Of a stretch of 40,006 nt of DNA, positions 1 to 40,006 are shown piece after piece; positions within the stretch are counted from its first letter, which is position 1; each line of letters begins with the position of its first letter. The position numbers were made by a program, and so were the translations under genes. The notes below the pieces were generated by a model that saw nothing but the letters and a program-made list of their open reading frames with translations, ran no database searches and was not told the origin of the DNA. The DNA comes from Gemmatimonadota bacterium (lineage in GTDB: Bacteria; Gemmatimonadota; Gemmatimonadetes; Gemmatimonadales; GWC2-71-9): NCBI GenBank assembly GCA_036679605.1, contig JAZDCZ010000069.1:1-40006 (forward strand). The letters run 5' to 3'.

Positions 1-1
1 T

Positions 2-2322
2 GTTGCCAAGCTTCCCCAAGAGTTTTCCGGTCAAATCGGCTCGCTAGGCAAAGAAGTGCGGGTCGTGTACGATCGGCGCGGAGTACCGCACATCTGGGCA
101 TCGTCCATGACAGACGCGATGCGTGCACTGGGGTATGTCGTGGCGCGGGATCGCTTGTTCCAACTCGAGATCCAAACGCGTGCGACGGCGGGACGTCTGA
201 CCGAAATTGCGGGACGGCGTGCGCTCGAACTCGATCGCAGGCAGCGCTCTCTAGGGTTGGCGTGGAGCGCAGAGCGAAACATGACGAGTCTGAGCCCCAG
301 GTCATCTGGATTTCGCTCGCTCGCAACGTACGCGCAGGGTGTGAATGCGTGGATCGAGCAAATGCGTCCCGAGGATCTTCCGCTGGAATATCGTTTTCTC
401 AACCTGCAGCCCGAACGCTGGAAGCCGATACACAGCATCTATCTCTTCAAGCGGATGGGATATACGCTGGCCTTCTCGTCGTATGACCAGTGGAGCGAGC
501 GAGTGGAAGCGCTAGTTGGCAAGGATGCCGCCGACGCACTATTCCCACTCAACAACCCGATCCAGGAGCCGATTCAGCCGAATGGTCAGGTGGAACCGCG
601 GTTTGAGTTCGAGCCGCTACCGGCGCCGGATGTTTCTAACACTCGCCAAGTCCATCGTCCGGTTGCGTCAAGCACTCAGTCGCCGGCTGACGAGGAGCGC
701 GCGCATGCCAGTAACAACTGGGCGGTCGCTCCGAGTCGTACTGCGAATGGATTCGCCTTGCTGTCAGGCGATCCACATCTGGATCTTACACTGCCGTCGA
801 TCTGGTATGAGGTACACATCGTCGTGCCAGGCGAACTAGATGTCTACGGAGTCACGATCCCCGGCATCCCGGGGGTCGTGATCGGTTTTAACCGCGACGT
901 CGCTTGGAGCATGACGAACACCGGCGCCGACGTACTCGATTTGTACCGCTGGATGATCGGGATGCGCCGACGCAGTATATGGTGGATGGCGAGTGGCGAA
1001 ATCTAGAGCGCCGCCTAGAGACTTATCTAGATCAGGCGGGAGAAGTACTCGCCATAGATACGACATACTTTACCCATCGGGGTCCGCTGATTTTTGGTGG
1101 AGACAGAGTCGTGTCGATGCGGTGGACCGTGCTGGATGAGTCGGGTGCCAGTCCAGGTTTCATCGAGGTCGATCGCGCCGGCTCAGTTGATGAATTGCTC
1201 AAGACCATGGAGACGTTCTTCGCGCCTGCACAGAACATGATCGTGGCCGATCGTGCCGGCGATATCGCTATCCGATCTATTGGGCATTTCCCCATCAGGC
1301 CGGGTGACGGCGACGGCAGACTGATTAGAAACGGTTCGAGCAGTAAGAACGATTGGCAGGGATACTGGCCAGTCAACAGCTATCCGTATGCTAAGAACCC
1401 GGCGCAGGGTTTCTTGGCGTCAGCTAACCAGCAGCCACTCGACCCGTTGGTGACCGACGAATACTTCGGTGTCAATTGGCCATCGCCGTGGCGTGCGATG
1501 CGGATCAATCGGTTACTCCGAGCGGATTCACAAGTTACTCCAGAAGCCATGCGCCGTTTTCACACCGACCCGGGCAACGAAAAGGCCAATCTGTTCGTGC
1601 CGATGTTCTTGGATGCTGCCCGACATGTCTTGGCTGACACGTCCGACGGTGACCTGTCCGAGGCGGCGAGACTGCTGGGCGAGTGGAATCGGGAATACAC
1701 CAAGGAAAACGAGCGGGCTGTCCTCTTTGAACTTGCCATGGCTGAATTGACCCAACGCACCTGGGATGAACTGCAACCGTCGTTGAATGGCAACCGTGTC
1801 GCGACGCCTGCACAGGCGATTCTTGCAGAGCTGCTGAGTTTTCCCGACAACATCTGGTGGGACAATAGAAGCACCGACAGCATCGAGACACGCGACGACA
1901 TTATGGCAGCAAGTTTGAAGTCAGCCTTCCGAGAGGCGATCGACCGGTATGGCGATGCAGGTGCAGGAGGTTGGCGCTGGGATACCATTCGCCACACCAA
2001 TATTCGCCACCTGTTGGGCTTCCCATCTTTGTCGGCGCTCAATCTGCCGGTGCAGGGCGGACCAGGCAACCTCAATCCGTCTTCCGGTAGAGGGTCGCAT
2101 GGGGCGAGCTGGCGTATGGTCGTCGAACTTGGGCCGGAGGTACGGGCCTGGGCGATCTATCCGGGTGGCCAGTCGGGCAATCCGGCGAGCGCATGGTACG
2201 ACAACAACATCGAACGATGGGTCGATGGTGAACTGGATGAGGTGCTGTTTCCCAAGACTCCAGAAGATCTGCTCGACAGCGATATCGCCGGCGAGTTGAC
2301 TCTGAAACCGGGCGGAAACTAG
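2..2322 (+). pseudogene. Penicillin acylase family (Ntn-hydrolase) protein, 5'-truncated by the window and frameshifted near 947-951
   Basis: Frame is open from base 2. Motifs YDRRGVPHI, ARDRLFQ, ASNNW (beta-chain nucleophile Ser), DPHL and SIWYE in ORF 56..1006. It continues in another frame (904..2322) with HGASWRMVV and YPGGQSGNP. Junction DLYR|LDDRD. Confidence 0.85.
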
Positions 2323-2323
2323 A

Positions 2324-2710
2324 ATGGCACGCCGAACGCTCGCCCAAGTCGGACTCCTGGCCATAGCATTCGCATTGCTGACCTATGCGTTCGGATGGTT
2401 GGCCGTTCCCGTATTGGGGCTCGTATGGGGTCTCCTCGCACGTGCCTGGGAACGTCCCGCTTTCAACGCCGCGATCGCCGCAGGTTTGGGTTGGGCTTTT
2501 CTGCTTATTTGGACTGCTACACAAGGACCTGCAATGGAACTGGCGCGACGTGCCGGCGGGGTGATGGGCTTGCCGAGCGCCGGCTTGGTGTTGCTTACGG
2601 TTTCATATCCGATGCTACTAGCATGGAGTGCGGCTGTTTTGGGGACGGTGGGGAGGCAATTTGGAGCACGAGCAGCAAGCGGGAAGCGCATCGTGAGGAG
2701 TGAAACTTGA
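2324..2710 (+). CDS. Small integral membrane protein, unknown function
   Basis: Starts 1 nt after the acylase stop; 3-4 hydrophobic segments. Confidence 0.75.
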   Translation: MARRTLAQVGLLAIAFALLTYAFGWLAVPVLGLVWGLLARAWERPAFNAAIAAGLGWAFLLIWTATQGPAMELARRAGGVMGLPSAGLVLLTVSYPMLLAWSAAVLGTVGRQFGARAASGKRIVRSET

Positions 2711-2747
2711 AGGGTGACCCGGGAACCGCAGGTCAGAGACAACGCAC

Positions 2748-3608
2748 ATGTCCATAAACCTGATTCTCGTTCCTTACGATCTAGGACACCGCGACCGTGG
2801 CATGGGCGCGGGACCGAACCGGCTGCTCGATCTGGGTGCCGATCAAGCTCTCACGAAATCAGGTCACCAACTCTCCATAGCAACGGTGCATCTACCTGAC
2901 CCACCCGGTCACGAGGTTGGCGCCTGCCTCAAGATCAATTCGCTCCTGAGCGATGCAGTTCGGGCCGCGTGCCAAAGCGGAGAACGTCCGATCGTGCTTG
3001 CTGGAAACTGCAACAGTTGTCTGGGCACGATTGCCGGCCTGGACGACCATGCCATCGGCGTAACTTGGTTCGACGCACACGGCGACTTCAATTCTCCGGA
3101 TACTAGTGCCAGCGGTTTCTTTGATGGAATGGCGTTGAACATCTTGACGGGTGGATCGTGGACAGCGGCGGCGCGCACGATTCCGGGTTTCACTCCGGTA
3201 CGGGAACAAGGCACGGTGCTCATGGGAGTGAGGGACCTGGATCTTGCTGAGCAAAAGCTACTCGACGAGTCGGGAGTGATCGTGATGCCCAACGATTCTG
3301 TGCGTCCTACGGAAGTGGACCAGTGGTTTTCTCCTGCCGTGGAGTCGCTTGGCAAGAGTGTCGAGGAAGTCTACGTCCATGTGGATCTAGACGTACTCGA
3401 TCGTGATACGGTCCCGGCGAACGAACACAGTCCGCCCGGAGGTCTGCTGATAGAAGAGCTGGAAGCCGCCTTGGAGATGATTGGCGCGCGCTTTGTTGTG
3501 CGCGCTGCTGCTTTGACGGCCTACAACCCGAACTGGGACGCTGACGACCGAGCGGGGATGGCGGGAGTGCGGGTGCTCGAAACGCTCGGGGAGATTGTGG
3601 GACAATAG
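2748..3608 (+). CDS. Arginase/ureohydrolase family protein
   Basis: GMGAGP, WFDAHGDFN and HVDLDVLD metal-binding motifs. Confidence 0.92.
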   Translation: MSINLILVPYDLGHRDRGMGAGPNRLLDLGADQALTKSGHQLSIATVHLPDPPGHEVGACLKINSLLSDAVRAACQSGERPIVLAGNCNSCLGTIAGLDDHAIGVTWFDAHGDFNSPDTSASGFFDGMALNILTGGSWTAAARTIPGFTPVREQGTVLMGVRDLDLAEQKLLDESGVIVMPNDSVRPTEVDQWFSPAVESLGKSVEEVYVHVDLDVLDRDTVPANEHSPPGGLLIEELEAALEMIGARFVVRAAALTAYNPNWDADDRAGMAGVRVLETLGEIVGQ

Positions 3609-3663
3609 TTCTCGGGAAAGGGAAAAGGGACTGGGAGTGGGAAGCTGACGTGAAAGGATAGAG

Positions 3664-4086
3664 ATGAAAGGCAAAACGTGGGGTGTGTTTTTCGCGCGCG
3701 GCGTGTTGGGTCTCATGTTCTTCATGATGGGTGTTCACAAGGTGTTCGTGATGGGTCCGCTCGATCACGCACGACAGTTCTTCGTGGGCCAATACAGTGA
3801 GAGTTTCCTTCCCATCTGGTCCCTATGGCTTACAGGTACCGCGGTTCCAGTGGTAGAACTGGTGGCGGGTACGTTGGTGTTGGTGGGGTTCAAGACGCGG
3901 GCTGCACTCATCGCGCTGGGGTTCGATCTGTTGCTCGTCACCTTCGGCCATCTCCTCGCCAGCCCATTCTACGAGTTACATACCCACGTGATCCCCCGAG
4001 TGATGCTTCTCGTTTTCTTGCTGCTGGTGCCAAGTGAGTGGGATCGACTCTCTGTGGACGGATGGTTGCGGCTGAGATCGCGGTAA
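3664..4086 (+). CDS. DoxX family membrane protein
   Basis: ARGVLGLMFFMMGVHK, ELVAG..G..TR.A and SVD near the C-terminus; 4 TM segments; AGGA upstream. Confidence 0.88.
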   Translation: MKGKTWGVFFARGVLGLMFFMMGVHKVFVMGPLDHARQFFVGQYSESFLPIWSLWLTGTAVPVVELVAGTLVLVGFKTRAALIALGFDLLLVTFGHLLASPFYELHTHVIPRVMLLVFLLLVPSEWDRLSVDGWLRLRSR

Positions 4087-4125
4087 CCGTGTGTGGTGTC
4101 ACTGTCGGGACATCAGGAGATTAGA

Positions 4126-5100
4126 GTGCGAGCCATAGTCATAGAGAATGCTGGAGGTCCTGAAGAGCTGGTGTTGCAAGAGGTGCCGGTGCCCGAGCCG
4201 GCCGCCGGCGAACTCCGAGTTCGTGTTGGCGCATTTGGAATCAACAGGGCAGACATCCTGCAGCGTCTTGGAATGTACCCCGCGCCACCCGGATCTCCGG
4301 AGGACATTCCCGGTCTCGAGTTTGCGGGCGAGGTCGATGCGTTAGGCTCTGACGTCGCCGGTGTGGAGGTGGGTGATCGTGTGATGGGGATCGTGGGCGG
4401 GGGCTCCTACGCAGAGTATCTGATCACGCATGCGTCTCACGTGGTTCCGATTCCGGAAGAACTACCGGTCGAAGAGGCGGCGGCCATCCCCGAGGCGTTC
4501 ATCACGGCACACGATGCGCTCGAGCGCTTGGAAGTGACGGCGGACGAGTGGGTATTGGTGCACGCGGTAGGCAGTGGTGTGGGCACTGCGGCACTTCAGT
4601 TGATCGCGGCGCGCAACGCGCGTTGCATCGGTACTAGCCGAACCGCAAAGAAGCTGATAAGGGCGGAACAGTTGGGAATGTTCGCGGGCATCGATACTTC
4701 CACCGACGAGTTCGTGCCACGTATCCTCGAGATCACCGGGTCAGGCGTTGATGCGGCTGTGGACCTGATCGGCGGTCCGGTGTTTCCCGCTACACTCGAA
4801 GCGATGGCACCACGCGGCAGAGTGATCATCGTAGGCCTGACCGCGGGGCGTCGCGCGGAGGTCGACCTGAGGGTTCTGATGGGCAAACGGCTCCGTGTGC
4901 AGGGCACCGTGTTGCGCGCGCGCTCGACTGAAGAAAAGGCCGACGTCACACGCTCGTTCCGCGAACAGGTTATCCCGCTGTTCGAATTCGGATCCGTCCA
5001 TCCCGTTGTGGATCGGGTGTTCGGGTTTGAAGAAGTACCCGCGGCCCATCAGCACATGGAGTCGAACGTCAGTTTCGGGAAGATCGTGGTGCGGGTTTAG
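4126..5100 (+). CDS. NAD(P)H-quinone oxidoreductase (zeta-crystallin/PIG3-like MDR family)
   Basis: GINRAD, PGLEFAGEV, HAVGSGVG and GKIVV motifs; GTG start after AGGAGA. Confidence 0.93.
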   Translation: MRAIVIENAGGPEELVLQEVPVPEPAAGELRVRVGAFGINRADILQRLGMYPAPPGSPEDIPGLEFAGEVDALGSDVAGVEVGDRVMGIVGGGSYAEYLITHASHVVPIPEELPVEEAAAIPEAFITAHDALERLEVTADEWVLVHAVGSGVGTAALQLIAARNARCIGTSRTAKKLIRAEQLGMFAGIDTSTDEFVPRILEITGSGVDAAVDLIGGPVFPATLEAMAPRGRVIIVGLTAGRRAEVDLRVLMGKRLRVQGTVLRARSTEEKADVTRSFREQVIPLFEFGSVHPVVDRVFGFEEVPAAHQHMESNVSFGKIVVRV

Positions 5101-5184
5101 ACGCGAACCTTCGATCGATCAGGAAGATGCGGCTCGCCAGGTCCCTTCATTGCCCAAGTGACTACTAGTAACTACTATTGTCAT

Positions 5185-5490
5185 ATGAAAGCTGTTGGAA
5201 TCAAACGACTCAAGGCCCGACTCTCCGAGTACATCCGACTAGTCAAGGCCGGTGAGTCGCTGCTGGTCACCGATCGCGATGAGGTGGTGGCCGAGATCCG
5301 GCCGGCGCGCCGTAGCCTACCGCGGGGTGACGGGCCGGAAGATCGGCTGGGTGCCCTCGCGGACGACGGCGAGCTGACCAGGGCCAAGCTTTCCAAGCAG
5401 GGCTGGTCGTGGAAGGCGCCCGGCATCGGACTGGCCGAGGGTACTGCAACACGTCTGCTTGACGAGCTGCGCGGCGAACGCTCACCCTAA
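5185..5490 (+). CDS. vapB: Type II antitoxin, Phd/YefM family
   Basis: MKAVGIKRLKARLSEYIRLVKAGESLLVTDRDEVVAEI is a Phd fold; directly upstream of a PIN gene. Confidence 0.88.
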   Translation: MKAVGIKRLKARLSEYIRLVKAGESLLVTDRDEVVAEIRPARRSLPRGDGPEDRLGALADDGELTRAKLSKQGWSWKAPGIGLAEGTATRLLDELRGERSP

Positions 5491-5492
5491 CT

Positions 5493-5903
5493 GTGACAGG
5501 CGCCCTTTACCTGGACACTTCGGCTGTGCTGCGTGCGGTTCTGGAATCGGGCACGAGCCCTGTCGTCGAGAAGAGAATCAAGTCTGCACACACACTCATC
5601 ACTTCGCGGCTCTCGCTCGTGGAGACTGCCAGAGCCCTGCTTCGTCTTCGAGCGCTCGGCCAGGCTTCAGAAGAACAGATTTCCGACGCGGCACGTGACA
5701 CTGCAGCCGTGTGGAACCACTGTGAAGTTTGGGAACTCACACCTACGGTTTGCGAGATGGCAGAGCAGGTTGCACCACGTATCTTGCTGCGCACGCTCGA
5801 TGCGATCCATCTTGCCACCTATTTGCTAGCGCGCCGCAATATCGAAGGGCTCGAACTGCTTACCACCGACCACCGACTCTTGGAAGCAACCCGGTCGGCA
5901 TAG
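5493..5903 (+). CDS. vapC: Type II toxin, PIN domain (VapC family)
   Basis: YLDTSAV, SLVE, LRTLDAIHLATY and TTDHRL PIN motifs. Confidence 0.92.
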   Translation: MTGALYLDTSAVLRAVLESGTSPVVEKRIKSAHTLITSRLSLVETARALLRLRALGQASEEQISDAARDTAAVWNHCEVWELTPTVCEMAEQVAPRILLRTLDAIHLATYLLARRNIEGLELLTTDHRLLEATRSA

Positions 5904-5920
5904 AATCAGCGCGAAGTTCA

Positions 5921-6038
5921 TTAGATATCGAGTGCCTCGATCGCCACACCCTCCCCCCGCCTGATCGCCTCCCGGGCTTCGGCCACGCGTCTTAAGAACT
6001 GAGGATGGTGTTCCAAGCGGTATTCGAACCAGTCGTCC
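5921..6038 (-). pseudogene. C-terminal remnant of a Phd/YefM-type antitoxin
   Basis: DDWFEYRLEHHPQFLRRVAEAREAIRRGEGVAIEAL resembles the C-terminal half of Phd-type antitoxins; the upstream sequence is not Phd-like. Confidence 0.6.
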
Positions 6039-6132
6039 AGCGGAGCCCTTCGGGTTGTTGGAGGCAGCGTTGCCTGGCATCTTACCAACCCACTTGTCGG
6101 ATTAGGACTCACTTCCACTCACGAGATTGGCT

Positions 6133-7488
6133 ATGAAAATGTCACGTTGGGTTCAGCTTGCCACCTTCGTTCTGTCCATGACTTCCGTGACGCCGCCCGC
6201 GTTGGGACAAACGGCGTCCGTCAAAGCGCTCGTGGGCGGTACTCTGATCGATGGATATGGTGCTGCGCCTTTGAGGAACAGCGTCATAATCGTTCGGGGC
6301 GAACGGATCGCAGCAGTTGGGCGCATCGGGGAGATCGCGATACCGGACGGTGCCGAAATCATCTCCACCGAGGGAATGACAGTCCTACCGGGGCTCTGGG
6401 ATATGCACGTGCATCTCATGATCAATGGACACTCGGACTACGACCATTGGGACAAGACGTATCCACCGATATTCGAATCGCTGATCATGCCGTCATCGGC
6501 CAAGCAACTCCTCATGGCCGGTGTCACGAGTGCCCGGGACCTCGGTGGGCCACTCGCTGAAAGTATCCGTGTTCGTGACGCCGTAAACTCGGGGAAAATA
6601 CCGGGTCCAACCTTGTACGTATCGGGGCCGTTCATCCAGCACGAACCCTATCCGGGCACCGAGGCCTTCCGCTGGGGCGTCGACGGTCCGGACGACGCTA
6701 GACGCAAGGTGCAAAGACTCGCCAAAGCCGGCGTAGATGTCATCAAGTTGATCGACCAGGATCAGATGACGATGGAAGAAGTGAGTGCGGTGGTCGATGA
6801 GGCACACAGGCATGACCTCAAGGTGGTTGCTCACGGACACCGGCCGGAGGAAATCAGACGCGGCCTGAAAGCCGGCGTCGATAACTTCGAACATACCGGC
6901 CTCTCATCCGCTCCGGGCTATCCGGCCGACGTAGTCGCAATGATAGATGAGCGGACGGCGCAGATGAACATTGGCCCGCTCTACTGGACGCCCACGATCT
7001 CCGTCCTGTACAACAACGATTACATCAAAGAGAATCCCGAATTGCTCGACGACCCTTCTTGGCATGAAGGATTGCCCGATTCGGTCGTCGCGGACATCGC
7101 ACAGTCACTGAGCCACTTCGATCAACTGCCGTACTTTCAGTTGACACCGCTCAGGAAACCGACATTGGCGCGGAAGTTCAATCAGTTGCGGAGTTCGGGG
7201 TTGGTCATGCTGATAGGAACGGACTCGGGCGTGCCCGGAAACTTCCACTCTCAATCGACATGGTGGGAACTGGAGGTCTGGGTCGATCAACTCGGTGTAG
7301 ATCCCATGACGGCGATCCGCGCCGCCACTTACTGGCCGGCGGCATTCATGGGTGTTGCGGATCAGGTGGGTACCGTGGCGGAAGGTATGTATGCCGACAT
7401 CATCGCGGTTCGCGGGGACGTCTTGCGACACATATCGCTGCTACAGGACGTCGACATCGTCATCAAGCACGGGAAGCAGTACAAGTAG
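6133..7488 (+). CDS. Secreted metal-dependent amidohydrolase
   Basis: Signal peptide; PGLWDMHVH, GVTSARDLG, VAHGH, FEH, IGTDSG and G.YADIIAV motifs. Confidence 0.93.
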   Translation: MKMSRWVQLATFVLSMTSVTPPALGQTASVKALVGGTLIDGYGAAPLRNSVIIVRGERIAAVGRIGEIAIPDGAEIISTEGMTVLPGLWDMHVHLMINGHSDYDHWDKTYPPIFESLIMPSSAKQLLMAGVTSARDLGGPLAESIRVRDAVNSGKIPGPTLYVSGPFIQHEPYPGTEAFRWGVDGPDDARRKVQRLAKAGVDVIKLIDQDQMTMEEVSAVVDEAHRHDLKVVAHGHRPEEIRRGLKAGVDNFEHTGLSSAPGYPADVVAMIDERTAQMNIGPLYWTPTISVLYNNDYIKENPELLDDPSWHEGLPDSVVADIAQSLSHFDQLPYFQLTPLRKPTLARKFNQLRSSGLVMLIGTDSGVPGNFHSQSTWWELEVWVDQLGVDPMTAIRAATYWPAAFMGVADQVGTVAEGMYADIIAVRGDVLRHISLLQDVDIVIKHGKQYK

Positions 7489-7636
7489 TTGGTTTCCTGG
7501 GATGGCCCGTCGGGAAGCGGCCAAGGCTGAGGCTCGTTTCTAGTGTATTGTGTAGCAGTTCACCTGCCGCTTCCTTAGGCGGTCCGTCTGAGGATCGGCC
7601 GGCGCCGACAATGCGAAGAGGCTCTGACGCACTATA

Positions 7637-8998
7637 CTAGCTTCTCAATGTGACCCTGGACCAGATCACGCCGGTGACTAGCAATACTGCCAACAGCACA
7701 CCCCCGCCAAGCGCCAACTTTGGTTGGGTCACGGCGACCAGGACCAATATCATCGCGTACAAGAGCACCACAATTGCCGGCATCCAGGGGTAACCCGGCA
7801 CCATGTAGGGACGCGGTTGCTTTGCCCGCGTTCGGCGCAGGCGGAAAAGAGCGATCAAGATCATCGCGTCTACCGAGATCGCCACAAACATCATGAACTG
7901 GATTAGGAACTCGAAGGAGCGAGTCATTGCCAACAGGAACACCAATGCGGTCACCAGGAAGAGTCCGCCGAGTGGAGTGCCGCCGCTGCTTACTTTGAGG
8001 AAGCTGTTGGGCGCCAGACCGTTCTGCGCCAGGCCGTAGGTCACGCGCGGTATGCCCAGGAAATTCACATTTAGGCTGCTGATAAGAATGACCAGTGACG
8101 TAACTGTGATGAAGGTCCGTCCGCGTTCCCCGAAAGCCACTGCAACTGCGTCCGCTGCAACAAGCGGCGAACCCGCCATCTCTTGGGGCGACAGCGCACT
8201 CAGGAATGCCAGGTTGATGGCAATGTACAGCACCGCAACTCCTACCACGCCGACAAGGAGAATCCTTGGCAGCTTGCTGCCGGGCTCGCGGATCTCCTCT
8301 GCCATCTTGATGACATCGTCCCATCCGTAATAGGTGAAGGAGATGGATAGGTAGGCAAGCGCGAACCCGAGGAGCAGGCCGCGCTCCGGTGAGATGGTTG
8401 CGGTGGGCTCCCATGATGCACCTGTCCCACCAAGTATGCCCGCTGCGATAATGGCCAGAATGGCAATGACTTTGATTGACGTGACGACGTTTTGAAAAAC
8501 GCGACCGGCCCTGAGACCCAAGAGGTGTAGTAGGAAGAAGCCCAGTACTACGGCAGCGGCCCAAGATCGTATGGCGCCCCAACCAGTTAGGAGAATTAGA
8601 TACTCTCCAATCACGATGGTTTTGGACGCGGCCGGAAATCCGCCACGTGTAACGACCACCTCGCTCCATCCCGCAACGAACCCACCGACCGGTCCGAAGG
8701 CTTTCCTCGCGTACGCAAACTTGCCGCCGGCCTCCGGGTACATTGCGGCCATCTCGGAAAAAACCATCGCGGACGCCAGTGCGATCGCTGCACCCGCAAT
8801 CCAGACGCTCAAGATGAGCCACGGGCTGCCAAGATAGCCCGCGATCAATCCCGGGGTGCGAAGAATTCCGACTCCGATAACTAGACCGACACCCAGCGCG
8901 AGGCCGTCACCCACTCCAAGGATCCGTTTGAGTCCGGGTTTGCTCACTTCGGAGGGCACCGTTTCGGTATAGGTCGAGATGAAACTCGGATCAGACAT
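7637..8998 (-). CDS. APC family amino acid permease
   Basis: LKRILG, IGVGILRTP, EMAAMYPEAGG, FTYYGW..EEIREP and RPYMVPGYP motifs; about 12 TM segments. Confidence 0.93.
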   Translation of the reverse strand: MSDPSFISTYTETVPSEVSKPGLKRILGVGDGLALGVGLVIGVGILRTPGLIAGYLGSPWLILSVWIAGAAIALASAMVFSEMAAMYPEAGGKFAYARKAFGPVGGFVAGWSEVVVTRGGFPAASKTIVIGEYLILLTGWGAIRSWAAAVVLGFFLLHLLGLRAGRVFQNVVTSIKVIAILAIIAAGILGGTGASWEPTATISPERGLLLGFALAYLSISFTYYGWDDVIKMAEEIREPGSKLPRILLVGVVGVAVLYIAINLAFLSALSPQEMAGSPLVAADAVAVAFGERGRTFITVTSLVILISSLNVNFLGIPRVTYGLAQNGLAPNSFLKVSSGGTPLGGLFLVTALVFLLAMTRSFEFLIQFMMFVAISVDAMILIALFRLRRTRAKQPRPYMVPGYPWMPAIVVLLYAMILVLVAVTQPKLALGGGVLLAVLLVTGVIWSRVTLRS

Positions 8999-9141
8999 AC
9001 TGTTGAACACCGGGCATGGCAAGTTGTTGAGCCTTTGGATACCCAAGTAGTGTTCCGTATCACTACTCCCAGATGGGTTCTAGTTATCTTCCAGTTGGTG
9101 GGGTACCGTGGGCGACCAAAAATCTCGACGGAGTTACGCAA

Positions 9142-9522
9142 ATGACGCACTTACCCAAATGGACTAGAACTCTGCTGACTGTTGCTCTTCTCATCGCAGT
9201 GGGTGTTACGACGGCAGAGGCTCAGGGTAGAGGTAAGAAAAAGAGCAAGACCAGCGACAAACCGGGCAAGGTCACAGTGGAGTTGGTGCTATCTTCGGCC
9301 CAAGATGTGCTCAAAGCCGAGGGGTTCGACGTTATCAAGGTCGAGACGAAAGGCGACCTACAAATCGTTCACTACCGAGCGGGCAACCAGGGCAAGGGAA
9401 AGGGCAAGGGGCCGCCGCGCACGATGGTCATCAAGCGCGTGGGTGACCGGTTCGAGTTGAAGGATGCGCCGGTGGAGGTAAAGCTCAAGATCGAGTTGAA
9501 GCTGGGAATCAAGCTTTTCTGA
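9142..9522 (+). CDS. Small secreted Lys/Gly-rich hypothetical protein
   Basis: GGAG upstream of the ATG; signal peptide ending AEA-Q; GNQGKGKGKGPP. Confidence 0.75.
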   Translation: MTHLPKWTRTLLTVALLIAVGVTTAEAQGRGKKKSKTSDKPGKVTVELVLSSAQDVLKAEGFDVIKVETKGDLQIVHYRAGNQGKGKGKGPPRTMVIKRVGDRFELKDAPVEVKLKIELKLGIKLF

Positions 9523-9794
9523 CGGCCTTGCTCCGTCGCGTCCGGCGCGACGGTCTAGATCGAGATCACGTGACCGCGATCCAATGTTGTGTGGACACGC
9601 GCCGGAAAACCGTTGTGCACATTTTCCGCATGGCGTGGAGAAGTGACCAATAGCCCGGGTAACGCACAGCCGAACTGTCCACAAACCGTACACAATCCTT
9701 GGTTATTACCGAATAAAGAACGGCGCTTGCGGAGAGTTGGTTTAGAGCGCAAATACTATGCTCCCCAACACGAGTAGCGATGGTCTAGAGGGCG

Positions 9795-10067
9795 ATGACA
9801 TTTTTACTGCAAGATTCCAAGAGCGATTACACGGTGCGGGGTGAGGCGAAGATTACAGAGCAGGCCATGGGGAACTTGCAAAATGTCCGTTGCTCTTTGG
9901 ACGGCGCAATTATGGTGGTCACCGGAAGCGTGGCGAGCAAGCAGAGGGACGACGGAGTAGAGGAGCGGAGTTTCGGTGGAAGTCCGCCCAAGTCGTGGAC
10001 CGCGATCAGTGTGGACCTAAAGTGTTCGGCGTGTCAGAGACGTATGGAGGGGCTAGAGTTGCAGTAG
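9795..10067 (+). CDS. Small hypothetical protein, possible zinc ribbon (CxxD...CxxC)
   Basis: GAGG upstream of the ATG; CSLDG and CSAC motifs. Confidence 0.6.
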   Translation: MTFLLQDSKSDYTVRGEAKITEQAMGNLQNVRCSLDGAIMVVTGSVASKQRDDGVEERSFGGSPPKSWTAISVDLKCSACQRRMEGLELQ

Positions 10068-10137
10068 TTCGCCGGTGGCCTCACTTTACTGCTAGAATGT
10101 ATCTCTCCAAATCCAAACAACGATGGTAGGACTGTTG

Positions 10138-11280
10138 ATGGAACCCATCGTCAATCCAGCCGACTTCCCCGCCAGTCACGAGTGCGCGTACTTGAACACC
10201 GCTTCCGTTGCGCTGATGTACAAAGGAGCCGAGACCGCAACGATCGAATGGCTGAGGGATCTGGCCGATAATGGAACTCTCAATTTCGATGAGAATGCCG
10301 AAGAGCATGTATTTGCGCAGCTGCACGCCGCTGTAGCACGTCTCGTCAACGCTCGGCCGGAAGACATAGCGATCGGTTCTAGCGCAACGGAGCTGCTTGC
10401 CTCCGTTGCATGGGCTGTAGCACCCGGGGCCAATACAACTGTGGTGAGTACGGACGTGGTATTCCCAACGACCATCTACCCGTGGGTTCGCGTCGCGCAA
10501 CACACGAAGGCTCAGATCAGACTGGCCGAAGGAACCAACAACTACGTGCAGCCTGATGATCTGATCCGGCTCATCGACGATCGCACTGCTGTCGTTTGCA
10601 TTTCCGACGTGGAGTACAGCAGCGGGCAGCGGTACAACGTGAAGCAGCTCGCGAATGTCACTCACGAGCACGGTGCGCTGCTCGTAGTCGACGCGACACA
10701 ATCGCTCGGTGCGGTCCCGATTGACGTCACGGCTTCCGGCGTGGATGTCTTGGTCGCATCGGGATACAAATGGCTCTGTGGCCCATTCGGAGTAGCGGTC
10801 ATGTATCTCGCGCCGGACTTGCAGAACACGCTCGATCCTGGTGTGGTGGGGTTCCGCAGTCACCGAGACATGTGGGATCTGCAGGCAAACCGCCTCGATC
10901 TACCGGCGACGGCGAGGCGCTTCGAGGTCAGTACTATGGCCTATGGCTGTGCCATCGGTCTCGCACGATCGATCGAGTACCTGCTACGGATTGGCGTCGA
11001 CCGCATCTGGGAACACAACCTGCGGCTTACCGGTCTCCTGATCGAAGGGCTTGAGAAGCGCGGCGTCGAGATCGTTTCACCCCAAGGCGAGGAAGAGCGC
11101 ACGTCCATCGTGGCTGCCCGGTTCTCCGGCCAAGCCGCAACGGAAGTCGCGCAGCATCTGAACTCGAGGCGCGTCGTAGTTTCGGAGAGGCAGGGACTGC
11201 TCCGGTTCTCGCCTCATCTGTACAACGAGCCGTCGGACATCGAGCGGGCAATGGAGGAAATAGATCGAGTGCGAAGTTAG
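10138..11280 (+). CDS. Class V PLP-dependent aminotransferase / cysteine desulfurase-like protein
   Basis: YLNTAS, VVDATQSLG, SGYKWLCGP (PLP lysine) and RFSPHLYN motifs. Confidence 0.93.
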   Translation: MEPIVNPADFPASHECAYLNTASVALMYKGAETATIEWLRDLADNGTLNFDENAEEHVFAQLHAAVARLVNARPEDIAIGSSATELLASVAWAVAPGANTTVVSTDVVFPTTIYPWVRVAQHTKAQIRLAEGTNNYVQPDDLIRLIDDRTAVVCISDVEYSSGQRYNVKQLANVTHEHGALLVVDATQSLGAVPIDVTASGVDVLVASGYKWLCGPFGVAVMYLAPDLQNTLDPGVVGFRSHRDMWDLQANRLDLPATARRFEVSTMAYGCAIGLARSIEYLLRIGVDRIWEHNLRLTGLLIEGLEKRGVEIVSPQGEEERTSIVAARFSGQAATEVAQHLNSRRVVVSERQGLLRFSPHLYNEPSDIERAMEEIDRVRS

Positions 11281-11391
11281 TCGTTGCTCTGGACCCATGG
11301 GCGTGTGGACTTGACGTCATGGATCCGGTGACCAGCTTAGGTGTACTGGCTACTACGACCATAAACGCAACACAACCGAGAGGCCGTCACA

Positions 11392-12009
11392 ATGTATTCG
11401 CTCATACCCATACGACGATGTTTCCTTCCCACCGTCGCTGTCGTGATCGCCTTTGGTTGTAGCCACGGTACTCGTGTGACCAGGCTCGATCCGGACGAGA
11501 CAGTCGACCTTTCAGGATATTGGAACGACACAGACTCCCGCCTGGTGGCCAACGAGATGATCGACGACGCGTTGAGCTACCCATGGGTGCGCCGGTTCCA
11601 GCAGGCGAACAACGGCGAGCTGCCGGCCGTGATCCTGGGGTCGGTTAGGAACCGCACCTCGGAACACATTGCTGTCAACGCGTTTCTTCGGGACATCGAG
11701 ACAGCGTTGCTGCGTACAGGAACCGCCCGAGTAGTGGCCGACCGCGACCAGCGCGGACAGGTGCGGGAGGAGCGAGAAGACCAGCAGCAACACGCCTCGG
11801 CAGAGTCGCGCGCGCGCATGCGAAACGAGTTGGGGGCGGACTTCATTCTTGTGGGTGAGATAACGTCTATCGAAGACGTTGAGGGCGGTCGTGAACTCAT
11901 CTACTATCAGATCGACTTGAACCTCACCGACCTCGAATCAAATGAGCGGGTCTGGATCAACCAGAAACGAATCAAGAAGTTCATCGAGCGCAGCCGCACG
12001 CGCCGATAA
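11392..12009 (+). CDS. lpoB: LpoB-like lipoprotein (penicillin-binding protein activator family)
   Basis: Lipobox IAFGC; DLSGYWNDTD, RNRTSEHI, ELGADF and YYQIDL..W motifs. Confidence 0.82.
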   Translation: MYSLIPIRRCFLPTVAVVIAFGCSHGTRVTRLDPDETVDLSGYWNDTDSRLVANEMIDDALSYPWVRRFQQANNGELPAVILGSVRNRTSEHIAVNAFLRDIETALLRTGTARVVADRDQRGQVREEREDQQQHASAESRARMRNELGADFILVGEITSIEDVEGGRELIYYQIDLNLTDLESNERVWINQKRIKKFIERSRTRR

Positions 12010-12037
12010 TGATCGAGCGTGGTGGGTCGCGCCCGCA

Positions 12038-13684
12038 ATGACTTGCCGAGTCGTTGCGGAGCGCGTGGCGTGTTGTGCCCTCGTGTTGGCCGTGTTTGCG
12101 TGCGCCGGGAATAGAGAACCACCTCCGCCCGTCCCGATTGGCTCCCCGTTCTACGGCAACAGTTCCTTGCCACGTTACGATGCGGCACTCAGGCATTACC
12201 TGACGCTGCGCGATTCGACCGCGCTGCCGCTGCTCATCAAGAGCGGTCCCCGGGACAAACTCATCAGGAAGCTCAATGAAGGTCTCTTCCTTCACCGGCT
12301 GGGCCGTTACCGCGAGAGTAATAAGGCCTTGCAAGATGCCGAGCGGTTGGCTCGTAAGCGCTATACCAAGAGCATCCGCCAGAATATTGCTGCATTTCTC
12401 ATCAACGATAAGGTGTTGGACTACTATCCGTCCGCGCAGGAGTGGTCGATGATCCACTACTACGGGATGATGAACTACCTGGCAATGGACGACGTCGAGA
12501 ACGCGCTCGTCGAGGCTCGTAAGGCGAATGAGTTTGTCAGGCGCTATGCCAACGACAATCCAGGTCGCAGTTTCACCAATCCGGCGGCTGTCCAATACAT
12601 CGCGGGCATGTTGCAGTGGAGTGCCGGCGAGGACAACGATGCGGTCGTATCGTTGCGGCAGTCGCTCTCAGGCTTTGAGGAATACGAGGAGAGCTACGGA
12701 GTCGCGCCACCGCTGCCCGTAGTGGAGGATGTTGTAAAGGTCGCGACCGAACTCGGTTTCGATGACGTAGCTCAAACGACTCGCGAGACCTATTTGGATG
12801 ACCGCTCGGATGATGATAGAGCAGGCGATACAACCGCGGTTTATTCCGGCGAACTGCTCGTAATTATAGAGAACGGGTTCGTGTCGCATAGGGCGGAGCA
12901 GAAACTCTACATTCCAATTCTCGCGTCCGAAAAAGACGCGGTTGTTTCGGGCGACGTGGGTTCGGCGATTATCGCAGCCGCAAAGGTGCTCGTTAGAACG
13001 CTCGTAGTGATGAACGAGCTTTCGCGGGAGGGAGTCGATTACCCGAGCCACGAAGATGGTGTCTTGATCGCGACCGCAGGCTCGGCAGTAGGGCTTGACC
13101 TGATCTCGCTTGCATGGCCGTCCTACAAGCTGGACGCGAAGCGTGCCGGTAACATCCGGGTGTCGGTCGACCGGCGGGTTGTCCGGCCTGTATTGTTGCA
13201 GGACCTTTCCGCGATCGAGGTGCGCGACTTCGAGGAAGAAAAGCCAACCATATTGTTGCGGATGGTTGCGCGAGGGCTACTCAAGGAAATCGCGGTGGCC
13301 GAAGCTGAGGCCGCGGGCAAGGAGGCGGCCGGTGACGTAGGGGAATTCCTCGGACGTGTTGCCACCCGCGGTCTGGCTGCGGCCACCGAACGGGCAGACA
13401 CACGAACATGGTCTACGTTACCCGCCGAGCTGCTGCTCGCGCGCTTCCAACTAGCCGCAGGTCTTCACACCGTGCGTATCGGTTACGACGGCTGGAACGG
13501 CAGACGGGAAGAACTGGAATTGGATGTCAAGATCGAAGCAGGTCGAGCGACGACGCAGACCGTGGCGCTGGTGGGTGGCGACGATGGGAACGAGCATCGG
13601 CTGCGTCGAGCTCGGCGCGGTGTGCGTTATCGAGAGCCCAAGGTGCCGAAGGTCAAGCCGCGGAAGCGACGGCGTAAGCGGTAG
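12038..13684 (+). CDS. COG3014-like TPR lipoprotein, a usual neighbour of LpoB-like genes
   Basis: Lipobox VFAC; Y.ESNK, NYL...ALVEARK and ERADTRTWSTLP motifs. Confidence 0.8.
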   Translation: MTCRVVAERVACCALVLAVFACAGNREPPPPVPIGSPFYGNSSLPRYDAALRHYLTLRDSTALPLLIKSGPRDKLIRKLNEGLFLHRLGRYRESNKALQDAERLARKRYTKSIRQNIAAFLINDKVLDYYPSAQEWSMIHYYGMMNYLAMDDVENALVEARKANEFVRRYANDNPGRSFTNPAAVQYIAGMLQWSAGEDNDAVVSLRQSLSGFEEYEESYGVAPPLPVVEDVVKVATELGFDDVAQTTRETYLDDRSDDDRAGDTTAVYSGELLVIIENGFVSHRAEQKLYIPILASEKDAVVSGDVGSAIIAAAKVLVRTLVVMNELSREGVDYPSHEDGVLIATAGSAVGLDLISLAWPSYKLDAKRAGNIRVSVDRRVVRPVLLQDLSAIEVRDFEEEKPTILLRMVARGLLKEIAVAEAEAAGKEAAGDVGEFLGRVATRGLAAATERADTRTWSTLPAELLLARFQLAAGLHTVRIGYDGWNGRREELELDVKIEAGRATTQTVALVGGDDGNEHRLRRARRGVRYREPKVPKVKPRKRRRKR

Positions 13685-13765
13685 CAACCAAGAGCGTAAC
13701 TACATCTTGCGTGCCATGTTATCCAGGTGCATGTTTGCCCATCTCAGTCATATCGTCTTGGAGCC

Positions 13766-16708
13766 ATGGCCGATACAGCAGATGATGTAACTCGTTGTCC
13801 TTCGTGCGGTGGACATCTTGATCCCGACGACCACTTCTGTTCCAAGTGTGGCGCTTCATTGCCCAGCATGCCGACCGTGGCGGCTGCAGAATTGGAACCT
13901 GATGGCGCCGAACACACCGATCCCGAACTCGAGAAATCGCTTCGTGCTGCTTTGAGCCCCAACTATCTGCTCATTCGCCAAATCGGCGTGGGTGGGATGG
14001 GGTCCGTGTTTCTGGCTAGGGAGCCTGCGCTAAAGCGACTCGTGGCGGTGAAGGTGTTAGCCGGTGAGTTGGCCGCTGACCAGAGTGCGCGGGCACGGTT
14101 TCAGCGAGAGGCGGAGGCAGTAGCCGGTATCTCGCACCCCAACGTCGTGTCGATCTATGGGCTCGGTGAGCTGGAGGACGGCACGCCGTACTTCGTCATG
14201 CAGTACGTCTCCGGTAGGAGTATGGCGGCGCGGCTGGGTGAGGAGGGCGAGCTTGGAGTCGAAGAGGTCAAGCACATACTTGGAGAGGTGGCATCGGCGC
14301 TTGCTGCCGCACACAAGCGCGGCGTGATCCATCGCGACATCAAACCCGCCAATATTCTCTACGACGAGGAGTCGGGCCGAGTCCTGGTTTCCGATTTCGG
14401 TATAGCCGCGGTCCGGCCGGGGGGAGACTCCGAGGACAAGACGCAACTCACACGGACCGGCATGGCTATTGGTACCCCCAAGTACATGAGCCCCGAGCAG
14501 CTGTTGGCGGAGAAGGTAACCGACCGCACCGACGTGTATGCGGTCGGACTCACCGGCTACGAACTGCTGACCGGGCGGGGACCATTTGACATCAAGTCGC
14601 CGCAAGAGATCATGGCCGCACATCTTCGCGACGAGCCGGTCAAACTCTCCCGACTGCGGAGCGACATCGATCCTGAGTTCGAGAGCTTGCTTGCGGCGTG
14701 TCTGAGTAAGAAGGCTACGGAACGTCCCGCGGCGGCTGAAGTTGCCAAGCGTCTCTTGCCCGGTGCCGGAGCCCTTCTCGAGTGGCCACCACCAGGGCTC
14801 GAGGCCTTGCGGGGAAAGGGAGTCACGCTCGCACTTTTATGGCTACTAGCAAGTTCGTTGTTTGCGGTATCAGCCCTCGTGCTCGTCGGCATCGGTCCAT
14901 CACTGTCCTCGGCGGTCACGTCCTTCGCTGCTCTGTTACCGTTGATCTTCGGGACCGTAGGCGTTGTCGCGCTTGCAGTTGCGGTATCCTCTACGTGGAG
15001 ACTCTCACGACGAGTTGGCCGGGCGTTCGATCTGGGGTTCGGCTCACTTACTATCGCCGAGGTCTTGGCGGACCGTCGCGGGGACATGGGAGCGGTAATA
15101 ACCGGGATGCGCGAGTATGCCCCGCTCGCGCCCGCAACGAGATCCCGTCTCCGAACGGAACGCGTAGTCGCAGCGGCTCTGCTCTTGTTTTCCGGCATCC
15201 TACCTGTTCCGGCATTGATCCTATTCATCTGGCTAGGATCGAAGGGCTTGATTGGTGGCGCGGCGGCACCGTTCATGGTAATGGGGCCATCGGTTCTGGT
15301 ATTTGTTGCATCCGTATGGTTGAGAACCCGTGAGCAGCGAGGGCTGGGCAGGACGCGGGCGCTGCTGCAGCAACGGCATGTGCCGTCGGAAAAATTGGCG
15401 CGACTCGTCGATCCTTGGTATGAGACGTTCGAGTCGGCGAGACGCGATCAAGTGCTTGGTAGGGGCCCGGGCGGTTATGCGAGGACGAGCTGGCTTGTCG
15501 GAGGCGCTATAGGGGCGGCAGTGCTTTTCAGCATCGTCTTGGCGGTACCGCTTGGTGTCGTCGGAGTTGTCCATTCCACCATCTGGCAAAACTCCCCTCC
15601 GCGGTTCAGCCGCACGCAAGAAAAGGCTCGAATTGCATGGGCGTTCAAGAGCTACGGCGTCGCGGTTGACTCCTCTATAACGCCGTTGAAAGCAGGACGC
15701 GCATTCTATTCACTTATACCAGGCGACATCTCGGAAAGGCGTCTGTTTCCCCAACATCCGCCTCCAAGAAAAATCGAGACGGTGACGGACGCGTTGCCCG
15801 AAAACCCGTGGGGTGCACCCAGCTTAGGTGTGGTCACTACCGGGGACACTTCCTTGATATTCAAGGCGATTCAGGGGTTTACAGCCGACGAAACGCTTTA
15901 TCTGGAGCGTTTGGCCTCCCTCCCCGGCTGGGAAGAGTTCGATGTAGTCGCACACGCCGCGGCCATGGACTACCTGAGTGCGCGCTACGTGCTGCCGTTC
16001 CCCGATTCAGTGTCCTTATGGGCCATGCCGCTTCCTAGGTCTGTTGGAACGAAGGAATGGGCGTACGCGAATTCGGCACGGGCGGCACTTTGGATGTCAC
16101 AGGGGAAGCTTCGTGAGGCCGAGGAGGCGTTTGGCGAAACGATTTCGGTTGGTCTTCTCCTCATGGAAGAGCATTTCCTAATCACAAGTCTGGTCGGCGC
16201 GGTTATCACCGGCATTGGGCGACATGGGCTGGAGGAATTTTACACTGCGACCGGTCGTGAACGAGAGGCGAGCGTGTTACGGGCCAAATACGATTCCGTG
16301 ATTGGCCTGAATGAGGAACTGAGCGTTGCCAGTGCTAGTCAACCGACCTCGTTCGACGTCGCGTATGTACGGAATTCGATAACGCGCGTTGTGCAGGACA
16401 GTACGATGACTCGTGGGCTGAGGTGGGAGCTGCTCAGGTGGCTTCCCTTCGCGCCATGCACCAACGTTAGGGAACTCATTTTTGGGCCGGATCGAGAGTT
16501 ACAGGTGGTATTTTCAAGTGCGCGCGAACAACTGGCTCGGTTTCCCAGCGAAGAACAGTACTACGACTTCATCACTGCAGAACTCGAGCGTTCTATTCAA
16601 ACGACGCTGCCCGTTACCAAGCGGGCAGTCTTCCGGGCGGCGGACATCACGGGCAAGCTCCTGGGAAACAAGCGGCTGGGCGGTTGCGTCCAGGTGCTCT
16701 TGCGATAG
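13766..16708 (+). CDS. Hanks-type Ser/Thr kinase with N-terminal zinc ribbon, about 5 TM helices and a large C-terminal domain
   Basis: CPSC..CSKC; GVGGMG, VAVK, HRDIKPANI, DFG and GTPKYMSPE motifs; GGAG before ATG 13766. Confidence 0.93.
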   Translation: MADTADDVTRCPSCGGHLDPDDHFCSKCGASLPSMPTVAAAELEPDGAEHTDPELEKSLRAALSPNYLLIRQIGVGGMGSVFLAREPALKRLVAVKVLAGELAADQSARARFQREAEAVAGISHPNVVSIYGLGELEDGTPYFVMQYVSGRSMAARLGEEGELGVEEVKHILGEVASALAAAHKRGVIHRDIKPANILYDEESGRVLVSDFGIAAVRPGGDSEDKTQLTRTGMAIGTPKYMSPEQLLAEKVTDRTDVYAVGLTGYELLTGRGPFDIKSPQEIMAAHLRDEPVKLSRLRSDIDPEFESLLAACLSKKATERPAAAEVAKRLLPGAGALLEWPPPGLEALRGKGVTLALLWLLASSLFAVSALVLVGIGPSLSSAVTSFAALLPLIFGTVGVVALAVAVSSTWRLSRRVGRAFDLGFGSLTIAEVLADRRGDMGAVITGMREYAPLAPATRSRLRTERVVAAALLLFSGILPVPALILFIWLGSKGLIGGAAAPFMVMGPSVLVFVASVWLRTREQRGLGRTRALLQQRHVPSEKLARLVDPWYETFESARRDQVLGRGPGGYARTSWLVGGAIGAAVLFSIVLAVPLGVVGVVHSTIWQNSPPRFSRTQEKARIAWAFKSYGVAVDSSITPLKAGRAFYSLIPGDISERRLFPQHPPPRKIETVTDALPENPWGAPSLGVVTTGDTSLIFKAIQGFTADETLYLERLASLPGWEEFDVVAHAAAMDYLSARYVLPFPDSVSLWAMPLPRSVGTKEWAYANSARAALWMSQGKLREAEEAFGETISVGLLLMEEHFLITSLVGAVITGIGRHGLEEFYTATGREREASVLRAKYDSVIGLNEELSVASASQPTSFDVAYVRNSITRVVQDSTMTRGLRWELLRWLPFAPCTNVRELIFGPDRELQVVFSSAREQLARFPSEEQYYDFITAELERSIQTTLPVTKRAVFRAADITGKLLGNKRLGGCVQVLLR

Positions 16709-16711
16709 TGA

Positions 16712-16746
16712 CCTTCTAGCCAGGGCCGCTCCAACTAGCTAGCATT
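16712..16746 (+). repeat. 35-bp direct repeat, copy 1 (copy 2 at 17277-17311)
   Basis: CCTTCTAGCC-AGGG-CCGCTCCAACTAGCTAGCATT; 32/35 identical to copy 2. Confidence 0.9.
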
Positions 16747-16748
16747 CT

Positions 16749-16856
16749 CTGCCACGGACCTTAGACCAGGATGCGGATTCCCTGGGATGGGTCTATGCCG
16801 TAGAGGCCCCACTGGGCATGGGAGTGATCCGCGATCGAGAACATCATCCGCAGCAG
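16749..16856 (+). mobile_element. 108-bp MITE-like element, empty copy A
   Basis: Ends CTGCCACGGA...TCCGCAGCAG form an imperfect inverted repeat; same length as and colinear with 20619-20726. Confidence 0.75.
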
Positions 16857-16885
16857 CGACCCTTTCCCGGATGTGCGGTCGAAGG

Positions 16886-16953
16886 AAAGCCGGAGAACTT
16901 TCGTCCCCCGGCCTTCTGACGCAGCAAATCGGCTACGCTAAATCACATCCCGT
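16886..16953 (-). terminator. Two-hairpin repeat ending in a GAAA-loop terminator-like stem, downstream of the unusual tRNA
   Basis: Minus strand GGCCGGGGGAC-GAAA-GTTCTCCGGCT-TTCCTT; homologous to 24961-25027. Confidence 0.65.
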
Positions 16954-16998
16954 ACTTGCAACCTAAGGGCAGCTCTTGCGGGAGTCAATGCGCGGCTG

Positions 16999-17082
16999 TG
17001 CTGGCGGTCGGAGTCGAACCGACAAGGACTTTCGTCCGACGGGATGTGATTCCGTTGCGTTTACCAATTTCGCCACGCCAGC
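16999..17082 (-). tRNA. Class II tRNA with a tRNA-Leu-type body and CAC (Val) anticodon; functional status uncertain
   Basis: GCTGGCG/CGCCAGC acceptor stem, A73, D arm GCGAAATTGGTAAACGC, anticodon arm ACGGA-ATCACAT-CCCGT (A31.C39 mismatch), variable arm GGAC-GAAA-GTCC, T arm GTCGG-TTCGACT-CCGAC. CCA is not encoded. Confidence 0.88.
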
Positions 17083-17276
17083 ACTCAAATCGGCGGCGAA
17101 CCGTAGTAACCAAGAAGGCTAGACGCGTGAATCTTCGCACCCTTGCCGAGCCGCGTATCTACGATAGTGAAGCGGGAAACGAGTGAATAACCAAAGTTAC
17201 GCCGAGTGGTACCAATTCTCGCGTACGCACTTGCGGCGTTGACGGGGGTCAGGCGAGAGGGACGCTGAGGACAGCC

Positions 17277-17311
17277 CCTTCTAGCCGAAGCCGCTCCAAC
17301 TAGCTAGCATT
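17277..17311 (+). repeat. 35-bp direct repeat, copy 2, overlapping the probable greA -10 box
   Basis: CCTTCTAGCC-GAAG-CCGCTCCAACTAGCTAGCATT; TAGCAT lies 7 nt before ATG 17318. Confidence 0.9.
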
Positions 17312-17317
17312 TCTAGT

Positions 17318-17800
17318 ATGCTGGATGCCATTAAGAAGAAGCTCCATGACGAGGTCCAGGCGCTCACCTACGAGCTGACTGTCACCCTGCCCGATACGCT
17401 CGAAAAGGCGATCGCAATGGGTGATCTGCGTGAGAACGCCGACTACCAGGCCGCACACGAGCGTCGTCAATTCGTGCAGGTCCGTATCAATCACCTGCGA
17501 CTGAGGCTCGAGAAGCTAGCCAATCTGGATCTCTCCAAGATCCCCAAGGACCGGGTCGGACTGGGTTCCAGAGTGAAGGTCAAAGATCTCGATTCCGGTA
17601 AGACTGAAACCTATGAGTTGGTGGTTTCAGACGGCGCCGACTTCGAGGGCGGTCAAATCTCTGTGTCGTCTCCGCTGGGGCGAGGCCTACTCGACGGCAA
17701 GAAGGGCGATAAGGTTGGCGTCAGGCTTCCGGTGGGGGCGCGGAGCCTGAAGATCGTGGGGCTCCAGACGGTGCACGACCTGATGGCTGAGGAGAACTAG
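17318..17800 (+). CDS. greA: GreA/GreB family transcription elongation factor
   Basis: GDLRENADY, VGLGSRV and ISVSSPLGRGL motifs. Confidence 0.9.
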   Translation: MLDAIKKKLHDEVQALTYELTVTLPDTLEKAIAMGDLRENADYQAAHERRQFVQVRINHLRLRLEKLANLDLSKIPKDRVGLGSRVKVKDLDSGKTETYELVVSDGADFEGGQISVSSPLGRGLLDGKKGDKVGVRLPVGARSLKIVGLQTVHDLMAEEN

Positions 17801-19080
17801 GGCACCACCGCTGCCAAGCCGGCCTCCGCCACGAGAATAGTGAGCGCATTTTGAATCGCGATGTGCCCGTCGCGGTTGAGCCACCATTCACGCAGCGAAT
17901 GCCCTGCGCCGCCCGAGCCGCCGCGGCCGATCGTGACGGCGGGAATCTGAGCCGCAATCGGGATGTTCGAATCGGTCGAACTAATTGCGAACTCGGGTTC
18001 AGCCCCGAACAGTTTCGCTGAGGCGTACGCTCGGCTGGCTAGTGGTGAATCTGGATCGGTCGCTCCCGAGGGACGGTCGCCGATCATCTCGATCGTTACA
18101 GACAGCGGGTCGCCCTGCGCCCGAACCGAGTTCTGTTCTCGGAGGCCCCGCATCATGGCGGCTTGGAAGATCGAATCGATGCCGAGCAGGCGTGCCGGGC
18201 TCTCCGACCGCATGTCCACTTCCATCCACGCCGAGAACGGGATCGAGTTGACTGAGGTCCCGCCACCGATTCTTCCGACGTTGTAACTCGTCTTGAGACC
18301 CTCGACGACGTACGCGCGTGCCGCGTCGTCGAAGATCCTGACAGCTCGGCTCATTGCGTGTGCCGGATTCCCAAGACCGAACGCCCCCCAAGAATGCCCA
18401 CCGGGTCCACTGAAAGTGACCTTGTAACGGTGCGATCCCAAACCGCCGTTTACTATCCGCCCGATATCTCCACCATCCACTCCGATCCATGAGTCGATCT
18501 GCGTACCGCCGTCACGAAACAGGTGCTTCACACCGCGCAGATCACCCAACCCTTCCTCTCCAACGGTCGCAACGAACAAGAGGTCCGCCTCCGTGCGCGC
18601 GTTCGTTTGGGCCAATGCGCGCAACACCGTTAGCACCACCATGAGCCCTCTTGTGTCATCCCCGACCCCGGGTGCGAACAGCGTATCGCCACGTTGCCTC
18701 ACGGTGACGTCGGTGCCCTCGGGGAACACCGTGTCCAGATGACCGGCGAGTACCACGGTACGGCCGTTCCCGGTGCCGCGACGGAGCGCGATCACGTTTC
18801 CGACCTGGTCGATGTACACCGAATCGGCGCCCGCGTCACGCAGCATCTTCGCGTAGCGCTGTGCACGCCGCGTTTCCATGAACGGTGGGGAGGCGATCTC
18901 GGTCAGCATGATGAGATCACGCTGAGTGCGGGGTTCCAGCCGCTCCACCGCTTCAAACGCCGCGCGCATGGCCGGCCGTGCAAGCAGTGCCTGAATCTCC
19001 TGTTCGTACTCTGGATTCTGACTGTGTACAGCAGAAACAAACATTGTGGTAAAGATGGCGCAGAGGATAGCGATGATCAT
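17797..19080 (-). CDS. M20/M25/M40 family metallopeptidase, secreted
   Basis: GHLDTVF, GVGDD, GEEG, GGHSW, STDSN and AGHS..E motifs. Confidence 0.92.
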   Translation of the reverse strand: MIIAILCAIFTTMFVSAVHSQNPEYEQEIQALLARPAMRAAFEAVERLEPRTQRDLIMLTEIASPPFMETRRAQRYAKMLRDAGADSVYIDQVGNVIALRRGTGNGRTVVLAGHLDTVFPEGTDVTVRQRGDTLFAPGVGDDTRGLMVVLTVLRALAQTNARTEADLLFVATVGEEGLGDLRGVKHLFRDGGTQIDSWIGVDGGDIGRIVNGGLGSHRYKVTFSGPGGHSWGAFGLGNPAHAMSRAVRIFDDAARAYVVEGLKTSYNVGRIGGGTSVNSIPFSAWMEVDMRSESPARLLGIDSIFQAAMMRGLREQNSVRAQGDPLSVTIEMIGDRPSGATDPDSPLASRAYASAKLFGAEPEFAISSTDSNIPIAAQIPAVTIGRGGSGGAGHSLREWWLNRDGHIAIQNALTILVAEAGLAAVVP

Positions 19081-19226
19081 TACACGACACCGTTCCGTTA
19101 ATTGATGTGGTTCAGCGAACGCGAAAGATAGTGCCCCTTACCGCACTCTAGGCAGGGGTTATCTTGATAAGTACGCCCGCCGTCCGGTTAGAGAAAGCAT
19201 TCATCGATTCAGTAGCGAGGGATCTC

Positions 19227-20351
19227 ATGAGGACATTAGGCATCGTTTGTCTCGCTTCGGCGCTTCTCACGTCTTCGGCGTTGGGGCAACGGCGCCGGAT
19301 CGTCCCTGCCGAATGGCGAGTGGAGCAGGGGTGGAAGACAGATTGGTCCAACTACATTCTGCATCCCGATTCGCTTACGGTTACCGGTGACCGCAACCGG
19401 CTGCCATCGCTGGACTATCCGAAATTCGAAACCATCGAGTCGGCCGGCAAGTGGCTGCGGGACCGCGAGCCGGTGGCCGTGGTATCCATCAACGGCGACG
19501 TGCGAGCATATCCCATCAAGATCATGATGGAGCATGACATTGCCAACGACGTGGTGGGTGGCACGCCCGTACTGATGACGTTTTGCATTCTATGCGGTAG
19601 CGCCATGGCGTTCGACCGGCGCTTCGACGGTGAAACCTTGGAATTCAGTTACGCCGGCGCGCTCCACAATTCCAACCTGGTGATCTACGACAGGACAACG
19701 GAGACATTGTGGGGACAGGCTGTGGGGCAGGGTCTCATCGGCAAGTACGCGGGCGAGCGTCTCACGTTCATTCCGGCGCCGGTGCTGAGCTTCAAGGATT
19801 TCAAAGACAACGAGCCCGACGGCAAAGTGCTTTCACGGGACACCGGCTTCGACCGCGACTACGATCGGGGCAGGTTGGCCGAGTACGACACATCACCTCC
19901 CTTCGCACGCATCTTCCGGTGGAAGGTCGACCAGCGACTATCAGCAAAGGAACGTGTGCTCGTCATCGAGACCCCCGACGACCTGGCGGCATTTCCATAC
20001 TCGGCGTTGTCGGAGCGAAAGGTCATATCGAGTGAAGTGGGAGGTGAAGAGTTCGTCGTACTCTGGGCGCCCGGTACCGCCAGTATCTACGGGGAGAAGG
20101 CGGGTGACGGTGTAGACGTAGGCGCGGCTGTGGCGTACTCACGGATAGTAGACGGCCGCCGTCTGCGGTTTCGCGCGACCGAGCAGGATGGTCGCTTCAG
20201 GGACCGGGAAACAGGCACAACGTGGACGCTCGCCGGGAAGGCGATCGACGGACCACTCGCCGGCAGTACACTCGAGCCGGCGGTGCACGGCGTTCACTTC
20301 TGGTTCGTATGGGCTGCGTACCGGCCCGAGACCAGAGTGGTGCGGCGGTAG
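19227..20351 (+). CDS. DUF3179 domain protein, secreted
   Basis: RAYP, HDIANDVVGG, FCILCGS, SNLVIYDR.TETLW.Q and FWFVW motifs. Confidence 0.88.
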   Translation: MRTLGIVCLASALLTSSALGQRRRIVPAEWRVEQGWKTDWSNYILHPDSLTVTGDRNRLPSLDYPKFETIESAGKWLRDREPVAVVSINGDVRAYPIKIMMEHDIANDVVGGTPVLMTFCILCGSAMAFDRRFDGETLEFSYAGALHNSNLVIYDRTTETLWGQAVGQGLIGKYAGERLTFIPAPVLSFKDFKDNEPDGKVLSRDTGFDRDYDRGRLAEYDTSPPFARIFRWKVDQRLSAKERVLVIETPDDLAAFPYSALSERKVISSEVGGEEFVVLWAPGTASIYGEKAGDGVDVGAAVAYSRIVDGRRLRFRATEQDGRFRDRETGTTWTLAGKAIDGPLAGSTLEPAVHGVHFWFVWAAYRPETRVVRR

Positions 20352-20364
20352 ACCCGCTTTACTC

Positions 20365-20514
20365 TCAGCGAAATTCCTGTGACGCCGTTTCGGCGCGTTC
20401 GGTGCTGTTGGCTTCGTTCGGCGGGTTGGGCTGCGTAACTTCATTGGGCTGGCACGGCGCAACCCACGTGAATGTCGTTTTTCTCAGAGACGACGGCTGG
20501 TGACGGTCGGTCAT
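20365..20514 (-). CDS. Putative 49-aa small protein, not in the ORF track
   Basis: TAAGGAGGT Shine-Dalgarno 5 nt before the ATG; MTDRHQPSSLRKTTFTWVAPCQPNEVTQPNPPNEANSTERAETASQEFR. Confidence 0.5.
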   Translation of the reverse strand: MTDRHQPSSLRKTTFTWVAPCQPNEVTQPNPPNEANSTERAETASQEFR

Positions 20515-20618
20515 TGGACACCTCCTTATGCATACAACGCTAGCATAAAACGGGCCGTTTTCGGGGTTCGCTATTGACCTAATTTTGCACTGGACTGTGG
20601 CGAGCGTGCCTCAGCTCT

Positions 20619-20726
20619 CTGCCACGGATCTTTGATTAGGATACAGATTCCCGTGATGTGTCTAATGTCGTTGAGGCTGGACTCGGCACCGGCGGAATCC
20701 GCGCTCAAGAAAATCATCCGCGGCAG
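20619..20726 (+). mobile_element. 108-bp MITE-like element, empty copy B
   Basis: CTGCCACGGAT...ATCCGCGGCAG terminal inverted repeat; the right-end tip TCATCCGCGGCAG is repeated at 20729-20741. Confidence 0.78.
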
Positions 20727-20759
20727 TGTCATCCGCGGCAGAATTTGAGGAGCAACATC

Positions 20760-21911
20760 ATGTATAGATCTTTCTTTGTAGTTCTGGTTGCCTCTGCCCT
20801 TGCCTCCACTGCAATCGCACAAGGGAAACCCAGGGCTAGAGACCTCGGTGTGCCCTTCGAGGGTGCAACCGGGCCGCTGAATGCCATTACTGACGTCGCT
20901 GGAGTGTGGGTGGGACACACTACGTTGATCAGCGGCCAAGGTCCTCTGCGAGTAGGTGAAGGACCGGTGCGCACCGGAGTCACTGTGATCCTACCGCGCG
21001 GAGAGAATCCGGCCGACCCCGTCTTTGGTGGGTGGTTCGCGCTGAACGGCAACGGAGAGATGACGGGCACCACCTGGATAGAGGAATCTGGGTTTCTCGA
21101 AGGGCCCATTGCCATCACCAACACCCATAGTGTGGGCACCGTGCGGGACGCTATCATCGCGTGGCAGGTCGAACATGGTACCGGATTTCAACCGTGGTCG
21201 CTGCCGGTGGTTGCCGAGACGTATGACGGAACGCTCAACGACATCAACGGATTCCACGTGAAGCCGGAACATGTCTTCTCCGCCCTGGAGCGTGCGGCTT
21301 CGGGTCCGGTCGCCGAGGGTAACGTGGGCGGCGGCACGGGCATGCGCTGTCTCGGGTTCAAGTGCGGCATCGGAACGTCGTCGAGAACTGGAATAGGAAC
21401 GGACGATTACACGGTGGGCGTGCTGGTACAGGCGAATTTCGGCGGCCGGCGTCAACTCACCATTGCAGGAGTGCCAGTAGGTAGGGAGATCATCCGGGGC
21501 GGTGCAGAGGGTCAACCTGACGAACCGAACGAACGCGGTTCGATCATTATCGTCGTGGCTACTGATGCGCCTCTGCTTCCGCACCAGCTAAAGAGGATTG
21601 CTCGGCGCGCGTCCTTGGGTGTCGCAAGAACCGGTGGAACGGCCGGCAACGGGTCGGGCGACATCTTCGTTGCGTTCTCCACTGCCAACCCCGGGGCTGC
21701 GAGTGCTAATCCCACGTCTGCGGTTACAGCGCTGGCCAATGCACGAATGAGCGTCCTGTTCGAGGCGACTGTCCAAGCTACTGAAGAGGCGATTATCAAC
21801 GCGATGGTGGCGGCCGAAACAATGGTGGGAAGAGACGGCAACCGCTCGGAGGCGCTGCCGCACGACAGGCTACGAGAGATCTTGAGGCGTTACAACCGGT
21901 TGAACCCGTGA
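20760..21911 (+). CDS. dmpA: DmpA-like P1/S58 family aminopeptidase
   Basis: RARDLG, NAITDVAGV.VGH, TNTHSVG, EGNVGGGTGM, G-S autocleavage site (ERGSIII) and SGDIF; GAGGAG RBS. Confidence 0.92.
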   Translation: MYRSFFVVLVASALASTAIAQGKPRARDLGVPFEGATGPLNAITDVAGVWVGHTTLISGQGPLRVGEGPVRTGVTVILPRGENPADPVFGGWFALNGNGEMTGTTWIEESGFLEGPIAITNTHSVGTVRDAIIAWQVEHGTGFQPWSLPVVAETYDGTLNDINGFHVKPEHVFSALERAASGPVAEGNVGGGTGMRCLGFKCGIGTSSRTGIGTDDYTVGVLVQANFGGRRQLTIAGVPVGREIIRGGAEGQPDEPNERGSIIIVVATDAPLLPHQLKRIARRASLGVARTGGTAGNGSGDIFVAFSTANPGAASANPTSAVTALANARMSVLFEATVQATEEAIINAMVAAETMVGRDGNRSEALPHDRLREILRRYNRLNP

Positions 21912-21913
21912 GT

Positions 21914-21955
21914 CTGCCGCGGATCTTTGATCAGGACGGGGATTCCCGAAGGATG
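21914..21955 (+). repeat. Left end of the 108-bp element family
   Basis: CTGCCGCGGATCTTTGATCAGGACGGGGATTCCC. Confidence 0.8.
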
Positions 21956-21961
21956 CTCTTG

Positions 21962-22869
21962 CTACTTTGTTCGCTCAGAAATCCAGCTCGTAATCCGTTC
22001 TAGAAACCCCGGGGCGAACTCCTTTGGTAGGGTAGAGTACTCGGCCACGCTGCCGGACACGGCTTGTTGAAACAAGTGATTGGCACCCGGGATCACTTCG
22101 ACGAAGAAATCTTTGCTGCCACCCTCGCTCAGCGCCTGTTTCATTACGGGAAGATTCAAACCGGCCGGCACTTGTAGATCTTTCTCGCCAAACAGTGCCA
22201 GCACGGGAATTCCGACTTCCCGCAGTGCATCGGCAGGATCGTAATCTATGAAAAATCGAAACCATTCGTTCTGCACGCCGGCGAGCGTAGCGTCAGTTGT
22301 GGTCCGGATGTAGGCCTCCACATCTCCTAGTGCCGCCACGCTCTCCTCAGGCGCGCCTTCGATCGCTTCGCGAAGCTCGGCCTCCACATGCCCGCGAGCA
22401 ATATCCCACCCATCGTCGTGGTGTCGTTGGAAAATTCGACTTCCTCAACGGCGTATGGAAGTTGTTCGGCATCCGGTTCATTCGAAACTACCGGACCGTT
22501 GCCCTCCCCACGGGACAGATTGAAGGTTCCTTCAATGCCGGCCTGGGTGAACGAACCCGATATTGACTCGTTGTCGATAATCCCTTGGAAGATTGCTAGG
22601 CCAGGATCCGCTTGCAGTTCGAAGTGAACCGCATTGCCATCCAAGGTGACATTCGTCAGTGGCACACCCGTCGCTCCCTGAATGTCTATGCTTGCTTCGA
22701 GTTCGCCTCCCGAAGCGGCGAACTCCACCACCATGTCCAGATTGGTTCCCGCAACATGGATTGCCCCAGCCCAGCGCCCGATCAGTGTGTCCATTTGCGC
22801 CCTAGCCGTCAAAGGCGAGATAAGTGCCAGGAGTGATCCGAGTACAAGAGTAATGCGTTTCCGCTTCAC
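21962..22869 (-). pseudogene. Secreted alpha/beta hydrolase with internal deletion and frameshift
   Basis: Signal peptide and LPY..EEVEF in one frame; YDP, PVLALFGEKDLQV and GANHLFQ in another. The central GxSxG nucleophile region is absent; junction near 22385-22400. Confidence 0.82.
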
Positions 22870-22992
22870 GATTTCCCTCCGCCTTCCGGCTCGACAACAA
22901 CGGCGTTGCCAAATGCCCCACCGCTCACCGACGCACGCTGCGGGACCACACCGGCATGCTGCGCGGCCAACGATACTTTGGTTGCCGGATAC

Positions 22993-23154
22993 TGACAATC
23001 TCGCTGCAACAGGCATCGGTGAACGCTCCGTGTGATTCCACCGACAACATGAAGCTAAGCTCGGCAGGGCCGAGTATCCAAGTCCTCAAGGGGAGTGTCG
23101 AAAAAAGTGCGATGCGGGAACGCGCCCGGCGTCAAGCCCTATCTGTCACGGATC
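22993..23154. repeat. Duplicated segment: start and upstream region of the 26511..26888 gene plus a short element left end
   Basis: 22993-23105 aligns with 26865-26976; 23120-23154 aligns with 27746-27781. Confidence 0.85.
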
Positions 23155-23277
23155 ACCTGGCCCACCCCTGGCCTACTCTCGTCGTAAACTCTATTCTTGA
23201 CTCCTCTCCAGCGCTCGGAGCCATAGCAGTGACAGACAAGTGGGAGCGTCTCAAGACCGGTCTTGCAGATCGCTAGA

Positions 23278-24945
23278 ATGAGGTTTTCGACTAACATGCT
23301 GCTGGTTTGCCTGGTCGCCGGCTGTGTAGCGGAGGAGATAATAGAGCCGGACGAAGAGCTTCTCGAGCCGGCCGACGGATTGACGCACGAGATGGCATTC
23401 GTGGACCGCACCACGGAAGCGGGATTCATTGCTTTCGGTTCTGCTTCGTCTGAACCTGACCAGGAAGAATCGGCCATGCAAATGGAGTTGGCAATGCTGG
23501 GTGGAGTTGCTGCCGGCGACTTCGACGCTGACGGTGACGTCGATCTCTTTCTGGTATCCGATGGCTCGGGCGACAATTTGCTATATCGGAATAACGGAGA
23601 CGGCACCTTTGAGGAAGTGGGTGCTCAATACGGTATAAGCAGTACGCCGATATACGAATCCGGGCCCATCTTTGTCGACTATGACGGTGACGGCCATCTC
23701 GATTTGATCGTTGGCGGTGTCCGGCGGATGTCTGAGTGGCAGGATTACAATTCTGTCGCGGTATTCCGCAACACCGGTATGCAGAGCTTCGTTGATGTGA
23801 CACCGGGAACGGGCTTGGTCTTGCCACCGGAAGTCGACACCTACTCGATTTCCGCCGGAGATGTTGATGGAGATGATCGTCTTGATCTGTTCCTCAGCCA
23901 CTGGCGGACGCGCGGCGGACGGGATTCTCTCGGCGCGGTAGTGACTGTCTCTCACGGGCGCAACTTTTTATGGAAGAACAATGGTGCCGGAAGCTTTGTC
24001 GACATTACCAGTGAGTTTGGCTTGGATGAACTCCGATTCACCTTGACGGCCAACTTTTCTGACATCGATCGTGATGATGATCTCGACTTGCTAGTGGCGA
24101 GTGATTTCCGTAGCAGCATGGTATTGCTGAACAATGGCGGGACGTTTGTGGAGGAGCCGAACTCGGTACTGAGTGATGGTAATGGGATGGGCGCCTCGAT
24201 GGGGGACTACGACAATGACGGGGACCTTGACTGGTTCGTAACGAGCATCTGGGATCCCAACGGGATAGCCGAAGGGGAGTGGGATATCTCCGGTAACCGC
24301 CTCTACCGAAATGACGGTCATGGGCGGTTCGCAGATGTGAGCATTGCGGCAGGCGTTCGGGAGGGGTACTGGGGATGGGCGAGTTGTTTCGCTGACTTCG
24401 ACAATGACGGCAACCTCGACTTGTTTCATGTTAACGGCATGCAGGCGAATAGGAATTCGATATTTGGTGAATTCTGGGCGGACCCGTCCCGTCTCTTCAT
24501 TGCCAATGGGGATGGGACGTTTACAGAACGATCATCCGAGGTCGGGCTGAGTGACTACGGGCAGGGCCGCGGGGTTGTGTGTTTCGATGCCGATCGAGAT
24601 GGTGATATTGATATTTTCGTAGCCAACAACGCGCAGCCACCAACGTTTTACGTCAACGAAGGGACAAATGTCAACAATTATCTAGAGATCGTGCTTCGGG
24701 GTGTCTCCCCGAACACCCAGGGCATAGGTGCACGAATAATGGTAACGGCAGGAGGAAAAATTCAGACCCGAGAGATCCGCGCGGGTGGCAACTACGTTTC
24801 CCAAGATCCGGCGGAAGCGCACTTTGGATTTGGTCAGGAGGAAATCGCCAGCGAGGTACTCGTCAGATGGCCTGACGGGCAGGTAACGGTTCTGCAGGCT
24901 GTCGCTGCCAACCAGGTCTTGGTGATACCTCACCCGGGTTTGTGA
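23278..24945 (+). CDS. CRTAC1/ASPIC-UnbV family FG-GAP repeat lipoprotein
   Basis: Lipobox VAGC; repeated D.D.DG..D motifs; C-terminal N..GIGA..V and YVSQ...HFG..V.WPDG. Confidence 0.92.
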   Translation: MRFSTNMLLVCLVAGCVAEEIIEPDEELLEPADGLTHEMAFVDRTTEAGFIAFGSASSEPDQEESAMQMELAMLGGVAAGDFDADGDVDLFLVSDGSGDNLLYRNNGDGTFEEVGAQYGISSTPIYESGPIFVDYDGDGHLDLIVGGVRRMSEWQDYNSVAVFRNTGMQSFVDVTPGTGLVLPPEVDTYSISAGDVDGDDRLDLFLSHWRTRGGRDSLGAVVTVSHGRNFLWKNNGAGSFVDITSEFGLDELRFTLTANFSDIDRDDDLDLLVASDFRSSMVLLNNGGTFVEEPNSVLSDGNGMGASMGDYDNDGDLDWFVTSIWDPNGIAEGEWDISGNRLYRNDGHGRFADVSIAAGVREGYWGWASCFADFDNDGNLDLFHVNGMQANRNSIFGEFWADPSRLFIANGDGTFTERSSEVGLSDYGQGRGVVCFDADRDGDIDIFVANNAQPPTFYVNEGTNVNNYLEIVLRGVSPNTQGIGARIMVTAGGKIQTREIRAGGNYVSQDPAEAHFGFGQEEIASEVLVRWPDGQVTVLQAVAANQVLVIPHPGL

Positions 24946-24960
24946 ATAGCGGCTCAAGAA

Positions 24961-25027
24961 AAAGCCGGAGAGCTTTCGCCCCCCGGCCTTCTCCTGTAGC
25001 TAACGACTACGCTAGATCAGGTCCTGT
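24961..25027 (-). terminator. Two-hairpin repeat ending in an intrinsic terminator
   Basis: Minus strand GGCCGGGGGGC-GAAA-GCTCTCCGGCT-TTTTCTT after the 25044 stop; homologous to 16886-16953. Confidence 0.75.
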
Positions 25028-25043
25028 CTGATCGTCCATGCGG

Positions 25044-26369
25044 CTATTGCCGATTCAGAGTACGAAAGCTGAATTCGTCGAAGGTGAGGTCCGGTTCACC
25101 GGATAGAGTGTCGTTGCCGGTGAACGTTACATCGACAACAAATACGTCACCACCAGTCGCAGGACTTCCATTCAAGAGAAAGATGAATGCCCATTCGTTG
25201 GGCACCAGGTCAGGATCCGAACCGTCGATGAACTGGATCACATTCTGTGCGATCTCGTTCACGCTCCAAGTGCCGACGAACGACCCGATGTCATCGATCC
25301 CTGCAACGGTTCCATCTGATTTGAAGGTCAGCTGAACGGACTCTCCATTGCCAGCGATGGTGTAGGCAAGCGTCGAGGTTCCGCCAGTCGTAGTGGGTGC
25401 GCCTGCAATATCCGTCTCGGTGAGATCAACAGGGCGAAGCAACGTTAGCAGTTCCGGCGGCTCTACTGTGCCGTCGGTATCGGTGAATATGCCAATGGCA
25501 GAAATGGAGCGCGCGGTTCCGCCCGCCCGTGTCAGTGTGGTCACGCCTCCATCTTCGTCAATAACGCTCAGGACACCCGCCGCGTCCACGTTCCATGAAA
25601 ACTCACTACCTGTCCCCGGGATCTCTTCACTGTCGACGCTGAATCCGGTCGATCCCTGCGCACCCGGACTGGACAATTCGTCGAACACGACGATGCCCGC
25701 CGCGCCCTCATTCGAGATGACAAGGACGAACGCAACGCCGGCCAGTTCGGCCACGTCAAACGTGTTGTCCGTTCCGTTGTTGAGGTTTTCGTTGGCCGTA
25801 TTCGCGTCTACGAGAGCTGCGCCGGGCACTGCGGCGATCGCACCGATAATGGCGGGGTCACTCTCGAATGCGGCGGCATCCGTATTTTCGAAAACAGCAC
25901 TGGAAACGGACTGTCCGGCAAGTATCGCTGCTGCAACGGTAACGTCGATCCCGTTGCTCGGATCGTTGTCGATGTCCAGTGATTGAATGAATCGCGCGAT
26001 GTTTTCGGGAACTACGAAATCAAAGGGCGTACACACCGGAGCGCCATCTGACAATGTTCCGAGTTCGACCCCACCAATAGAGAACGTCAGCGGTTCACCA
26101 GGCGTATACTCAAACGCACCGGTTTCGTCGGTAACCCCCGGAAGGTTGTCTCCGGATTGGTAAGTCAGGCCCTGGACTGCGGCGTCAATGAAGAACCCTG
26201 TCGCCGTCGTACCTGCTCCGGGGTCGAGATCTGTCAGACTATCGCTGTCCGAGCAACCGATAAATCCTATCGAGAGGAGAAATGTTAGTAGGAGTGCCCC
26301 CGACCGGCGGCGGTGAGATCTTGCTGGTTGAGGGGTACCACGTGTGTGGCATAGCTGCGCATTGGGCAT
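25044..26369 (-). CDS. Acidic beta-rich surface lipoprotein, unknown function
   Basis: AAGGA RBS; lipobox FIGC; GFFIDAAVQGLTY, TFSIGGV and QSLD.D..PSNGI motifs. Confidence 0.8.
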   Translation of the reverse strand: MPNAQLCHTRGTPQPARSHRRRSGALLLTFLLSIGFIGCSDSDSLTDLDPGAGTTATGFFIDAAVQGLTYQSGDNLPGVTDETGAFEYTPGEPLTFSIGGVELGTLSDGAPVCTPFDFVVPENIARFIQSLDIDNDPSNGIDVTVAAAILAGQSVSSAVFENTDAAAFESDPAIIGAIAAVPGAALVDANTANENLNNGTDNTFDVAELAGVAFVLVISNEGAAGIVVFDELSSPGAQGSTGFSVDSEEIPGTGSEFSWNVDAAGVLSVIDEDGGVTTLTRAGGTARSISAIGIFTDTDGTVEPPELLTLLRPVDLTETDIAGAPTTTGGTSTLAYTIAGNGESVQLTFKSDGTVAGIDDIGSFVGTWSVNEIAQNVIQFIDGSDPDLVPNEWAFIFLLNGSPATGGDVFVVDVTFTGNDTLSGEPDLTFDEFSFRTLNRQ

Positions 26370-26510
26370 TAACAGTCCTTTGATGAGGGGCAGAGTACTG
26401 AATTGACGACGTGGGTAGGGTGATCTACACCGGTCCACGGGGGGTGGACACCCCCGCAAGGCAATTTCTAAAGTTCAACCGTTTTGTCAAGGCCGGGTTC
26501 GGCATCTAGA

Positions 26511-26888
26511 TCAGAACTTGAGCAGCGCGATCATCGTTCCGAGGATGGTGAACGTTGAGAGGAATGACCATCTGAGCAATCTGGTTTCCAGGGCACTCAT
26601 CTTGGTCTCAAGGGTTGCTTCCAGCTCCTTCATGTTGGCTGCTAGGGTGCTGATCTCGGTTTCGAGCTTGGTTTCCAACGCACTCATTTTGGTTGTGAGT
26701 TTGGATTCCAGCTCACTCATTCGCTGTTCCAGCTTGGCATCGAAGCGTGCGAAGTTCAGCTCGTTGAACTCACGAAGATTTGCTCTGTACGTTGCGTCCA
26801 CCTGGTTGAACCAATCGACTAGTTCCTGGGCGATGTCCTCGCCCAGGCGTTGGTAGAACTTCTGTGACAATCTCGCTGTAACCGGCAT
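26511..26888 (-). CDS. DUF1640/CCDC90-like coiled-coil protein with C-terminal membrane anchor
   Basis: LSQKFYQRLGEDIAQELVDWFN; 11-residue repeats (TKMSALETKLE); hydrophobic C-terminus; GGAG RBS. Confidence 0.78.
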   Translation of the reverse strand: MPVTARLSQKFYQRLGEDIAQELVDWFNQVDATYRANLREFNELNFARFDAKLEQRMSELESKLTTKMSALETKLETEISTLAANMKELEATLETKMSALETRLLRWSFLSTFTILGTMIALLKF

Positions 26889-27039
26889 TGGTGAACGCTC
26901 CGTGATGTTCACCGACAACATAAAGCTAAGCTCGGCTGGGCCGAGTATCCAAGTCCTCAAGGCGAGTATCGAAAAAGCGCGGTCGGAATGAAATCTAGTG
27001 TGGGCGGTGCCCGAAGACCCGGACACCGCCCCATTTAGT

Positions 27040-27555
27040 TCAGACCAAACCAGCCTCGCGATAGCGGTGGAGACCCGTCTCTGCATGTAAACGAAGCTTG
27101 CGGTCGGAGTCCTGATCCAGAACCATTTTGAATGCCGGAAGCACGCGCGCGTCGGGCGCGCGTATGGCCAGCATCGCAACCGCCATTCGGCGCACTCGAA
27201 TGCTCTCGTCGATTTCGATACGTTCGATCAACAGCGGCACGACGTCGACCGGACATTCGTCTTCCTTGCACTCCTCACACGAGATAGAGTGGACCGCCCA
27301 GAGCCGGACCAGGCTCTTGGGGTCGCGCAGTAGAGGGATCAGACGTTCGAGCGACTCGGCGTCGGCGTTCTGATCGAGGTACATGGCGCACCAGCGGCGA
27401 ACCTGCCAGTTGCCGTGTTTGAGGCCCTCGCGCACCGCCGGCAGTGCGGCGCGGCCCATCTTCTGGAGGGCGCAGTACGCCGGAAACCGCTTCTCCGAGT
27501 CAACAAATGCGCCGACTAGCTCCTCTGGTGAAGCGGGCAGTCTAGTTTCATTCAT
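27040..27555 (-). CDS. HEAT-repeat (PBS-lyase-like) protein
   Basis: Repeated L...L.D....VR..A motifs; internal CEECK; GGGAG RBS. Confidence 0.8.
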   Translation of the reverse strand: MNETRLPASPEELVGAFVDSEKRFPAYCALQKMGRAALPAVREGLKHGNWQVRRWCAMYLDQNADAESLERLIPLLRDPKSLVRLWAVHSISCEECKEDECPVDVVPLLIERIEIDESIRVRRMAVAMLAIRAPDARVLPAFKMVLDQDSDRKLRLHAETGLHRYREAGLV

Positions 27556-27618
27556 AGTGCGTATCTCCCCGGCCATGGGCCGCGTTGGGAGCGCGAAGCC
27601 GATGTCGCTACAACGAAG

Positions 27619-27705
27619 TAGGCCCCGCGCTCGCTCCATACCGCGACAACCGCTCACGAGTCAAGTCGTGAGTGCAGGTTGTCGATGGAGTGAGCGCGGG
27701 GCCTA
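27619..27705. repeat. Long imperfect palindrome (87 bp)
   Basis: TAGGCCCCGCGCTCGCTCCAT pairs with ATGGAGTGAGCGCGGGGCCTA; inner arms CGACAACC/GGTTGTCG and CTCACGA/TCGTGAG. Confidence 0.85.
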
Positions 27706-27825
27706 ACCCCGCGCACACAGCTTATGCCACGAAAAATTCACACGGACGCGTCCGGCGTCAAGGGCCGATCTGCCACGGATCTTTGATCCGCAACAGTCCA
27801 TCACGTAAATGCCTGCTCCAGGGAG

Positions 27826-27871
27826 TTGATTATTCACTATGTGAATGATTATCATTCATACCATGAATAAT
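27826..27871 (+). promoter_or_regulatory. Sigma70-like promoter overlapped by two tandem 21-bp palindromes
   Basis: TTGATT-18-TATCAT; ATTATTCAC-TAT-GTGAATGAT (27829-27849) and ATCATTCAT-ACC-ATGAATAAT (27851-27871). Confidence 0.65.
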
Positions 27872-29086
27872 ATGACACTGCCCCGCCTCGTCTCTCACAC
27901 ACTCGGTACCCGCCTTGGCGTGATGCCCGCGGTAGTGGTGACGGGAGCACGCCAGGTGGGCAAGAGCACCCTGGTGCAGGACCTCACGCCGGGCGATCGG
28001 GCCTATTTCTCCCTCGACGACCTCGACGTGGTTGACGCGGCGCAGCGCGACCCCGATGTACTCGTGGGCGGGTCGCGTCCGGTGACGCTGGACGAGGTCC
28101 AGCGCGAGCCTGACCTCTTGCGAGCAGTGAAGCGGGCTATCGACCGAAACCGCAAGCCCGGCATGTTCCTGCTCACCGGTTCGGCGAACTTGGCCCTAAT
28201 GCACAGGGTATCGGAATCGCTGGCGGGTCGGGCGAGCTATCTCACCCTCTGGCCGATGACGCGGCGCGAGCAGCTTGGACTCGGGATCTCGGGACTCTGG
28301 GAGGAGCTGATCCAAACCAGAGATGAGGATTGGCTCGACCTGTTCACCGCCCAGCCCGACCAGCCCGAGGACTGGCGCGCGCTGGCCCGTCGCGGAGGTT
28401 TCCCGACCCCCGCCGTGCATCTGACAACGGCAGCCGACCGCACGGTCTGGTTCGATGGCTACGTGCGTACCTATCTCGAGCGCGATTTGCAGGAACTCTC
28501 GGCGGTGGCAGCACTACCCGACTTCCGCCGCGTGATGCGGGCGGCATGCTTCAGGCTGGGTCAGCTCGTAAACCAAACAGAGATCGGACGCGATATCGCC
28601 CTCCCACAGCCCACCGTGCACCGCTACCTCAACTTGCTTGAGACATCCTATTTGCTCGTGCGGTTGCCCGCCTATGCAGTTAACCGGACCAAGCGGCTCA
28701 TCAAATCGCCCAAGCTATACTGGGGCGACACGGGAGTAGCATTACATCTGTCAGGAGGTGCGAAACCTGAGGGAGCGCATCTCGAGAACCTAGTGCTGCA
28801 CGATCTCCTGGCCTGGCGTGATGCACGGATCGAGAGCGCCGAACTTTCGTACTGGCGCACGACGCTCGGGGAGGAGGTGGATTTCGTAATCGAGACCGGC
28901 GGGCGCCTTCTGCCAATCGAGGTCAAGTCGCGAGGCCGTCCACGCCACGCCGACGCCGGCCATTTACGCGCCTTCCGAAATGAGTACCCTAAGCGGGCGC
29001 GCGCGGGACTGCTGCTGCACACGGGGAAGACGCTCGAGTGGATTGCGCCGGATGTGCTGGCCGTCCCGTGGTGGCGCGTCATGTGA
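27863..29086 (+). CDS. AAA_14 ATPase with DUF4143 / PD-(D/E)XK-like C-terminus
   Basis: GARQVGKS Walker A, LDEVQ Walker B, LTGS, ESLAGR, GGFP, KSPKLY..DTG and EVDFV..IEVK motifs. Confidence 0.93.
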   Translation: MNNMTLPRLVSHTLGTRLGVMPAVVVTGARQVGKSTLVQDLTPGDRAYFSLDDLDVVDAAQRDPDVLVGGSRPVTLDEVQREPDLLRAVKRAIDRNRKPGMFLLTGSANLALMHRVSESLAGRASYLTLWPMTRREQLGLGISGLWEELIQTRDEDWLDLFTAQPDQPEDWRALARRGGFPTPAVHLTTAADRTVWFDGYVRTYLERDLQELSAVAALPDFRRVMRAACFRLGQLVNQTEIGRDIALPQPTVHRYLNLLETSYLLVRLPAYAVNRTKRLIKSPKLYWGDTGVALHLSGGAKPEGAHLENLVLHDLLAWRDARIESAELSYWRTTLGEEVDFVIETGGRLLPIEVKSRGRPRHADAGHLRAFRNEYPKRARAGLLLHTGKTLEWIAPDVLAVPWWRVM

Positions 29087-29134
29087 GGAACGGACTGATC
29101 CGGGTTCGATACAATCAGCCGCGGCAGTGTGTCT

Positions 29135-29892
29135 CTGCCACGGATCCTCGATCGGAGCGCGGATTTCAAGAGATGGGTCTACAGAGGGGGCGACGGCGGG
29201 TGGACTACAGCTTCTCGAACAGGGTAACGACGTCGATCTCTCCCGATGCGCCGTTGGGAAGTTGCCAACAGAGCGTGGAATCGCAGATCTGGGGGCGTCG
29301 GTCCTCGGGTGTCCATCTCTCGATCAGCCGAGCTTCTAGGTCGACGATCCAGTATTCCGCTACCTGGGTCTGTTGGTAGATGCGGCGTTTGGCACCGCGG
29401 TCGCGGTGAGCGGTTGATGGAGATAGTGCTTCGACAACCAGAACGGGTGTGGGTGCCTCGGTCCAGCTCGTGATTCTCGTACCGGGCAATCGCTCTAGCA
29501 CGAAGATGTCGGGTTGCACCAAGGTTTTCTCACCGAGCTGTAAGTCGGCGGGACTCCACAGCACTTCCAGTGTGGGCCATTCTCGCAATTGTCTCGCAAG
29601 CTCGAGGAACAGTCTGCCTAGGGCGTGTTGGTGTGGGTAACTCGGGGCGGGCGTCACGACGTGAGTGCCGTCCAGCAACTCGTGCCGCAAGCCGTCGTCG
29701 GGCAGTGCGAGCAGCTCCTCGATGGTCGTAACGCGATCGTCTGTAGCCGGCATACCCACAATGTGTATCTCCTCGGCCGAGTGGTGCAAGCGAACGAAAG
29801 CCGAGGATACCATGTGGGAGTTGCGGAGTAGTAACCGGATCATTGCAGGCAGGTGCAAAAAAACGATTACAGCTCAAGAATATCATCCGGGG
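29135..29892 (+). mobile_element. Putative cargo-carrying form of the 108-bp element around the Uma2 gene
   Basis: Left end CTGCCACGGATCCTCGATCGGAGCGCGGATTTC at 29135; right end GCTCAAGAATATCATCCGGGG at 29872-29892 (19/21 vs copy B, terminal CAG lost). Confidence 0.55.
29205..29753 (-). CDS. Uma2 family endonuclease
   Basis: HELLDG, P....HQ, VQPDI, LVVEALSPST..D...K...Y and EYWIVD motifs. Confidence 0.92.
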   Translation of the reverse strand: MPATDDRVTTIEELLALPDDGLRHELLDGTHVVTPAPSYPHQHALGRLFLELARQLREWPTLEVLWSPADLQLGEKTLVQPDIFVLERLPGTRITSWTEAPTPVLVVEALSPSTAHRDRGAKRRIYQQTQVAEYWIVDLEARLIERWTPEDRRPQICDSTLCWQLPNGASGEIDVVTLFEKL

Positions 29893-29920
29893 TTTGAGAT
29901 CTCTTGCTATATTGATTCTC

Positions 29921-30285
29921 CACGGGACGTAGCGCAGTCCGGTAGCGCACCTGAATGGGGTTGGACTCCATCGCTCAAGCGGCCCGATTCTCGGACCGCG
30001 TTCGCGATGTCACTCGTGCTCGCCGTCGCTAACGCTCCGGCATCGCATCAGGGGGTCCCGGGTCCCCGCGACCCTTTCGATATTGTGGTATAATTGAGTT
30101 TCACGGGACGTAGCGCAGTCCGGTAGCGCACCTGAATGGGGTTGAGCGATCATCGCTCAGGCGGCCCGATTCTCGGACCGCGTTCGCGATGTCACTCGTG
30201 CTCGCCGTCGCTAACGCTCCGGCATCGCATCAGGGTGTCCCGGTTTCCCCCGCGACCCTTTCGATATTATGGTATAGTTGAGTTT
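29921..30285 (+). repeat. Two tandem 181/184-bp repeats, each with a disrupted 5' part of tRNA-Pro(GGG)
   Basis: CGGGACGTAGCGCAGTCCGGTAGCGCACCTGAATGGGGTT at 29923 and 30104, then an 85-86 nt insert, then the tRNA resumes (TCAGGG.GTCCCGG) and is truncated before the T loop is complete. Confidence 0.92.
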
Positions 30286-30287
30286 CA

Positions 30288-30361
30288 CGGGACGTAGCGC
30301 AGTCCGGTAGCGCACCTGAATGGGGTTCAGGGGGTCCCGGGTTCAAATCCCGGCGTCCCGA
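30288..30361 (+). tRNA. tRNA-Pro(GGG)
   Basis: CGGGACG/CGTCCCG acceptor stem, CCTGA-ATGGGGT-TCAGG anticodon arm, CCGGG-TTCAAAT-CCCGG T arm, A73. CCA is not encoded. Confidence 0.95.
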
Positions 30362-30364
30362 CTA

Positions 30365-30393
30365 CGAAGGAGCGGGTTTCACCCGCTCCTTCG
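30365..30393 (+). terminator. Perfect 13-bp hairpin after tRNA-Pro (no U tract)
   Basis: CGAAGGAGCGGGT-TTC-ACCCGCTCCTTCG. Confidence 0.5.
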
Positions 30394-30451
30394 GGCGTCA
30401 GACCGACGGCCTTGTGTCGTCGCCACTCGCCTCCGGCTCGTGGCATTCCGA

Positions 30452-30484
30452 TCAAATCCCGGCGTCCCGACTACGAAGGAGCGG
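30452..30484 (+). repeat. Duplicate of the tRNA-Pro 3' end and trailer
   Basis: 33-bp exact copy of 30343-30375. Confidence 0.9.
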
Positions 30485-30739
30485 TCCTAGCGGCCGCTCG
30501 TTCTCTTCGGCCCGACGTGCTGGGTCGTCGCCCAGCTGGAAAGCCGGCAAAAGGAAACTGTCCCACTTTAGATGGTCCAGAAATTGGGGGCACCTCACAG
30601 AATCGGGTCAAATGTCCCAAACACGACCTATCATGTCCCAAGAACACCCTATCCCAAACTCTGTCGGCCGTGAATATTGGTCCCGAAGTAGGCAGGGACG
30701 GAGATGCGGAGAATGTCCCTTTAAGGAGAGAGACGATCT

Positions 30740-33440
30740 ATGTCTATAACAACGGTGCGAGTCCCGTCAGATCTGGCCCAACTCATCGTGGAGTCGTCCC
30801 CCGCCGCATACGTGGTGGTAGACGCCGAAGGCAGCATCGTTTTCTGCAACGCTCGAACCGAGAAGTTCTTTGGCTACTCCAGGGAGGAGCTGATCGGACA
30901 GCCGATGGAGATGCTGATCCCCGAGAGACTCCACCATAAGCATCGAGAATATCGGCACGCCTTCACGCTTGCACCGAAAGCGAGGGCAATGGGGGTCGGA
31001 CGCGATCTCTATGCGCTGCGCAAGGACGGCAGCCAGTTCCCGGTCGAGGTTGGACTACATCAGGTGATGATTCAGGGCGCACCACTTATTGTGGCGACAG
31101 TTGTGGACATCAGCGAGCGTCGGCTGGTGCAGGAAGAGTTGAGGGCGTTCACTGACAGTTTGGAACACGAGGTGGTCAAGACCTCGAAGGAGCTGGAGGT
31201 CTTACGGACGAGGGAGGCCGAGTTCGGCAGAATCCTCGAGAGGTCGCTAAACGAGATCTACATCTTCGACGCCGAGACTCTCAAGTTCGTTCACGTGAAC
31301 AAGGGTGCCAGGGAGAACACGGGCTACACAAAGGAGGAACTAGCGAACCTGACGCCGCTCGATCTCAAGCCCAAGTTTACAGCCAGCACGTTAGCGCGGT
31401 TCATCGAACCCCTACGTACCGGTGAGGCGGAGAAACTCCAGTTCACGACCGTTCACCGCCGCAAGGACGGGTCGTTATACCCGGTCGAAGTGCACCTACA
31501 TCTTTCTGCCTTCGAGTCGTCGCCGGCTTTCGTGGCGGTAACTCTGGACATCACCGAGCGCAAGCGAACAGAAGACGAACTGCGGGAGAGCGAGGAGCAG
31601 TTGAAAATGGCGCAGCGCGTGGCAAACATGGGTTTTTGGACCTGGGACATCGCGAAGAATCAGGCGTACCGGTCCGAAGAGCTGTATAGCATTTTTGGCG
31701 TGCGCCGCCAGGATTTCAAACCGACGTACGAGGGGTTCCTGGAGTGGGTTCATCCGGATGACAGGGACTTTGTGAGAGCACAGGTGGATGCGACGGCACG
31801 CGGCGGGAGTCACAGTATGGACTACCGGATCGTGCGGCCCAGCGGCGAGATACGGTACATCCATGAGGACGGGGAGGTGACCGGGTGCGTGAACGACACT
31901 CCAGTGCAGATGCTTGGAACGGTAGTCGACATTACCGAGCGTAAGCGGACGGAGGAGGAATTGAGACGCTCGGAAGCGAACTACCGTGAGCTTTTCGAGC
32001 ATGCCACCTATGGCATCTACCGCTCGAGTCCCGAGGGGCGTTTTCTTGCGGTCAACCCCGCTCTGGTGAAGATGCTCGGCTATGAATCCGAGGATGAGCT
32101 TCTGGGTGTGGAGATGAGTAGTGACCTGTACGCCACTGCCGGGACTCGCTTCGAGCTGATAGAGCGGTTAGGCGCGGCCGAGCGGATCGACGGAGTCGAG
32201 GTGGAATGGAGGTGCAAGGACGGAGGTTTGATCACGGTGCGACTGACAGGGCGACCGGTGCGGAACGAGGCCGGAGATCTGGAATGCTTCGAGATGATCG
32301 TAGACGACGTAACTGAGCAACACAGGCTTGAGGCACGGCTCCGTCAGGCGCAGAAAATGGAGGCTGTCGGCCAGTTGACAGGCGGCATAGCACACGACTT
32401 CAACAATCTCTTGACAGTCATTATGGCCAACCTGGAACTAGCTGCCACAGCTCTGCCCCGCGAGCCAGCGGAGTTGTGGGCCAGTTTCGAGGATGCACAG
32501 AGCGCGGCACAGCGCGGCTCCACTCTGGTAAAGAAGCTGTTGGGTTTTAGTCGGCGCGAGCGATTGAAGCGGCAACCTGTGGATCTTGCGGCCCTAATCG
32601 GTGAGTTGTTGACCATGCTGCGTCGCGTCGTACCCGAGAGTATCGACATTTCCTTCCAGGTTCAGGAATCAGTCGGGAACGTGCTGGCCGACTCTGGCGC
32701 GGTGGAACAGATGGTGCTCAACCTCGTGACGAACGCCCGCGATGCGATGCCGGATGGAGGGGAACTCACGATCGAGGTAAAGCGAAGGCGACTAGACACC
32801 ACCTATGTAGCCGTGCATCCGTGGGTGCGTCCTGGCGAATATATCTCGATCTCGGTTACGGACACGGGTGTGGGAATGGACGAGGCGACAAAAGAACGAG
32901 TGTTCGAACCATTCTTCACGACTAAGGCGGTGGGTACGGGGACAGGGCTCGGGATGGGTCCACGTCTACAGTGAAGTGGGACGCGGTACCCGAGTGAATG
33001 TCCATTTCCCCGCGACGGACGAGGAGGCCAACGAAGCGACCAGGGAACGACGGCAAGAGGAGGTTCACGGCGGCACCGAGACGATCCTTGTGGTGGAAGA
33101 TGAAGTCGCCATTCGGAGCGCTACGAAACGGGTTCTGGAAAGTCAGGGATACCGGGTGCTAATGGCAGCCGACGGCGAAGAGGGACTGCAGGTGTTTCGT
33201 GCGCATGAGGCGGAGATCGAGCTTGTAATCTGCGACCTGGTCATGCCGAAGCTGGGCGGCCGCCAGTTATACGAAACCCTCAAGAGTGAGGGCAAGCGTG
33301 TGAGAGTATTGTTCACCAGCGGCTACGGTGCCAGAGACGCGCAAGTGAGTGCCGAGTTACCACCGGATATGCCGTTCCTTGACAAACCGTGGACCATCAC
33401 CGAACTCCTGGCGCAAGTCCGTCAGGCGCTGGACCAATAG
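30740..33440 (+). pseudogene. Multi-PAS hybrid histidine kinase/receiver, frameshifted by a deletion in the HATPase domain
   Basis: Four PAS-like repeats, AHDFNN H box, NARDAM, DTGVGM and FEPFFTTK.GTGLG; then a new frame with WVHVYSE.GRGT and a receiver domain (VVEDE, CDLVMP, KP). The helix normally found between GLG and the last strands is missing. Confidence 0.88.
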
Positions 33441-33963
33441 TGGATCGGGAGCAGGGCACCGTGAACAGTGTCCTTCCGATTCGCAGTTGCGGGTAGGAGC
33501 AATTACGGCTGAGCCGTCGGACAGCAACCGCGAATTAGCCCGGGGACTACCTGACGAATTCCTGACGCGCAGCGGCGTCCCCGTTGACCGGGTTGCGAAA
33601 CTGGTGAGCACGCATTGGGGATCGTACGATGATCCAGCGCGCGCCGAACTTGCCCAGGCACTGCTGCCGATCCTGGAGGAACTCCTCCAGCCCGGAGCCT
33701 AGGTCACCGACGGGCACCGTGAGCTTTGCGAGAGTGTGGTGACGGTTTGGTTGGAGAGGCAGTGAGGGAGAAGACAACGCGTCTCCCGCTAATGTAACAT
33801 TTCAGTGGCTTGTGACATCGTAGAGAAAGGACCGGACGGTTAGCTGGCCCTGGTGCGACTTTGTTGTTGCTACGGTTTCAAGGCAGCAAGAGGTTGTTTG
33901 CCGCGAATGAACTACGGCAAGATGCCGTTATGACGTGCAGGATATTGTAGTTGGAGAAACGGT

Positions 33964-34031
33964 GCACCGAAATGGGGTTCAGGGGGTCCCGGGTTGACCT
34001 GCGCTTCGCGTCAAATCCCGGCCTCCCGACT
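33964..34031 (+). repeat. att-like duplicate of the tRNA-Pro 3' half with a 16-nt insertion in the T loop
   Basis: AATGGGGTTCAGGGGGTCCCGGGTT-GACCTGCGCTTCGCG-TCAAATCCCGGCCTCCCGACT. Confidence 0.88.
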
Positions 34032-34202
34032 GAGGTAAGTCCAACAACAAAAAGTAGTTATTTCTTGGGCCGTGATGACCATGATCATGACGATGAAGAA
34101 GAAGATGTGCTTAACGCGCTATTCGGGGTCGAGCCCGTGCGGCGCGATGCCTTGCAGCCTCAATCATATCATAATATATTTTGTGATAGCAATTGATATG
34201 GA

Positions 34203-34433
34203 GTGCCTGTGTCTACAGTGCAGATAAGCGCGCGCATCGACTCGCGTCTCAAGAAAGTGCTTGATGAGGTGTGTCGTTCCCGCGGCATCGTCATGAATCA
34301 TTTTGTCCAGGAGGCGCTGCTGGATCGGTTGGAGGAGCTGGAGGATGTAGAAGATTTGAAGGCCATCCGGCACGAGCCGACGAGGCCCCTCTCCGAGGTG
34401 CTGGCTGAGTTGAAGCTCAGTGGCTCGCTATAG
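34203..34433 (+). CDS. Ribbon-helix-helix antitoxin
   Basis: VQISARIDSRLKKVLDEVC..MNHFVQEAL..LEDVEDL; overlaps the toxin start. Confidence 0.82.
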   Translation: MPVSTVQISARIDSRLKKVLDEVCRSRGIVMNHFVQEALLDRLEELEDVEDLKAIRHEPTRPLSEVLAELKLSGSL

Positions 34434-34680
34434 CATCGAGATCAGCCGGACCGCCGAGAAGCAACTCCGCAAACTCCCAGCCGATGCCCGCCGGCGCGTT
34501 GCGCGGTCCATGCTCGCGCTGGGGGAGGAGCCCCATCCGCCGGGCTCTCGCAAACTCGAGGGCTATGACGACGTCTTCCGGATTCGGGTCGGCGTGTACC
34601 GCATCATCTATAGTCTATCCGGTCGGAAACTCGTGATCGTCATTCTCAAGATCGGGCACCGGAAGGACATCTACCGTTGA
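34420..34680 (+). CDS. relE: RelE/ParE family toxin
   Basis: YSIEISRTAEKQL, P.GSRKL, FRIRVGVYRIIY and IGHRKDIY motifs. Confidence 0.92.
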   Translation: MARYSIEISRTAEKQLRKLPADARRRVARSMLALGEEPHPPGSRKLEGYDDVFRIRVGVYRIIYSLSGRKLVIVILKIGHRKDIYR

Positions 34681-34781
34681 ATGGGCAAGTGCATCCTTCG
34701 AGGATGCTGTTTTTGGCCAAGCGAGACCTCGTTAGGGCTCGACTCCTCGCGAAGGCTCCGGTTATGTAGCATCTTAGCCCC

Positions 34782-37466
34782 ATGACCGAGATCACGTCCA
34801 AGCTCTCGACCGCGCTCGCGGACCGCTACCGGATCGAACGCCACTTGGGCGAAGGCGGCATGGCGACCGTCTACCTCGCCGAGGACTTGAAGCACAAGCG
34901 CAAGGTGGCGGTCAAAGTGTTACGGCCTGAACTCGCTGCGGTACTCGGGGCCGAGCGGTTTGTCCAGGAGATCACGACCACCGCGAACCTGCAGCACCCG
35001 CACATTTTGCCGCTGTTCGATTCGGGCGAGGCGGACTCTTTCCTTTATTATGTCATGCCGTTCATCGACGGCGAGACGCTGCGCGACAAGCTGAACCGAG
35101 AGACCCAACTTGGTATCGAGGAAGCGGTCAGCATCACGACCGCCATTGCCGACGCACTGGACTACGCTCATCGGCAGAACGTCATCCATCGAGATATCAA
35201 GCCCGAGAACATCCTGCTCCACGAGGGCCGCCCGATGGTGGCGGACTTCGGAATCGCCTTGGCAGTGAGCGCGGCGGCAGGTGGGCGAATGACGGAGACT
35301 GGTCTGTCGTTGGGCACCCCACACTACATGTCGCCAGAACAAGCGACCGCCGAGAAAGATCTCACGAACAGGTCCGACATCTACTCGTTGGGCAGCGTGC
35401 TTTACGAGATGTTGACGGGCGAGCCGCCGCATACAGGTGCATCAGCGCAAGCGATCATCATGAAGATCGTAGCGGAAGATGTGCAGCCCGTGACGGAGTT
35501 ACGGAAGTCAGTGCCGCCACACGTTGCGGCGGCTACGGCGAAGTCGTTGGAGAAGTTACCCGCCGACCGGTTCGGAACAGCGAAGGAGCTAGCGGAGGCC
35601 CTCACCAACCAGGCGTTCATGCTACCGTCGATGGAGCCGGGGTCGGTTGGCAAAGGTGCCGGGCGATCACGCGTTTGGTCCGTGCTCCCATGGGCGGTTG
35701 CGGCCACCGCAGTGGGCATCATGCTGGTGCGAGGCCCAGCAGCCTCCACGGACGCACCGCGTAGCTGGAACATCGCGCTTCCAGACTCGTTCCCGATGGT
35801 CTTCGTTGGCGAAGGGACGTTCGGTCTAGGATACCCAGCGCTCGACATCTCGCCCGACGGATCACTGATCGTGTACGTGGGCCAGATCGAGGGAACCACG
35901 CAGCTCTTCGTCCGCCCAACCGACGGGTTCGACGTGAGGGCTCTTTCGGGAACGACAGGAGCGTTCCACCCGTTCTTCTCTCCCGACGGGCAAGAGATCG
36001 CGTTCTTCGCCGACGAACAGTTGAAGCGAATCCCCGTCGAGGGCGGGAACGTGTCGGTCGTGACCGAGGCGCCGGACGCCGCTGGAGGAAGTTGGAGCGA
36101 AGACGATGAGATCGTAGTGTCCATCCAAGATGGCAGTGCCGTCATCGTCGTCCGATCCAACGGGCTGGAGCCTCGACGGTTCGGTGGGTTCGGGAATGGA
36201 AGTCCACAGTGGTTGCCGGGTGGTGAGTGGGTGTTGCAGACGTGCGATCTTATCTACCTCTGCGCCTTCGTTCCGGAAAGTGCGGAGAGGCGCTTCCTGA
36301 CCGCGAACGGCGACGCGGTGAGCTCACTTGCCGAAGGCGATGTGCTCCGGGGGAACAGCCCCCGATACTTCCCGAACGGGTACCTGGTTTACGGTGTGCC
36401 CGGACAAAACGTGGCGTTCGCGGTCCGCTTCGATCCGGGAACCCTCACGACGAGCGGGCAGCCCACTCAGGTCCTTGGGGGACTCCGCAGAGAGGCGTTC
36501 TCCGGTGCACTCCACGTTGCTGCCTCCCTCGACGGAACCCTCGTGTTCGCCGGAGGGATCGACGCGGCACTCGGCGAATTGGTATGGGTTGATGGTGACG
36601 GGGTCGAAGAGACACTCCCCTTTCCTGCTCAGCTCTATGGGGCGTTCAGCCTGTCACCGGATGGGAGGCGGGTGGCGGCACCGGTCACCACCGGGGCGGG
36701 TGTGCGCCAATTATGGTTCTTCGACCTTCAGAGAGCCCGGCACCAAGTCTGGGCCGGAGCCTATAACGCCTTCAGCGCGTCGGCGTGGGACAGCACTTCG
36801 CGCTTCACGTACGCGCTCTTTAAGGACGGAGAAAACCGCACCATTCGCATCGACGCCGACGCGGCTAGCGGGGGAGACGCCATTTATGAAGGTAAGGAGA
36901 TTCTGAGCGTCTGGCAGGTGATGTCGGACGGCAGGCTGCTGATCGGAAGATTTGGTCTTAAGAGTGATCTTTGGCTTGTGGACCAAGATGACCTAGCGGA
37001 CGCCAACAACATCGAAGAGGTCGGCTCGCTGCTCGTCCCGCTCGAAGGAGGAGAAATCTTCGGGGCGTTGTCGCCCGACCAGCGCTGGCTCACGTATACG
37101 TCCAACGCGACAGGACCGTACGAGGTCTACGCGCTCGTGTACCCAATAGACGACGATCCCCGGCCCGTTCTCTTGTCGAGAGACGGCGGGGGGGGATCCG
37201 TGTGGTCTCCCAGAGGTGACGGCCTGTACTACAGAGACGCCCGCCGCTTGTATTGGGTCCCGTTGACTGACTCGGCGGAGCAGCCGTTCGGAGACCCGGA
37301 GTTCTTCGCTGAGGGGGAGTACTTGGACCTGCCGGGATTGGAGTACAGGGTGTCTCCGGACGGATCTCGCATCCTCGTCGTGCGGAGCGTCGGGAAGGCA
37401 ACGACCACGACGCTGAACGTCGTCACGAACTGGTTCGAGGAGTTGAAGGCGAAAGTGGGGAACTAA
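34782..37466 (+). CDS. Hanks-type Ser/Thr kinase with TM helix and TolB/PD40-like beta-propeller
   Basis: GEGGMATVY, HRDIKPENI, DFG and GTPHYMSPE motifs; repeated SPDG; C-terminal VVTNWFEELK. Confidence 0.94.
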   Translation: MTEITSKLSTALADRYRIERHLGEGGMATVYLAEDLKHKRKVAVKVLRPELAAVLGAERFVQEITTTANLQHPHILPLFDSGEADSFLYYVMPFIDGETLRDKLNRETQLGIEEAVSITTAIADALDYAHRQNVIHRDIKPENILLHEGRPMVADFGIALAVSAAAGGRMTETGLSLGTPHYMSPEQATAEKDLTNRSDIYSLGSVLYEMLTGEPPHTGASAQAIIMKIVAEDVQPVTELRKSVPPHVAAATAKSLEKLPADRFGTAKELAEALTNQAFMLPSMEPGSVGKGAGRSRVWSVLPWAVAATAVGIMLVRGPAASTDAPRSWNIALPDSFPMVFVGEGTFGLGYPALDISPDGSLIVYVGQIEGTTQLFVRPTDGFDVRALSGTTGAFHPFFSPDGQEIAFFADEQLKRIPVEGGNVSVVTEAPDAAGGSWSEDDEIVVSIQDGSAVIVVRSNGLEPRRFGGFGNGSPQWLPGGEWVLQTCDLIYLCAFVPESAERRFLTANGDAVSSLAEGDVLRGNSPRYFPNGYLVYGVPGQNVAFAVRFDPGTLTTSGQPTQVLGGLRREAFSGALHVAASLDGTLVFAGGIDAALGELVWVDGDGVEETLPFPAQLYGAFSLSPDGRRVAAPVTTGAGVRQLWFFDLQRARHQVWAGAYNAFSASAWDSTSRFTYALFKDGENRTIRIDADAASGGDAIYEGKEILSVWQVMSDGRLLIGRFGLKSDLWLVDQDDLADANNIEEVGSLLVPLEGGEIFGALSPDQRWLTYTSNATGPYEVYALVYPIDDDPRPVLLSRDGGGGSVWSPRGDGLYYRDARRLYWVPLTDSAEQPFGDPEFFAEGEYLDLPGLEYRVSPDGSRILVVRSVGKATTTTLNVVTNWFEELKAKVGN

Positions 37467-37501
37467 AACATCTGCAATTGATGCGAAGAAAAGGTGTACA
37501 G

Positions 37502-37544
37502 CAGTTGCCGTAACAGTTGCCGTAAATGACGGCAATGTACGGCA
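37502..37544. repeat. Clustered TTGCCGTAA-type motifs (possible integrase arm sites)
   Basis: CAGTTGCCGTAA twice in tandem, then inverted TGACGGCAA and TACGGCA; related motifs at 33898-33930. Confidence 0.6.
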
Positions 37545-37915
37545 TGAGGTACTGCAAGATGCCGGTGCCAACGCTCGAAAACTCAGAAAAACCGACAACT
37601 TGTCGTGATTGAGTGTACCCCTGAGCCGAATGGGGTTTACCTGCGGTGGCTGAAGCCATCCTCGGTGCGCTTCCGCGTCACCTGCGCTCGGCCTGCGGCC
37701 GTGCTCGATGCGCTTTGCGTCAGCGGGTCCCGCTACGCTATAGCAATCTCCCGCCCACACAGCATCTTGCCGAGTGTTCTGGTGGACCTTGTGAGTCTAG
37801 GTAATGTGCTGCACTTTGTTCGGTGGTCCAGGGTCCAAGAATCTCGACAGTCGGTTTTTCACGGTGTGTCTTAGTACGCAAACGGCGGCAGCTTATCGCG
37901 CAAAAGGAGAAAAAC

Positions 37916-38437
37916 ATGTCTCGAAGTCCTCAACTTTCAACGATCAGCGCAGTTCTGGCGGCACTTCTTGTCACTGCTGCGTGCCAGCAGACTCCCTCCG
38001 CTGAGCCCGCCACTCCAACGAATGATCTCGTCGGCGCCTGGTCGCTGACCGCCGTTAATCCTGGAGACGGTTCACCCATAATCGAACCCTCTCAGCCCGG
38101 CCTCTACATTTTTGCTGACGGCTATTACAGCGCCGTCTATGCGCCGGGCACCGAACCGCGGCTCAAGTCTGAGGTATCCTTTCAGCCGACGCCAGAAGAG
38201 ATGGTCGCGCAATATGAGACCATTATCGTCAACACAGGGACTTATGAGATTAGCGGATCGACGGTAACATTCCGCCCAATCATCGCGAAAAGCCCAGGGT
38301 TCGTTGGCGGGCACCAGATGTCCACATTCCGGGTGGACGGGGACACTTTGGTGCTCACGGCAACCACGCTCGTCTCGGTGGATGGTGTGTCGCCATCCGA
38401 TTTCGGGGGTTCATTGACTCTCGTGCGGGTGGAGTAA
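37916..38437 (+). CDS. Lipoprotein with lipocalin-like domain
   Basis: AAGGAG RBS; lipobox TAAC; LVGAW, GTYEI.G..V and FRVDGDTL motifs. Confidence 0.8.
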   Translation: MSRSPQLSTISAVLAALLVTAACQQTPSAEPATPTNDLVGAWSLTAVNPGDGSPIIEPSQPGLYIFADGYYSAVYAPGTEPRLKSEVSFQPTPEEMVAQYETIIVNTGTYEISGSTVTFRPIIAKSPGFVGGHQMSTFRVDGDTLVLTATTLVSVDGVSPSDFGGSLTLVRVE

Positions 38438-38549
38438 CGCGTTGCTTTCGCTTGAGAGACGCGGCCTAACGCATATTGAAAGCGCGCCCCCTGCTGCTAT
38501 CATGGAGTCGACGAAGACCCATGGACCATCGCAGCAAGGAGCAGCTCTC

Positions 38550-39592
38550 ATGAAACGGACTACGAAATATGTCGCACGGTCGCCTCTGTGCGAGGAGAGA
38601 GCGGCCGGGTGATCGCCCGGAGCATTCTGCCGACGGAGGAGCCGGCGCTCAGGGACTTCTTGGGCGGCATGCGCGGCACTGTGCACGTCGCCTTTGAGGA
38701 AGGAACCCAGGCGCAGTGGTTGCACGACCTGATCACGCCGTTGGTGGATCGCGTCGTCGTCTGCGATCGGCGCGGCGCAGCCCGTCGTGGCAACAAGGGT
38801 GACCATCATGATGCGGATGAGTTATCCGAGTTGTTGCGGCGTAACGGACTGCGGATGGTGTATCACGGCAGTGCGCTCCACCTTGATCTCAAGGAGTTCA
38901 CCCGCACGTACCGAAACCTGGTCGAGGACTCGACGCGGGTGATGCTACGCCTCAAGGCGCTGTTCCGCGCCCGCGCGATAAGGACCTCGGGCACGGCGGT
39001 CTATCACCCTCGGAACCGCGGGCAGTGGCTCGCGCAACTCACCGAGCGCGGTATTCGGTTCCGGGCCGAGGCCCTCTACGCGGAGCTCGACGTGCTCCGA
39101 GCACTGCGCCCCAAGGCGAAGGCGGCGATGATCGCGGAGGCCAACCGCAACCCGGCGTGGCCTGTGCTGCAGGCGATCCCATTTTATGGGCCGGTGCGTG
39201 TGGCATTGCTGCTGGCCACGATGGGGACGCCCTGGCGCTTTCGTACCAAACGGAACCTGTGGGCCTACGCGGGTCTGGCAGTGGTCACACGCTCGAGCGC
39301 GGACTATACGCTCGTCGCTGGTCAGCCGGTGCGCCGGCGCCGGGCACCATTGACGCGTGGGCTGAATCCAAATCACAACCGGGTGCTCAAGGACGTGTTC
39401 AAAGGCGCGGCCACAGCCGCCACGGTGCAGCCCGGGCCCCTGCAGGAATTCTACTGCGGGTTGCTCGCCCGCGGAATGCGAGAGCCGATGGCGCGCGTGA
39501 CACTAGCGCGCAAGCTCGCCGCACTCACACTACGACTCTGGAAGACAGGAGAGCGCTACGATCCAGCGAAGCTGACAATGCAAGCGCAGTAG
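38550..39592 (+). pseudogene. IS110-family recombinase with an N-terminal deletion/frameshift
   Basis: MKRTTKYVA then a frame change to TVASVR; the LDVH-type first RuvC strand is missing. EEGT, K.DHHDA, YAGL...SS and ARKL motifs are present; AAGGAG RBS. Confidence 0.85.
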
Positions 39593-39699
39593 CGTTCGGT
39601 GCCAAGAGGCGGCGGTGCGGGTGCTGGGCACCTCGCCCCTCCGGCTCCAGGCTCCGGGACAACGGTGCGAGGGGTAGTCTCATTACAGGTGTTCCGCCC

Positions 39700-39835
39700 G
39701 GCAGCAGTCCGCTGAGGCACTCGCCTAACTCTAGGCCCCCTCGCAGGACCCGAAGAAGCGTCAGGCCGGCTGTGTGCCGAGTCTCAGATAGAACCATGGT
39801 TCGCGTCACGCGACCTTAATGCTTGTTACTTGTCC
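39700..39835 (+). ncRNA. Putative bridge RNA/seekRNA core of the IS1111-group element (boundaries approximate)
   Basis: GCCTAAC (39723-39729) equals the left flank; ATAGAAC (39788-39794) equals the element right end; both lie next to predicted hairpins. Confidence 0.65.
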
Positions 39836-40006
39836 GGTCGGATCTGGAGTTGAATTGAGGTGACCAATGCGGAAGAAGACTGCCCCGCGTACCCAGAAGC
39901 ACCGGAAGGCCTCGTCCCCTCAACAGTCAGGGCTGATTGCCCATGGACAAAATCCCCAGCAATCGGCGGCGGCGAGGTGTGCCATTGACAATCGCTTTCA
40001 TAGAAC

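What the first reader, a model, noticed from the sequence alone, without database searches (positions are those of the whole stretch)
16999..17082. tRNA with a leucine body and a valine (CAC) anticodon
Seen: perfect acceptor and T stems, a long variable arm, a Leu-type D arm, A15/U48 and A73, but the loop ATCACAT gives anticodon CAC, with an A31.C39 mismatch. Established: bacterial tRNA-Val has a short variable loop; bacterial LeuRS relies on A73 and tertiary shape and largely ignores the anticodon; ValRS reads A35, C36 and A73, which are also present. Inference: this could be a missense tRNA inserting Leu at GUG, a dual-identity tRNA, a non-ribosomal aminoacyl donor, or a recently disabled tRNA-Leu(CAA). 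It differs from a typical ACGGA-CTCAAAA-TCCGT arm at four clustered positions while the rest is intact.
Basis: partly seen in the sequence, partly recalled or inferred. Interest (0 to 1): 0.8.

Follow-up and report, generated by a model that had tools for sequence, protein, structure and literature searches.

The report
Missense tRNA with matched antisense RNA
This odd tRNA gene belongs to a family of leucine-shaped tRNAs with the wrong anticodons, each paired with its own small antisense RNA gene that matches its anticodon, which looks like a poison-and-antidote pair made only of RNA.

Summary
Forty-six bases downstream, behind a sigma-70-like promoter, lies a ~70-nt RNA gene whose first 13 bases are the exact complement of the anticodon arm, odd bases included. 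The genome holds seven such cassettes besides ordinary tRNA-Val(CAC) and tRNA-Leu genes. I collected 181 family loci, mostly Gemmatimonadota, with anticodons for Ala, Val, Glu, Thr, Asp, Ile or Gly on a leucine-type body. All 177 with enough flank have a matching antisense stretch (172 downstream, 5 upstream). It switches when the anticodon switches (20 of 21 close pairs) and favours G·U over A·C (64:16). Pairing starts at the predicted +1. Decay is one-sided: 18 of 48 scorable full antisense units have lost or broken their tRNA, and I found no intact tRNA without one. Best reading (0.65): an RNA-only toxin-antitoxin pair, where LeuRS charges the tRNA, it inserts Leu at common codons, and the antisense RNA disables it. 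Expression, charging and toxicity are untested. Ten literature searches and seven look-ups in this scan's earlier findings showed no such cassette.

The parts
16999..17082 (-). Class II (long variable arm), 7/5 tRNA with a tRNA-Leu-type body and anticodon CAC (17048-17046); CCA not encoded; candidate RNA toxin
   Evidence: family
16882..16953 (-). Predicted ~70-nt antisense small RNA (candidate antitoxin): single-stranded 5' tail, hairpin, intrinsic terminator
   Evidence: fold z -3.63 with an 18-nt open 5' end; model R1 scores 85.3 bits, though this copy is in its training set; family
16941..16953 (-). 13-nt perfect complement of tRNA positions 31-43 (window 17039-17051); begins at the predicted +1
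   Evidence: only inverted repeat found in 16400-17500
16919..16938 (-). Hairpin 1 of the antisense RNA; a degenerate complement of the tRNA D arm and acceptor 5' strand, so pairing could extend over most of the tRNA 5' half
   Evidence: duplex -51.8 kcal/mol; MFE fold; not recovered as a consensus helix by RNAalifold
16882..16916 (-). Intrinsic-terminator-like hairpin with U-rich tail
   Evidence: one site, 16908-16892; 9 of 12 pairs show double changes in 60 sequences
16960..16988 (-). Sigma-70-like promoter of the antisense gene: -35 at 16988-16983, 17-nt spacer, -10 at 16965-16960
   Evidence: TTG..TAnnnT in 138 of 169 loci vs mean 1.05 in shuffles; this copy scores 8 of 12 and is below the generic scan's cut-off
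17083..17154 (-). Conserved ~72-nt 5' leader of the tRNA precursor; starts with GCGG, which can pair with CCGC in the 3' trailer (16995-16992)
   Evidence: its covariation with the anticodon arm is weak
17161..17166 (-). Predicted -10 box of the tRNA promoter
   Evidence: TAnnnT in 69 of 111 loci vs 15.1 shuffled; coordinates
17190..17206 (-). Conserved upstream motif (GCG...GGT) about 23 nt before the -10 box; unexplained, possibly a regulator site
   Evidence: not a full LexA box
16712..16746 (+). 35-nt direct repeat, copy 1 (left flank of the cassette)
   Evidence: only two copies in the genome
17277..17311 (+). 35-nt direct repeat, copy 2, just upstream of greA; the same-genus genome G001 has one such copy before greA and no cassette there
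17318..17800 (+). greA (flanking host gene, divergent; not a conserved neighbour of the family)
13727..16708 (+). Ser/Thr protein kinase gene (flanking host gene, convergent)
24945..25012 (-). Remnant of a second antisense unit (hairpin plus terminator only, no tRNA)
   Evidence: 33.4 bits, E 2.6e-7

Best explanation
An RNA-only toxin-antitoxin cassette whose toxin is a missense tRNA. Step 1 (inferred from conserved boxes): a weak promoter makes a precursor of leader plus tRNA, and a separate promoter makes a ~70-nt antisense RNA. Step 2 (shown in sequence; pairing in vivo inferred): the open 5' tail of the antisense RNA pairs with the anticodon loop and stem of its own tRNA and can zip on through the D arm and acceptor strand. 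This blocks folding, maturation or decoding. Read-through precursors are also silenced in cis. RNase III is not the executioner, since none was found in this family. Step 3 (inferred from identity rules): free tRNA matures, gains CCA and is charged with Leu by the single host LeuRS, which ignores the anticodon. Step 4 (inferred): it competes with ordinary tRNA-Val(CAC) and puts Leu at GUG codons (paralogues at GCG, GCC, GAG, GAC, ACC and others), which slows or kills the cell when antisense supply stops. That makes the cassette addictive; a role in dormancy or abortive infection is possible.
For: Cognate pairing: own duplex mean -28.1 kcal/mol vs -15.1 for foreign partners and -11.2 for ordinary tRNA-Leu; own anticodon best of 64 in 167 of 177. 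The 10 misses are 5 G.U wobble cases and 5 loci with the antisense unit ~200 nt upstream behind its own promoter and terminator, which shows action in trans. Positions 34-36 pair in 99-100% of 169 loci with compensatory changes. The triplet switched with the anticodon in 20 of 21 disjoint close pairs. G.U 64 vs A.C 16 in 153 loci points to RNA-level pairing on this strand. The first paired base lies 6-8 nt after the -10 box in 121 of 148 loci. One-sided decay: of 58 antisense-model hits outside G000, 30 have a tRNA, 18 are full or nearly full antisense units with the tRNA lost or broken, 8 are partial and 2 are at contig ends (my re-sorting of the script classes). G000 has 7 pairs, 3 orphan antisense units and no orphan tRNA. 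Leu identity in 30 tRNAs found through the antisense alone: A73 30, A15:U48 28, long arm 30, G3.U70 0, Leu anticodon 0; these match the E. coli LeuRS determinants in PMC9976931 section 12. Decoding-type loop in 150 distinct arms: Y33 150, A37 150, C/G34 141, C36 141. Multicopy, patchy, no fixed neighbour, no conserved small ORF. Other missense tRNAs are toxic in E. coli (PMC5389517; PMC10404621).
Against: No expression, charging, decoding or toxicity data; no RNA run was available. C33 in 43 of 181 and imperfect anticodon stems in 33 of 181, including this copy, could mean weak decoding. Val to Leu is a mild substitution. The polarity test is biased: my tRNA pattern required the first trailer bases, so tRNAs deleted right behind the 3' end would be missed, and orphan antisense units could also persist neutrally. 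No link to plasmids, phages or integrases was found, so what the cassette stabilises is unknown. No RNase III in 61 of 61 family genomes searched, unlike classical antisense antitoxins (own knowledge). This copy has A35, C36 and A73, so ValRS may charge part of it, which would be harmless. Loci are related, so counts overstate independence.
Confidence: 0.65

Rival explanations
1. A regulated, useful mistranslation switch: the same molecules, but low-level Leu misincorporation is released under stress to diversify the proteome or raise tolerance, and is not lethal.
For: The commonest anticodons give the milder changes (Ala 93 and Val 57 of 181; Gly 1). tRNA-ProX raised carbenicillin tolerance in E. 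coli (PMC10404621 passages). The tRNA promoter has a conserved unexplained upstream motif.
Against: Patchy presence (24 of 150 genomes), several copies with different anticodons per genome, at least 66 anticodon changes on a 155-row tree and frequent loss of the tRNA fit a selfish addiction module better than a host function. No SOS box enrichment.
Confidence: 0.17
2. The tRNA is harmful or regulatory without inserting Leu: it is uncharged or poorly charged, and jams the A site of common codons, triggers the stringent response or titrates LeuRS or EF-Tu. The antisense RNA still neutralises it.
For: Relaxed positions 32, 33, 38 and 31.39. Several allo-tRNAs were inactive in translation yet two killed E. 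coli (PMC5389517).
Against: LeuRS determinants and all stems are tightly kept (acceptor 7 of 7 pairs in 179 of 181), which argues for charging. The loop length and Y33/A37 are kept.
Confidence: 0.12
3. The complementarity is a DNA-level inverted repeat kept alike by template switching in a neutral repeat element, and no antisense RNA is made.
For: The downstream unit resembles an inverted copy of the tRNA 5' half, and the leader has a weaker resemblance too. Template switching may well be how both partners change together.
Against: Conserved promoter at the right distance, covarying terminator, G.U over A.C 64:16, and swapped gene order with intact matching.
Confidence: 0.04
4. An ordinary valine isoacceptor, a freshly broken tRNA-Leu(CAA), a recoded GUG codon, or an assembly error.
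For: A35, C36 and A73 are ValRS determinants (PMC9976931 section 14). CAC is one change from CAA.
Against: A normal 74-nt tRNA-Val(CAC) exists. The body matches Ala-anticodon paralogues at 50 of 52 positions and canonical tRNA-Val at about 28 of 52. GTG and GCG still align to Val and Ala in RecA and LexA. Contig identical.
Confidence: 0.02

Closest known systems
Type VIII toxin-antitoxin loci: creTA and SdsR-RyeA (TADB 3.0, PMC10767807; review PMC12737573; passages seen)
   Same: Both partners are RNAs encoded side by side; the toxin acts on translation; in SdsR-RyeA the two RNAs lie on opposite strands.
   Different: CreT sequesters a rare tRNA and CreA needs Cascade; here the candidate toxin is itself a tRNA, no Cas gene is tied to it, and the antisense gene is tandem, same strand and non-overlapping. 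Toxicity untested.
allo-tRNAs (Mukai et al., PMC5389517; parts 2-3 of 5 read)
   Same: Bacterial long-arm tRNAs with varied non-cognate anticodons; missense activity and toxicity shown in E. coli; authors suggest a link to toxin-antitoxin systems.
   Different: allo-tRNAs are 8/4 or 9/3, Sec-like, G73/U73, Ser or Ala identity, near protein TA genes. This family is 7/5, A73, Leu-type, in Gemmatimonadota, with a cognate antisense gene that the parts I read do not mention.
tRNA-ProX with ProRSx (PMC10404621, PMC11415595; passages seen)
   Same: Dedicated bacterial mistranslating tRNA family with several anticodons on one body; toxic when expressed constitutively in E. coli.
   Different: Pro body, paired with a special synthetase in a fixed operon. 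Here there is a Leu body, one ordinary LeuRS, no fixed neighbours and an antisense partner; 'antisense' occurs 0 times in both texts.
nev-tRNAs of nematodes (PMC3333845; abstract seen)
   Same: tRNA-Leu-derived class II tRNAs with non-Leu anticodons, charged only with Leu and able to decode as Leu in vitro.
   Different: Eukaryotic, Gly or Ile anticodons; no antisense partner in the abstract.
Type I toxin-antitoxin loci with non-overlapping antisense genes (tisB/istR1, dinQ/agrB) and multicopy ibs/sib or ldr/rdl (recalled, not from a call)
   Same: Long structured toxin leader, small antisense RNA with an open 5' tail, several cognate-specific copies per genome, tandem arrays.
   Different: Their toxins are small proteins and silencing uses RNase III. 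No conserved ORF here and no RNase III found.

Membership tests
Bacterial tRNA-Leu identity | A73, A15:U48, G18G19, A20a, U54:A58 | tested here: met
   This copy has all. Family: A15:U48 178, G18G19 179, A20a 177 of 181 (A73 and U54:A58 were fixed by my pattern). Pattern-free set: A73 30 of 30, A15:U48 28 of 30.
Bacterial tRNA-Leu identity | Leu anticodon | tested here: not met
   CAC here; 0 of 30 tRNAs found through the antisense have a Leu anticodon; the antisense model hits 0 of 35 ordinary tRNA-Leu loci.
Bacterial tRNA-Leu identity | Charged with Leu by LeuRS | not testable with these tools
   Needs an aminoacylation assay.
Canonical tRNA-Val | Short variable loop; G20, G3-C70, U4-A69 besides A35, C36, A73 | tested here: not met
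   15-nt variable arm, U20, U3-A70, G4-C69; A35, C36, A73 and G45 (stem-paired) present.
Canonical tRNA-Ala (Ala-anticodon members) | G3.U70 | tested here: not met
   0 of 30 in the pattern-free set, 16 of which have Ala anticodons; 0 of 93 in the pattern set, where it was excluded by construction.
allo-tRNA | 8/4 or 9/3 acceptor/T branch, Sec-like D arm, G73/U73 | tested here: not met
   7/5 fold with A73.
tRNA-ProX | Pro body with an adjacent synthetase paralogue | tested here: not met
   Leu-type body; no conserved synthetase among 128 flanking frames (one Glu/Gln-synthetase domain); single full LeuRS in G000.
Type VIII toxin-antitoxin | Two adjacent RNA genes, no protein toxin | tested here: met
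   both RNAs are predicted, not observed.
Type VIII toxin-antitoxin | Toxin RNA inhibits growth and antitoxin RNA rescues | not testable with these tools
   Only indirect: one-sided decay.
Type I toxin-antitoxin | Small protein toxin ORF | tested here: not met
   No ATG-started ORF class shared by more than 12 of 166 elements (other starts not tested).
Type I toxin-antitoxin | RNase III cleavage of the duplex | tested here: not met
   PF00636 not found in 61 of 61 family genomes; control rang in 8 of 14.
Genetic-code reassignment | Codon aligns to the new residue; cognate tRNA lost | tested here: not met
   G000 GTG columns: Val 12, Leu 1, Ile 1; GCG: Ala 6 of 6, RecA and LexA only; cognate tRNAs present.
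Rfam family other than tRNA | Score above gathering threshold | tested here: not met
   16700-17320 gives only RF00005 and one chance-level hit.

The most novel reading that the evidence does not exclude
A new class of RNA-only addiction or defence module in Gemmatimonadota: the toxin is a functional Leu-inserting missense tRNA aimed at the commonest GNN codons, and the antitoxin is a dedicated anti-anticodon small RNA that works without RNase III. The pair re-specifies by changing anticodon arm and antisense tail together, so up to seven cognate-specific cassettes coexist in one genome, each corrupting the code if its antidote lapses.
Probability: 0.6. Interest if true: 0.95.

Novelty: categorically new. 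Interest (0 to 1): 0.88.

Why it matters
Even without the toxin claim, a tRNA gene with its own anticodon-matched antisense gene is an arrangement I could not find described. If the toxin reading holds, it adds a new toxic mechanism (deliberate corruption of the code by a tRNA) to a class with only two validated loci in TADB 3.0. It would explain how harmful missense tRNAs can persist in genomes, a question left open for allo-tRNAs and tRNA-ProX, and it offers a route by which codon ambiguity can be held and released. It shows that long-arm 'Ala' and 'Val' tRNA calls in Gemmatimonadota are mis-annotated. It also gives a ~330-bp, protein-free, testable switch: a natural set of matched tRNA/anti-tRNA pairs.

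Tried and rejected
Generic promoter scan: 0 sites in 16700-17330; this copy scores 8 of 12 against a cut-off of 9, so the promoter claim rests on family alignment. Leader as a second matched antisense: weak (own -17.2 vs foreign -14.8 kcal/mol; best of 31 in 18 of 174, chance 5.6), so I do not claim it. Hairpin 1 of the antisense RNA was not predicted as a consensus helix. SOS control: the probable LexA box is not clearly enriched in either promoter (17 vs 11.4, shuffle max 15; 4 vs 4.2 of 152). RNase III mechanism: rejected. Hidden peptide toxin: none conserved. Partner protein or integrase: none recurring among 128 flanking frames of 70 loci; kinase domains in 9, single RelE, PIN and Phd hits, two Uma2. 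Phage or plasmid carriage: 0 matches in viral contigs with the stricter pattern; only short tRNA-like hits in plasmids and phages. Expression: no RNA holder listed. Clean empty site: G001 lacks the cassette before greA but its upstream DNA differs, so it is not a clean empty site. A dG cut-off of -15 is not specific (3367 of 7080 foreign pairs pass), so I rely on rank and anticodon-swap tests. Three of 211 unique pattern matches did not parse and were dropped; five were re-registered by one base. Literature searches; none listed a tRNA with a cognate antisense gene; subscription papers are mostly outside the library. The allo-tRNA supplement gave 0 hits for five terms and its figures were not visible, so an antisense element beside allo-tRNAs is not excluded. 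Earlier-finding look-ups.

Full report
Observation. The gene is where and as described, on the minus strand at 16999-17082: ARAGORN calls tRNA-Val(cac), Rfam gives RF00005 at 50.5 bits, and it folds as a 7/5 cloverleaf with a long variable arm and a 4-bp anticodon stem. A 21-kb contig of run X1 matches 16600-17400 with no difference; that run may be the source sample, so this checks the assembly, not independent occurrence. The window is contig C401 of a 6.7-Mb, 434-contig genome, 96.5% complete and 6.3% contaminated. The tRNA lies between a Ser/Thr kinase gene and greA.

Not an orphan. Among 95 ARAGORN calls in the genome are ordinary short tRNA-Val (CAC, GAC, TAC), tRNA-Ala and all five tRNA-Leu anticodons, plus seven long-arm genes with anticodons CAC (4), CGC (2) and AGC (1) that share one body. 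Their contigs lie within the main composition cloud of the genome. The body of this copy matches two Ala-anticodon paralogues at 50 of 52 positions and canonical tRNA-Val at about 28. A pattern built on the tRNA ends found 84 stretches in genome contigs and 120 or more in metagenomes. Over all 248 loci then held there were 238 matches, 211 unique and 208 parsed: 181 with non-Leu anticodons and 27 ordinary tRNA-Leu. The anticodons are CGC 74, CAC 47, GGC 13, GGT 9, GAC 9, CTC 9, GTC 8, AGC 4, TGC 2, TTC 2, and GAT, CGT, CCC, AAC once each. Of 62 family loci from named genomes, 57 are Gemmatimonadota; five others are single loci in other or unnamed phyla and may be misbinned. I infer the same phylum for this genome.

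The missed partner. In 177 family loci with at least 110 nt downstream, the arm pairs with its own downstream region at a mean of -28.1 kcal/mol, with foreign regions at -15.1, and ordinary tRNA-Leu with their own at -11.2. The own partner beats all 40 foreign ones in 142 of 177, and the own anticodon is the best of 64 in 167 of 177. Five of the ten misses are G.U cases. The other five (L069, L157, L239; two or three independent loci) have the matching unit about 200 nt upstream of the tRNA with its own promoter and terminator, three times in tandem in L157. In 169 anchored loci, positions 34, 35 and 36 pair in 100%, 100% and 99% with several pair types, and pairing falls from 87% at position 40 to 40% at 41. 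The anticodon changes at least 66 times on a 155-row FastTree of leader plus body, arm left out (shuffled labels mean 83, minimum 77); in 21 disjoint close pairs with different anticodons the opposing triplet switched in 20. G.U outnumbers A.C 64 to 16 in 153 non-redundant loci, which a purely DNA-level inverted repeat would not give. Within G000 each antisense unit pairs best with its own tRNA; C88 and C93 share an arm.

It looks like a separate gene. A TTG box 16-18 nt before a TAnnnT box precedes the complement in 138 of 169 loci against a mean of 1.05 in shuffled spacers. The first paired base lies 7 nt after the -10 box in 80 of 148 loci and 6-8 nt in 121, the usual start distance (own knowledge). 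Behind the complement come a hairpin and a terminator-like stem in which 9 of 12 pairs show double changes. The predicted RNA here is 16953-16882, with an open 18-nt 5' end. The first hairpin is a degenerate complement of the D arm and acceptor strand, so the duplex can cover most of the tRNA 5' half (-51.8 kcal/mol); in 40 sampled read-through RNAs the anticodon stem has probability 0.00 against 0.69 in the mature tRNA. Against this: the generic scan misses this promoter, RNAalifold did not recover hairpin 1, and no RNA data exist. The tRNA has a conserved ~72-nt leader and its own -10 box (69 of 111 vs 15.1); the leader's match to the arm is weak and I do not count it as a second antisense.

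Which partner is dangerous. A covariance model of the antisense unit hit 24 of 150 phylum genomes and none of 35 ordinary tRNA-Leu loci. Of 58 hits outside G000 the script classed 27 intact, 11 remnant, 18 none and 2 contig end. On inspection three 'remnants' are whole tRNAs with other acceptor stems (one with a damaged stem), giving 30 with a tRNA. Eighteen are full or nearly full antisense units whose tRNA is absent (7) or broken by deletion or T-loop insertion (11), with no tRNA on the other side where flank was available. Eight are partial and may include plain terminators. G000 adds three orphan antisense units, and G001 has an allele in which most of the tRNA is cut out. In the other direction, none of 177 intact tRNAs lacks a match. 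The pattern needed a few trailer bases, which biases this count, but the pattern-free inventory of G000 also shows 7 of 7 paired. The simplest reading is that the tRNA is not tolerated alone.

What the tRNA would do. PMC9976931 (sections 12, 14, 22, 36 read) lists A73, A15-U48, G18G19, A20a and D/T-loop contacts, not the anticodon, as E. coli LeuRS determinants, G3.U70 for AlaRS, and C2-G71 as an anti-SerRS element; the abstract of PMC2377443 agrees for Aquifex. In 30 tRNAs found only through the antisense: A73 30, A15:U48 28, C2-G71 28, long arm 30, G3.U70 0, Leu anticodon 0. So the Ala-anticodon members, the largest group, cannot be alanine tRNAs by these rules, and Leu is the shared identity; G000 has one full LeuRS and a CCA-adding/poly(A) polymerase family gene. 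The loop stays decoding-like: in 150 distinct arms Y33 150, A37 150, C or G at 34 in 141, C36 in 141 and U36 in 9. These are mostly anticodons that need no modification at 34 or 37 (own knowledge), and they read common codons (GTG 2.9%, GCG 3.4%, GAG 3.5% of codons in long ORFs, a crude count). The code is not reassigned. For this copy ValRS may compete, and A31.C39 may weaken it. No RNase III was found in 61 of 61 family genomes, so silencing is more likely steric, with decay by other nucleases.

Spread. Neighbours vary and no partner protein recurs; no conserved small ORF was found; no phage or plasmid copies were found. This copy sits between two 35-nt direct repeats, and G001 has one such copy before greA and no cassette, which suggests a recent insertion, by an unknown route.

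Comparison. It works like a type I or type VIII toxin-antitoxin locus but fails membership of type I (no peptide, no RNase III), and type VIII membership awaits a toxicity test; TADB 3.0 names only creTA and SdsR-RyeA as validated type VIII loci (passages; review passages). As a tRNA it parallels allo-tRNAs (parts 2-3 of 5 read; review passage), tRNA-ProX (passages) and nev-tRNAs (abstract), and fails the defining features of the first two. Ten searches listed nothing on a tRNA with a cognate antisense gene; the library lacks most subscription papers, and the allo-tRNA supplementary figures were not visible.

Verdict. Shown in sequence: a conserved, co-varying tRNA plus anti-tRNA cassette with one-sided decay. 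Inferred: transcription of both RNAs, Leu charging, misreading and toxicity. Toxin-antitoxin 0.65, useful mistranslation switch 0.17, non-decoding inhibitor 0.12, DNA-level repeat 0.04, ordinary or broken tRNA 0.02. Interest 0.88.

Noticed in passing
L325-L354 (lexA loci) and L355-L377, L379 (recA loci): The direct repeat TTCGG-N6-TTCGG occurs in 30 of 30 lexA loci and 24 of 24 recA loci of the host family, mostly over the promoter: the probable LexA box of this lineage. I did not check whether it is published.
   Followed up: partly
61 genomes of the host family: No RNase III catalytic domain (PF00636) was found in any; the control rang in 8 of 14 reference genomes.
   Followed up: partly
antisense promoters across the family: CTCGG occurs in 49 of 152 antisense promoters (8.3 shuffled), often right behind the -35 box, and CCGA often lies 7 nt before the -10 box, sometimes as an inverted pair: a possible regulator site resembling a LexA half-site.
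   Followed up: partly
G000 C276:98190-99343: Leader and tRNA 5' stub, then about 900 bp holding one or more unidentified open frames, then an intact antisense unit: a cassette whose tRNA was replaced.
   Followed up: no
G000 C343 (about 50000-61500, 115000-116000, 131700-132400, 149000-149600): A second, divergent set of about 25 tRNA genes in arrays on a contig with outlying composition, including a 71-nt short-arm tRNA with anticodon TCA at 115749-115819; probably an integrated element or phage.
   Followed up: no
window 38588-39592 (+): IS110-family transposase-like ORF (NCBIfam E 3e-28, below cut-off) with a weaker TIGR-Tas hit.
   Followed up: no
window 16746-16856, 20616-20726, 21913-21947, 29132-29181: A dispersed intergenic repeat (78% over 112 nt for the best pair), almost confined to this contig.
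   Followed up: no
L265, L269, L293, L299, L301, L303, L304, L305: Subfamilies with different acceptor stems that my pattern could not see carry the same antisense unit, so the family is larger than counted and may draw on more than one tRNA-Leu body.
   Followed up: partly
L264 and L286: Two family tRNAs are interrupted in the T loop by short palindromic insertions, with the antisense unit intact.
   Followed up: no
flanks of family loci: Protein kinase domains appear in 9 of 128 flanking frames, and tandem TTCTACCGCCC-type short repeats flank several G000 copies; significance unknown.
   Followed up: no
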